DNA of 64,000 bases. Origin: Zootoca vivipara. Its lineage: Eukaryota. Made by a program: the position numbers and the translations under genes. Position 1 is the first letter of the stretch, and each line of letters begins with the position of its first letter. Below the pieces are notes generated by a model that ran no database searches, was not told the origin of the DNA, and worked only from the letters and a program-made list of their open reading frames with translations. Shown here in pieces: positions 1 through 64,000 of this stretch. The stretch spans positions 82,770,001 through 82,834,000 of the forward strand of contig NC_083280.1 in assembly GCF_963506605.1 (NCBI RefSeq), read 5' to 3'.

Positions 1-1038
1 AATTTTTCAGCAATAGCTATGGACCAGATTTGACTCTTACAATATGCTTGTAGAGGACGAGCATAGTTTTGACAGGGTACAGTACTTGCCTGCGTCTTCT
101 GGTCATCTTTCATTTTTGTTCATGGATATGCAAAAACATGCCTAGTCTCCAGTACTTTTATTTCTCTGGAAAATGAAATTAACCCTGTAAAAGATTGCCC
201 TGAAACTTCCTATTTTCTTGGGAAAGGGGAGACCGCAAAGCAGCATACTGTTAGATATATATTAGCAGCAAAACAGCAATATGAAATTGATGCATATGTC
301 AAACTGCGTTTTGCAGTTGTAAATGAATATCAGTAATGCACAAATTTGGCTTTGATAACCACAGCACTTACTCCCCCCCCCAAAAAACCCCACCCCTTAG
401 CAATTGCAACTGCTATGAGTTTTACTGCTTCTGACAAATCTGGCAACACAAGCTTTTAACTAAAGAAGATACAGCATGGCATATCCATGTGAATTTTCAG
501 CTCCTTGGGCAGTTTTTCTGGTGATGTGAAAGGCAACGGAAGCCTTATAAACTGGATCATTTCCCATCTTAATCAAACTTCCTTTGCATCCCCAAAGCTA
601 ATGGGAGTCCTGTTTGGTGCTCAGTTTGGTGCACTGAGATGTGGATAAACAAACATTTGCCATTCTGCTGAACCTCAGGCCTTTGCCAGGAGGAGTGGAG
701 AGAAGGTGTTACCAGGCAGCAATAGAAGTGGTTTGGAAGAGAAGGTGGAAGGGGAAATCTGTGCTTAATTGAAAATGGAAATTCCCAGCAGGCAACTAGG
801 AAGAGATGCTTACTGATGCTGTTACTGAGAAGGTGCAATGAAAAATATGTACGTATAGAAAAATAGCTGCACCTTTTCTAAATTACCGATAATCACAAAA
901 ATATTAGGTAAGCAGGTCCAACTACATCTTGCATTGTACCAAATTACTTCAGTTGGAAGCCTTATCTAATGAACGTATAAGATTAAGCTCCTGCCTTAAG
1001 CATTATAGAAATGCTTGAGTTTTAAAATCTAGCTTGAC

Positions 1039-2028
1039 CAGTGTTAGAAACTGAGATATAAAAGCTAGGAGCTAAATGGCATCTTAAACCTAGGTTATGG
1101 GCACAACAACAGAATGTCTAGGAACATTTTTTTAATAACAAGAATACAAACCTGAAAATGAATAAACTGTTGCTAAAATGTTATGTTTGTTTTTCACATG
1201 ATCTAGTCCGTTCCCTGCCCACCCCTCTAATATTCTTAAGAGGGTCTCTTCTCCCAGCTTCAGAGAGCACTGTATTTTTCGCTCCATAAGACGCACCTGA
1301 CCAAAAGACACACCTAATTTTTAGAGGAGGAAAGTGGGAAAGCCCTGTTTTTTTGGGATCAGCTCACAGTTGTGCAGCTTCTTTTGCAAAGGGGGAAAGC
1401 TCCATTTTTTTGAGCATCAGCTCAAAGTTGTGCAGCTTCATTTGCAAAGGGGGAAAGCCCCGTTTTGGGGGGAATCAGCTCACAGTTCTGCAGTTTCTGT
1501 AGGAAAGGAAAGGGAGCCATTTCTACAGTTTCCAGACAGATAATCTAATCAGCCAGTCACATGTCAGCTGGGGGAACACAACAATGGAGGCCTGGGCAAG
1601 GGGGCCGGCGGGAAGGGAGCTAGCTTCTCTTATCTCCCTCCTTGATCTCTTGCAATCAGCTGCTGAGCGGGTTCCTTTAAATACCCTCCTTCCCTCATGT
1701 TAGCCTTTAGCTCTTTCTTTCTTTTAAAAAAGCACGATATGCTGATATGCTTTTTGCCCCTGGGCAATTCGGCTCCTGGGACCATGCATTTGCTCCATAA
1801 GACGCACAGGCATTCCCTCTTACTTTTTAGGAGGAAAAAAGTGTGTCTTGTGGAGCAAAAAATACGGTAGCTGGAAGTGGAGAGGCAGAAAAAGGTCCTT
1901 TCCTTCCACTCTGCAGTTTTAATAAGAAATCTCAGGTGTGGTACTGTGCCCAGAGCTCAGAAACTGCTCACGCTAATGAAATTCCCTGTCACAAAATGCA
2001 CCTAGAACAATGGGAGTTTCAAACACTG
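1039..2028. mobile_element. hAT-type MITE (~390-bp family) interrupted by a Tc1/mariner-type MITE
   Basis: TIRs CAGTGTTAGAAACT / AGTTTCAAACACTG; 8-bp TSD agcttgac at 1031-1038 and 2029-2036; aligns to the copy at 57918-58306. Confidence 0.9.
1270..1867. mobile_element. Tc1/mariner-superfamily (Tc2/pogo-like) MITE
   Basis: TIR ctgtatttttcgctccataagacgcac / gtgtgtcttgtggagcaaaaaatacgg; sits at the TA of the host (gagagTAgctgg in the intact copy); ~50-bp internal tandem repeats at 1340-1520. Confidence 0.85.
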
Positions 2029-4510
2029 AGCTTGACTAGACTTTTATTCTTTTAAACAATCTATTTTTTGTGCAGAGGCTATAAAACAGCAATTTTGTTT
2101 GGTTATCAGTGTTTCGCAAGTTCCCATTAATTCACTGAAAAAATTGCAGTGCAAGACTTGTAAGAAGTGCTTTATCAAAAGGAGGAATGGGAAGCTTCTA
2201 CCAGTTGTTTTGGATTTATTGGTAATATGATGGGGGTGTTAATGCTGTCTAGTCATAGTGAGATGCTAATGAAGGAGAGCTGATCCTTGCAGAAATTGTA
2301 ATAATAGAGTATGACTCTTAGATTTTGGCCTTATGCAGCTATTTTGATTTATGGCTTCCTGCCATCAACTTTGCCAAATGGCTCCTTAAACCAAGGTTGC
2401 AGTTGCCAAAACAGAATGTCTAGTTGCCATTTGGGGGCAAAACGTCTCTAAAGTCTTATTTTTCAATTGATGGACTGACTGTGATTGATTCTCAGTTAAA
2501 CATCTGGCTAGTTCAGATGACAACCTTGAGCTAGTTTAAGAGCTTTGAGAAGTTAAAGCAGAAAAGTTGCTTGATCCAGGGGCAGTCCAAATATATTGTG
2601 GGCTATTCCTACCTGTTTTTCGTAATGGTGACTGTTCCTGCTCAGGCTGCACAGAAAAAGCAATTTGGTTCCAGAATCCATTCTGATTGTGCAGATAAAA
2701 TATAACTGATAGAATTCTACAGGATGGGGTATTAGTGTGTGAAAGCAGTCCAGATCCAATGCGTCTCAGATGGTGGAGATGTCAGGCGCCATCCTTGCGC
2801 CCAGGCATCTTCACTTGGTCGCAAGGGGTTGAAAGCCAGGTGCAAAATGTGCCTGACACATTTCAAACACTGCTTCTCGGTCATGGCACCCAAGCTGCGC
2901 AACTTCCTGCCGTGGAAGATCTGACTGCTTCCTGCCATTATGGTATTTACATGCCAAGTAAAGACATATCAGGGGTATGTGATAGGTAAGAGAGTGCCTT
3001 TAGCACAATCAGCTCTTCTTGTTTTTGTTGTCAGTCTCAATTCAGCTGTTGATTACTGAAGAGCCCAAAGTTGGCTACTTGTCCTGGAGCCAGATTCAAT
3101 CCCACTGGTGTTGGCAAGGGAGGGAGGGAGCTAGCGCGTAGTCAACCTGAGCAGTTTGTTGGTAGAACTGGCCAGGAAAGAGGGAGGACTTGTTTTCTCT
3201 CGCTGAGAGCATTTCCCTTTGCCACCTTAATGTAGGATAGGCAGGAGGCGGCTCAGTAAACCGCCACTCATTACCATGACATCCTGAGCCTTTTTATGTA
3301 ACGCTACATTATTCTTGCCCACTGTGCCATTTGTTGGCATGTGATGGGTTACAGCCTTGCCTCATTTGGCCTTTCTGCTGAAGGATTGGTCATCCTTTCC
3401 CATTTAAGTAGTCTTGCATTGGACAAAGTACTTGTTGCTGTCTTTGTTCCAAATAATTACAGTGACCAATGCTGTTGACTTTTTTCTTTTGCTGTACGAC
3501 CATTTGAGGTTAACGAGACAGAAGGAGAGAAGCCCTTCTGTTTAATTACTTTTGGATTCGTGTGCTAATCTCTTTCCTCCGTTTCCAAACCTTCCTCTCA
3601 CTGTCGCCAGTTGATCTCCCATATGGGTATTTCTTGCTTTTGTGGCACCAGCTGCTTCTGCGGAGGTCTGCCAGGTCCCGATATGCCTGGTGGCTGTCAT
3701 CTGGCTGCACTGATGAGAAAGGATACACAGTTTTAATGGTTGACATTCCTTTTTCAGTATGTGACTCAAGCCAGGCATCAGGCCAGGGACCTTGGCTATA
3801 TGGAGGATCTTTCCCTCTGAAGAGACCTGCATCCCTGAGGGAAAGGGGTATTAAAAAAACAAAAAACACACCATAAAACCATCAAGCTTTTAACTGTCCA
3901 GCAGCCTGGAGTAGTGGGAGTGGGTGAATATACACAACCACAATGGGGTATTGAAAATCTGGGGTTTGTGGGGGTCGTTGGGATTGCCACTGCAGTGCAA
4001 TGCTGTATCTTAGGGAAAAGCTTACACCTTTTTAGGATACTCTCAAGCTTTTAGGGATGCTTGAGGAAAGCTGTACATGTCTTCCCTTTTTTCGCTTTAT
4101 GGACAGGTACACCCTTGTGTAGATTGAAAAGGAGAATGGCACTTCTGGGTTTCATTTCCTTTTGGTAAAAGTGGTGTCACTCATATGAGTGGGAATATGT
4201 ACAGATGGATGAATGTATTTGGGGACCAGTTGCAGACATTTTGTGTTTGGTGAGGGAGCATGGGTAAGCCAGAATCCTGCTCCAGCTAAATTCCCCTGCC
4301 TGGTTGCCAGGAGGAGAGGGTTGTAGCATATTTCTGCTCTCCCAAACTTCCTTCTTTGAGCCTTTTCAATCTCCCCAGTCCTCCAATTTCTGTAAGGAGT
4401 TACTTCCAAGAGCTGGAAAAAAGACTGTTGTTCTGCACCTTGATTGCCTATCTCCAGCCTATCTCTAGCCAAGTAGCCCATCTCTCGCTCATTGCCACCT
4501 TGGTTGTTTG

Positions 4511-4760
4511 TAAAGGTAAAGGGACCCCTGACCATTAGGTCCAGTCGCGAGCGACTCTGGGGTTGCGGCACTCATCTCGCTTTACTGACCGAGGGAGCTG
4601 GCGTACAGCTTCCGGGTCATGTGGCCAGCATGACCAAGCCGCTTCTGGCGAACCAGAGCAGCGCATGCAAACGCCATTTACCTCCCTGCCGAAGCGAACA
4701 AGTATTTATCTACTTGCAGTTTGACGTGCTTTTGAACAGCTAGGTTGGCAGGAGCAGGGC
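4511..4760 (-). mobile_element. Sauria SINE (5'-truncated)
   Basis: Reverse (ACCTTT)n tail aaaggtaaagggacccc and core gggtcatgtggccagcatgac. Confidence 0.9.
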
Positions 4761-4895
4761 GGGTGCTACTACCGAGAAGGCCCTCTGCCTGGTTCCCTGT
4801 AACTTGGCTTCTCGCAGCGAGGGAACCGCCAGAAGGCCCTTGGCACTGGACCTCAGTGTCCGGGCAGAACGATGGGAGTGGAGACGCTCCTTCAG
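4761..4895 (-). mobile_element. L2-type LINE 3' fragment
   Basis: Minus translation [20 protein letters not shown], shared with 37600-38020 and 39615-39884. Confidence 0.75.
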
Positions 4896-5876
4896 TCTAT
4901 GTTTGTCTATGTTTGACAAAGATGCGCATAAACTGATTTCTGAAAACCACATAATTGCAATTTTACCTTCTGAAAATGTCAGGTAATGCTAAATAAAAAT
5001 TAATAATGATATATACTAACTGCTTAACAATCATTTTTCATGATTTCTGTGCAATTTAACACACATTTTACTTAGTGAACAAAACTAAATTATATGAATT
5101 GAACCAAAATATATCTGGAAGTCCCCAGTCATGTTGCAACTTCTTAGTGCCCCTCATTTTTGAAATTTGAAAGCTGAAAAATTCAATACGCCCCAGTTTC
5201 AGCCCCCAGGATATTCTCCTGGCTTGTAATTGTCTTGACACTGCCAGCTGTTAGTTAAGGCCCACCTGGATCAGAATTCTTTGAAATTGTGCTGTTCTCA
5301 CAGTGACCATTTATGCTGCTATACATAAAGTCAAAAGGCTGTAAGTAGCTATAATAGGATAGGATGTAATAAACACTTGTTTATTTTCTTGAAGCAACAT
5401 TCTTCCTCTTTCTTTTCTATTCTGAATAAATGTAGTAGAATTTGACTGTTAGGGTCCTGGATGCATTTGTATGGAAACTTCCAGGATTATTCCTAGTTCC
5501 TTAGTTTATGCTAAGTAGGTGCGTGGATGTGTTTGTGTCTAAGGCTGGATGCTATCTCTGCTTCAGAGCTCTCCTGTCCAAGATTAGGGGTATAAAGGGG
5601 AGTGGTGGCAGCTGACTTAGTCTTCGGTTTGACTGGCCTACCTAGACTTGCAGTCATGGAATGAAAGGAACCAAAAAAAAAGCCCTTTATCCTCACCCCA
5701 TCCCTTCTGCTATTTGCCATAGGTGATGAGGTGAGTAGCTGTTTTAGAGAAAGGGGGATTGGGAGATGGTAGGAAAACTTTTAACCTTGCTTGTACTTGC
5801 TAACTGCATATCCCTTGTAAATTAAGCAACATGGTTTTTTTAATCTGTAAATTTTTATCTTCCCCACCCCCCACAG

Positions 5877-5945
5877 GGTCGACTTACAGCGTACTGTCCA
5901 TAATGCCATCAGACTCTGAAAGCAGCAGTTCTCTCAGCAGTACTG
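5877..5945 (+). CDS. DLG5: DLG5 exon 2 ([24 protein letters not shown])
   Basis: ccacag|GGTCG...ACTG|gtaaga; 69 nt, phase 1-1. Confidence 0.95.
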
Positions 5946-8900
5946 GTAAGAACCGTGCTTGTGCCTGTGGTGTTGTGGTTGTTTGCTTTGTGTTGCATGT
6001 TGATCTTGAACAGATTTATCTTCTTGTTCATAATACACACAGGTGAAATAGCCGAGAACTTTGTTGGAAGTGCAGTACTTGTTCTTGCACAACTAGGAGT
6101 GGTGATGCCGCACATTGTATTTGTTTGGGGGGTGGGTGGTTAGGGGAGGATCTATTTTTTAGTTCCAGGATTGTGTTGAGGCATGACTAAACTGCTTCTT
6201 GTGCAACGGAACACCATGACGGAAACCAGAGTGCACGGAAACACCGTTTACCTTCCCACCGCAGCAGTACCTATTTATCTACTTGCACTGGCGTGCTTTC
6301 AAATGGCTAGGTTGGCAGAAGCTGGCACAGAGCAACGGAAGCACACCCTGTCACGCGGATTTGAACCGCCAACCTTCTGATTGGCAAGCCCAAGAGGCTC
6401 AGTGGTTTAGACCACAGCACCACCCGCGCTATATTGTAAACCCACCCAAGAACCAAAAACATGAAGGCTTTGGACAAACTTGGTAGCAGTTGAACTATGC
6501 CCTGCTGCTTAGTGGTTCTCAAAGAGTGTTGGCCTGGTTTACGCTTTCTGAGATGCCAATGAGATGTGAAGAGTGATTCTTTTTACTTTTATGCATATAT
6601 CTTCCCCCACTGTTGTGCGCCTCACCCCTGACCCTTGCATAAGTAGTTTTTTTTAATCACATCATTCTGATAGAAATGGCAGGAACAAGGACTCTTGTTT
6701 TGCATTTAGGAGCCAAGGTCACACAGTGAGATACCTTTATTTAGAAGCAAGAACCCCTGCAACTCTTTCCAAGGTTCTCTGATGCCCGCCAGACCTTATG
6801 GCCTTGCACTTCCCTTGCTAGCCATGTGTTGTAACTGCAGGCACCTCTCAATAGGGATACAAGGTTGAGGCAGACACCACAAATGCACATGAACTGTAAT
6901 CACAGTGGCATAGATTACAGTCACAGAAGCTCAGGTTACAAGTCGGCTGAATTTTTCCAGTGGAAGAGGGTCTTAAATACAATCCATCAAACACAAATAT
7001 GTCTTACAAAAAATGGTGGTCCTTATTTCATGGTTTCCACCTCAAGCACACCTGGTGCAATTCACAAAGCTCTTGATGAGTTGTATTGGGTGTGCTTGAG
7101 ACAACACCTGTTGTATTTGTGCTGTTGCGAGGAATTCCATTCAGGGGGTTGAATAATAGTGAGACTGGAGAAGCCAGTGTAAGTTGCTTTTTCAGCTGAA
7201 TTTGGAGTAACCACTTGAAGCATCTGTTGTGTTGAGCTATTTCAGTTGCTTTGGTTTGATTTGCTCATTGCAAACAGCTGAAAGTATGTAAATTTTGATA
7301 ATCTGCTTTGCAATGGGGGTTGAATAATTTTGATTGCAACTGTAGTTCCAGATTTGCCAGATTTGTGATGAGGGTTGTCTTGGAAATGATGGTTCCACTG
7401 TATATGTCATGAGGGAATGCCAAATCATATAAAAGTGGCTGCCAGGTCTATTCCTTGTCGAAATCTCAGATTATGCATAACTTGCTCCATTACAGTATAG
7501 CTATATTTCAGAGTGAATGGTACCAAGCATCCAGTGTAAGATTTTGAGCTGTTTCCCAATGAGTTGCAATTACTTTCCATGCTGCCAAGATCATACATAA
7601 AGTCAGTTCTTTTGACAATATATTTTCATTGGTGTCATCAAAATATTCAGCAACATTAAATTTGGACAACAAACAGTAGTTTCTTCGATAATACTCTTAT
7701 CAAAATTAAATTCCAAAAGTCTTGCACCAACTGACATGCCCAACATAAATGATACGTACAAAGTTTATTGCAATCCCCCCCCCAAAATTAGGTGATATAG
7801 AAGAAAGCATTTTTGATATGTGCAGAGGAATACAGTACCATCTGTGTAGTACAGGTAACCCGTGATTTGTTCGGGGGTTGAATTTTGTGTCATTGCATGC
7901 AATGGAGTGTGTATAAGCCTGCCATGCCCCCTTTTCCTGCTACCTCTGGGTTCACAGCAATGCATGCATGGTCATGCATGGTTAGAACCTCCACAAAACA
8001 GTTGTTGCCTGTAATTTAAAGGAGTTTTCCCTAAGAAAACTGGAAACATATTTTAAGGGTCATGATTCCCAAAGTTTATTCCTTGGGAAGAATTTGTATG
8101 CCAATATCAACTGTTTTGCCCAAACCTGGAAGGAGTTTGGCCTTACCACCAACCCAGTGAAGACCAACATCTTGAGTCAGGACATCACTAGTATTCCACA
8201 CATCAGCATTGGTGACCACATGCTTGAGGTGGTAGACAGCTTTGCCTACCTGGGTTCCACCATAACCAGCAATATTTCTATCGATGCTGAGCTGGAAAAG
8301 TGTATTGTCAAGGTAGCTATGGCAAGGGCCCACCTCCACAGAAGGGTATGGGAGTATGTGATGCTAATGTCCAATACGAACATGAAGGTCTACCAAGCCT
8401 GCATGTTGGGCCCATTGCTTTATGAAAGTGAGTCATGGGCAACTTGCAACTATCAAGAGAGATGCCTCGATGCCTTCCACATCTGCATCAGGAGGACTTT
8501 CGGTAGCATATGACAGGATAGAATGCCAAACAAAGATGTTTCCCAAGTCCATATTCCCAGCATGTTCGCACTACTGTCTCAGCAATGTCTATGGTGGCTT
8601 TGCCATGTCCACATAATGGAAGATGGCAGGATTCCCAAGGATGTGCTCTATGGGGAGCTGGCTTCAGTCACCACACCAATTGGCAGACCATCTCTGTGTT
8701 ACACAGATGTCTGCCAATGTGACACAAAGGCTAGCAACATCAACCCTACCGTGGGGGAATCTCTTGCAGATGACCGAAGTGCCTGGAGACAGGCAGTCAA
8801 ATTGTGTATTCCTAGCAATGACGAGGAGAAATGACCGCTGGGGGAGGAGAAGAAACACAGTGGTACACCTGCATCAGCACAACCAGACATCTTCATCTGC

Positions 8901-11900
8901 CCCAGCTACAACAAAACGTCTCTCCCACATCAGTCTCTATACCTACAGCAGGCGCTGCAACTGCCAACAGTTTTTTATTGGAGGCTGCCAAGTTGGGGGA
9001 CACTGCACTCTTTGTCCCCAGCCACCATATCTATATCTACTCTTTTCATCCCCAAAGTTCATGGACTTTGTGTGTATAGTACATTGGACACAACACTATG
9101 TTGATAAGACACATCCCAGTTAGATGAGTGAGCCTACTTTGGTGGCTAGAGTAGAAACTGGCTACCTGGAAGCAAGCCTGAAAAAGTGACCCACATACTG
9201 ATTGGTTCTCAGGGCTGAGTGTGGAAGCAAAAATTGAGTTGTGAAACATTTATTTAAGCTGACAAAACAAGCTGCACTTGGCAGCAGTTGTAATAAATAT
9301 GTTATGACAAATCCAGTTTGTCTGAAAAGAGGCACGTTACCGAAAGGTGGGGGAATAATTTAGAAAATGGAGCTTCGGTCTCCAGGCCCAAGTGTGTTGG
9401 AAGGAATTTGATTGGCTGGAGCGAAGGATGGAAATGCTGTGGCATGAAACAGTCAGTCAGGTGGAAAAAAGAAGATGGAGCTTAAAGCCCAGGTCACTTC
9501 CTTCACACTGAAGTGAGCTGTCAGATGAAATAAAAAGCCTTTTAGCATTCAGCTAGAAATGTCCTCTGTAAGGAAAGGGATGAGTGTTGCAAATCTTCCC
9601 CATCCCCTGAAGCTAGAGGGCTACTTGAAGCATATGCCAAGTCACACTTGACAATGCTAGGAAACCTTTTGTGGTAATGAAAAACACAGGCTCCCTCTTA
9701 AATTGAGCAGGGAGAAGCTGTTTCTGGGGGACATCTTAATGAAGAGAAGGGCTCTGGGACTTACTTCAGAATTTCCTCCCATGGAAAAGGCAGAATTTGA
9801 ATCCCTTTGGCTCTGGTTTGTTTGTTTTATTGCTTTTGTCGCCATTGGCGCTTCAGCTTGTTCCATAAAGCTCCAGTTGTCAGCATTTGCTTTTTTAATA
9901 ATCCCCAAATAGCCTAGGATTAAGTACAAAATCGATGTAAGAGGAATAGGTAGCTGAAGACAGGATACTGTGCCCAGAGAGTAGGCCCTAAGATTTTATT
10001 CTTTTGTCATAAGAAATTCTACCGCTCTGTTATTTTTATAATCATTCAGATGGCACTCAGTGGTGTTCAAGCTTATCTCCAAAGCTACATGGCCTAGAAA
10101 CTTGACTTTCTCAATACAGTGGTACCTCTACTTACGAATTTAATGCGTTCCGAACGCACATTCGTAAGTCGAAAAAAATTGCAAGTCGAATCCCATAGGA
10201 ATGCATTGGGAGAAAAAATTCGTAAGTCGAAGCAACCCTATCTAAAAATTCGTAGGTAGAAAAAATCCTATCTAAACGGCATCCAAGATGGCGGACGGAG
10301 CTCCATTCGTAAGTAGAGTTATTCGTAAGTAGAGTTATTCGTAAGTAGAGTTACCACTGTATGTTGTGTTTAGATAACTGATTTTAGGGGATAACAAATC
10401 AACAAAACCAATTGTTTGTGGAAGCATTGTGGATAGCATCCCAAATGTGTGCACTTGACCACAAGTCTGTCTTCATTGCAGCTATGCATGGCCCTGGCAA
10501 ATTTATCAGTCTTTTCCGTTGGATTAGCTTGTTCACTTACTCATCTTTTCTGGCAAACAGATTGCTTGATGTTTTTTTTTTTTAAAAAAATGCTATTGTC
10601 TAACCCCCTAATTCTGTGCTTGTTTGTGTTTGGCAACAGGTACAACGGGTAAACCATCATCACCACCCCCTGCAGTCATTGATGTGAGGCAGATGAATGA
10701 GAAACTGGAGACCATTTTGTTTCAGCTCCGCCAGGTTACCCGTGAGAGGGATGAGTTGAGGAAGCGTCTCGCACTGTCGTCTCCTGGTTCAACCTTTGAT
10801 GACTGCAGGTAAAAGACTGACACGAGGGCATATTCCCAGGTCTAATGCATGTGCAATTGGGCATGGGTCTTTGGCTCTTTTCCATGGCACAGCTGTTTAA
10901 GTTGGGGAGGGGCAGTTAAGGATGCCTAGGATGGCTCAGTCAGAGAGCATGAGACGCTTAATCTCAGGGTTGTGGGTTACAGCCCTATGCTTGGCAAAAG
11001 ATTCCTGAATTGCAGGGGGTTGAACTAGATGATCCAGTCTTTGTTAGCTAGTGATGTTATCTTTGCAAATTACTTACACCACCAGTGGCCAACTCTGTCC
11101 CATGTGGGTACAGAGTATGCTTAATGCATCATTTTTGTTTCATATAACCTTTGGGGGGTGCATGTTTTCTTTCACCTTAATACTTAAAATGTTTGATGTG
11201 TATTCATGTGAATCTTGTGTTAAGGTCATGCTCAGCTGAAATCTATCTTTGTGGTAGGCCTAGCCCCAAGCCAAACCATGATTATGAAAGGCTGAAGATT
11301 CAGTGCATGAAGGCAATGTCCGATCTGCAGTCTCTACAGAACCAACACACCAAAACGCTAAAAAGATGTGAAGAATCTGCTAAGGAGGCTGATTTCTATC
11401 AGTAAGTAAAGGCACACGGTATATGCACAGGGATGTATTTTGGTTTCCTCCTGCCATTACTATGTGTCAGTTAAGCTGCCTTAGATTTTAATGTTCAAAG
11501 GTCCTTCATCATAGTTTTCTTATCTCCAGCTTCAGTCAACTTTTAAAATGCCATTATTTTAACATCAGTAGAGAGATAATGTTCAAAGCTTTTGGCTGCA
11601 GATTTAGGATTGGTTTAAAAAAAAAATCTTTGAAGATGGAGAGCCAGTTTCTGAAAATTATGGTGGGGAGTATAGGCTTAGCTTGGTGTGGATGACCTTC
11701 TCACTTCAGTGAATTGATAATACTTGTCCCCTGCTTCCCCCTTTCAGAACCCTGCTTTCAGTAGTTCCAGGGTGGAGTCCAGTGCAGTAAATGACACTGC
11801 TAAGGAGAATTCTCTTAAAGGCAACTAGACATCAACAAAATGCACCACACCAAGCAACAGTGCAAAATCTGGTGGTTTCTAATGGTGGATATTTCTTAAT

Positions 11901-14360
11901 TTAACTTCTTTATCAAATGGAGGAAATGACACTACACATGCTAATTTCTGTGTTTGATGGTGTATAATGGTGGTGACTAAACTATGGTCCTCCAGAGAGT
12001 CTTGGAACACAACTGATGATTGGCTTGCTGGCTGGGCTGATGGGGAGCCCAACAACGTCTGGAGAGACACAGCTGTATAGAATGAATAAACCCCTCTGAG
12101 TCTGGAGGATTTGCTGTATTTGTGGTGGTTCTTTTATGGGGATGCTTACTCGATAAAGCAACGTTGCTGTTCCGTGTTTTCTGAAATTGCTTTTTAATTG
12201 CCATTGGAGCATTTTTATGAGCATTTCCTGTTTATGTTTCTAATATCTGAACAGTACACTGCACAGTCGTCTGCTGAGTGACCAGTCGCAGCTGAAGGAG
12301 GACATGGACACTTTGAAGCGGAAGAACAGCCAGTTGGTACGAGAGCACAATCACCTCCAGCAGTCATGTGAGGAAATGAAGAGACTTCATGATGAGGATC
12401 TGAAGGAGATAACAGACCTGCGCAGTCAGCAGCAGCAGGTAGCCTCTGCCCTGTTTTTGCCTGCTGAGTTCAGCTTCTCATTTACTGTATTTTCTATTCT
12501 TTTTCCACCCCCACTTATTTCTCAAGTGTTTGTTTGGGCACTGCTGGAGAGTGTCTCTTCCATTTCATTTCTTTAACACACAGTGCTTATTTCTTTTCCT
12601 TAATTTCCATAGATTTCCTTAATTTCCATAATCCCCCCATTACTACAAGGAGTAGTTTACTTTTGATTATAACGCACACCTAGTTGTGTAAATTAGAACT
12701 GCTGCCATTTTCTGTCGCATTACAGTGGGTTACATTATCTTCGGGTTTTGCCATGCGTGTGTATACTTCTGGGTTTTGCCACATGCACAGAAGCGGCGCC
12801 TCATGTTGCGGACTTTTCTGGGTACATATGTACCCCTGGAACGAATTAAGTTCGTATCCAGAGGGTCCACTGTAATTTCTAGTAAAGTGCGCTGCTCAGT
12901 TCACACTTCTGCTGCTCTTAATTTCAGAGATGTGAAGGATGATGGGAGCTGTAATCCAACAATATCTAGAGCAGGGGTCCTCAAACTTTTTAAACAGGGG
13001 CCCGGTTCACTGTCCCTCAGACACTGTTGTGGGGCGGACTATATTTTGAAAAAAATATATGAACCAATTCCTATGCACACTGCACATACGTAGGCTCCCT
13101 TGTACCCTTGGCACAAGGGTCCCTTGCATCCTTGCCAGAGGATCTGAGCCAGAATAGACAGGTGCAATTTTTGCGCTCCCATGGGTCTGCGCCTTTTACT
13201 GAGGCCAGCCCCTGGGTACACCTCTGCTTTTTAGGCAACATAAAAGGGAAGGATTGGTCTCATTGGTTCCCAAAGGTACGAGATGGGGGCATAAAGAGCT
13301 CATTGACCTGTGCAAGTCCCACAAGCTCTTCTGTCCCATTCATTCACTGTTTTTGCTAGGCATCCGAAATGTGAATGTGAACATATTAGTAGTGTGTGAA
13401 ACTGCCCAAGCTGAACCTCCTGAAAGCACGTGATGGAGTTGATACATGGGTCCAGAACCCCAAATTATCCTCCTGTATCATAGTAGTCAGCTCCTAGGGG
13501 CTGAGGTCCCATCGTCACAACCCATAAAATATTTGAGGGAGCCTGCCCCCCGTGTTTATGGGCATTGCCATTCAAATGCTGTGTATGTGTGTGTGCAGGA
13601 TCTTGTGAACGATTATGCAGGGTGGAGCTTTCCTGACACCCACCCCAATATTTCATTCAAGTTGGCACCCCTGTTCCAAATCCAAAGGAAACGGCCTTTT
13701 GCGTGGGTCTCAGCTCTGGCTTTGCAACCTGACCCTTGTAGAGAAAGGGGGACAAGGATAGTGAGGGGTCTCTCTAATTTGCTTCCATTGCTGAAGCATG
13801 TGAAGTGTGGGGAACTGGCCAGCCTGGCCAGAGATGGGGAGCAACTTGGGTGGAGTGCGCGTAGCCTCCTTCCACCCGAGCAAGGAACACGGGAAAGCGC
13901 TTCAAGTGGAAATGGCACTGGATCCATTGTTCATTTTCGAAAGAGACCCCAAGCATAATTGCAGGGAGGTGTTGATGCATTGGGCTAGTACGCAACAGAT
14001 ATTTTAAGACAATAATGGTGGGTACGCACAGGAAAAACAGCTTAGTTAAAACTCCTCAGTCTTTTGGATAGGAAGGTTGAGCATGGAGATCCAAGATTTG
14101 CTAGGTCGTTCACCACCTGGAGCAGGAAATGCACCCGGACAGCTGTTGCAAAGCAGGTGAGATACTTCACTGCCTCTGCCACCATGGATCCCATCTTCCT
14201 TTCTTCTTCTTTTTGGAATTTATGCCATAATTGCTCAGCTTGGACATTGGTGGAGAACCACTTCCACTCCAGTCACCTACCTTTTCTGTTTCAACTACCG
14301 CAGCACCCTCTATAAACCAGAGGAAACTGTGTTCACTAAGGAGTGTTCACTAGGAGTGAA

Positions 14361-14441
<81 letters not shown>

Positions 14442-17272
14442 TAATAATATTGCTTCTATCCTTGTGCATGTGCATAGGCTGCTGCTGATCCTACCCTCTG
14501 TGCAGGGTGCTGGTTTTTACTCCAGGCCAGGCTCTTGTTAATGAATGCTGCTTATGGGAAAGTGTTGTGAAAAATCTTTGTCGAGAGCTTTTAAATAAAA
14601 ATACTCTAATAAGAAACACTGTGAACTAAAGGTCCAAAATCTGGTGCATCGGTTCTGATGCTTTCCCAAAAGTCAAAACTTGGGTGTCAAACATAATCCA
14701 TTCCGGAAGACGGTTCGACTTCCAAAATGTTTGACAACCGAGGATCAAAGGGAGGTCAACAAAGTCAATGGAGGGGGGAAACAAACAAAAACTCTCCGGA
14801 AGCCCTTCGGCTTCCGAAAATGGTTCAAAAACTGGAGCAGTTACTTCTGGGTTTTTGGCGTACAAGAACCAAAATGTATGATAACGGAGGTGTTTGGGAT
14901 CCGAGGTTTGACAGTACCAATCTTAACCTGGGGCCCCCATCATTTATTTTCATTTGGGGCGGGGTTTGCACCCTGTTTGCTCTCACCACAGTCAATAGCA
15001 AAAGAAAGAATCTGCAGCTTCTTTTCTCAGTACAGTATGTCGAAGTGAATTGCGTTGGTTTGGAACAGGAGCTACGAGTGTGCATCCATGCCTTTGTCAC
15101 TGCCCATCAGGATTAGTCTCATTCTGAATGACGTGGGGGTGGGAGGCAAACAGCAACATGTGCCTTTGTAGGTGCGTTTAGCTTGGTGTCTTTTCAACTC
15201 GTTAAAAAGGCACAAGGAGCCTGGTGGCTTAAAAGGACAGAAAGTTGGGATCAGATTACTTCCACTGACAGAGATGGCCACTGATTTTCCCGTGCAGCAG
15301 CTGACTGAGTTGTAAGTCTCTTCCTGCTTGCTGTTGCCATGGTGGCACCCTTTGGCCCAGCTCGGATTATTTACTCTTCTTCCTGTCAAGGATTTGAATG
15401 GGAGAACTCCCTCCTTGTTAAATTTTCTCTCCTCTTCTTCCACCATTATGCTCATGCCTCAACTTTTATTTATTTCCGTTAAAGAGCAAGCAGTAGAAAA
15501 CACAAATGTTTTCAGAGATGGAGATGGCTTAGCCTTTGTTTTCTATTTGTTTATTAAGGAGTTTCAGCAGAATTATTTTAAAGGGGCACAAACTTTTTTG
15601 CCCCAGTTCCCAGTGGAAGCAATTGTTTCTTCACTGCAGTCTATGCCTCTATCCCCCTTTCCAGAAGCTTCGGTTTTTAAGTGAATTTGCTGTGCCTGTA
15701 TAAGGCTGAATTGCATGTTACTTGTGCACAAATATTGACACTGTACACAAGGACAAAGTAACCTAAAAAGGGATGCAAAAGTTTGTGTGTGTTTGTACTA
15801 AATGCATTTTATAAGCATTTGGTTTGTTTTTTGTATATATACTTGCTGTAGCTCTATTATCACAGATCAAACAGCAACCTCTCTTACAGTGGTGCCTCGC
15901 AAGACGAATTTAATTCATTCCACTTGTGGCCGAATAAGATTGTCTTCCATGAACATGGTCTTACAGTGAGTCTGTAAGTTACTGTGGAGGTCAGTTCTGG
16001 ATCCACACAGCCTTTCATAGTGGGGACATAGGTTTCTGGGCAGGAGTTTATCACGGTGAGGATTTGCCAAACGTGCCTTCCTCTTCGCACGTTTCTCCCT
16101 TTCAGTGTAATAAATTAGGTGCTAAACCTTCAGGGTACTGAGTTAGTTTTACTGAAGCTCTTTGGGAAGTTCCTCTTGAGGATAACTTCACAAATTTGCT
16201 TGAATTTGCTTGAAGGGGTGATAGGTGGTGGCTTTTCTTAATTACAGTGAGCACACTCGCTATTTTGTCAATGCATTGAAGCCTTTGGTGCCCATTGGCT
16301 GAGTAGTAATGATGTCACAAATAAGAATGATGTCACAAAGAAGCTGAGCAATAGATGGAAGCTTAGGGAAAGAGAGCTCAGGGCTGAGGTTTGCTGAAGG
16401 AAAGAGAGCCTGGAAGGCTGAAGAGACAGGAGCTGGAGGAATGGGGTAAGGAGAGAAAGAGGGTGTACAGGAGAAGGGGACCCTTGAAGAGGATGCAGAG
16501 GAGCCAAGGAAATAATGAAGGGATGCAGGAACTGGGGGAAGAGGAAGAAGCCAGTGGGAGGAGGTGTTTGAAGAAACTGATTCTGTTTGGTTGCAATTGC
16601 ATTGAAAACAGTTTGGCCTTTCAAAAACTGCCAGTTCCCTACCAAAGCCAAACTATTTCCTTTCCAATAAAGAAATAAAATACTGTGGTGCCTCGCAAGA
16701 CTAATTTAATTCGTTCCGCGAGTAAATTTGTTTTGCGAAAAATTTGTCTTGCGAATCGTGGTTTCCCATAGGAATGCATTGAAATTTCTTTTTTTGTTCA
16801 TAGGAAAGCATTAATTAAATTTCAATGCATTCCTATGGGAAACCGCGATTCGCAAGACGAATTTTTTGCAAAACAAATTTGTCTTGTGAGTCACCATCAG
16901 ATCGCAAGACGCATTCGTCTTGCGAAAAATGAATTGCAGGGCATTCGTCTTGCGAGGTACCACTGTATTTGTGCCTTTTCATATATTCCTTGTGCATGAT
17001 TCCAATCCTGAGTTATAACAACAGCCAGTATGTAGTCCCATGAAGTTGGTGAGAGATAACGGTGATCCTGAAGAATAATATGCAGTCTGAAATGTAAAGA
17101 GGTGGAGTCCCCTCACCCTACCGTAAATTGCACCTCTGTAGGAAGCAAAAACCTACACTGGCTTTCCACACATATATGTTGGTGTGGAAATATGCAGTTA
17201 CTTAGTTGGTTTGGGGCTCAAACTGGAGCACCTTTTGTTTTGGGTCTGCCCTGAAATATGTGAGTTGCCAAC

Positions 17273-17309
<37 letters not shown>

Positions 17310-20300
17310 ATTATATATATAATAACAATCCAATGGTAAAACAATATCCGAGGTGACCCTTCCTGAATCCCAAAATGGTTTTCAGCCTTCTAGGGGGACA
17401 ATGGACATGATTTTCACTGCTTGACAGCTTCAAGAAAAATGCAGAAAGCAAAACCAACCCCTGTATATGGTGTTTATTGACCTGACTCATGCTTTCGACA
17501 CTGTAAATCGTAATGCCCTGTGGACTGTCCTTCTGAAAGTTGGCTGCCAAGGTAAATTTGGAAACATCATTTGGCTCCTCCATGATAATATAACAGCAAC
17601 AATTGCAGATAACAATGGCTCTCAAAGTGAACCATTCACAGTGGGATCAGGTGTTAAACAGGGTTGTGATCCTACACTTTGTCGAAAGGAAACTCCCCAC
17701 CGGAGTAGAAATCATATATCGAACAGATGGAAAGCTCTTCAATCTGAACAGGCTGAAAGCAAAAAGTAAGGTTACCATAACTTTCATCATAGAACTTCAG
17801 TATGCTGATGACAACGTAGTGTGCGCACACTCAGAGGATGACCTCCAAACCATCCTAAATATCTTTGAAGAAGCTTACAAAAAGCTTGGCTTATCACTCA
17901 ACATACAAAAAACCAAAGTACTGCACTAACAAGTACAAAATAACCCCTCCACAGCGCCACAAATCCAACTCAGTGGTGTAACGTTGAAAAATGTTGATCA
18001 CTTCTCCTACCTAGGCAGTTACCTTTCCACAAGGGCCAACATTGATGCCGAAATCCAACATCGCCTGAGCTCTGTGAGTGCGGCTTTCTCCCAATTGAAG
18101 TGCAGATTGTTTGAGGACCGGGACATTCGCAGGGAAACCAAAGTGCTTGTTTACAAAGTTATTGTACTACCAACCTTACTATATGCTTGTGAAACATGGA
18201 CCACTTATAAACACCATCTCCAACTCCTCAAAAGATTCCATCAACGGTGCCTCCGAAAAATTTTACACATCACTTGGGAAGAGAGGCGAACTAATATCAG
18301 TGTACTGGAAGAAGCAAAGATCACCAGTGTTGAAGCAATGGTTCTTCAACATCAACTTCGTTGGACTGGTCATGTTGTGCAGATGCCTGATGATCATCTT
18401 CCAAAGCAACTACTCTATTCTGAACTTAAAAATGGAAAGCATGATGCTGGTGGTCAACAAAAGAGGTTTAAAGACTGTCTCAAGGGCAAATCTTTAAAAA
18501 TGTAGTATAAACACTGACAACTGGGAAACCCTGGCCTGCGTGCGCTCCAGTTGGAGAATAGCCTTTACCAAAGGTGTCATGGGCTTCAAAGAAACTCGAT
18601 CTCAGGACGCAAGGGAGAAACGTGCTAAGAGAAGCACGCTTAGCAAATCCACACCGTGATCAACTCCCGCCTGGAAACCAATGTCCTCACTGTAGACGGA
18701 CATGTGGATCCAGAATTGGCCTCCATAGTCATGCGTAGGGGAGCTATTAGGGCCCTATTGACTCATCTTTGATTTATAAAAAACTTGCTTTATCATTAAG
18801 CTTTGGGTGAATGAGGTGGGTTGGCGCTCCCCTATAAAAGTAGACCTACTTGGGCAGGAGTTAGATTTAAGCCTGGGCACATGGTGCATCTATCTTCTTC
18901 CAAGCAAGCAGTCCATTCCTGATAAGGGACAGTTCCAGACTGTTCCTATTTTTGTGGTGGGATTCAGTCACTGACTCACACAGCCAAAGTTGTTCTTGCA
19001 CAACAGTGCCCCCCACCCCGCCAAAATCAGACTTTTCAAAGTAATAGGAAAATGCTCTGGGAAGTGTGGGGTGGCTTAACACAATGCCATCCTCATCGCC
19101 TTGCAAACTTTGTACAGACAAATGAAGATAAATGCTCACTAAAGAGGTCATCTGGAAGTGACCGAGCACAGTTTACTGTGAAGGAAGTGAACCCTTCTCT
19201 TTAGGACTACCTTAGGTCCATGTTTAGTAGGGCCTGAATGTGGCACTCTTGATTTTGTCCTCTTTTTAGAATTTGGATAGCTCATGGTCAGCTTGTCAGA
19301 CCTTAAACCTCCCCCTGGAAGCACCGTATTTACTGCGCTACAGGAGGAAAGTGTGTGCATATATGAAGTCTGTCACCCAACAGAAGGCAATCATCTAAAT
19401 CCATCCCTCCTTGATTGTGCTGGATAAGTAGTGACATTGAAACATGGAGGTTCTGTGCAGCCATAATGGCTAATTGCCATTGATAGACCTGTGCTCCATA
19501 AAGTTAACTTGATTCATTTGCCTTCAACTGCATCTAAGCTAGTGGCTGTTGCCACATCTTGTGCCAGTGAATACCAAAAGTTTTTTGTGAAACCTACATA
19601 TATAATGCCCTCCACTCACACAGAGGCGCTGGCAAGCAAGGAGGAGCAGGTTGTTGGTTCTTGATTAGTCATTCAAAAACTCAGGACCTGGGGTCTGGTT
19701 TGGACTTGCGCTGATGCTGCCAGGGCCAGTGTGTCCCGTTTTGAGGTGAAACATGAGGTGCCACCCCCCCTTGCTGCCACTCACCCTGCAGCCTCCAGCA
19801 CCAGCACCTGAGACAATTTTCCGGGGAGCTTTTGCTGAAATCTCAGAAGGCCTTGCGCAATACGTGAGAGCTCACAAGATTTTTGGCAAGATCTCACTGC
19901 AAACAGACACCAGTGCTGGTACCACTTCTCTGCCAGTGGGGGCAGGCCAATGGGGTGCCACTTCTGCTTCACCCTGCCTCATGCATGGGCCAGGCCTGGA
20001 TATTGTGCAGTGGAAAGTGATAGCAATGATGTTTGCTTCCGGGGAATGGGACTCCCACCACTCTAGTCTGAGGCTTCTTTCCCCCATGGTGTTCTTTACC
20101 AAAAGTTCTGAATGCTGTCCTTTTCAAACTGCCAAAGGGTTCTTTTTCTCTTTGAGTAGTTTATGAGCACTCTCTGGAAATAGATGCATGCCTACCAATT
20201 AACCCCGATAAACGTGTATTAACATTGACAGGACCATAAAAACAAGTGTTTCGAAAACAACCCATGCTTCCTTTGTTGAGAATATATTTTAATGGTTTTA

Positions 20301-21961
20301 GCTTAATTTTGAGCATTATGCATCTATAATAGGGCTGCAATGGACATTGTAACTGCTGTGCCACCTTGTGGTAGACTTAAACGGAACTGCAGTTGCATGT
20401 TGTATCATAATAGTGGGCAGTAGATCAAAGAAAGGGGGAGCTTGGGGCCAGGGGATGATTTTGCCATTCAGACTTAGAAGGACAGAGTGGGAGAAGATCC
20501 ATGTTCAGGAGACACCTTTAGGTGATGTATTGGAGGAAACCCCCGTGAAGAGATATTGGATTAAAAGTGTCAGAAATCAGTAGAAGAAAGGGGGAGAGTA
20601 TGTGCAAGACATTTGTATTATTTTGAAGGAATACGTCAGTAATTGTGTCAGGCAGGGCAGACCTTTCGTCTTGCTGGCAGCTTTGATGCCATGTGTAGTT
20701 TTACATCTTAACATTTGCATTACATACATGAGAGGTGTTCTGGGCCTTCTGGTGTCCAAAAGGTATATATAATCAATGATCATAGACTAACAAATTGAGT
20801 ATAAATCCCAGTGATCATGGAAGGCTAAATCTCTTAAGAGCAGACACTTGTATAGATATGGAGAGATTTCTTTTCAGAAAGGGAGGGAATATGCTGCACA
20901 AAGTCTGGGTACTGTTACTGCTGTTTGTGTTTCTTCCTGGATGTTATGGGCCTTTTTCATTCCTGGAATTCCTCTCCTATTCTGTGCTGGAGTGTTTTTT
21001 AGGAGACGACCAAAATTACTATTTTCCCCTGTATAAAGACTATATTTCCCCCCTCCCAAAAAATGTTTTAAGATTGGGGGTTGTTTTATACATGGAATGT
21101 TGCAATTATTTATTACTTAATTTTGGGCTAAAAAATAGGGGTTGTCTTACACACAGAAAAATATAATAAATCTAAAAATGTTACTCCGTTTCTCCAAGAA
21201 CTTAATTCAAGCTCTTATATGAGCATGTGTTGTGCCATGAAACCAGCTTTTCAGGGCCCTGAGGATTCTGTACAATCTCTTTGGAACGCAGCACTTGCCG
21301 CTATTTTCCTTCTGCTCACAGTTCTTTGGCCCTAACAATGTTGTAATTTTTTAAGGTGTCACGTCGTCAGCTCTTTTGAGGGCCCTAGAGAGCAGAAAAT
21401 AAAAACTCCCCTGGTTTTCCCCCCTCCTGTTTACAGTATGACTGAAGTTTATCTGCCAGGAATTCTTATTCAGAATATCTTTCGTTATTCCAGGTGATGA
21501 AGCAGAATGGGTCGTCAGAGATACTAAATAAACTCTACGATACAGCGATGGACAAGCTGGAGGGCGTGAAGAAGGATTATGACACACTTAGGAAGCGGTA
21601 CAATGAGAAGATAGCGAGTCACAATACTGATCTGAGCCGATTAGAGCAGACAGAAGAGGAGAACAGGCGACTCCAGAAGCAGATTGACATGCTGATGAAA
21701 CAGCGGGACACAGCAATACACTTCCAGCAGCAGTACTCCACCTCTCTGAGAAGGTAGAAGATTATTTTGCCACAAAGCCATTTCATTATTTATTTATTTA
21801 TTATTAGAACAAACTCAGCACTCAAGTTACCTCTCTGAACTTGTCTGACTCTTGTTGTGTCTTGGTCTTTCTGTTTCTTTGTTCATTTTTTGGTCACTCG
21901 GGATCAAAATAGACCTGATTGAGTAGCCAGACTGGAGCCATGTTTGCTCCAGTCACATATT

Positions 21962-22043
<82 letters not shown>

Positions 22044-25000
22044 TTTGTTTGTCAGGCCTGTATCCCATGATGCAAAAGACTTCTGTCCACACAATAACAC
22101 TTCCTCTTTCTCTCCTGCCCCCTCTACCCCAACCTGGTGTGCCCTCAAAATCCTCTCCTGAGGGTTGGGGAGCACATTTGGGGTTAAATGTGGAGGTAGA
22201 GAGGAAACTGAAGTCCTGCTGCAGAAGTGGAATTCTGCTTGCACAGCATTCAATATAATCATATGTGTCCCATGTCAAAGTAAAAACATCATACGTGGGT
22301 GAACTATTCCTCTCCCCTACACCATGGTTTGTGAAGTGAATTGAGCTGACAGAAAAGTGTCTGAAGTGATGGAGTCCAGAGAAGTAATCCAGGGAAGAGC
22401 TCATCTCCTTTCACCAACATCTTTTATAATGAGATGAGAATCACTGCTTCTCTCCCCCCTGAACATGTGAGCAGGGCAGTCATGTGACAAAGGAAACATG
22501 GCTGACTCTGCCACTTCTTATTTAGTCCTTTACACAGTTTAGTGTGGTGTGTAAAAGAGGAAGGAAGCTTTCATATGGCCCCCTTTCCCTTAGACTTGCT
22601 GTGACTCTCCTCCCTCCTCTCTTTAGGTTTGAGACCGTGCAGCAGGAACTGAGCAAGGCCACTGCCCAAAACAAGGAGCTACAGAGAGAGATGGAGCGTT
22701 TGCAGGCAGAAGTGACGAGGTTTAAAACAATGCAGCTGAAAGCCGTGAAGGATGCAGAGAAGTACAAGGAAGAGAGGGACTCCGTTTTCAACGAGTACCG
22801 TCTCATCATGAGCGAGAGGGATCAAGTCATCAAAGAAGTGGATAAGCTGCAAACAGAGCTGGAACTTGCCGAATCCAAATTGAAAAACACATCCTCAGAG
22901 AAAAGAGTGGCTAGTGAGGAAATGGAAGCCTTAAGACAGGTGTGGTATTGTAAGTCACTTGCTCTGGCCAGAAAGAGTTGTTCAAACCTAGTGGTGTTGC
23001 CTGTGTAACTCTGTGCAAGTTTCTAGACCAGCCTTCCTCATCCTGGTGCCCTCCAGATATTTAGAACTACATCGATAGCATAACGAAAGTTATTGCCCTC
23101 TGTGTCAATCATCCCTTAGTCAGGATTAACTTCTCTGATTTCTCTGTTACTACTTTGGGGCTGCACAGTGTTTCAACTTTTGATGCAAGCAAATATGTGT
23201 TGCAGCTTTAAAGATATTTGCTAATAGCATCTAATGCATGTTTTGTGCTGTATTATTCCTTCTTATGCATGGCACAGGCTTTCAAAAATTAAGTGTGTTT
23301 TCATTAAGAGAAAGACTTTCTTGTACACTTAACGTACCTCCAATGATGGATTTTTATTTTATTTCAGGAGCTGAACTCTGCTCTAGTGGAACGAGATCGA
23401 GCAATCTGTGAAAGGAATGAGCTCTTGGAAAAGTACTGCCATGAAGTGAAAGACAAGGCTGAAGCCCAGAAGGAGCTGGATCAAGCCTGCAAGGATATTG
23501 AGACGGTGAAGGAAGAGAGAGATGTGGCTAGGAAGGAAAGAACGGAAGCCATCATCCAGAGAGATCATCTACTGAGAGAGTACTATCAAGCTCGCCAGGT
23601 AGAGGCAAAGTTTGCAAGTTTATGCTTCCTCTTGCACTCATTGAGGACTCTTTGTGCAATCACCTATCACAAGGAAGCTCATCAATAGAGTTTCTCATTT
23701 GGGTTCTACAGAGGGTAAAGGGAACAGAAAATAAGGGGGAAAGCCTTGGTTGAAAGAGGCAATAATCATTTTAAAAATTGCAGGGCTGGTGGGTTTTCTC
23801 TCCCTCCTCCCCTTCTTCTCCACCTGCAGCCCCTATCAGTATATGCTTTTTATTTAAGTGACAATCTGGCAAATGGCAAGGATAGAGGTGGGAAAAGGAT
23901 GTGACTCAGTAGACATTGGGCTGGGTTCAGTGTGAGTTGCTGTTCAAATCATTGTAGTTGCTGTTCAAATTATTGTAGAGTTTAAGTCGTATTATCATTA
24001 GGTGATGAATGAGTCCCCTAGCTCTCTTTTGCGTGTACCTTTGTGAAATCCACGTTTGTCATGTGCCTGTATTACATTATTATGCACATAACTAAAAACA
24101 TAAAATTGTTAATCTGCTTCCACTCCTTGGCTACTCAAAATTTTACATCTGTCGTCTAGTTGAGATATTAAAGAGATTCTCTCTTTTCAAATTTCTCACT
24201 TGATTTGGGCATTCTGAATTACCCATCCTTGCTTCCAGAGTACATTAATAATCTCTCATTTGTCTGTTATTTATTTATTTTCCTATTCAGCCTGCTAGGA
24301 ATGCATAATTTGCCGTAGTTTTTGGTTTGTCTCTATCTTCTAGGTTGCAAGAACGTACTAGTGCATGCACATTGTGATTAAATTAGTGTACAAAAAGGAA
24401 TATTGAAGTTTCCCACAAATCTCACCATTTTCTACTTCACACTGATATAATCAGTGGACATACTTTTTTAAAATATCATTTTCTCGAATCATTTTGATTC
24501 CAAGAAAATTAAGGTGGTGTACAACAAACAACTCCTGCCATCTTAGCAGTTTGAAAGCACGTCAAAGTGCATGTAGATAAATAGATACCGCTCCGGCGGG
24601 AAGGTAAACAGCGTTTCCGTGCACTGCTCTGGTTCACCAGAAGTGGCTTAGTCATGCTGGCCACATGACCCGGAAGCTGTACACTGGCTCTCTCGGCCAG
24701 TAAAGTGAGATGAGCCCCGGAACCCCAGAGTAGTTCGCAACTGGACCTAACAGTCAGGGGTCCCTTTACCTTTACAACAAACAAAGATGCAATTAAAAAT
24801 AAAAACATTCAAAATAAAAAAGAAATGATGCACAAGTAAAACAAAAGCGTAATGTAGCAGGCATCTTACAAACAGTTCAGTAACAGCAATTGGTAGTCAT
24901 GGGTGTCAGAAACCTGAGTGACTAAATACACATGCACACACTGGTGGTGTTCAGTAACCTTTAAGAAAAAATGTGCATGAAGTATTGAAAGCTGACAAAT

Positions 25001-28000
25001 TGCGCATGTGCCTATTCCGAAAAAAATGCTAGAAATTATGTTAGTTAAAGTAGGAGGTAGGTAGAGTGAGCCCATGGCATGATAATAGAACACATTCTGG
25101 GAAATGTGCTCATATCCCAAATCCAGAACTCTTGTGTATTTTTAAAACTCCTGTAAAAAGGTTTTTGTTTTCTTAAGCCCAAAGTGGTGTGGTGTGTGAC
25201 AAGCACACAGAGTGCAATGAGATTGAGTGTTTGTGTGGGGGGGAGGGAGGCTCGGTTAATTTTATTGCACACAGGTTGTACATTGACAGTAAAGGTATTA
25301 TTATTATTACACCCCACGAATCAGATACAAGATTCTGCTACACTGGATATAGAACGAGCAAACAAAGAAATTGAAATGCTGCGGAAGCAATACGAGGCAA
25401 TGTCACAGGAGTTAAAAGAAGCTGTCCAGGAAGCAGAAGTCGCAAAATGCAGAAGAGATTGGGCCTTTCAGGAACGCGACAAGATTGTGGCAGAACGAGA
25501 GAGCATACGGTAAAAAACAACAACAAACAGTTTGACAGTTCTCCCCAGGAGTTTATTTGCAATGTACAGTTGAGGTGCCCTGTTATCTGCTAGGGGCTGC
25601 AGCCGTGTTGCATTCAGTTGAAACTGTTCTCAGGATGGTAGTCCTGAACTAGGGGAAGAAAATAATAGGCAGTAATGTTGGCTTTGTTTTTAAGAGGGAA
25701 AATAGTACAACTGCAATCTGAAAATAAGGGCCCAATTAGCTACTTTTGATTCACATGTTCTCCATGCATGTGGACAACTGGGAGTGGTATGCAAGCTTTA
25801 TATCAGAATATACCCTCTCTCCAGTTTATCCCTCTGCAAGTATTCCAGATTAATAGTAATAAATTTGCATTTTTTTAAAATAGCTCAGTTGGTAGAGCAT
25901 GAGACTCTCTCTCTCTCTCTCTCTCATTTTAATTAATTTTTTCTAATTTACATTTCAAAATAATTCATTTTAGACAACCTTAATTCAATGACTTCCCTTC
26001 TTCTCTTTCCGTGGTTCATTTTGCATACTATACATCCCTGCATATTTTACATGAACTAAACCATTCATGAACCATTGTTACATCGCATCAAAGCTTATTT
26101 ACACTGTTGAAATTATCTTAATGCTTCCAGCGTTTTTAAATGAACACAATTTTCACCCATATATTCAGTAAACATTTTCCAGTCTTCTTTAAATGTATGT
26201 TCTTCTTGTTCTCTTATTCTGTATGTTAAATCTGCAAGCTGTGCATATTCCATCAGTTTAAGTTGCCATTCTTCTTAGGTTGGGATCTTGCTCGTTTTCC
26301 ATTTTTGGGGTAGCAAAACACGGGCTGCAGTAGTAGCATAAATAAATATTCTTTTTTGACACCTGGGAATTTCCCAACAAAATGGACCCTGTTTTTGGGG
26401 GGGAAATGTAATTATTAACATTTTTTTTCCAATTCATTATGTATCATTTCTCAATACTCTTTTACCCTTTTACAAGTCCACGGTAGAGCATGAGATTCTT
26501 AATCTCAGGTTCATGGGTCTGAGCCCCACAATGGGCAAAAAGATTCCTGCATTTCAGAGGGTTGGACTAGATGACCCTCATGGCCCCTTCCAACTACAAT
26601 TCTATGACTCTATTAATTAATTGCACTTAGTATCTTCTTTCTAGCACACTGCCAATGGAGTGAAGTAGAAAAGAGTCTGAAGTCTTGGGAGTACAGGCTG
26701 CTTGTTCCAGTCTGGCACCTGCATCTAATTCGTTGTCTAGCACAAGGCTGTCTTGAAAACAACACCTTGGGTGCTGGTGATATTTTTTAAAAAAGAAGTA
26801 TCTCAATAGATTAACATTTCCTTTCAATTTTTCTCCATTTTGAAGGACTCTGTGTGATAACCTGAGGAGGGAAAGAGACAGAGCAGTGAGCGACCTGGCT
26901 GAGGCTCTTCGCAATCTGGATGATATGAGGAAGCAAAAGAACGACGCTGTGCGTGAATTGAAAGAGCTGAAGTGCGTTCCAGAAACCCCTTCAACGTGTA
27001 ACTCTGACTTGATATTGTATGCTAAGTGTTTTCTTACCTGAGTCCTTGGGGTAGGACAACCTAGAAGGCTGAAAAGAATGTGTATGCGATTTTCCCCTCC
27101 CGTTTTTAAAAATGTTGTTAATTGGCAAACCCGAGGAGGTGTGTGCCAGAATTACATCACAAAATAGCCTATAGCGAAGTAATCAGAGGGCAGGAGAGAG
27201 AGAGAAATGGGAGAAAACAGTTGTATAATCAGGAGGGCAGTTGTACTTGCCTTCAGAACAGGTGGGCCGTGCTGACCATCTCCGCAGATAGCCAGTCTCC
27301 TCCCAGGTGAGCCTTCCAGTAGCATCTGCAGTGGAAATAGAGCAGGCATCCCCAAACTTCGGCCCTCCAGATGTTTTGGACTACAATACCCATCTTCTCC
27401 GACCACTGGTCCTGTTAGCTAGGGATCATGGGAGTTGTAGGCCAAAACATCTGGAGGGCCGCAGTTTGGGGATGCCTGAAATAGAGCAACCTCTATAACT
27501 GGTTTAGTGCCACTACCTGTGCATTTACATATATTCACTTTTTCAATTTCTGGGCTGTCTTTCTGCCAAGATGGCGTCCATGAAACACTGCACACAGATC
27601 TCTCCCTTCTTCTAGCCTTGAAGGGCTAAAAGCCTTCTAAATCTGGGAGAGTGAAGGCGATGACTTGGTGCTGGTGGCGGCAGCAGGTTGGGCAAGCAGA
27701 ATGGGGTGGGGTGGGTGCCCTCTTGAATAGCATTAATGTTCCAAGTACGTGTCGGCATGATTTGTAACCGCTTTATGAAAGAGAAAGGATTCTGGTCTGC
27801 GTTTGCTGCTTCAGTCCCATTTGATGTAAGGTTTCGGATTGCAGACACAACCTCCACTGTCTGTTACATCCCCCCCCCTTACTGTATGCTGTTGATATCT
27901 GCTTTCCTTGCTTGAAGTACTCAGGTGTGTTTCTCCCCATAGAGAGAAGATGGAGAATCAGTTAGAAAAGGAAGCAAGGTTCCGGCAGTTGATGGCCCAC

Positions 28001-29639
28001 AGCTCTCATGATTCAGCCATCGATACGGATTCTTTAGAGTGGGAAACAGAAGTAGTAGAGTTTGAGAAAGACAGGGTAAGACTGAGGTCCTAGTCAAATG
28101 TTACTCTCTTTTGTGTGTAAGAGAGTGTGTCCCATTTGTTGAAGCCTCTCTCTCATCCCCCCCCCCAAAGAAAAAACAGGCACAGAAAACTGGAGGTACA
28201 GTGGTACCTCTGGTTACAAACTTAATTCGTTCCAGAGGTCCGTTCTTAACCTGAAACCGTTCTTAACCTGAGGAACCACTTTAGCTAATGGGGCCTTCCA
28301 CTGCTGCTGCATGGTGGCAGCGCGATTTCTGTTCTCATCCTGAGGTAAAGTTCTTAACCCGAGGTACTACTTCCGGGTTAGCAGAGTCTGTAACCTGAGG
28401 TGTTTGTAACCCGAGGTACCACTGTACTATATAGTCAAAATAATTCGGTTACTTACATTCCGTATGTATACAGAATCACTGCATATAACATATAGCATTT
28501 CATATCCATTAGGAAGATATGGATTTGAAAGCCCTTGGTTTTGATGTGGCCGAAGGTGTGAATGAACCATATCTTCCCGGAGACTGTGGAATATTTGTTA
28601 CCAAAGTGGACAAAGGAAGCATTGCAGATGGTCGATTAAGGTAAAGAATCGGTAGTTTGTCATTTAGTAGCCAGTGCTTATATATAACGTGCATTATAAG
28701 TATAATATATTGGTCCTGTGAGGACAAATTGGGTTGACATGGAGGGTCAGGGGAGGTGACTGTGGTTTCAGGTAATAATGCTTTCAGACACTATGCATGC
28801 TGACATGTAAATTGCAATCAACCTGTGGAGGTAGGGGCTGGGTGAATAGGCTCCCTTTCAATCTGTAGGTTTCTACTGGGTTTGACACACATGTGTACTT
28901 TGATAGGGCATATGATTTTCTCTCCCCACCCTCCAAAAAATAGTGTTGGCAGCAAAGGAGAAGTGGTTGTCAGCATTCTGAAGGTTACTTTCCTGGTTAT
29001 ATTTTTGAAGAGCAGAGCACACCTTTTATGACCTGTAAAAGTCAATCGGCCCATACCCTGTTAGACTTGTGCCCACCATCTGTTGTTAATACTACACCAC
29101 ACTTGGACCAGTGTGATCAGCAGAGTATGCACAGCTTCAACAGAACATCAAGAGTTTTCCTGCTTTCCAGTACTCGGCTTTTTCTAGAGTTCCCAGTTAA
29201 GAAAACTCCTTTCCCACTCAGTTCATCTTAGACTGTAAAGTGTTTATTGTCTCATGGCACAAGACAAACATAAGCATGCCAGCTACGTGAACTTTAAGAC
29301 AGGCATCCCCAAACTTGGCCCTCCAGCTGTTTTGGGACTACAACTGTTGGACTTTCTTCGCCAACAGAGTTTGCACAGTGACTGGGGCGATGGAATAAAA
29401 ACTTGCCTGCAATAACTTTGCTTACTTTATTTTTAAATAATAATCAAACAGCTGCAACTCACCACTCTACACCAGCCAGTACCATACAAAGCATTTGATC
29501 AACTTAAATACAGTTTTCAAAATAATCAATTATTCCATCACATCGCCTTCATTCGGTGCAGCAGGTAAACCCCCCTGCTACTTAAATTGTTAAGATACCT
29601 CAGGTGTGCTGTATTGTCAAGAGCTCACAGATGTGAGGT

Positions 29640-29689
<50 letters not shown>

Positions 29690-32600
29690 TTATTTATTTA
29701 TACGCTGCCCATCTGGCTGGGTTTCCCCAGCCTCTCTTATAATTACAAACACATCTCTGAGTAGCACCATTGACCACATCAATATGAAGAAAACCTAACA
29801 ACAACTCCCATCATCCCTAGCTAACAGGACCAGTGATCAGGGATAATGGGAATTGTAGTCCCAATAACAGCTGGAGAGCCGAGTTTGGGGATGCCTGCTT
29901 TAAGAGATGCTGGTACATCATGAGCTAATCTACTATAATAGAGTTCTTCTGGTCTTAGACGTTAACCTTGTGAAGATGCAAGTATACAGAGAGGTCCGCT
30001 AGCACTTTACCATGCTAGCTCACCATGCTATACTGATCCCTGCAGCATGTAGCCTTCAGCTTCTCCGCTGATACCTTGCACAGAGCAAAACCTTTTCTCA
30101 GTAATGCCTCACACTCCTGCCAAGGCTGCTAAATGCAGCCTTGGCTTTATATCCGCCTCTGCACGGACACACATTCCTTAGGGAAAGGGCAGGTGGATGA
30201 CTCCAGGCATCTAGGCTTGGACTGTTTCTAAGCTACCCAAAGCATCTGGTGTGCTAATTCTAAACACAATCCCAACACAGTGGATGGGCTGCTCAAGACA
30301 TGGACCAGGCACTTAGTGCAGTTTCACCCATTTTTTCCAAATTGCATCAACAGCACATACCCATCAGACAATAATATGGGAAGAGAAATAATGCACAGAT
30401 GTTTTCTGGAAAACTTTGAAAGGGTTGCCTGGTGAAGACATGTGCTGTTAAAAGAGTGTTAACTTGTTTTCGTCAGCACACACCTTGATTCCTAAGTATA
30501 TTACAACTCTGCCATCCAGAGTTTTTTGGGAAGATGCCAAGGTTCTTTTGTTTTCAGCTCCTCTCAATCTTTCAATGTTGCTTTCAAAGTAATTACTCTA
30601 AAAGGGGTTGCTTAAAAAGTAGCTAAGAGACTGATCTGTAAACCAGAAATTCTCCATCCGTACAGCTTTTGGCAGAAATATTTCTACTTCATATGAGCTG
30701 TACCTAAATGCTGATTCAGAAAAAATTATGAGACATGTTCTCTCTGTCTGATGAATGTGAAAGATGCTGCAATCCTTAAGGAATCCTTAATCGATGTCCT
30801 GACAAAAATAGAGCAATCACCAAACCGTTCTCCTGAAACCAAGAAATGAATTAAGATATTGTTGTATATCATGGCATTAGAAGTGTCTGCATTTCACTTG
30901 GATTAATCATTGCTTATAAGCACATGTAGGATAAACGGAAATTGATTTCCTCGCCTTTGTTCTAATTAATCAGAGTGAATGATTGGCTGCTGAAGATAAA
31001 TGATGTGGACCTTACCAACAAGGATAAGAAGCAAGTAATAAAAGCGGTACTTAACGGCGGAGGAGTTATAAATATGGTTGTTCGCAGAAGGAAGTCCTTA
31101 GGAGGGAAAGTGATAACACCACTACACATAAATCTTGCTGGCCACAAAGGTAATTAATTTCAGTGATGAGTTCATGGTATTGTTTCACACATTCCCCAGT
31201 GAAATTTCTATACCACCCTTCATCTGAAGATCACAATATAAAAACACAAAAATATATACCATAGTAACGAACAAAGTAACCTATGCACCTATCTTCTCAA
31301 TTTCAGATAGTGGAATTGGTCTAGAAAATGGAGTATTTGTTGCTACTGTAGTGCCTGGTAGCCCAGCTGCCAAAGAGGGATCCCTTGCAGTGGGAGATAG
31401 AATAATTGCCGTAAGTCACATTTTTAGTGTTTCTTAGTTCACGTTTGAGAATTGAGGTATAGTATATAGAAATACACACAAACCTCGGTTTGCAACCGCC
31501 TCCATTTGCGACTGCTTCGGTTTCCGACCACTGCGGACCCGGAAGTGTTTACATCCGGGTTCTGCGGCGCTCGGATGCGCAGAAGCGATCTGCAGAGCAT
31601 GTGTGTGCACGTGCAGAAGCGCTCTATCGGCGCTTCACACACGCGCAGAAGCGTGCCCCAGGGAGCGACGAACTCGGGGAGCGACCGGCTCCCCGGAACC
31701 AATTGTGGTCGTAAACGGAGGTATGACTGTATCTGAACTGAGATTCAGATATTATGACAAATTACAGTTCAAATCCCCGCAATGGGCTGAGCTGCCGTTG
31801 CTTGGTCCCAGCTCCTGCCCACCTAGCATTTCAAAAGCACGTCAAAGTGCAAGTAAATAAATAGGTACCGCTCCAGCGGGAAGGTAAACAGCGTTTCCGT
31901 GTGCTGCTGTGGTTCGCCAGAAGCAGCTTAGTCATGCTGGCCACATGACCTGGAAGCTGTACGCCAGCTCCCTCGACCAATAGAGCGAGATGAGCGCCAC
32001 AACCCCAGAGTTGATCACGACTGGACCTAATGGTCAGGGGTCCTTTTACCTTTTTACAGTTTGTGCTAATAAAACCATGATTTGTGCTACCGAACATCCA
32101 GGCAATGCATGCTTTAAGAGCTACTAGTCTGTTTTAGAATTTCATCTGCTTAGCACTCCAGTCTATAAGACACAGTGGTTTTCACATCCCTACTTTGCAT
32201 AAACCATGGTTTGCAAGACTTACTTCAAACTATGGTTTCGGGCTTTGGCTTGCAGTTTGCCAAAAAGCCATAGTTTGTCTATTCAGATATCACACCAAAA
32301 CATAATTAGATTCCTTGACCATGTTTTTGTGTGCCAGTAAGAGACAAACTATATGTTTCATGATATATCCAAGGCTTTGCAGAAATAAATCTTTTCTGAT
32401 GATGTAATCTGGCACCGATAATGATGGCTCCCTGAAAAGCATGGTTTGTAATTTGGGGCTCCAGCTTTGAATCCAACGCTGTCCAAGTTTTCAGTCATTG
32501 TTACACAAGGTTTCCATGGTTCCCAAGGAGTCATGCTTAGTTTAGGCTCATATGCAAACACATGAGAAGTGAAGGGATGGAGTAATGCTCTTTAGAGGGA

Positions 32601-35600
32601 GTGGGAACATAAATCATCCAAGTCTAAGAACATTGAACAGCCAGAAGGCCCATGTACCCCAGCATCCTGTTCTCACAGTGGTTATGCAGATACTGGTAGG
32701 AAACCTGTGTCTGATACCTAATTTGCAGTTTGTAGGAGTTGAGCATAGTGAATACCACATGATAGTATTGCTTTGAGGCAGCCTGGCATTTATCTTTATT
32801 GAATGTCAGCCAGCCAAATTGTTGACCCACTCCTAGCTTTTGCATGGTTGATATGCCATACTTTCATTGCAGATAAATGGCATTGCACTAGATAATAAAT
32901 CACTGACTGAATGTGAAGCTTTGCTGCGAAACTGCAGGGAATCACTTACGCTTTCATTGATGAAGGTGAGTGTTGAAGGCGGTGGGAGGTAAAAGGGAGT
33001 AAAGGACACACCTTCCATTTTAAAACATGGGCTTACTTGCATCTACTGCATAGCTGTTAAAAATACTGCCTAACAAGCTGCAAATTATACCAGCAGGAAG
33101 AAGAGGGCAGAGCACAACAAGATGCTGCAATCTTAGCATTCTGCTGAGAGCATGTTCTTTTTTATTTCTCCACCTAGGTTTTTCCTCAGAGCTCAAGCTC
33201 ATCTTGGAGTGGTCAAAACATATTTGAAAACCTCAAGGATTCAGAGAAAATATCAAACTGCAGGGTCCATGCATCGGAGGTGCAGGCTCAGAATAAAAGA
33301 AACTTAAAACACAACAGCTCAACCCAAACAGACATTTTCAATCCAGACATAATGGACACCAAGAAGGATCAGAATGATCAGGACAGCAACTTATACTGCG
33401 ATCTCAAACCATTCTCCAACACGGTTTTGCACACAGAGTCTCACCAGAGTGCAGTCCATGGGTGCCACAGTACCTCTGAACACAGCCTAGGCTCCTTTAG
33501 TCCAGATGTGTTTCGGGAACCAAGCTATGGCATTGTTGGTCTGGACAGCAGGAGACTGCCTTTTGAGTCCACAGTAGCAGACTGCATGGTGATTGAGAGT
33601 GTGTTGGACAAAGGGCATGGTGAGAAGCACAGCGGTGGCACTTGGCCCAAGATAATGGTCAACATTACTGCTGCAGAAACAGAAAAATTCTCTGTGTACA
33701 AAAAGCCAAAACAACGGAAGTCCATTTTTGATCCGGACACTTTCAAGAGGCCTCTGACTCCTCCTAAGATGGACTACTTGTCGCCCAGTCAGGTGTTGGG
33801 ACATTCACCCCAGCCCTCCAAAACGGAAACCATTTCCACCCCTCCCACCCCTCCCAAGAGAAGCGATTCTATTAAGTTCAAACACAAACAGCAAGCAAGT
33901 TCCACCTCGGACTCCACCGCCATGACCGGCTCGCCACCATCCAGTCCTGCCACAGCTCAGCCTCCTGTGTCCATTGAACTCAAGCCAGATTGTGGTATTC
34001 ATAAGGGGCGAGGTAGACCTTCTGGACATTATTACAGGGAAGAGGGGGTTGACACTGCACATTTGCCTTCAAGGAAATCCTATGAAGATGACATTGGTTT
34101 TCAAAGAATGGAAGAGCCCAAAATTAAAAGGCCAAGGCCCAAGTCTGCTCCTGCCTTGAGACATAAACTAACCCCTGTGCCTATTCCTAATCCACCTCAT
34201 CAGGTAGATACGAGAATGTGAAGTGTGGGTCCTGGCACATATTTTCCAAAGTGATTTATTTGTGTGGTGTACCTTTTCTGCATCAAGGCAAAGAGCAAAA
34301 GAAAAGGGTTAACTGGTTGTCCTACGTGTATGCTTAAGATCCCAGGAATTGGAAGTTGAAATGAAGTGGAACATTTGTGGGGCAGTTACACACATGGTAG
34401 TTGCCTTTACTAGGAAGCAAAACCCCATAATGCAGAAGTGGCCCATTAGCAACCTGTAGTCAAGATCCAACCCTAAGGCAGTTTACATTTGAGCCCTTGG
34501 TTGAACTTCCAATTTGTAATCAGATTATGATAGATTAACTCACAGTTCCACTTGTAGGGTGGGATTCATCAAGCTGTAAAGAGAAGCTGTTCTCCATTTT
34601 GATATTACGTCTTGCATGTAAATATGAAATTGTATACAGTGGTGCCTCGCTAGACGAATGCCCTGTTAGACAAATTTTCCGCTATACGAATAGGTTTTGC
34701 AATCAGAGGTTGCCTCGCAAGATGACGAGGTTTTCTATGGCCGCCGCATCGTCTTGCAAAGCGTGGCCATAAAAACCTCCGATCACAAAACCTACATTTG
34801 TCTAGTGATAGGGGCATTTGTCTAGTGAAAGGGGAACCAGCTGTAGCAAGGGAAGAAGGCAAAGGAAGATCAGCTGTCAGCGCCTCTCAGCTGATTTTTC
34901 TTTGCCTTTTTCCCGCGCTGCAGCTGGTTCCCCTTTGTGTTCCGCTGGTCTCTGCCGATGAGGGTCAACCAGCAGAACACAAAGGGCTGTAGCGCGGGAA
35001 GAAGGGGGGGGAGAAGTGGAGGAACGGATCCGTTCCTCCACTTCTCCCCCCCGCCGCCATGCCACGGACACCCAGGAGCATCGGACAGTGTTTCGGAGAA
35101 GCACTGCGCCTCTCTGAAGCCCCGTCTGATGTTGGCTTTGTGCCAGGCAGCGGGAGAAGCGGTTCCTCCGTTTCTCCCGCCGCAGCCTGTGACACAGCTG
35201 TTTGCCTCAGCAGCCGCCGCCTGACAAGCAGAGGAACCGCTTCTCCCCGCCGCCTGGCACAAAGCTGGCATGGGACGGGGCTTGCCGGCTCTGTCAGGCG
35301 GGGGTGAGGGAAAGCGGAGGATCGCCCCCGCCTCGCCCGACAGAGCTGGCATTTGTTGGTGCTGCGGGGGGCTTTTCGCCGCCTGCTTTCCCCTTGGCTT
35401 GGGGAAGGCAGGCGGCGAAACACCCCGCTTTCTCCCGCTCACCTCAGCGGCGGGCTTTCTCTTGCTCGCCCTCAGGCCGACCCGGGATCGGCCGTATCAG
35501 CGCCGATCTGTTACCTCCATGGATGTGGACAGGCTGCTTGGATGAGTGAAACCGACCACCTGTCTCTTTGATCCTTGCCCATCCTGGCTCCTAAAAGCGA

Positions 35601-37961
35601 GCCAGAAAGGGCTGGGTGATGGGCTCCACGGGGTGGTGAATGCTTCCCTCTGTGAGGGAGCCTTCCCAGACCTGCTGAAAGAGGCGGTTATTAAATCGCT
35701 TCTTAAAAAAACATATTCGGACCCCACCAATATGGCCAACTATTGGTCAGTCTCAAATCTTCCATTCTTGGGCAAGGTGATTGAGCAGGTGGTTGCGCAA
35801 CTCCAGGCATGCCTGGAGGGTGCAGACCATTTGGATCCCTTCCAATCAGGATTCAGGCCTCACCATAGGACTGAAACTGCCTTGGTCGCGCTGGTTGATG
35901 ATCTCCGGCGGGCTAGGGACAAAGGTGAAAGCTGTTTGCTAGTTCTTCTGGATCTCTCAGCGGTCTTTGATACCATCGACCACAACATCCTTCTGGACCG
36001 GCTAGAGGGGCTGAGAGCTGGGGGCACTGTTATACAGTGGTTCTGCTCCTTCCACCTGGGCTGTGTTCAGAAAGTGGTATTGGGGATAAGTGTTCTAATT
36101 CCTGGGTTCTCGCTTGTGGGGTGCCTCAGGGTTCCGTCCTCTCCCCCATGCTTTTTAATATCTATATGAAGCTGCTGGGAGAGATCATCAGGGGGTTGGG
36201 GCTGGGTGTTCATCAGTTTGCAGATGATACCCAGCTCTACCTCTCTTTCAAATCAGAACCAGTGAAGGCGGTGAAGGTCCTGTGTGAGTGTCTGGAGGTG
36301 GTTGGAGGATGGATGGCGGTTAATGGATTGAGGTTGAATCCTGACAAGACAGAAGTACTGTTTTGGGGGGATTGGGTGGGTGGGTATTGAAGGACTCCCT
36401 GGTCCTGAATGGGTTAACTGTGCCCCTGCAGGACCAGGTGCGCAGCCCGGGAGTCATTTTGGATTCACAGCTGTCCATGGAGGTGCAGGTTAATTCTGTG
36501 TCCAGGGCAGCTGTCTACCAGCTCCATCTGGTATGCAGGCTGAGACCCTACCTGCCCGCAGACTGTCACTAACAGACTTACCATACCCATTAGCCAATCA
36601 CCCATTCCTTCCCCCCTGCCCCCATTATATATAAGGGTCTGATGACTTCTGTTTCAGTGTATCTGAAGAAGTGTGCATGCATACAAAAGCTTATACCTGA
36701 AACTACTCAGTTGGTCTCTAAGGTGCTACATTATCATTTTTAATTTTTTTGGAAGGATTCTTTTAAAGACTTCCTTAGATCATATAACTTTCTTGACGAC
36801 TTGATTCTTTTAAGGGAATTTTTAGGTTTTTAAGAAGAGTCTTTTTAACTATCTTTTTAAAGAACTGTTTTAATTTATTTTGACTATGGCAGACCAACAT
36901 GGCTACCTACTTGAATCTCAGTTAGATATCTTTTGTGCAACAAAATATGCTGGGCCACTGTTTGGAGAACAGTATAACCCCTCTGTGAATCTAGATGTTG
37001 GTCATCCCTGCCATGCTGGATACCAGAATAATGACTTTGAGTTGAAAGTGTGTGTGATACTAAACTTTCCCCACAGGTACAAAAATACACTCCAGCAAGT
37101 GAAGAGCATCTTTCTCCTGAGCTGCAAGAATGGCCAATGTATTCACCAAAACAGTCTGGTAGGCACAGTGATGGGTTTGTCCCTACCTCTTTATACCCTG
37201 GAAGCCTGTCATCAGGTTAGTAACAACATACAAACTGTGTGTTGAATTGAAATCTTGAATCCTTGGTATGCAGAGGCACTATCATTTATGTAGTTACGGG
37301 ATGCATTTTTTTATTATTGTTGAATGAACCTTCAGCACTTAATTAATGTACTGTTCTACAACCTATAGGTACGGTACCAAGAAACATTGCACCATGTCCT
37401 GCAGTAACAGCTGTTATGAGAAATCCTGTTTACACTGCTTGGAGCCATAGAGTTAACACCAGCAATTGCCCTTCTGTTGCCAGCCAATATTGTTATCAGC
37501 ATCTGCATCCCAGGTATGTAAAAGAAAAAAGAACCTTTGCTGGATCTAACTGAAAGTCTAGCTGTTCTTCTATTCTGCTTTCAGCAGTGTCCAAGCACAA
37601 GTGTCGGTGCTGACCTTTAAAGCCCTAAATGGCCTCGGCCCAGTATACCTGAAGGATTGTTTCCACCCCCAGCTGAGATCCAGCTCCGAGGGCCTTCTGG
37701 CCATTCCCTCACTGTGAGAAGTGAGGTTATAGGGAACCAGGCAGAGGGCTTTCTTGGTAGTGGTGCCCGCTTGGTGGAACGCGCTCCCATTAGATGTCAA
37801 GGAAATAAACTATCTGACTTTTAGAAGACATCTGAAGGCAACCCTGTATCGGGAAGTTTTTAATGTTTGACCTTTTATCGTGTTTTTAATACTCTGTTGG
37901 GAGCCGCCCACAGTAGCTGGGGAAACCCAGCCAGATAGACAGGGTATAAATAATAATAATA

Positions 37962-38011
<50 letters not shown>

Positions 38012-41000
38012 ATTATTATTATTATGGCACATGAAGGCTACCATTTTGTCTCCATTTATTTCCCCACTAGCAAATCGGTGAATCGTCTCCATTCTGCCAT
38101 TGTGTTATGAACACTTTCATATGTCAGGATTGTGTCTTAACCACACATAGTGGGTGATTGGTGATTCTGAACCAGTAACACACAGTTTTTCTATGTGTTG
38201 TAGTGCTCAACACCAGGGCCGTCTGAGTTTGGACCTTAGTCACAAGCACTCTAGTGAGTGTTCTGACAACTCACGCACAAGGTCATCGCATGGTTCAAAT
38301 TCACTGCCTTCTAGTGCAAGACTTGGTAAGTGGCATTTCAGATTGGGCAATGCAGGCCATTTCTTTCCTTCCTAAGTCTGTGCAATTGAGGAAAAAATAT
38401 TCGGTTTTCTATCTAGCTGTTGCTGCAAGATTCAGACTCTGTTCTCTGTCTTTGGTCACTCAGAGACAGCCTTTCAAGGCCTAGGGATTCTCATTTGATG
38501 GTCCAGCAGTAGTCTGACATCATCGTTTTGTCCCATCACCCTTGATAACGCTCTTCCATTGTCTTCAGGTCTTGATGAAAGTGCTCTCCCTGTTCATCAC
38601 TGACTGCCCCAAGGTTTTTGGGGAATTGATCTAGGTGACTGTTCAGGAAATGGAACTTCAAACTCATATTGCACCCAAGATTGTGGAAAGCCAAGAACTT
38701 TTTTTAAACTACAACCTCATAGCGGTCTGCTTTTTTGTTGCCAAGGAAGTTTTTGGTAACTGCCACGAAAGACTGCCACGCTTTCTTCTCTTTGCCATTC
38801 ATCTTCCTGACAAATTCCTCATCTCGAATAAGGGCACGAATTTGAAGTCCATCGAACACACCTGCTTTGATCTTCTTGAAAGACATGGTGGGGAAAGCTG
38901 CAACTATATGTTGAATATATTTACCTTCAGTATTTAATGCCTTCACAAACTGTTTCATTAACCCATCTTTATGGTTGACTGTGACATGGAAGGAGGAATT
39001 CTGGATTTGATTCTGAGATGGGTTTAAAAGAATTACTTTGGAGTTTGAAAAGTGACATAGGAGGTAAGGATGAGATCTTGCAGATTTATTATAACGAATC
39101 AGGATGTCATAAGCCAATATTTACTTCAAGGCTGAACATATAGCTGTCCGTATTTGACATAGGAGACATGAAAAAAGATGGCTTGATGAAACAGTTTGCG
39201 AAGGCATTAAATACTGAAGGAAAATGTTTTCAAATACAAGTGCTAATTCTTACCTGAATAACAGCAGCTGGTCTATACTGTATTCCAAGGGAATACATTT
39301 TTTTTTGCATACCTTCAGCTGTACATAGATATACATGTCATTTGCAATGCTATACACGTCATGTTCAATGCTATATAAGTCACTTACATTTATAATCATA
39401 TTGTACTACTTTGGCTCTGTGTTTAATAAAATATTGAATTCTTGCATTGCGAAAAACGAAGATTATAGTGAAAAGTGAAAAACACGAATTGCAAAAAAAA
39501 CAAACACCTAGAGCTTACAGAACAAAACCAAATTCAGCTATGAAATCAGCATGTTGAAATTAGGTTAGAACAACTGCAGGTGTCAATGCAACAAAAATTT
39601 TGTTCCCCAGTGACGGTGGTTCACTCACTGCAAGAAGCAAAGCTACAGGGAACCAGGCAGAGGGCCTTCTCAGTAGTGGCACCCGCCCTGTGGAATGCCC
39701 TCCCATCAGATGTCAAAGAGATAAACAACTACTTGATGTTTAGAAAACATCTGAAGGCAGCCCGGTTTAGGGAAGTTTTTAATGTGTGACATTTTAATGT
39801 ATTTTAATCTTTGTTGGAAGCCACCCAGAGTGGCTGGGGAAACCTAGCCGGATGGGCGGGATACAAATAATAAATTATTTATTTAAGAAAAGATGTCCCC
39901 CGTGTGATTGATATATCTCCATTTAACTACCAGAGGATGCAGTTAGATTTTTCTCTGTAATAATAAAGCTTGTTCCAGAGGACCACTTTATATTGCTACA
40001 GCAGAAATCTTGCAGATCTCTTGTGGAATTCAGGGCCTAAAGGAGTTTATCTTATCTTCTTAATCCTGACTCCTTTTCCTTTTCCTTTTAAAGTAGGTTC
40101 TTCCAGCAACTTGCAATATAGGACAGAACGAATAAAAATACCATGGACGCCAAGATACCCGAGGTCCGTCATTGGCTCCGATAGGGGTAATTTATTTATT
40201 TATATCATTTCTTTCTTGGGAATTACTACATGAATGGAGAGTTCTGCGTTCCAACTAGTAGATTTTTGTCAATGTTTAGAGCAGGGAACCCTCCCACCTT
40301 TGGTGGGCCCCCTGGGCTCACATTTGGAAATCTTGGAAACTGGCATGGGCACCACAACATAGCCATTTTGTAGAAAAAAAACACAATAATTGGATGAGAA
40401 AAGCCTCCTCCCCGAAGCACCAGGTAAAACACCCATGCATGCCCCCTTAACAAATACAACACAGGCACAAAGGGAGGTGACCCCCAAATTAAAAAAACAA
40501 ACAAACCAGACCCTAATTTATTTATTTATTTTTAATTGAGAGGGTTAGGAAGGGGGGCTCAAGGGGGAGTCTGAAGGTACCACGGTGCACATTGGGCAGT
40601 CCATGTTTTGAGCAAGGACATGCCCCCATCCCATATATCTAATGCATGGATATTAAAAACGTTCTCTCTACCCCCTCAACCTCTCAGTGTTAGTATGAAC
40701 CCACCCCACCCCCCCCAAAAAAATTCATTGGAGCATTTATTATTTTATTTTAAATTTATTCATTTGGTTTTTCAGATAATAATTTTACAGTCACATGTAC
40801 AACATAGAAACAAGATTCCAGAGAATCTCCTGGACTTCCCTCCTCCCCTTTGTGGGTCCTATTGTTAATCATTTACTCCTGCATCTTTTTATGATAATCC
40901 AAATCTTTTACCTCTCCATTGTGACCAAAATTCATCTTTAAACTACAAGTGGTATTCCAATCCTATTAACTGTTTACAATGGTATTTAAGACGAGTTAAA

Positions 41001-44000
41001 AAATTTCCCCATTTCCCATCATATCCTAGTGGTGGGGTAGTCTTTAAATGGCGCACATACTTTAACATTTAGGTGTTGTTGTTGGAAGCCCACTATTAAA
41101 ACACTTGGAAGCCAATGTAAAGTAACGGTGTGACTTCCCCGATAACTTTTGCAACACATCCAACTGCCATGGCTGCTCCTGTACTGTTCTATACAGGTTC
41201 ACTGTCTCATTCCGAATGTAGCAGCCCCAGCCTGGTAACCCCACCGCAGTCACCGCTTAACCTGGAGACCTCATCCTTCGCCAGTAGCCAGTCACAGAAC
41301 TCGCTTTCCACCTTGCCCAGGATCTCAGTGAGCCCAGTATCTGTAGGGCAACGTCGAAAAGACAAGTAAGTTATTCTGTAAATGTCTTAGGTAGGGCTAG
41401 TTAAAATAGTGGTTAAATGTATAAATGGGGAAAAAATAGCAAGAGAAATGGGGGAAATGTGCTAAGCACAGACACTGCAGCCTTCTAGACCAGTAGCATT
41501 CAGCCTCTTTTCAAGCTGGGACTTGCCTTTGACCCCAGTCTGCAAAATTTGACTGATTGTCTCCCACCCCACCCCATCCCAGTCCCTACTATCTATGATA
41601 CCTTTCTGCTCCTCTTTTCCATGTCCCCTGGCTGTCCTTGTGCCCGCAATCTTTCTGCTTTGCATTCTTTTTTCTTAAAAAACTGAGAAAAGTGGCAAAG
41701 GTGTGGGTTGGACCCCTGGTGCAGCCCACATTAGGGTGGCCAAGATGTTGAGGGCCAATGTTCCAGAGAACAGTCCCTCCCAGTCCCTCCCAGGACTGAA
41801 CAGTCCCTCCCAGTCCCTCCCAGGACTGAAGAAGTGTGCATGCACACGAAAGCTCATACCAAAATAAAAACTTAGTTGGTCTTTAAGGTGCTACTGAAGG
41901 AATTTTTTTTATTTTTCCTCCCAGAAAAGTTACAGGTGCCAGGTCACATGGATGTCCCCATTCTGGTAGCAAACACAACAAGGAATATGTTAACAGTTTA
42001 CATAGGTTTGCTTCATGATTGCGCTTGAATTGACTGTTCCATTTTGGAGATTCTTTCACTTAACAGCACATGGCCAGTATGATGAGCCAAGGCATGCGCC
42101 TAAATGGAGAGAAGAGAGAGAATTGCAGGGGGAGGGGGCTGCTTCTGAATGAAGACATATGTGTGTGCGACCTTTAATTCTTGCAGGGTTGAACAGCATG
42201 TGAAGAAGCTTCACTCTTGTGCTGTAGAAAAGAAGGACCGCAACCAGGGCATTCCTGCCTTTATTGCGGTCAAAGGATAGGGTGACCAGTGATCCATGCA
42301 TAATCCATTGCAAATAAAACAATTTCTGGGTAGCGGAAGGGTGAATGGCAGTAGTACAATCTGAACTGTGATGACACCCCTTTCTGTGACACATGAAACA
42401 AAAAGGTCTGGCAACTCTGAATCATAGAGTTGGAAGAGACCACAAGGGCCATCCAGTCCAACCCCCTGCCAAGCAGGAAACACCATCAAAGCATTCCTGA
42501 CAGATGGCTGTCAAGCCTCTGCTTAAAGACCTCCAAAGAAGGAGACTCCACCACACTCCTTGGCAGCAAATTCCACTGTCGAACAGCTCTTACTGTCAGG
42601 AAGTTCTTAATGTTTAGGTGGAATCTTCTTTCTTGTAGTTTGAATCCATTGCTCCGTGTCCACTTCTCTGGAGCAGCAGAAAACAACCTTTCTCCCTCCT
42701 CTATATGGCATCCTTTAATATATTTGAACATGGCTATCATATCACCCCTTAACCTTCTCTTCTCCAGGCTAAACATGCCCAGCTCCCTAAGCCGTTCCTC
42801 ATAGGGCATCGTTTCCAGGCCTTCGACCATTTTGGTTGCCCTTCTCTGGACACGTTCCAGCTTGTCAGTATTCTTCTTGAACTGTGGTGCCCAGAACTGG
42901 ACACAGTACTCCAGGTGAGGTCTGACCAGACCAGAATACAGTGGTACTATTATATCCCTAGATCTAGATGCTATACTCCTGTTGATGCAGCCCAGAATTG
43001 CATTGGCTTTTTGAGCTGCTGCATCACACTGTTGACTCATGTCAAGATGTGATCTACCAAGACTCCTAGATCCTTTTCACATGTACTGCTCTCAAGCCAA
43101 GGTGTCACCCATCCTGTATTTGTGCCTTTCATTTTTTATTTTTTATTTGCCCAAGTGTAGTACTTTACATTTTTCCCTGTTAAAATTCATCTTGTTTGCT
43201 TTGGCCCAGTTGTCTAATCTGTTACGGTCATTTTGAAGTGTGATCCGGTCCTCTGGGGTATTAACCACCCCTCCCAATTTGGTGTCATCTGCAAACTTGA
43301 TCAGGATGCCCTCAAGCCCATCATCCAAGTTGTTTATAAAGATTTTGAATAAGACTGGGCCCAAGACAGAACCCTGTGGCACCCCACTAGTCACTTCTCT
43401 CCAGGATGAAGAGGAGCCATTGATGAGCACCCTTTGGGTTCGGTCAGTCAGCCAGTTACAAATCCATTGAATGGTAGCATTGTCTAGCCCACATTTTACT
43501 AGCTCCTTTACAAGAATATCATGGTGCATCTTGTCAAAGGCCTTGCTGAAATCAAGATCCACAGCGTTCCCTTCATCTACCAGGCTTGTGACTCTCTCAA
43601 AAAATGAGATCAGATTAGTCTGACATGACCTATTTTTCAGAAACCCATGCTGACTTTTAGTGATCACAGCATTCCTTTCTAGGTGCTCACAGACCGTTTG
43701 CTTAATGATCTGCTTTATAATCTTTCCTGGTATTTATGTCAGGCTGACTGGGCGGTAATTGTTTGGGTCCTCCCTTTCCCCCTTTTTGAATATAGGGACA
43801 GCATTTGCTCTCCTCCAGTCTGCTGGGACTTCGCCTGTTCGCCAGGAATTCTCAAAGATAACTGCCAGTGGTTCTGAAATCACCTCTGCCAGTTCTTTTA
43901 ATACTCTTGGATGTAGTTCATCTGGCCCTGGAGACTTGAATACATCTAAACTAGCCAAGTCTTCTTGTACTACCTCCTTACTTGTTCTGGGCTAGGTTTC

Positions 44001-47000
44001 TCCTGCTGAATCATCTGCTCCAAATTCTTCAGGTCGGGCATTGTTTTCTTTTTTGTTGAAGACTGAGGCAAAGAAGGCATTGAGGAGTTCTGCCCTTTCT
44101 TTGTCCCCTGTTTGCATTTCACCATCTTCTCCTCTAAGTGACCCCACTGTTTCCTTGTTCTTCCTTTTGTTACGGACATACCCATAAAAGCCCTTTTTGT
44201 TGCTTTTAACCTCTCTAGCAAGCCTGAGTTCGTTCTGTGCTTTAGCTTTTCTGACTTTGTCTCTACACGTGCTGGCTATTTGTTTGAATTCCTCTCTGGT
44301 GGTTTCCCCCTTTTTTCCATTTTTTGTACATATCCCTTTTAAATCTTAACTCATTTAAAAGTTCTTTAGATAGCCACCCTGGCTTCTTTAGGCACCTTCC
44401 ATATTTCCGTCTCATTGGTATTGCCTGAAGTTGTTCTTTTAATGTTTCCCTTTTAACAAACTATCTGCCCCATCCTTTCTGCTTGAGGGATAAGTATGAT
44501 AAGATGTTAGTGTTGTGGTGAGTATATATATATATTCTGTACTTAAGGTTAAGCAGGTGCTATGTAAACTCATGGCAGTTTCACAGACTCCCAAAGGAGC
44601 TGACTGCATCTGAGCAAAGCTTTTCCAGAGAATATGAAAGATTCTTACATGACAAAATTCGGAATCACAGAGACTCGCCTGTCATCACACTGAGCAAAGG
44701 CAGTGATGTCCCTTTCTATGCATGACCAAATCTGTGAAGCTCCCATTCAGAGCATTGAAAGGCGCATGGAGGGACAGAAGTAGCTTACAGATTGGTGGAT
44801 TTTTGGAGCATATTCATTAATCTGTGAATGGGTTGGCTGGTCGTCTTCCCCAGCTCCCCAACCCCCCAATAATAATGGAGGAAGGTGCCATATATACCAA
44901 GGGCTGGGTCGTACATGAGGCTAGAGCGTTTGGGGCTGCCAATGGACTCTCATCCAGACCAACTGACTGTAGTAGAGGCTTCTATCACCGGTCACAAGAG
45001 TATTATCATCATCATTCATTGCAGCCCTGTCTGCTACTCTCACAAAAATAATACTTTGGAAATAACGTTTATAAAGCACACCCCTCTTTTTTCATTTTGT
45101 TTGCCAAAAAAGAACCTATGCAAAGACTGTTTTGCCCAGAAACCAGGCCAGGTCTGGCTTCTCTGGCTTGCGCAGCTCATGCATGTGTTTATCGTGTACT
45201 CTATTCACTATGTTTATTCTTCGTACAAGAGTGCCCACAAGAGTACAAGTGCCTTGGAGCTGATATCAGGAGTCCGTGGTTAATCTTGCACCTTGGCGCG
45301 AAGGGGGAATTGGAGTAGAAAGCCAAACAATTTGCTGGGAGCTGTCACCCAACCACCCACTGAGTGGACACTTCCCTGTGCAAACAGCAAGATGGCTGAG
45401 AAAGCTGCGGCTTCCTTCCCTACCAATAATGGAAGTTTAGCCCAGGGTTTTGCATGCCTGAAACTACCCAAAGTCAAGAGGTTGGGGGCCTTGGTGCCAT
45501 ATGCAGGTGAACGGAGCATGCATCGCAGCCCTAGCAGTTGTCAGTCCAACAGTTGACACAAACCAGGGTTGAGCTGCGTTTGGTAGGAAATTGGTACCAG
45601 GGCTTGACTTGCACTTTTCATGGGGCTTGATTTCTGGTCTCAATTTAGTCTCTGTTGTTACTATCTCTCTTTCTAAGTGTTTCTTCTTCTCTTTTCTGCA
45701 CCCCTCTGCATCTTTCAGATATTTGTTCCGTAATAGGTCTTTTCTGAGAATCCCTGTGGCTCCTAGGCCAAGGTTCTGTTCACTAAGGAGTTTGAGGTTG
45801 GCTTGATATAAAGGTTGTCCTTCTCAAGCAGTATTTGCGCACCTTCCCTGTGCTATTTACATGTTTGGATAATTCCCCCCAAAGGAAAAGTTGCATGGTA
45901 ATTGCAATCCTACCATGCAAGCTGCCATTTTTAATGGCTTGACCATTTTTAATGGTTTTTTTTTTACAGCTGCTTAATTTTCATTGACTAATGTTGTGTT
46001 CCCTGCATACAAATATTAAATATTGGTATTGTGCTTTCCTTGTTCTTGCCTTCCCATGTTATATTTATGTTTGTTGCCTCTTAAGGATCTCACATTTCTT
46101 TGTAAATTGGCGTAAGGCTTCCTTCTGAAACATTTTCTAAAATGCATATTATATATGTTCGCTTACCTATATATAATATGGATAAAGATGTGTTTTGTTT
46201 CAAACTCATCATTTAATTTCTACTTTTTGTGTTTTAATTTTCTCCCCTCCCTTTTTGTTCTTATCTCTAAATGCATTTAAAATGTTCGTTTTAATTGATT
46301 TGGCCACCATACATTGCATGATGGTGTTAAGGGAATGCTGCTGCTTGCAGCATTTCTGTTTTTAAGGCGGTCTTCTGCTTTTAAGGGTTAGGGTGGGAAT
46401 GAGTAGTGCATGTCTTTAATGTAATTTGTTCCGTTTTGTGTGGGGTGTCCATGGTTTGATGGTTCCTCCTCCTCATTTCCTCTCGAAGGCCTTATATGGA
46501 AGAACCGCGGCATGTCAAAGTGCAGAAGGGCTCAGAGCCACTAGGAATCTCCATCGTATGTGGTGAAAATGGTGGGATCTTTGTCTCTAAAGTGACTGGT
46601 GGCAGCATCGCCCATCAGGCTGGACTTGAATATGGTGACCAGTTACTGGAGGTAAAGGTTTTCTGACCTTTGTAAGCTGACCAATGCTATTTTTACACCA
46701 GGGGCAGCTTGCTCCGAATGGTTTAGATGCTGGCATTTACAAATTGCCAATTTTATTTGCGGATCAACTTGCTTTCATAAACAGAATGGATATCACAATA
46801 TACTTAGTGTGTTGCTATTTCTACATTAGCCTGAAATTGCCACCTACAAACACAGGAAATGAGCCAACCTGGGGAAAACAGGGATTTGGGTCTGTATCAC
46901 CCATTGGAGGAGCTGCAACCCGCTCTGGGTCCCCAATGAGTATTCCTGCATGTTAACACACATTTAGAAATATGCATTGCCACATTCACACATTGCACTT

Positions 47001-50000
47001 TTGAATTAAGCTGTAATGTGAGAATCCTAAAAGATTTTTTTGGGGGGGAGCTTCCTTTGACTTACCCTCTTGCTAAATTGTCTAGCATGTTTGCAATAAA
47101 ATTTCACTACATTGCTGTTTTGGATGCCTAAAAGAAGAGCATGGGGGTCCCACAAAGTTGTTACTCATATTGGCGTAATCCAACAGGAGGAAACAAAGCC
47201 AGTCAAATTGTCATCAGTAGTGCTCATCCTCTTTCACTCGCCTATTCAGCCTTCCAAATGTATGAGGTTGGCTACTGGATCAAACTTTTCGGCCTGGACA
47301 AATGTTCAAAGAGCACCTATTTGGATCAGAGGGATTGCCCACAAGGCTTGTGTTTCCACACACAATTGAATTTACTTAAAATTTAAAGGTTAATTAGTCT
47401 TTGGTATCCCACCAGCCTCAGAACATAGCTAATCAAATGTGAAACGCATTTACTTCCTTGTATGTGTGTTTAAAATGTTTCTTAATGTAAAAAGCTGGGT
47501 TTTTTATTTTTAAAAAAATACTATTTAGGAAAACTTTTCTATACTTTATTACAGGCACCCCCAAACTGCGGCCCTCCAGATGTTTTGGCCTACAACTCCC
47601 ATGATCCCTAGCTAGCAGGACCAGTGGTCAGGGAAGATGGGAATTGTAGTCCAAAACATCTGGAAGGCCGAAGTTTGGAGATGCCTGCCTTAGTAGGTCA
47701 GCAAATTACCCACTTACAGGTCAAATTGTCAAGATTTTATGATGGCATTGATTTTTTCTTCAAAGTGGTAATTGAATAATATAGAATCAGTTATGGCATT
47801 CCTATCCACCCTGACTTGAACTTGAATATCTTGCACTACAGATCCAATAAATCGGGGTGGGGGGATCAAATTTCAGAAAGCAATATGAAGTTAAATGGCG
47901 AAATCTATACTTATTTCATCAGCGGGAATGTGCTGCTGAGTGCATGTGTCTTCCTCCTTCTCCTCCCACAGTTTAATGGAATAAATCTGCGGAATGCTAC
48001 AGAACAGCAAGCGCGGCTCATCATCGGACAGCAGTGTGATACCATAACTATTCTAGCACAATACAACCTGCACATGTTCCAACTTGGCAATCACTCACGA
48101 TCAAGGTAAGATTGGTTAGACCTTATCCAGGTTGGCCTACGCCGTGTGAACTGATAGTTTTTGCTTTCTCGGATCAGGCATCTGGAGGTTGGCAGATAGC
48201 TGTAATTGTTAAGCTTCCTTAGTTGTGGTTTGCTATGATGTCTGAATTGAACCACTGCAAAATAGATACTCTCCCTGAGGACGACTGGTGGGAAGAGGGC
48301 ATATTGTTTTCCATGTCAACAACCCCAGGTTGAACCTCCTTATTGGGTGTAAAAACCAAGAGCCAATCACAACACTTGTCTGAAGCAGTAAAAGGGTGTG
48401 CAGGGGAATGGGATTCTTGACAGCAAATTTATATGTTACACAAGAAACACATGTATTTTTAGGTATCTCTCACCTGTTTTGGAATCCAATTAACATGAGC
48501 AGATTCCATCCCACCAGCATCCAGTACATTCTACAGAGCTGCTGCCATCTACACCAACCAACCCTTGCTTGTCCAGGTTGCCGCAGTTGTGCCTTGCTCA
48601 TTCTGGGACCAGCTGCTTTTGTCTGCTGGGGGAGAACAGCTGATCCCAGTATAAGCAAGATGCCAGTCACTGCAGCTGCTAGCCAGGACCAGGATAGATC
48701 TATATTCTATAGGCAGCAGGGGCAGCCATCCTTAAGCTTTTGGAGCAGGTTGTGGGATGAAAATCTAAGCACCCATTTGAATATCTAAATATCTGAAACT
48801 GTTCAGATATAATGCAGTTGATCAGCTTTTAATTTTTCTGGTATTCTTCTTCCTTCCTCTAACTTTAGCTCTCGGCTAGAACCCGTGAGCAGCCATTCCA
48901 CTCCACAAGGCAGCGGAGCTGCAACCCCTGACAGCCATTCCATAATTGACACTGTGAGCGAACAGGATGAAGGGACCATGACGCCTCCATCCAAGCAGAC
49001 CACCCCAACCACCAGTCCCCGCAATTCAATCAGGTAACCTGCTTCCTCATTTCACTTCATGAAGATTCTCTCTCTGTCTGCATCTTTGAGGTTGGACAGC
49101 TGCCCTATATTCTAGGCTGACTCAAGGGGAATAGGGTTGAAAGCTGAGCGCCAGATTTGAAAGCAAAGGCTCCACTTCTGCAAGGAGCTTGGTCCTTACG
49201 TTGCCCTTCTCTGGAGCCAAGCAATTTAGCACGAGGGAGTTGTTAGGAATCATTCTAAAAAAAGAAACAGAAAAGATGTGTAGTAGCTTTAAGAACTGTG
49301 TCTGGTAAGTTCCGTGTTCTGTTTGGTTGTCATGAGCGCTGATGGAACGTTCCTTTGTATACAGAGAGACAAGTCTGTCTTGATTTACGCTTGCTGTAAT
49401 AAAACCTTGTTAAAGTCTAGTCTCACTGCTTCGTGAATTATCTGTTCGTTCTCTGCCACATAAAAAGCCGCTACCCAATAGGAGTGGGAGTTCCCAGGAG
49501 GAACACTGAATTTGGATCCATGGTGGCAGTGCTATTTTTCTTGAAAAACAGGTGCTGGAACTCACCATGAATGCCTCCCTTATTCTTTTATAATGGCGGG
49601 GTGCACACCCGAGAGGTGCTGGTACTGAGTTCTGGCAAGTTCTGGCTGGGGGAAAAGCCCCGCATGGTGGAAAGGAGTCGATTCCTTCCTGCCAAATAAT
49701 GCCACAGAGAACTCAAATTGGGGCAGCTGGGACATCTTTGGGGCCTCTCTTGCTGAGAGCTAGCAAGGGAACAGGAGTTAAGGGCTGGCTGGAGCTGAGG
49801 GTATGGATGAGCAGGGTCTGATGAGGATCAGTTTGTCAAACAAGCCTTGGGTGTCTTCTCTTTGTCTCTTGCCATTGAAAGGAATTCTGTAGACACCAGC
49901 AAGAGGACACCTGAACCTAGAACAGTTACCATTAAGAAGTCCCAAGTGGAACTCGGAATCCAGATCTGTGGTGGAAACCTGCATGGTATTTTTGTGTCCG

Positions 50001-62000: not shown

Positions 62001-62224
62001 CCCCCTTCCTTTTTGTTGCTTCTCTGTGTTTTGATTTCTTGGCCCTAGTGCAAATTCAGCCCCTAACCCCGGTAAACAAGCATGCTGATGGATTGGTGTG
62101 TGTTATCCTTCTTTTCACAGGGATTGTCCAGGGAGGCCCTCTCTCGATCATTTGCACTCAGATCATGACAACAGTTGATCAAGAACAGAACAAAGTCCTG
62201 TGGATTCCAGCCGGCCCTCTATAG
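5877..62224 (+). CDS. DLG5: DLG5 (discs large MAGUK scaffold protein 5), multi-exon CDS span; 5'-partial (CARD exon 1 not in window)
   Basis: 32 exons with AG/GT (one GC) boundaries join into one open frame of 5765 nt plus 1 nt from exon 1, ending [10 protein letters not shown]. Peptides such as [43 protein letters not shown] and [18 protein letters not shown] match DLG5 as I know it. Confidence 0.97.
6181..6428 (-). mobile_element. Sauria SINE fragment including the tRNA-derived head
   Basis: Reverse complement of the 5' part of the full copy at 51117. Confidence 0.85.
6990..7342. mobile_element. Tc1-family (IR/DR type) terminal fragment; left edge approximate
   Basis: Ends ...gggggttgaataattttgattgcaactg|TA; inner direct repeat gggggttgaataat at 7144. 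Confidence 0.65.
8090..8970 (+). mobile_element. RTE-clade LINE, degraded 3' RT/C-terminal fragment
   Basis: [23 protein letters not shown] and [15 protein letters not shown] motifs with frameshifts. Confidence 0.85.
10117..10359. mobile_element. Tc1/mariner (Tigger/pogo-like) MITE
   Basis: TA|cagtggtacctctacttacgaat ... attcgtaagtagagttaccactg|TA. Confidence 0.9.
10640..10808 (+). CDS. DLG5: DLG5 exon 3 ([10 protein letters not shown]...FDDCR)
   Basis: caacag|GTACA...GCAG|gtaaaa; 169 nt. Confidence 0.94.
10929..11037 (+). mobile_element. tRNA-derived SINE with CR1-like tail (Squam2/POM-like)
   Basis: ggctcagtc..gagcatgagacgcttaatctcagggttgtgggtt head followed by ggggttgaactagatga. Confidence 0.75.
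11258..11401 (+). CDS. DLG5: DLG5 exon 4 ([17 protein letters not shown]...ADFYH)
   Basis: tggtag|GCCT...TATCA|gtaagt; 144 nt. Confidence 0.95.
12255..12438 (+). CDS. DLG5: DLG5 exon 5 ([10 protein letters not shown]...SQQQQ)
   Basis: gaacag|TACA...CAG|gtagcc; 184 nt. Confidence 0.95.
12723..12872. mobile_element. Tc1/mariner MITE remnant
   Basis: TA|cagtgg ... gagggtccactg|TA. Confidence 0.65.
12972..13088. mobile_element. hAT terminal fragment, OposCharlie1 (OC1)-like
   Basis: CAGGGGTCCTCAAACTTTTTAAACAGGGG...TTCACTGTCCCTCAGAC...ATTCCTATGCACACTGCACAT resembles the OC1 terminus (from memory). Confidence 0.65.
14361..14448. repeat. (AAT)n microsatellite
   Basis: Directly visible. Confidence 0.95.
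14670..14915. mobile_element. Degraded Tc1/mariner MITE
   Basis: Imperfect TIRs agtcaaaacttgg ... ccgaggtttgacag|TA. Confidence 0.55.
15930..16100 (-). mobile_element. RTE LINE 3' end, preceded by a mariner-MITE terminus at 15887-15920
   Basis: Reverse complement of 18610-18730 (agggagaaacgtgc...tgtggatccagaa). Confidence 0.75.
16106..17020 (+). mobile_element. Possible solo LTR, interrupted by a MITE
   Basis: TGTAATAA...TTATAACA termini, flanks tcag/acag, AATAAA at ~16666/16674. Confidence 0.45.
16683..16965. mobile_element. Tc1/mariner MITE
   Basis: TA|ctgtggtgcctcgcaagac ... gtcttgcgaggtaccactg|TA; internally palindromic. Confidence 0.9.
17275..17320. repeat. (TA)n microsatellite
   Basis: Directly visible. 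Confidence 0.85.
17350..18735 (+). mobile_element. RTE-clade LINE, 5'-truncated, frameshifted RT
   Basis: [36 protein letters not shown] and LRWTGHV motifs. Confidence 0.9.
21494..21753 (+). CDS. DLG5: DLG5 exon 6 ([16 protein letters not shown]...SLRR)
   Basis: ttccag|GTG...GAAG|gtagaa; 260 nt. Confidence 0.95.
21965..22052. repeat. (CT)n(GT)n compound microsatellite
   Basis: Directly visible. Confidence 0.95.
22627..22939 (+). CDS. DLG5: DLG5 exon 7 ([10 protein letters not shown]...MEALRQ), coiled coil
   Basis: ctttag|GTTT...ACAG|gtgtgg; 313 nt. Confidence 0.95.
23368..23598 (+). CDS. DLG5: DLG5 extra coiled-coil exon '7b' ([16 protein letters not shown]...EYYQARQ)
   Basis: tttcag|GAG...CAG|gtagag; 231 nt, phase 0-0, open, heptad/ERD-rich like the flanking exons. 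Confidence 0.9.
24532..24773 (+). mobile_element. Sauria SINE (5'-truncated) with TSD acaacaaacaa
   Basis: Core gtcatgctggccacatgaccc; tail ccctttaccttt; TSD at 24521-24531 and 24774-24784. Confidence 0.92.
25325..25509 (+). CDS. DLG5: DLG5 exon 8 ([15 protein letters not shown]...ERESIR)
   Basis: aatcag|ATA...TACG|gtaaaa; 185 nt. Confidence 0.95.
25881..26612 (+). mobile_element. Squam2/POM-like tRNA SINE split by an L1 insertion
   Basis: Head tagctcagttggtagagcatgagact at 25881 resumes at 26482 and ends in a CR1-like tail attctatgactctat. Confidence 0.85.
25909..26481 (-). mobile_element. L1-clade LINE 3' fragment
   Basis: Minus translation [33 protein letters not shown]; 18-bp TSD ggtagagcatgaga(c/t)tct. 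Confidence 0.8.
26846..26971 (+). CDS. DLG5: DLG5 exon 9 ([16 protein letters not shown]...LKELK)
   Basis: ttgaag|GACT...CTGAA|gtgcgt; 126 nt. Confidence 0.94.
27343..27478. mobile_element. 136-bp hAT MITE (URR1-like palindromic family)
   Basis: TIR caggcatccccaaact/agtttggggatgcctg; 8-bp TSD aaatagag. Confidence 0.92.
27943..28075 (+). CDS. DLG5: DLG5 exon 10 ([15 protein letters not shown]...FEKDR)
   Basis: ccatag|AGAG...CAGG|gtaaga; 133 nt. Confidence 0.95.
28199..28424. mobile_element. Tc1/mariner MITE
   Basis: TA|cagtggtacctc ... gaggtaccactg|TA. Confidence 0.9.
28513..28640 (+). CDS. DLG5: DLG5 exon 11, PDZ1 ([15 protein letters not shown]...DGRLR)
   Basis: cattag|GAA...TAAG|gtaaag; 128 nt. 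Confidence 0.95.
29300..29897. mobile_element. 136-bp-family hAT MITE interrupted by a solo LTR
   Basis: TIRs caggcatccccaaact/agtttggggatgcctg; TSD ctttaaga. Confidence 0.9.
29345..29800. mobile_element. Solo LTR, itself carrying an L2-type 3' tail with (TAA)n at ~29641-29732
   Basis: TGTTGG...CTAACA termini; 5-bp TSD acaac. Confidence 0.75.
30974..31149 (+). CDS. DLG5: DLG5 exon 12, PDZ1 ([13 protein letters not shown]...AGHKD)
   Basis: aatcag|AGTG...AAAG|gtaatt; 176 nt. Confidence 0.95.
31307..31410 (+). CDS. DLG5: DLG5 exon 13, PDZ2 ([11 protein letters not shown]...GDRIIA)
   Basis: tttcag|ATAGT...GCC|gtaagt; 104 nt; not in the ORF track. Confidence 0.95.
31475..31729. mobile_element. 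Tc1/mariner MITE, CpG-rich
   Basis: TA|cacacaaacctcggttt ... aaacggaggtatgactg|TA. Confidence 0.75.
31765..32056 (+). mobile_element. Sauria SINE
   Basis: Core and ccttttaccttt tail. Confidence 0.9.
32873..32965 (+). CDS. DLG5: DLG5 exon 14, PDZ2 ([15 protein letters not shown]...SLMK)
   Basis: ttgcag|ATA...AAG|gtgagt; 93 nt. Confidence 0.95.
33178..34203 (+). CDS. DLG5: DLG5 exon 15, large Pro/Ser-rich linker ([13 protein letters not shown]...SGGTWPK...PNPPHQ)
   Basis: acctag|GTT...CAG|gtagat; 1026 nt; contains ORF 33280..34221. Confidence 0.95.
34637..35490. mobile_element. Tc1/mariner-type non-autonomous element with GC-rich multi-hairpin interior; right end not seen
   Basis: TA|cagtggtgcctcgctagacgaat left TIR (same class as 15887 and 16683), followed by consecutive inverted repeats. 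Confidence 0.65.
35492..36570 (+). mobile_element. L2-clade LINE RT fragment
   Basis: [54 protein letters not shown] and LNPDKTE motifs. Confidence 0.9.
36571..36918 (+). mobile_element. Penelope-like element terminal repeat fragment (interrupted ~36750-36872)
   Basis: tctgaagaagtgtgcatgcatacaaaagcttatacc...ttggtctctaaggtgctac and ttgactatggcagaccaacatggctacc, typical of reptile PLE termini. Confidence 0.7.
36657..36697 (+). ncRNA. Degenerate type I minimal hammerhead ribozyme motif (PLE-associated)
   Basis: GTAT-CTGAAGA-A-GTGTGC.AT.GCATAC-aAAA-GC-TT-ATAC; G12 replaced by A. Confidence 0.55.
37077..37215 (+). CDS. DLG5: DLG5 exon 16 ([19 protein letters not shown]...LSSG)
   Basis: ccacag|GTA...TCAG|gttagt; 139 nt; LSPELQEW motif. 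Confidence 0.9.
37369..37513 (+). CDS. DLG5: DLG5 exon 17 (TVPRNIAPC...MRNPVYT...HLHPS)
   Basis: ctatag|GTACG...CCAG|gtatgt; 145 nt. Confidence 0.92.
37598..38023 (+). mobile_element. L2-type LINE 3' end with (ATT)n tail
   Basis: [17 protein letters not shown]...[15 protein letters not shown], 3' UTR and microsatellite tail. Confidence 0.8.
38204..38325 (+). CDS. DLG5: DLG5 exon 18 ([13 protein letters not shown]...[11 protein letters not shown])
   Basis: ttgtag|TGCT...CTTG|gtaagt; 122 nt. Confidence 0.94.
38487..38968 (-). mobile_element. Chapaev (CMC superfamily) transposase fragment, degraded
   Basis: [73 protein letters not shown] and MMSDYCW motifs. Confidence 0.85.
39172..39612 (+). 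mobile_element. Chapaev element 3' part with terminus
   Basis: [19 protein letters not shown], then a C-terminus-like YKC*FLPE*, then ...aaaaatttttgttccccagTG terminus. Confidence 0.7.
39615..39884 (+). mobile_element. L2-type LINE 3' end
   Basis: [30 protein letters not shown]...EVFNV*, then 3' UTR. Confidence 0.8.
40097..40186 (+). CDS. DLG5: DLG5 exon 19 ([30 protein letters not shown])
   Basis: aagtag|GTTCT...AGGG|gtaatt; 90 nt. Confidence 0.94.
40735..41012 (-). mobile_element. Probable L1-type 3' end
   Basis: T-rich tail and cttccctcctcccctttgtgg motif resembling the 25909-26481 fragment. Confidence 0.45.
41197..41365 (+). CDS. DLG5: DLG5 exon 20 ([10 protein letters not shown]...QRRKDK)
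   Basis: atacag|GTTCA...GACAA|gtaagt; 169 nt. Confidence 0.94.
41768..41827. repeat. Exact 30-bp tandem duplication
   Basis: gaacagtccctcccagtccctcccaggact x2. Confidence 0.9.
41826..41910 (+). mobile_element. Penelope-like terminal fragment with intact hammerhead core (41826-41860)
   Basis: CTGAAGA-A-GTGTGC.AT.GCACAC-GAAA-GC-TC-ATACC, then aataaaaacttagttggtctttaaggtgctac. Confidence 0.7.
42419..44460 (-). mobile_element. CR1 LINE, 5'-truncated (~2 kb), degraded ORF2
   Basis: [52 protein letters not shown] and [15 protein letters not shown] motifs; ATTCTATG-type tail. Confidence 0.95.
45719..45796 (+). CDS. DLG5: Candidate DLG5 alternative cassette exon '20b' ([26 protein letters not shown])
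   Basis: ~60-nt polypyrimidine tract ending tttcag|A, donor GAG|gttggc; 78 nt, phase 2-2, open in the frame joining exons 20 and 21. Confidence 0.7.
46489..46651 (+). CDS. DLG5: DLG5 exon 21, PDZ3 ([23 protein letters not shown]...DQLLE)
   Basis: tcgaag|GCCT...GAG|gtaaag; 163 nt. Confidence 0.95.
47552..47687. mobile_element. 136-bp hAT MITE
   Basis: Same family as 27343; degenerate TSD ctttatta/ccttagta. Confidence 0.9.
47972..48105 (+). CDS. DLG5: DLG5 exon 22, PDZ3 ([16 protein letters not shown]...HSRSS)
   Basis: ccacag|TTT...CAAG|gtaaga; 134 nt. Confidence 0.95.
48869..49033 (+). CDS. DLG5: DLG5 exon 23 ([16 protein letters not shown]...RNSIR)
   Basis: ctttag|CTCT...TCAG|gtaacc; 165 nt. 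Confidence 0.93.
49241..49480 (+). mobile_element. Short solo LTR (240 bp, Copia-like size)
   Basis: TGTTAGG...CCCAATA termini, internal AATAAA, 5-bp TSD ggagt. Confidence 0.7.
49882..50065 (+). CDS. DLG5: DLG5 exon 24, PDZ4 ([13 protein letters not shown]...GDMILE)
   Basis: tgaaag|GAAT...GAG|gtaagc; 184 nt. Confidence 0.93.
50450..50598 (+). CDS. DLG5: DLG5 exon 25, PDZ4/SH3 start ([13 protein letters not shown]...GDGFYVR)
   Basis: ccccag|TAT...TCAG|gtatgt; 149 nt. Confidence 0.95.
51117..51468 (+). mobile_element. Sauria SINE, near full length
   Basis: tRNA-like head (ggcggttcaaatcc B box), core and (ACCTTT) tail. Confidence 0.93.
51733..51880 (-). mobile_element. tRNA-derived SINE with CR1-like tail
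   Basis: agaatcgtagaattg...tagtccaacccc (CR1 tail, reverse) and cacgctctaactatctgagcca (A box, reverse). Confidence 0.7.
52428..52563. mobile_element. 136-bp hAT MITE
   Basis: TIRs plus 8-bp TSD ccctggag. Confidence 0.92.
52590..53123 (+). mobile_element. L1-clade LINE 3' fragment with A-rich tail
   Basis: KYVQLFWE..., [13 protein letters not shown]...EWYKEV motifs; (AAAT)n tail. Confidence 0.7.
53152..53322 (+). CDS. DLG5: DLG5 exon 26, SH3 ([21 protein letters not shown]...GQIPSKYM)
   Basis: ttgcag|GGCA...ACAT|gtaatt; 171 nt; ALYD SH3 motif. Confidence 0.95.
53663..53859 (+). CDS. DLG5: DLG5 exon 27, HOOK region ([10 protein letters not shown]...SIPFLDD)
   Basis: ttgcag|GATG...GATG|gcaagt (GC donor); 197 nt. 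Confidence 0.92.
54438..54581 (+). CDS. DLG5: DLG5 exon 28, GUK ([14 protein letters not shown]...CRCPLE)
   Basis: ctccag|ATTCT...CTAG|gtaagt; 144 nt. Confidence 0.95.
55891..56018 (+). CDS. DLG5: DLG5 exon 29, GUK ([15 protein letters not shown]...EITEK)
   Basis: aaacag|AGGTG...AAG|gtgctt; 128 nt. Confidence 0.95.
56799..57727 (-). mobile_element. Rex1/Babar LINE 3' fragment
   Basis: [39 protein letters not shown] and DPTHPGH motifs; (TCTTA)n tail. Confidence 0.88.
57918..58306. mobile_element. hAT MITE, intact 389-bp copy
   Basis: TIR CAGTGCTAGAAACT/AGTTTCGAGCACTG; TSD tctcagag. Confidence 0.92.
58506..58615 (+). CDS. DLG5: DLG5 exon 30, GUK ([17 protein letters not shown]...AKQIK)
   Basis: tattag|GAC...ATCAA|gtaagt; 110 nt. 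Confidence 0.95.
58974..59198. mobile_element. Tc1/mariner MITE
   Basis: TA|cagaggtacctcagttta ... taaaccgaggtaccactg|TA. Confidence 0.88.
59794..59929. mobile_element. 136-bp hAT MITE
   Basis: TIR caggcatggccaaact/agtttggccatgcctg; TSD ctatatat. Confidence 0.92.
60256..60365 (+). CDS. DLG5: DLG5 exon 31, GUK ([15 protein letters not shown]...KYFTG)
   Basis: tgttag|AGAG...ACAG|gtttgt; 110 nt. Confidence 0.95.
62121..62224 (+). CDS. DLG5: DLG5 last coding exon ([33 protein letters not shown])
   Basis: tcacag|GGATT...CTA TAG; 104 nt to stop. Confidence 0.95.
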
Positions 62225-63215
62225 ACATATGCTGTGAAGTGACTGAAACTCTGCAACAGATTCATACATAAAACAGTTGCTTGCGGTGGGTGTTGTTTGG
62301 TCCACCCTTGGCTGCCTGTATGGTTGGTACAACTTGGAGGTCGTCGCGGACAACATCTGTGAGGCATTTGCGGAAGGCGGTAGGCCTTTCGCTGGCAGAA
62401 TTCTTGCACATTTGTTCCTATACAAATGAATGCATGAATGCAGAATTTCTTTTTCATAAGACTGTGATGCTGCAAAGAGAGAGAGAAAGAGAGAACCTTT
62501 AGGATACGTTTACAAAACCCTCCCCCCCCCCAATCCCAAGTATTTGGTGGTTCATGTTTACTTGAATTTTTTTTTTAAACAAACAACCTGTTCAGGTTCC
62601 CCTTCCCTGGTCACCCCCTGCTTATTTCTCCTCTGCTTCTGATACAAAGAAAACCAAACGAAACAGTGTCAAGTTCCTACTCAGCTGAGTGAGCATGACT
62701 TTTTCATGAAGTTCTGTCCTTCCATAACAGCTGTTCTACCTTCAAGAACAATCGGTCGTGTGGATTGTGAATGGGTTTTCTTATAGGTACCCATTTGGGG
62801 AGTAAATTCAGGGGGGAGAAGCACTCTTCCGATATATGGGTGAGGCCACTGTTTGTATCTCATAAACTCCTTTGTCTGTTAAAAAAAGTTATTGGCTTCT
62901 TTTATGCATGGGTTAATATTTAAATGTCATGGCGTATCTGATCAAACTGTGCTCATTGTGTATTCAGAATAATAATTTTGGGTTGCTGGGCCTACATTAA
63001 GCAGTAAATCATAAGGGTTAATAGCTGTGTCTAGAGACTGCTTTATTTTATCACATTTAGGTAGTCTATGTAATTGGAAGCTTACATTGCTCAAACTTTG
63101 TTCTTTTGGTGTGTAGTAGCCATAGGGATTTTTATTTAATTAGAATTTCAGTCTCTATTATAGGGATCTGACAACCTGTAGTGTGGTCCTGTAACTTGTT
63201 AGTTTTGCCACTGTC

Positions 63216-63221
63216 AATAAA
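63216..63221 (+). terminator. Proximal polyadenylation signal
   Basis: AATAAA followed by a GU/U-rich tract (gtagtgtgtgtctgttttgttttttg). Confidence 0.55.
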
Positions 63222-63846
63222 TGTAGTGTGTGTCTGTTTTGTTTTTTGTTTTTTGTTACAATATGTATCTTCTCACTGTACCAAATTCCATTCTATGTTT
63301 CTTTTTGCACTTCTGACTTCATTTCCCAACCGTGTGTTTATCTTTCTTTTCCTTCGTAAAGAATTGCATGTCATGTTTTGTAGGTAATGTAACTTTATTG
63401 TTCAAGTATCATTTAAGTAGGACTATATTTGTGATGACTGCTCCTAACATTTCATTATGTACATAGGTTTTCTTTCATCTGTTTTTTCCCCTTCCATTTT
63501 TTTTAGTTTTTGCTTTCTATTTGCATTAATTAAAAAAAAGGGATTCTTCTTGCACAGTTGTTCAAAGACAAAATTTGGTTGGAAATTTAAACCTCTGTTT
63601 TGCAGATACTATTTTATAATTCAAAATACAGGAGAGAAAGAGAGAGAGGAAAAAAATGTAGAAAGGCTATTGATAAATTCTTAGTTAAAATACTGTTTAT
63701 AAGTTGAGGGACAACATATATTTTTTTTAAAGAGGGAGGCCAGAGTTGGACTTCAACGGTACGATTGAAACAGACCGGTACTGTTGCAACATGGATTTTC
63801 TGAACTCAAAAAAGTCACTTTGTATGAAAACAAAAAAGTTGTGTTA

Positions 63847-63852
63847 AATAAA
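63847..63852 (+). terminator. Distal polyadenylation signal
   Basis: AATAAA with TGTA upstream and GT-rich sequence downstream. Confidence 0.6.
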
Positions 63853-64000
63853 GGTCAATTTCTATAACTTGACTTGTATGGGAGTGTTGCATAATTCCCT
63901 GTCTGACTCTGTTGTTCAATTTACTGCTATCAACCATACTATGAACACCAAGCAAAAGGTTACAGAATTAAAACAAATTCACAGACATTTGTAATGGTTA

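What the first reader, a model, noticed from the sequence alone, without database searches (positions are those of the whole stretch)
45660..46488. Hidden 26-aa Arg-rich cassette exon directly before PDZ3, with neural/muscle splicing signature
Seen: a 78-nt phase 2-2 frame-preserving exon ([26 protein letters not shown]; 7 Arg, no acidic residues). It has a long CU-rich acceptor, a weak donor (gttggc), downstream TGCATG at 45892, 46315 and 46407, an ACTAAT near 45988, and a TE-free downstream intron. Established: upstream CU tracts (PTBP1) plus downstream UGCAUG (RBFOX) mark neuron/muscle-included exons. It is absent from canonical human DLG5 as I recall. Inference: a tissue-specific basic/hydrophobic insert with RxxS sites that could alter membrane binding or PDZ3 regulation.
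Basis: partly seen in the sequence, partly recalled or inferred. Interest (0 to 1): 0.7.

Follow-up and report, generated by a model that had tools for sequence, protein, structure and literature searches.

The report
Ancient optional exon in DLG5 scaffold
The cell-polarity gene DLG5 has a 78-base exon that is spliced in or left out from sharks to mammals, and it adds a positively charged 26-residue stretch, likely a membrane-binding and kinase-controlled patch, right before the domain that binds the Hippo growth-control kinases; automatic gene models list it, but its tissues and function are untested.

Summary
The exon is real. 45719-45796 is a 78-nt, phase 2-2 cassette of DLG5 before PDZ3. 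Contigs of one run from a related species show both inclusion junctions and the skip junction. Same-species reads gave 5 skip reads and no inclusion. It is not hidden: predicted isoforms carry it in cartilaginous fish, both teleost paralogues, amphibians, reptiles, birds and mammals including placentals, with skip forms in 10 of 10 groups checked. A second amniote locus (L002) keeps the weak donor, all three UGCAUG and the ACUAAU, and synonymous change is suppressed (p=0.0017). New here: the nearest UGCAUG sits in a conserved 10-bp hairpin. The peptide has no acidic residue in 45 of 45 variants, lifts the local basic-hydrophobic score from about 0.45 to 0.58-0.89, carries near-invariant serines, and is not modelled with confidence on PDZ3. 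Tissue, regulators, function and human status are untested. Verdict: an uncharacterised member of a well-known class.

The parts
41197..41365 (+). upstream DLG5 exon, ends in phase 2
   Evidence: its last 30 nt are the loose ends at 45719 and 46489
45660..45718 (+). CU-rich polypyrimidine tract and AG acceptor of the cassette
   Evidence: 82% pyrimidine; last 60 nt 78% identical in L002; junction used in X4
45719..45796 (+). 78-nt cassette exon, 26-aa basic-hydrophobic insert
   Evidence: 73 of 78 nt identical in L002
45797..45802 (+). weak donor GTTGGC
   Evidence: used in joint 45796 to 46489; identical in L002
45797..46488 (+). 692-nt downstream intron, single-copy, conserved most in its first 270 nt; present in contigs of four related-species runs
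45891..45920 (+). 10-bp perfect hairpin (arms 45891-45900 and 45911-45920) whose 5' arm holds the proximal TGCATG at 45892-45897
   Evidence: arms identical and loop changed at 3 of 10 in L002
45987..45992 (+). ACTAAT, QKI-type or branch-point-like motif (label recalled)
   Evidence: kept in L002
46315..46320 (+). distal TGCATG 2
   Evidence: at -174 from the next acceptor, -176 in L002
46407..46412 (+). distal TGCATG 3
   Evidence: at -82, -74 in L002
46489..46651 (+). first PDZ3 exon
   Evidence: best PDB match is human DLG5 PDZ3, 1UIT, E 2.6e-27; spliced to 47972
47972..48105 (+). second PDZ3 exon
   Evidence: joint

Best explanation
45719-45796 is an alternatively spliced, frame-preserving DLG5 exon conserved across jawed vertebrates; it is likely switched on in some tissues by RBFOX- and QKI-type proteins binding the downstream intron, and it likely adds an unstructured, phosphorylation-controlled membrane-binding patch next to PDZ3. 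Shown: inclusion and skipping both occur, and the peptide and intronic motifs are conserved. Inferred: the weak donor makes skipping the default; the two distal UGCAUG and the ACUAAU promote inclusion; the proximal UGCAUG is masked by a hairpin and would raise the threshold. Inferred at protein level: the insert binds acidic lipids electrostatically, as polybasic motifs of Lgl, Numb and Miranda do, and phosphorylation of its serines would release it, changing where PDZ3 and its partners MST1/2 sit. My odds by step: real cassette 0.97; RBFOX or QKI control 0.7; neural or muscle bias 0.65; lipid binding as main job 0.5.
For: Junctions: run X4 has contigs for 41365-45719 (depth 15.2), 45796-46489 (5.9) and the skip (10.4); X21 has 5 skip reads. 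All 120 long proteins carry the insert (they were ranked on it, so this is not a frequency). Both forms occur in 10 of 10 taxon groups of listed cluster members. L002 keeps donor, three TGCATG and ACTAAT; only 23 of 418 distal intron positions start a perfectly conserved 6-mer. Synonymous differences 2 of 23 codons against 24 of 53 in the PDZ3 exon, p=0.0017. No Asp or Glu in 45 of 45 distinct peptides; S21 with hydrophobic +1 and basic +2 in 45 of 45; basic -5 and -3 in 42 of 45; S24 with F at -5 in 38 of 45 (motif labels recalled). Local basic-hydrophobic score 0.58-0.89 in 21 inclusion forms (20 above 0.6) against 0.41-0.46 in 4 skip forms (scale values recalled, threshold from PMC6960411). 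Insert pLDDT 45-49 against 83-92 for PDZ3. PDZ3 binds MST1/2 directly (PMC5238729 passages). Polybasic motifs with embedded aPKC sites regulate polarity proteins (PMC6020718 passages).
Against: No tissue label on any run, so the neural or muscle claim rests on motifs alone. No inclusion read in three same-species runs, though coverage was thin (about 1, 0 and 10 reads on the PDZ3 exon, 6% of each run read). The motif and hairpin comparison rests on two DNA sequences, with no compensatory change in the 10 stem pairs. DLG5 already has a stronger basic-hydrophobic peak in the SH3-GK region in both forms (0.95-1.05), so a second patch may be needed for something else. Placental versions score lower (0.58-0.74) and a gerbil form is only 20 aa. 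PMC6960411 itself warns that such sites are also candidates for protein binding. The mouse cortex cassette table of PMC5989265 lists two Dlg5 cassettes of 70 and 111 nt, not this one.
Confidence: 0.55

Rival explanations
1. The exon is a regulated cassette, but its peptide is a protein-docking or phospho-dependent linear motif (kinase, phosphatase or 14-3-3 site, or a partner for an acidic surface) that tunes MST1/2 or MARK3 handling by DLG5, not a lipid-binding patch.
For: Position-specific conservation beyond charge: S7 99%, P12 99%, S21 100%, L22 99%, L25 100% over 84 segments; AMPK/MARK-like pattern at S7 in 32 of 45 peptides (consensus recalled); DLG5 binds MARK3 and MST1/2 (PMC5238729); teleost b-type paralogues keep the C-terminal SLRSLR while their score drops to about 0.7.
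Against: Such short motifs match often by chance; SxIP absent in 84 of 84; the total ban on acidic residues and R-to-K swaps fit a charge-based role. The two roles are not exclusive.
Confidence: 0.3
2. The main job is at RNA level: exon, weak donor, hairpin and a slowly removed downstream intron throttle mature DLG5 mRNA, and the peptide is conserved as a by-product of nucleotide constraint.
For: Synonymous sites are strongly constrained. In X1 one contig keeps 46098-46488 yet is spliced to the next exon, and the next intron has no coverage; X2, X4 and X11 also hold intron pieces. Read-through of the donor meets a stop within 3 codons in the window and L002.
Against: Runs were picked for holding this stretch, which favours unspliced contigs. 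The early stop is absent in P0001-P0003. Amino-acid changes across 45 variants are mostly conservative and never acidic. Fully spliced inclusion exists.
Confidence: 0.1
3. The insert folds back on PDZ3 as a structured N-terminal extension and changes its ligand binding.
For: The most invariant residues lie right against PDZ3; a short helix is modelled at residues 44-47.
Against: AlphaFold2 with 42 sequences gives pLDDT under 50 along the insert. A low score is weak evidence for transient contacts.
Confidence: 0.05

Closest known systems
Predicted DLG5 isoforms in RefSeq/UniRef (e.g. Anolis sagrei XP_060625060.2, Danio rerio XP_068069013.1, Microcebus murinus XP_012617907.1)
   Same: The same exon at the same place; the squamate peptide is identical.
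   Different: Those are automatic models with no tissue, regulation or function; the intronic motifs and hairpin are not described there.
RBFOX-activated, PTBP1-repressed cassette exons of neurons and muscle (class recalled; listing only)
   Same: Weak donor, CU-rich acceptor, conserved downstream UGCAUG, frame-preserving, conserved flanks.
   Different: No binding or knockdown data; the nearest motif is predicted fully paired (unpaired probability 0.00, lowest of 46 in the window); a conserved ACUAAU suggests QKI input.
Phospho-regulated polybasic (basic-hydrophobic) motifs of Lgl, Numb and Miranda (PMC6020718, passages)
   Same: Arg-rich, hydrophobic, acid-free, low-confidence structure, serines with basic neighbours, in a polarity protein.
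   Different: Here the motif is supplied by an optional exon; lipid binding and aPKC phosphorylation are untested; DLG5 has a second, constitutive basic patch.
TDP-43-dependent DLG5 cryptic exon (10.1101/2023.02.03.527079, passages)
   Same: Alternative event in DLG5.
   Different: It lies downstream of exon 31, near the gene's end, not before PDZ3; a different event.

Membership tests
cassette (skipped) exon | both inclusion junctions and the skip junction exist in RNA | tested here: met
   X4 contigs show all three; X21 shows the skip. Inclusion was seen in a related species, not the window's own.
cassette (skipped) exon | frame preserved, no stop | tested here: met
   78 nt, phase 2-2; isoform pairs differ by exactly 26 aa
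cassette (skipped) exon | alternative status conserved across species | tested here: met
   both forms in 10 of 10 groups
RBFOX-activated exon | conserved downstream UGCAUG | tested here: met
   3 of 3 kept in L002
RBFOX-activated exon | motif accessible as single strand | tested here: inconclusive
   predicted unpaired probability in the window 0.00, 0.56 and 0.20 for the three sites
RBFOX-activated exon | inclusion high in neurons or muscle and dependent on RBFOX | not testable with these tools
   runs have no tissue labels
PTBP1-repressed exon | CU-rich elements upstream of the acceptor | tested here: met
   82% pyrimidine; a 16-nt CU-rich block is identical in L002; such tracts are common at acceptors
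PTBP1-repressed exon | inclusion rises on PTBP1 loss | not testable with these tools
   no data
SRRM3/4 neural microexon | length up to 27 nt, or 51 nt by the wider definition (recalled) | tested here: not met
   78 nt
SRRM3/4 neural microexon | conserved UGC just upstream of the acceptor (recalled) | tested here: not met
   two TGC within 25 nt in the window, none there in L002
phospho-regulated basic-hydrophobic membrane motif | BH score above 0.6 | tested here: met
   20 of 21 inclusion forms, 0 of 4 skip forms (scale recalled)
phospho-regulated basic-hydrophobic membrane motif | lies outside folded domains | tested here: met
   pLDDT 45-49; no Pfam match
phospho-regulated basic-hydrophobic membrane motif | binds acidic lipids and is released by phosphorylation | not testable with these tools
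   only sequence patterns

The most novel reading that the evidence does not exclude
A splice switch as old as jawed vertebrates, gated by an RBFOX site caged in a conserved hairpin, gives neurons or muscle a DLG5 isoform with a kinase-releasable membrane anchor beside the MST1/2-binding PDZ3, so that splicing sets where DLG5 restrains Hippo signalling; the patch has weakened in placental mammals.
Probability: 0.2. Interest if true: 0.65.

Novelty: new member of a known kind. Interest (0 to 1): 0.4.

Why it matters
DLG5 links cell polarity, synapse formation and Hippo signalling, and PDZ3 is its direct MST1/2 contact (PMC5238729); PDZ3-PDZ4 are essential in the fly (PMC4876392). The solved human PDZ3 construct is the skip form. 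An insert kept for the whole history of jawed vertebrates right at that domain implies an isoform-specific function that none of the papers I found addresses. It gives simple tests: tissue PSI, a minigene, liposome binding and a YAP reporter. The class itself (conserved regulated exons encoding disordered motifs) is common, so a specialist would find it plausible and useful, not surprising.

Tried and rejected
TDP-43 cryptic exon link: rejected, that event is after exon 31 (PMC9509890 section 9 gave no coordinates, and only 786 characters of its supplement were held). SRRM4 microexon: rejected on length and motif. EB1 SxIP motif: 0 of 84. CDKL5-type RPxS: 4 of 84. Structure hiding the splice sites: folding of exon and flanks is no better than shuffles (z -0.33 and -0.01), so only the downstream hairpin stands out (z -3.34 and -3.10, in windows chosen after seeing it). 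The hairpin arm also reads as a POU-type DNA motif (recalled); not tested, thought unlikely. No RNA holder on record was listed; the 14 'RNA?' rows were guesses and 4 were laid. The upstream exon was not inside either laid stretch; its junctions are read from 30-nt loose ends identical to 41336-41365. Human and mouse status: no human or mouse protein was listed among 70 hits or 120 of 879 hits; clusters show one representative, so this shows nothing about absence. Literature: searches (listings) found no paper on this exon; DLG5 had no hit in supplements of PMC8187152 (3 of 4 files) or PMC5630039 (23 of 27 files); PMC5989265 was searched in 12 of 15 files. Unsearched supplements and splicing databases may list it. 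PMC4166160 and PMC3992522 are not held. Passages of PMC13343711, PMC10510282, PMC4046881, PMC7815313 and PMC10020087 did not describe it. The PDZ3 codon count was out of frame and is replaced. Four gapped inserts of 120 were dropped before the column counts. Earlier scan notes: none by sequence, place or words bore on this. No complex prediction was run.

Full report
Setting. The window holds most of DLG5 on the + strand: a squamate DLG5 protein maps exon by exon from 10633 to 62221. The genome is 1.44 Gb. The peptide is identical to that of two lizards, so the source is probably a squamate (inference). The exon at 46489-46651 matches human DLG5 PDZ3, PDB 1UIT.

Observation. All coordinates hold: a 78-nt exon at 45719-45796, phase 2-2, 7 Arg and no acidic residue, an 82% pyrimidine acceptor tract, donor GTTGGC, TGCATG at 45892, 46315 and 46407, ACTAAT at 45987. 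The downstream intron has one genomic match and no repeat reads. Three TGCATG in this intron are reached by 20 of 2000 shuffles, but the window is rich in the motif (46 on +, 22 on -) and 1 of 25 other exon ends also has three within 692 nt. The count alone is only modest evidence.

Splicing evidence. In run X4 (related species, contigs, RNA by guess) one contig joins the last 30 nt of the upstream exon to 45719 (depth 15.2), one joins 45796 to 46489 across a GT..AG intron of 692 nt (5.9), and one joins the upstream exon to 46489 (10.4). Contig depths are not inclusion levels. In same-species raw reads, X21 has 5 skip reads and no depth on the cassette; X19 and X20 have about one read and none on the PDZ3 exon, with 6% of each run read. 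Inclusion in the window's own species is therefore inferred from the relative, whose exon piece has no difference. X1, X2, X4 and X11 also hold pieces of the flanking introns; one X1 contig keeps 46098-46488 but is spliced to the next exon. This hints at slow removal of the downstream intron, but these runs were chosen for holding it. No run has a tissue label.

Conservation of the peptide. A search with the exon found 29 proteins, 26 of them named DLG5 isoforms. A search with the turtle region found 879, of which 120 were listed. All 120 long proteins carry the insert: chimaera, sharks, skates, bichir, sturgeon, gar, teleost dlg5a and a second diverged teleost paralogue, coelacanth, axolotl, frog, turtles, birds, lizards, platypus, a marsupial, and dog, fox, bats, cattle, guinea pig and mouse lemur. 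Shark and lizard share 23 of 26 residues, about as many as in PDZ3 (24 of 30) and more than in the upstream linker (22 of 33); placentals share 16-18 of 26. A gerbil model has a 20-aa form. Among listed cluster members both forms occur in 10 of 10 groups, often within one species. So the exon is old, alternative throughout, and already in automatic gene models. Human and mouse were not seen either way; the 1UIT construct is the skip form.

Conservation of the RNA signals. One metagenome contig, L002, holds the orthologous locus of a non-squamate amniote (type inferred from its peptide). The exon is 73 of 78 identical, the downstream intron 65%, against 51-54% for control intron stretches under the same global alignment. 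Donor, all three TGCATG and the ACTAAT are kept at matching offsets, although only 23 of 418 distal positions start a perfectly conserved 6-mer (for the second site the aligner placed a gap inside the motif, but both sequences have it intact). Synonymous differences are 2 of 23 codons in the cassette and 24 of 53 in the PDZ3 exon (p=0.0017).

The proximal TGCATG is the 5' arm of a perfect 10-bp hairpin, 45891-45920. The arms are identical in L002 and 3 of 10 loop bases differ. The local fold beats shuffles in both (z -3.34, -3.10, windows chosen after the fact). It is the least accessible of the 46 TGCATG in the window, and perfect 10-bp stems with short loops start at only 49 of 63940 positions. 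A variant in X1 falls in the loop, and the read-through frames P0001-P0003 keep the residues that correspond to both arms (indirect). No compensatory change is seen. RBFOX binds single-stranded UGCAUG (recalled), so this site would be masked.

The peptide. AlphaFold2 on 42 sequences gives PDZ3 pLDDT 83-92 and the insert 45-49; Pfam has no match. None of 45 distinct peptides has Asp or Glu; only 2 of 570 windows of the skip-form linker are acid-free with six or more Arg/Lys. With a recalled BH scale and the 0.6 threshold of PMC6960411 (passages), inclusion gives 0.58-0.89 and skipping 0.41-0.46; in most non-placental forms this is the second-highest peak after a constant one in the SH3-GK region. 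S7, S21 and S24 are 96-100% conserved and fit basophilic kinase patterns (labels recalled, low specificity).

Mechanism. Shown: alternative splicing and conservation at protein and RNA level. Inferred: default skipping through the weak donor, activation through distal UGCAUG and ACUAAU, probably in neurons or muscle; the insert as a phospho-regulated basic-hydrophobic patch like those of Lgl, Numb and Miranda (PMC6020718 passages), next to the PDZ3 that binds MST1/2 (PMC5238729 passages) and, with PDZ4, is needed for apical localisation in the fly (PMC4876392 passages). Rivals are a protein-docking motif (0.3), an RNA-level throttle (0.1) and a fold-back on PDZ3 (0.05).

Novelty. Ten literature searches found no study of this exon. 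The known TDP-43 event in DLG5 lies after exon 31. A mouse cortex cassette table lists two other Dlg5 cassettes. It is a new, uncharacterised member of a familiar class, already present in sequence databases. Interest 0.4.

Noticed in passing
window 45891-45920; L002 1716-1745: Conserved perfect hairpin that pairs the proximal TGCATG; arms fixed, loop variable.
   Followed up: yes
window 45797-46488: Contigs of four related-species runs hold pieces of this intron; one is spliced at the next intron, hinting at slow removal or retention.
   Followed up: partly
window 45777-45779 (codon 20 of the insert): Cys in lizards and in some teleost dlg5a (zebrafish, characins) where most vertebrates have Ser; looks convergent.
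   Followed up: no
P0168, before PDZ3: Gerbil model has a 20-aa form lacking the first six residues; placentals replace the N-terminal basic residues with His.
   Followed up: partly
L002 1584-1586: Arg in place of the 99% conserved Pro12; may be a contig error or a lineage variant.
   Followed up: no
window about 40093-40194 and other DLG5 exons: Further isoform differences in gene models: a 31-aa segment absent in one Anolis isoform, a one-residue shift at the same acceptor, a 23-aa segment near the N-terminus shared by lizards and bats, and a 31-aa segment near PDZ2.
   Followed up: no
window 53664-53900: The strongest basic-hydrophobic peak of DLG5 (about 1.0 in all 25 proteins scored) lies in the SH3-GK region and is constitutive.
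   Followed up: partly
window 47550-47690: Short inverted-repeat, MITE-like element that draws over 13,000 reads per same-species RNA run from other copies.
   Followed up: no
window 42486-44345 (-), 35546-36572 (+), 56992-57732 (-): Broken reverse-transcriptase frames of LINE-type retroelements in DLG5 introns; CR1-like for the first (resemblance recalled).
   Followed up: no
window 7894-7975 and 10846-11304: Other TGCATG clusters (four in 82 nt; three after the exon ending near 10809); the motif is about twice as common on the sense strand, 46 against 22.
   Followed up: no
window 41768-41830: 30-nt tandem repeat, 2.1 copies, in the intron upstream of the cassette.
   Followed up: no
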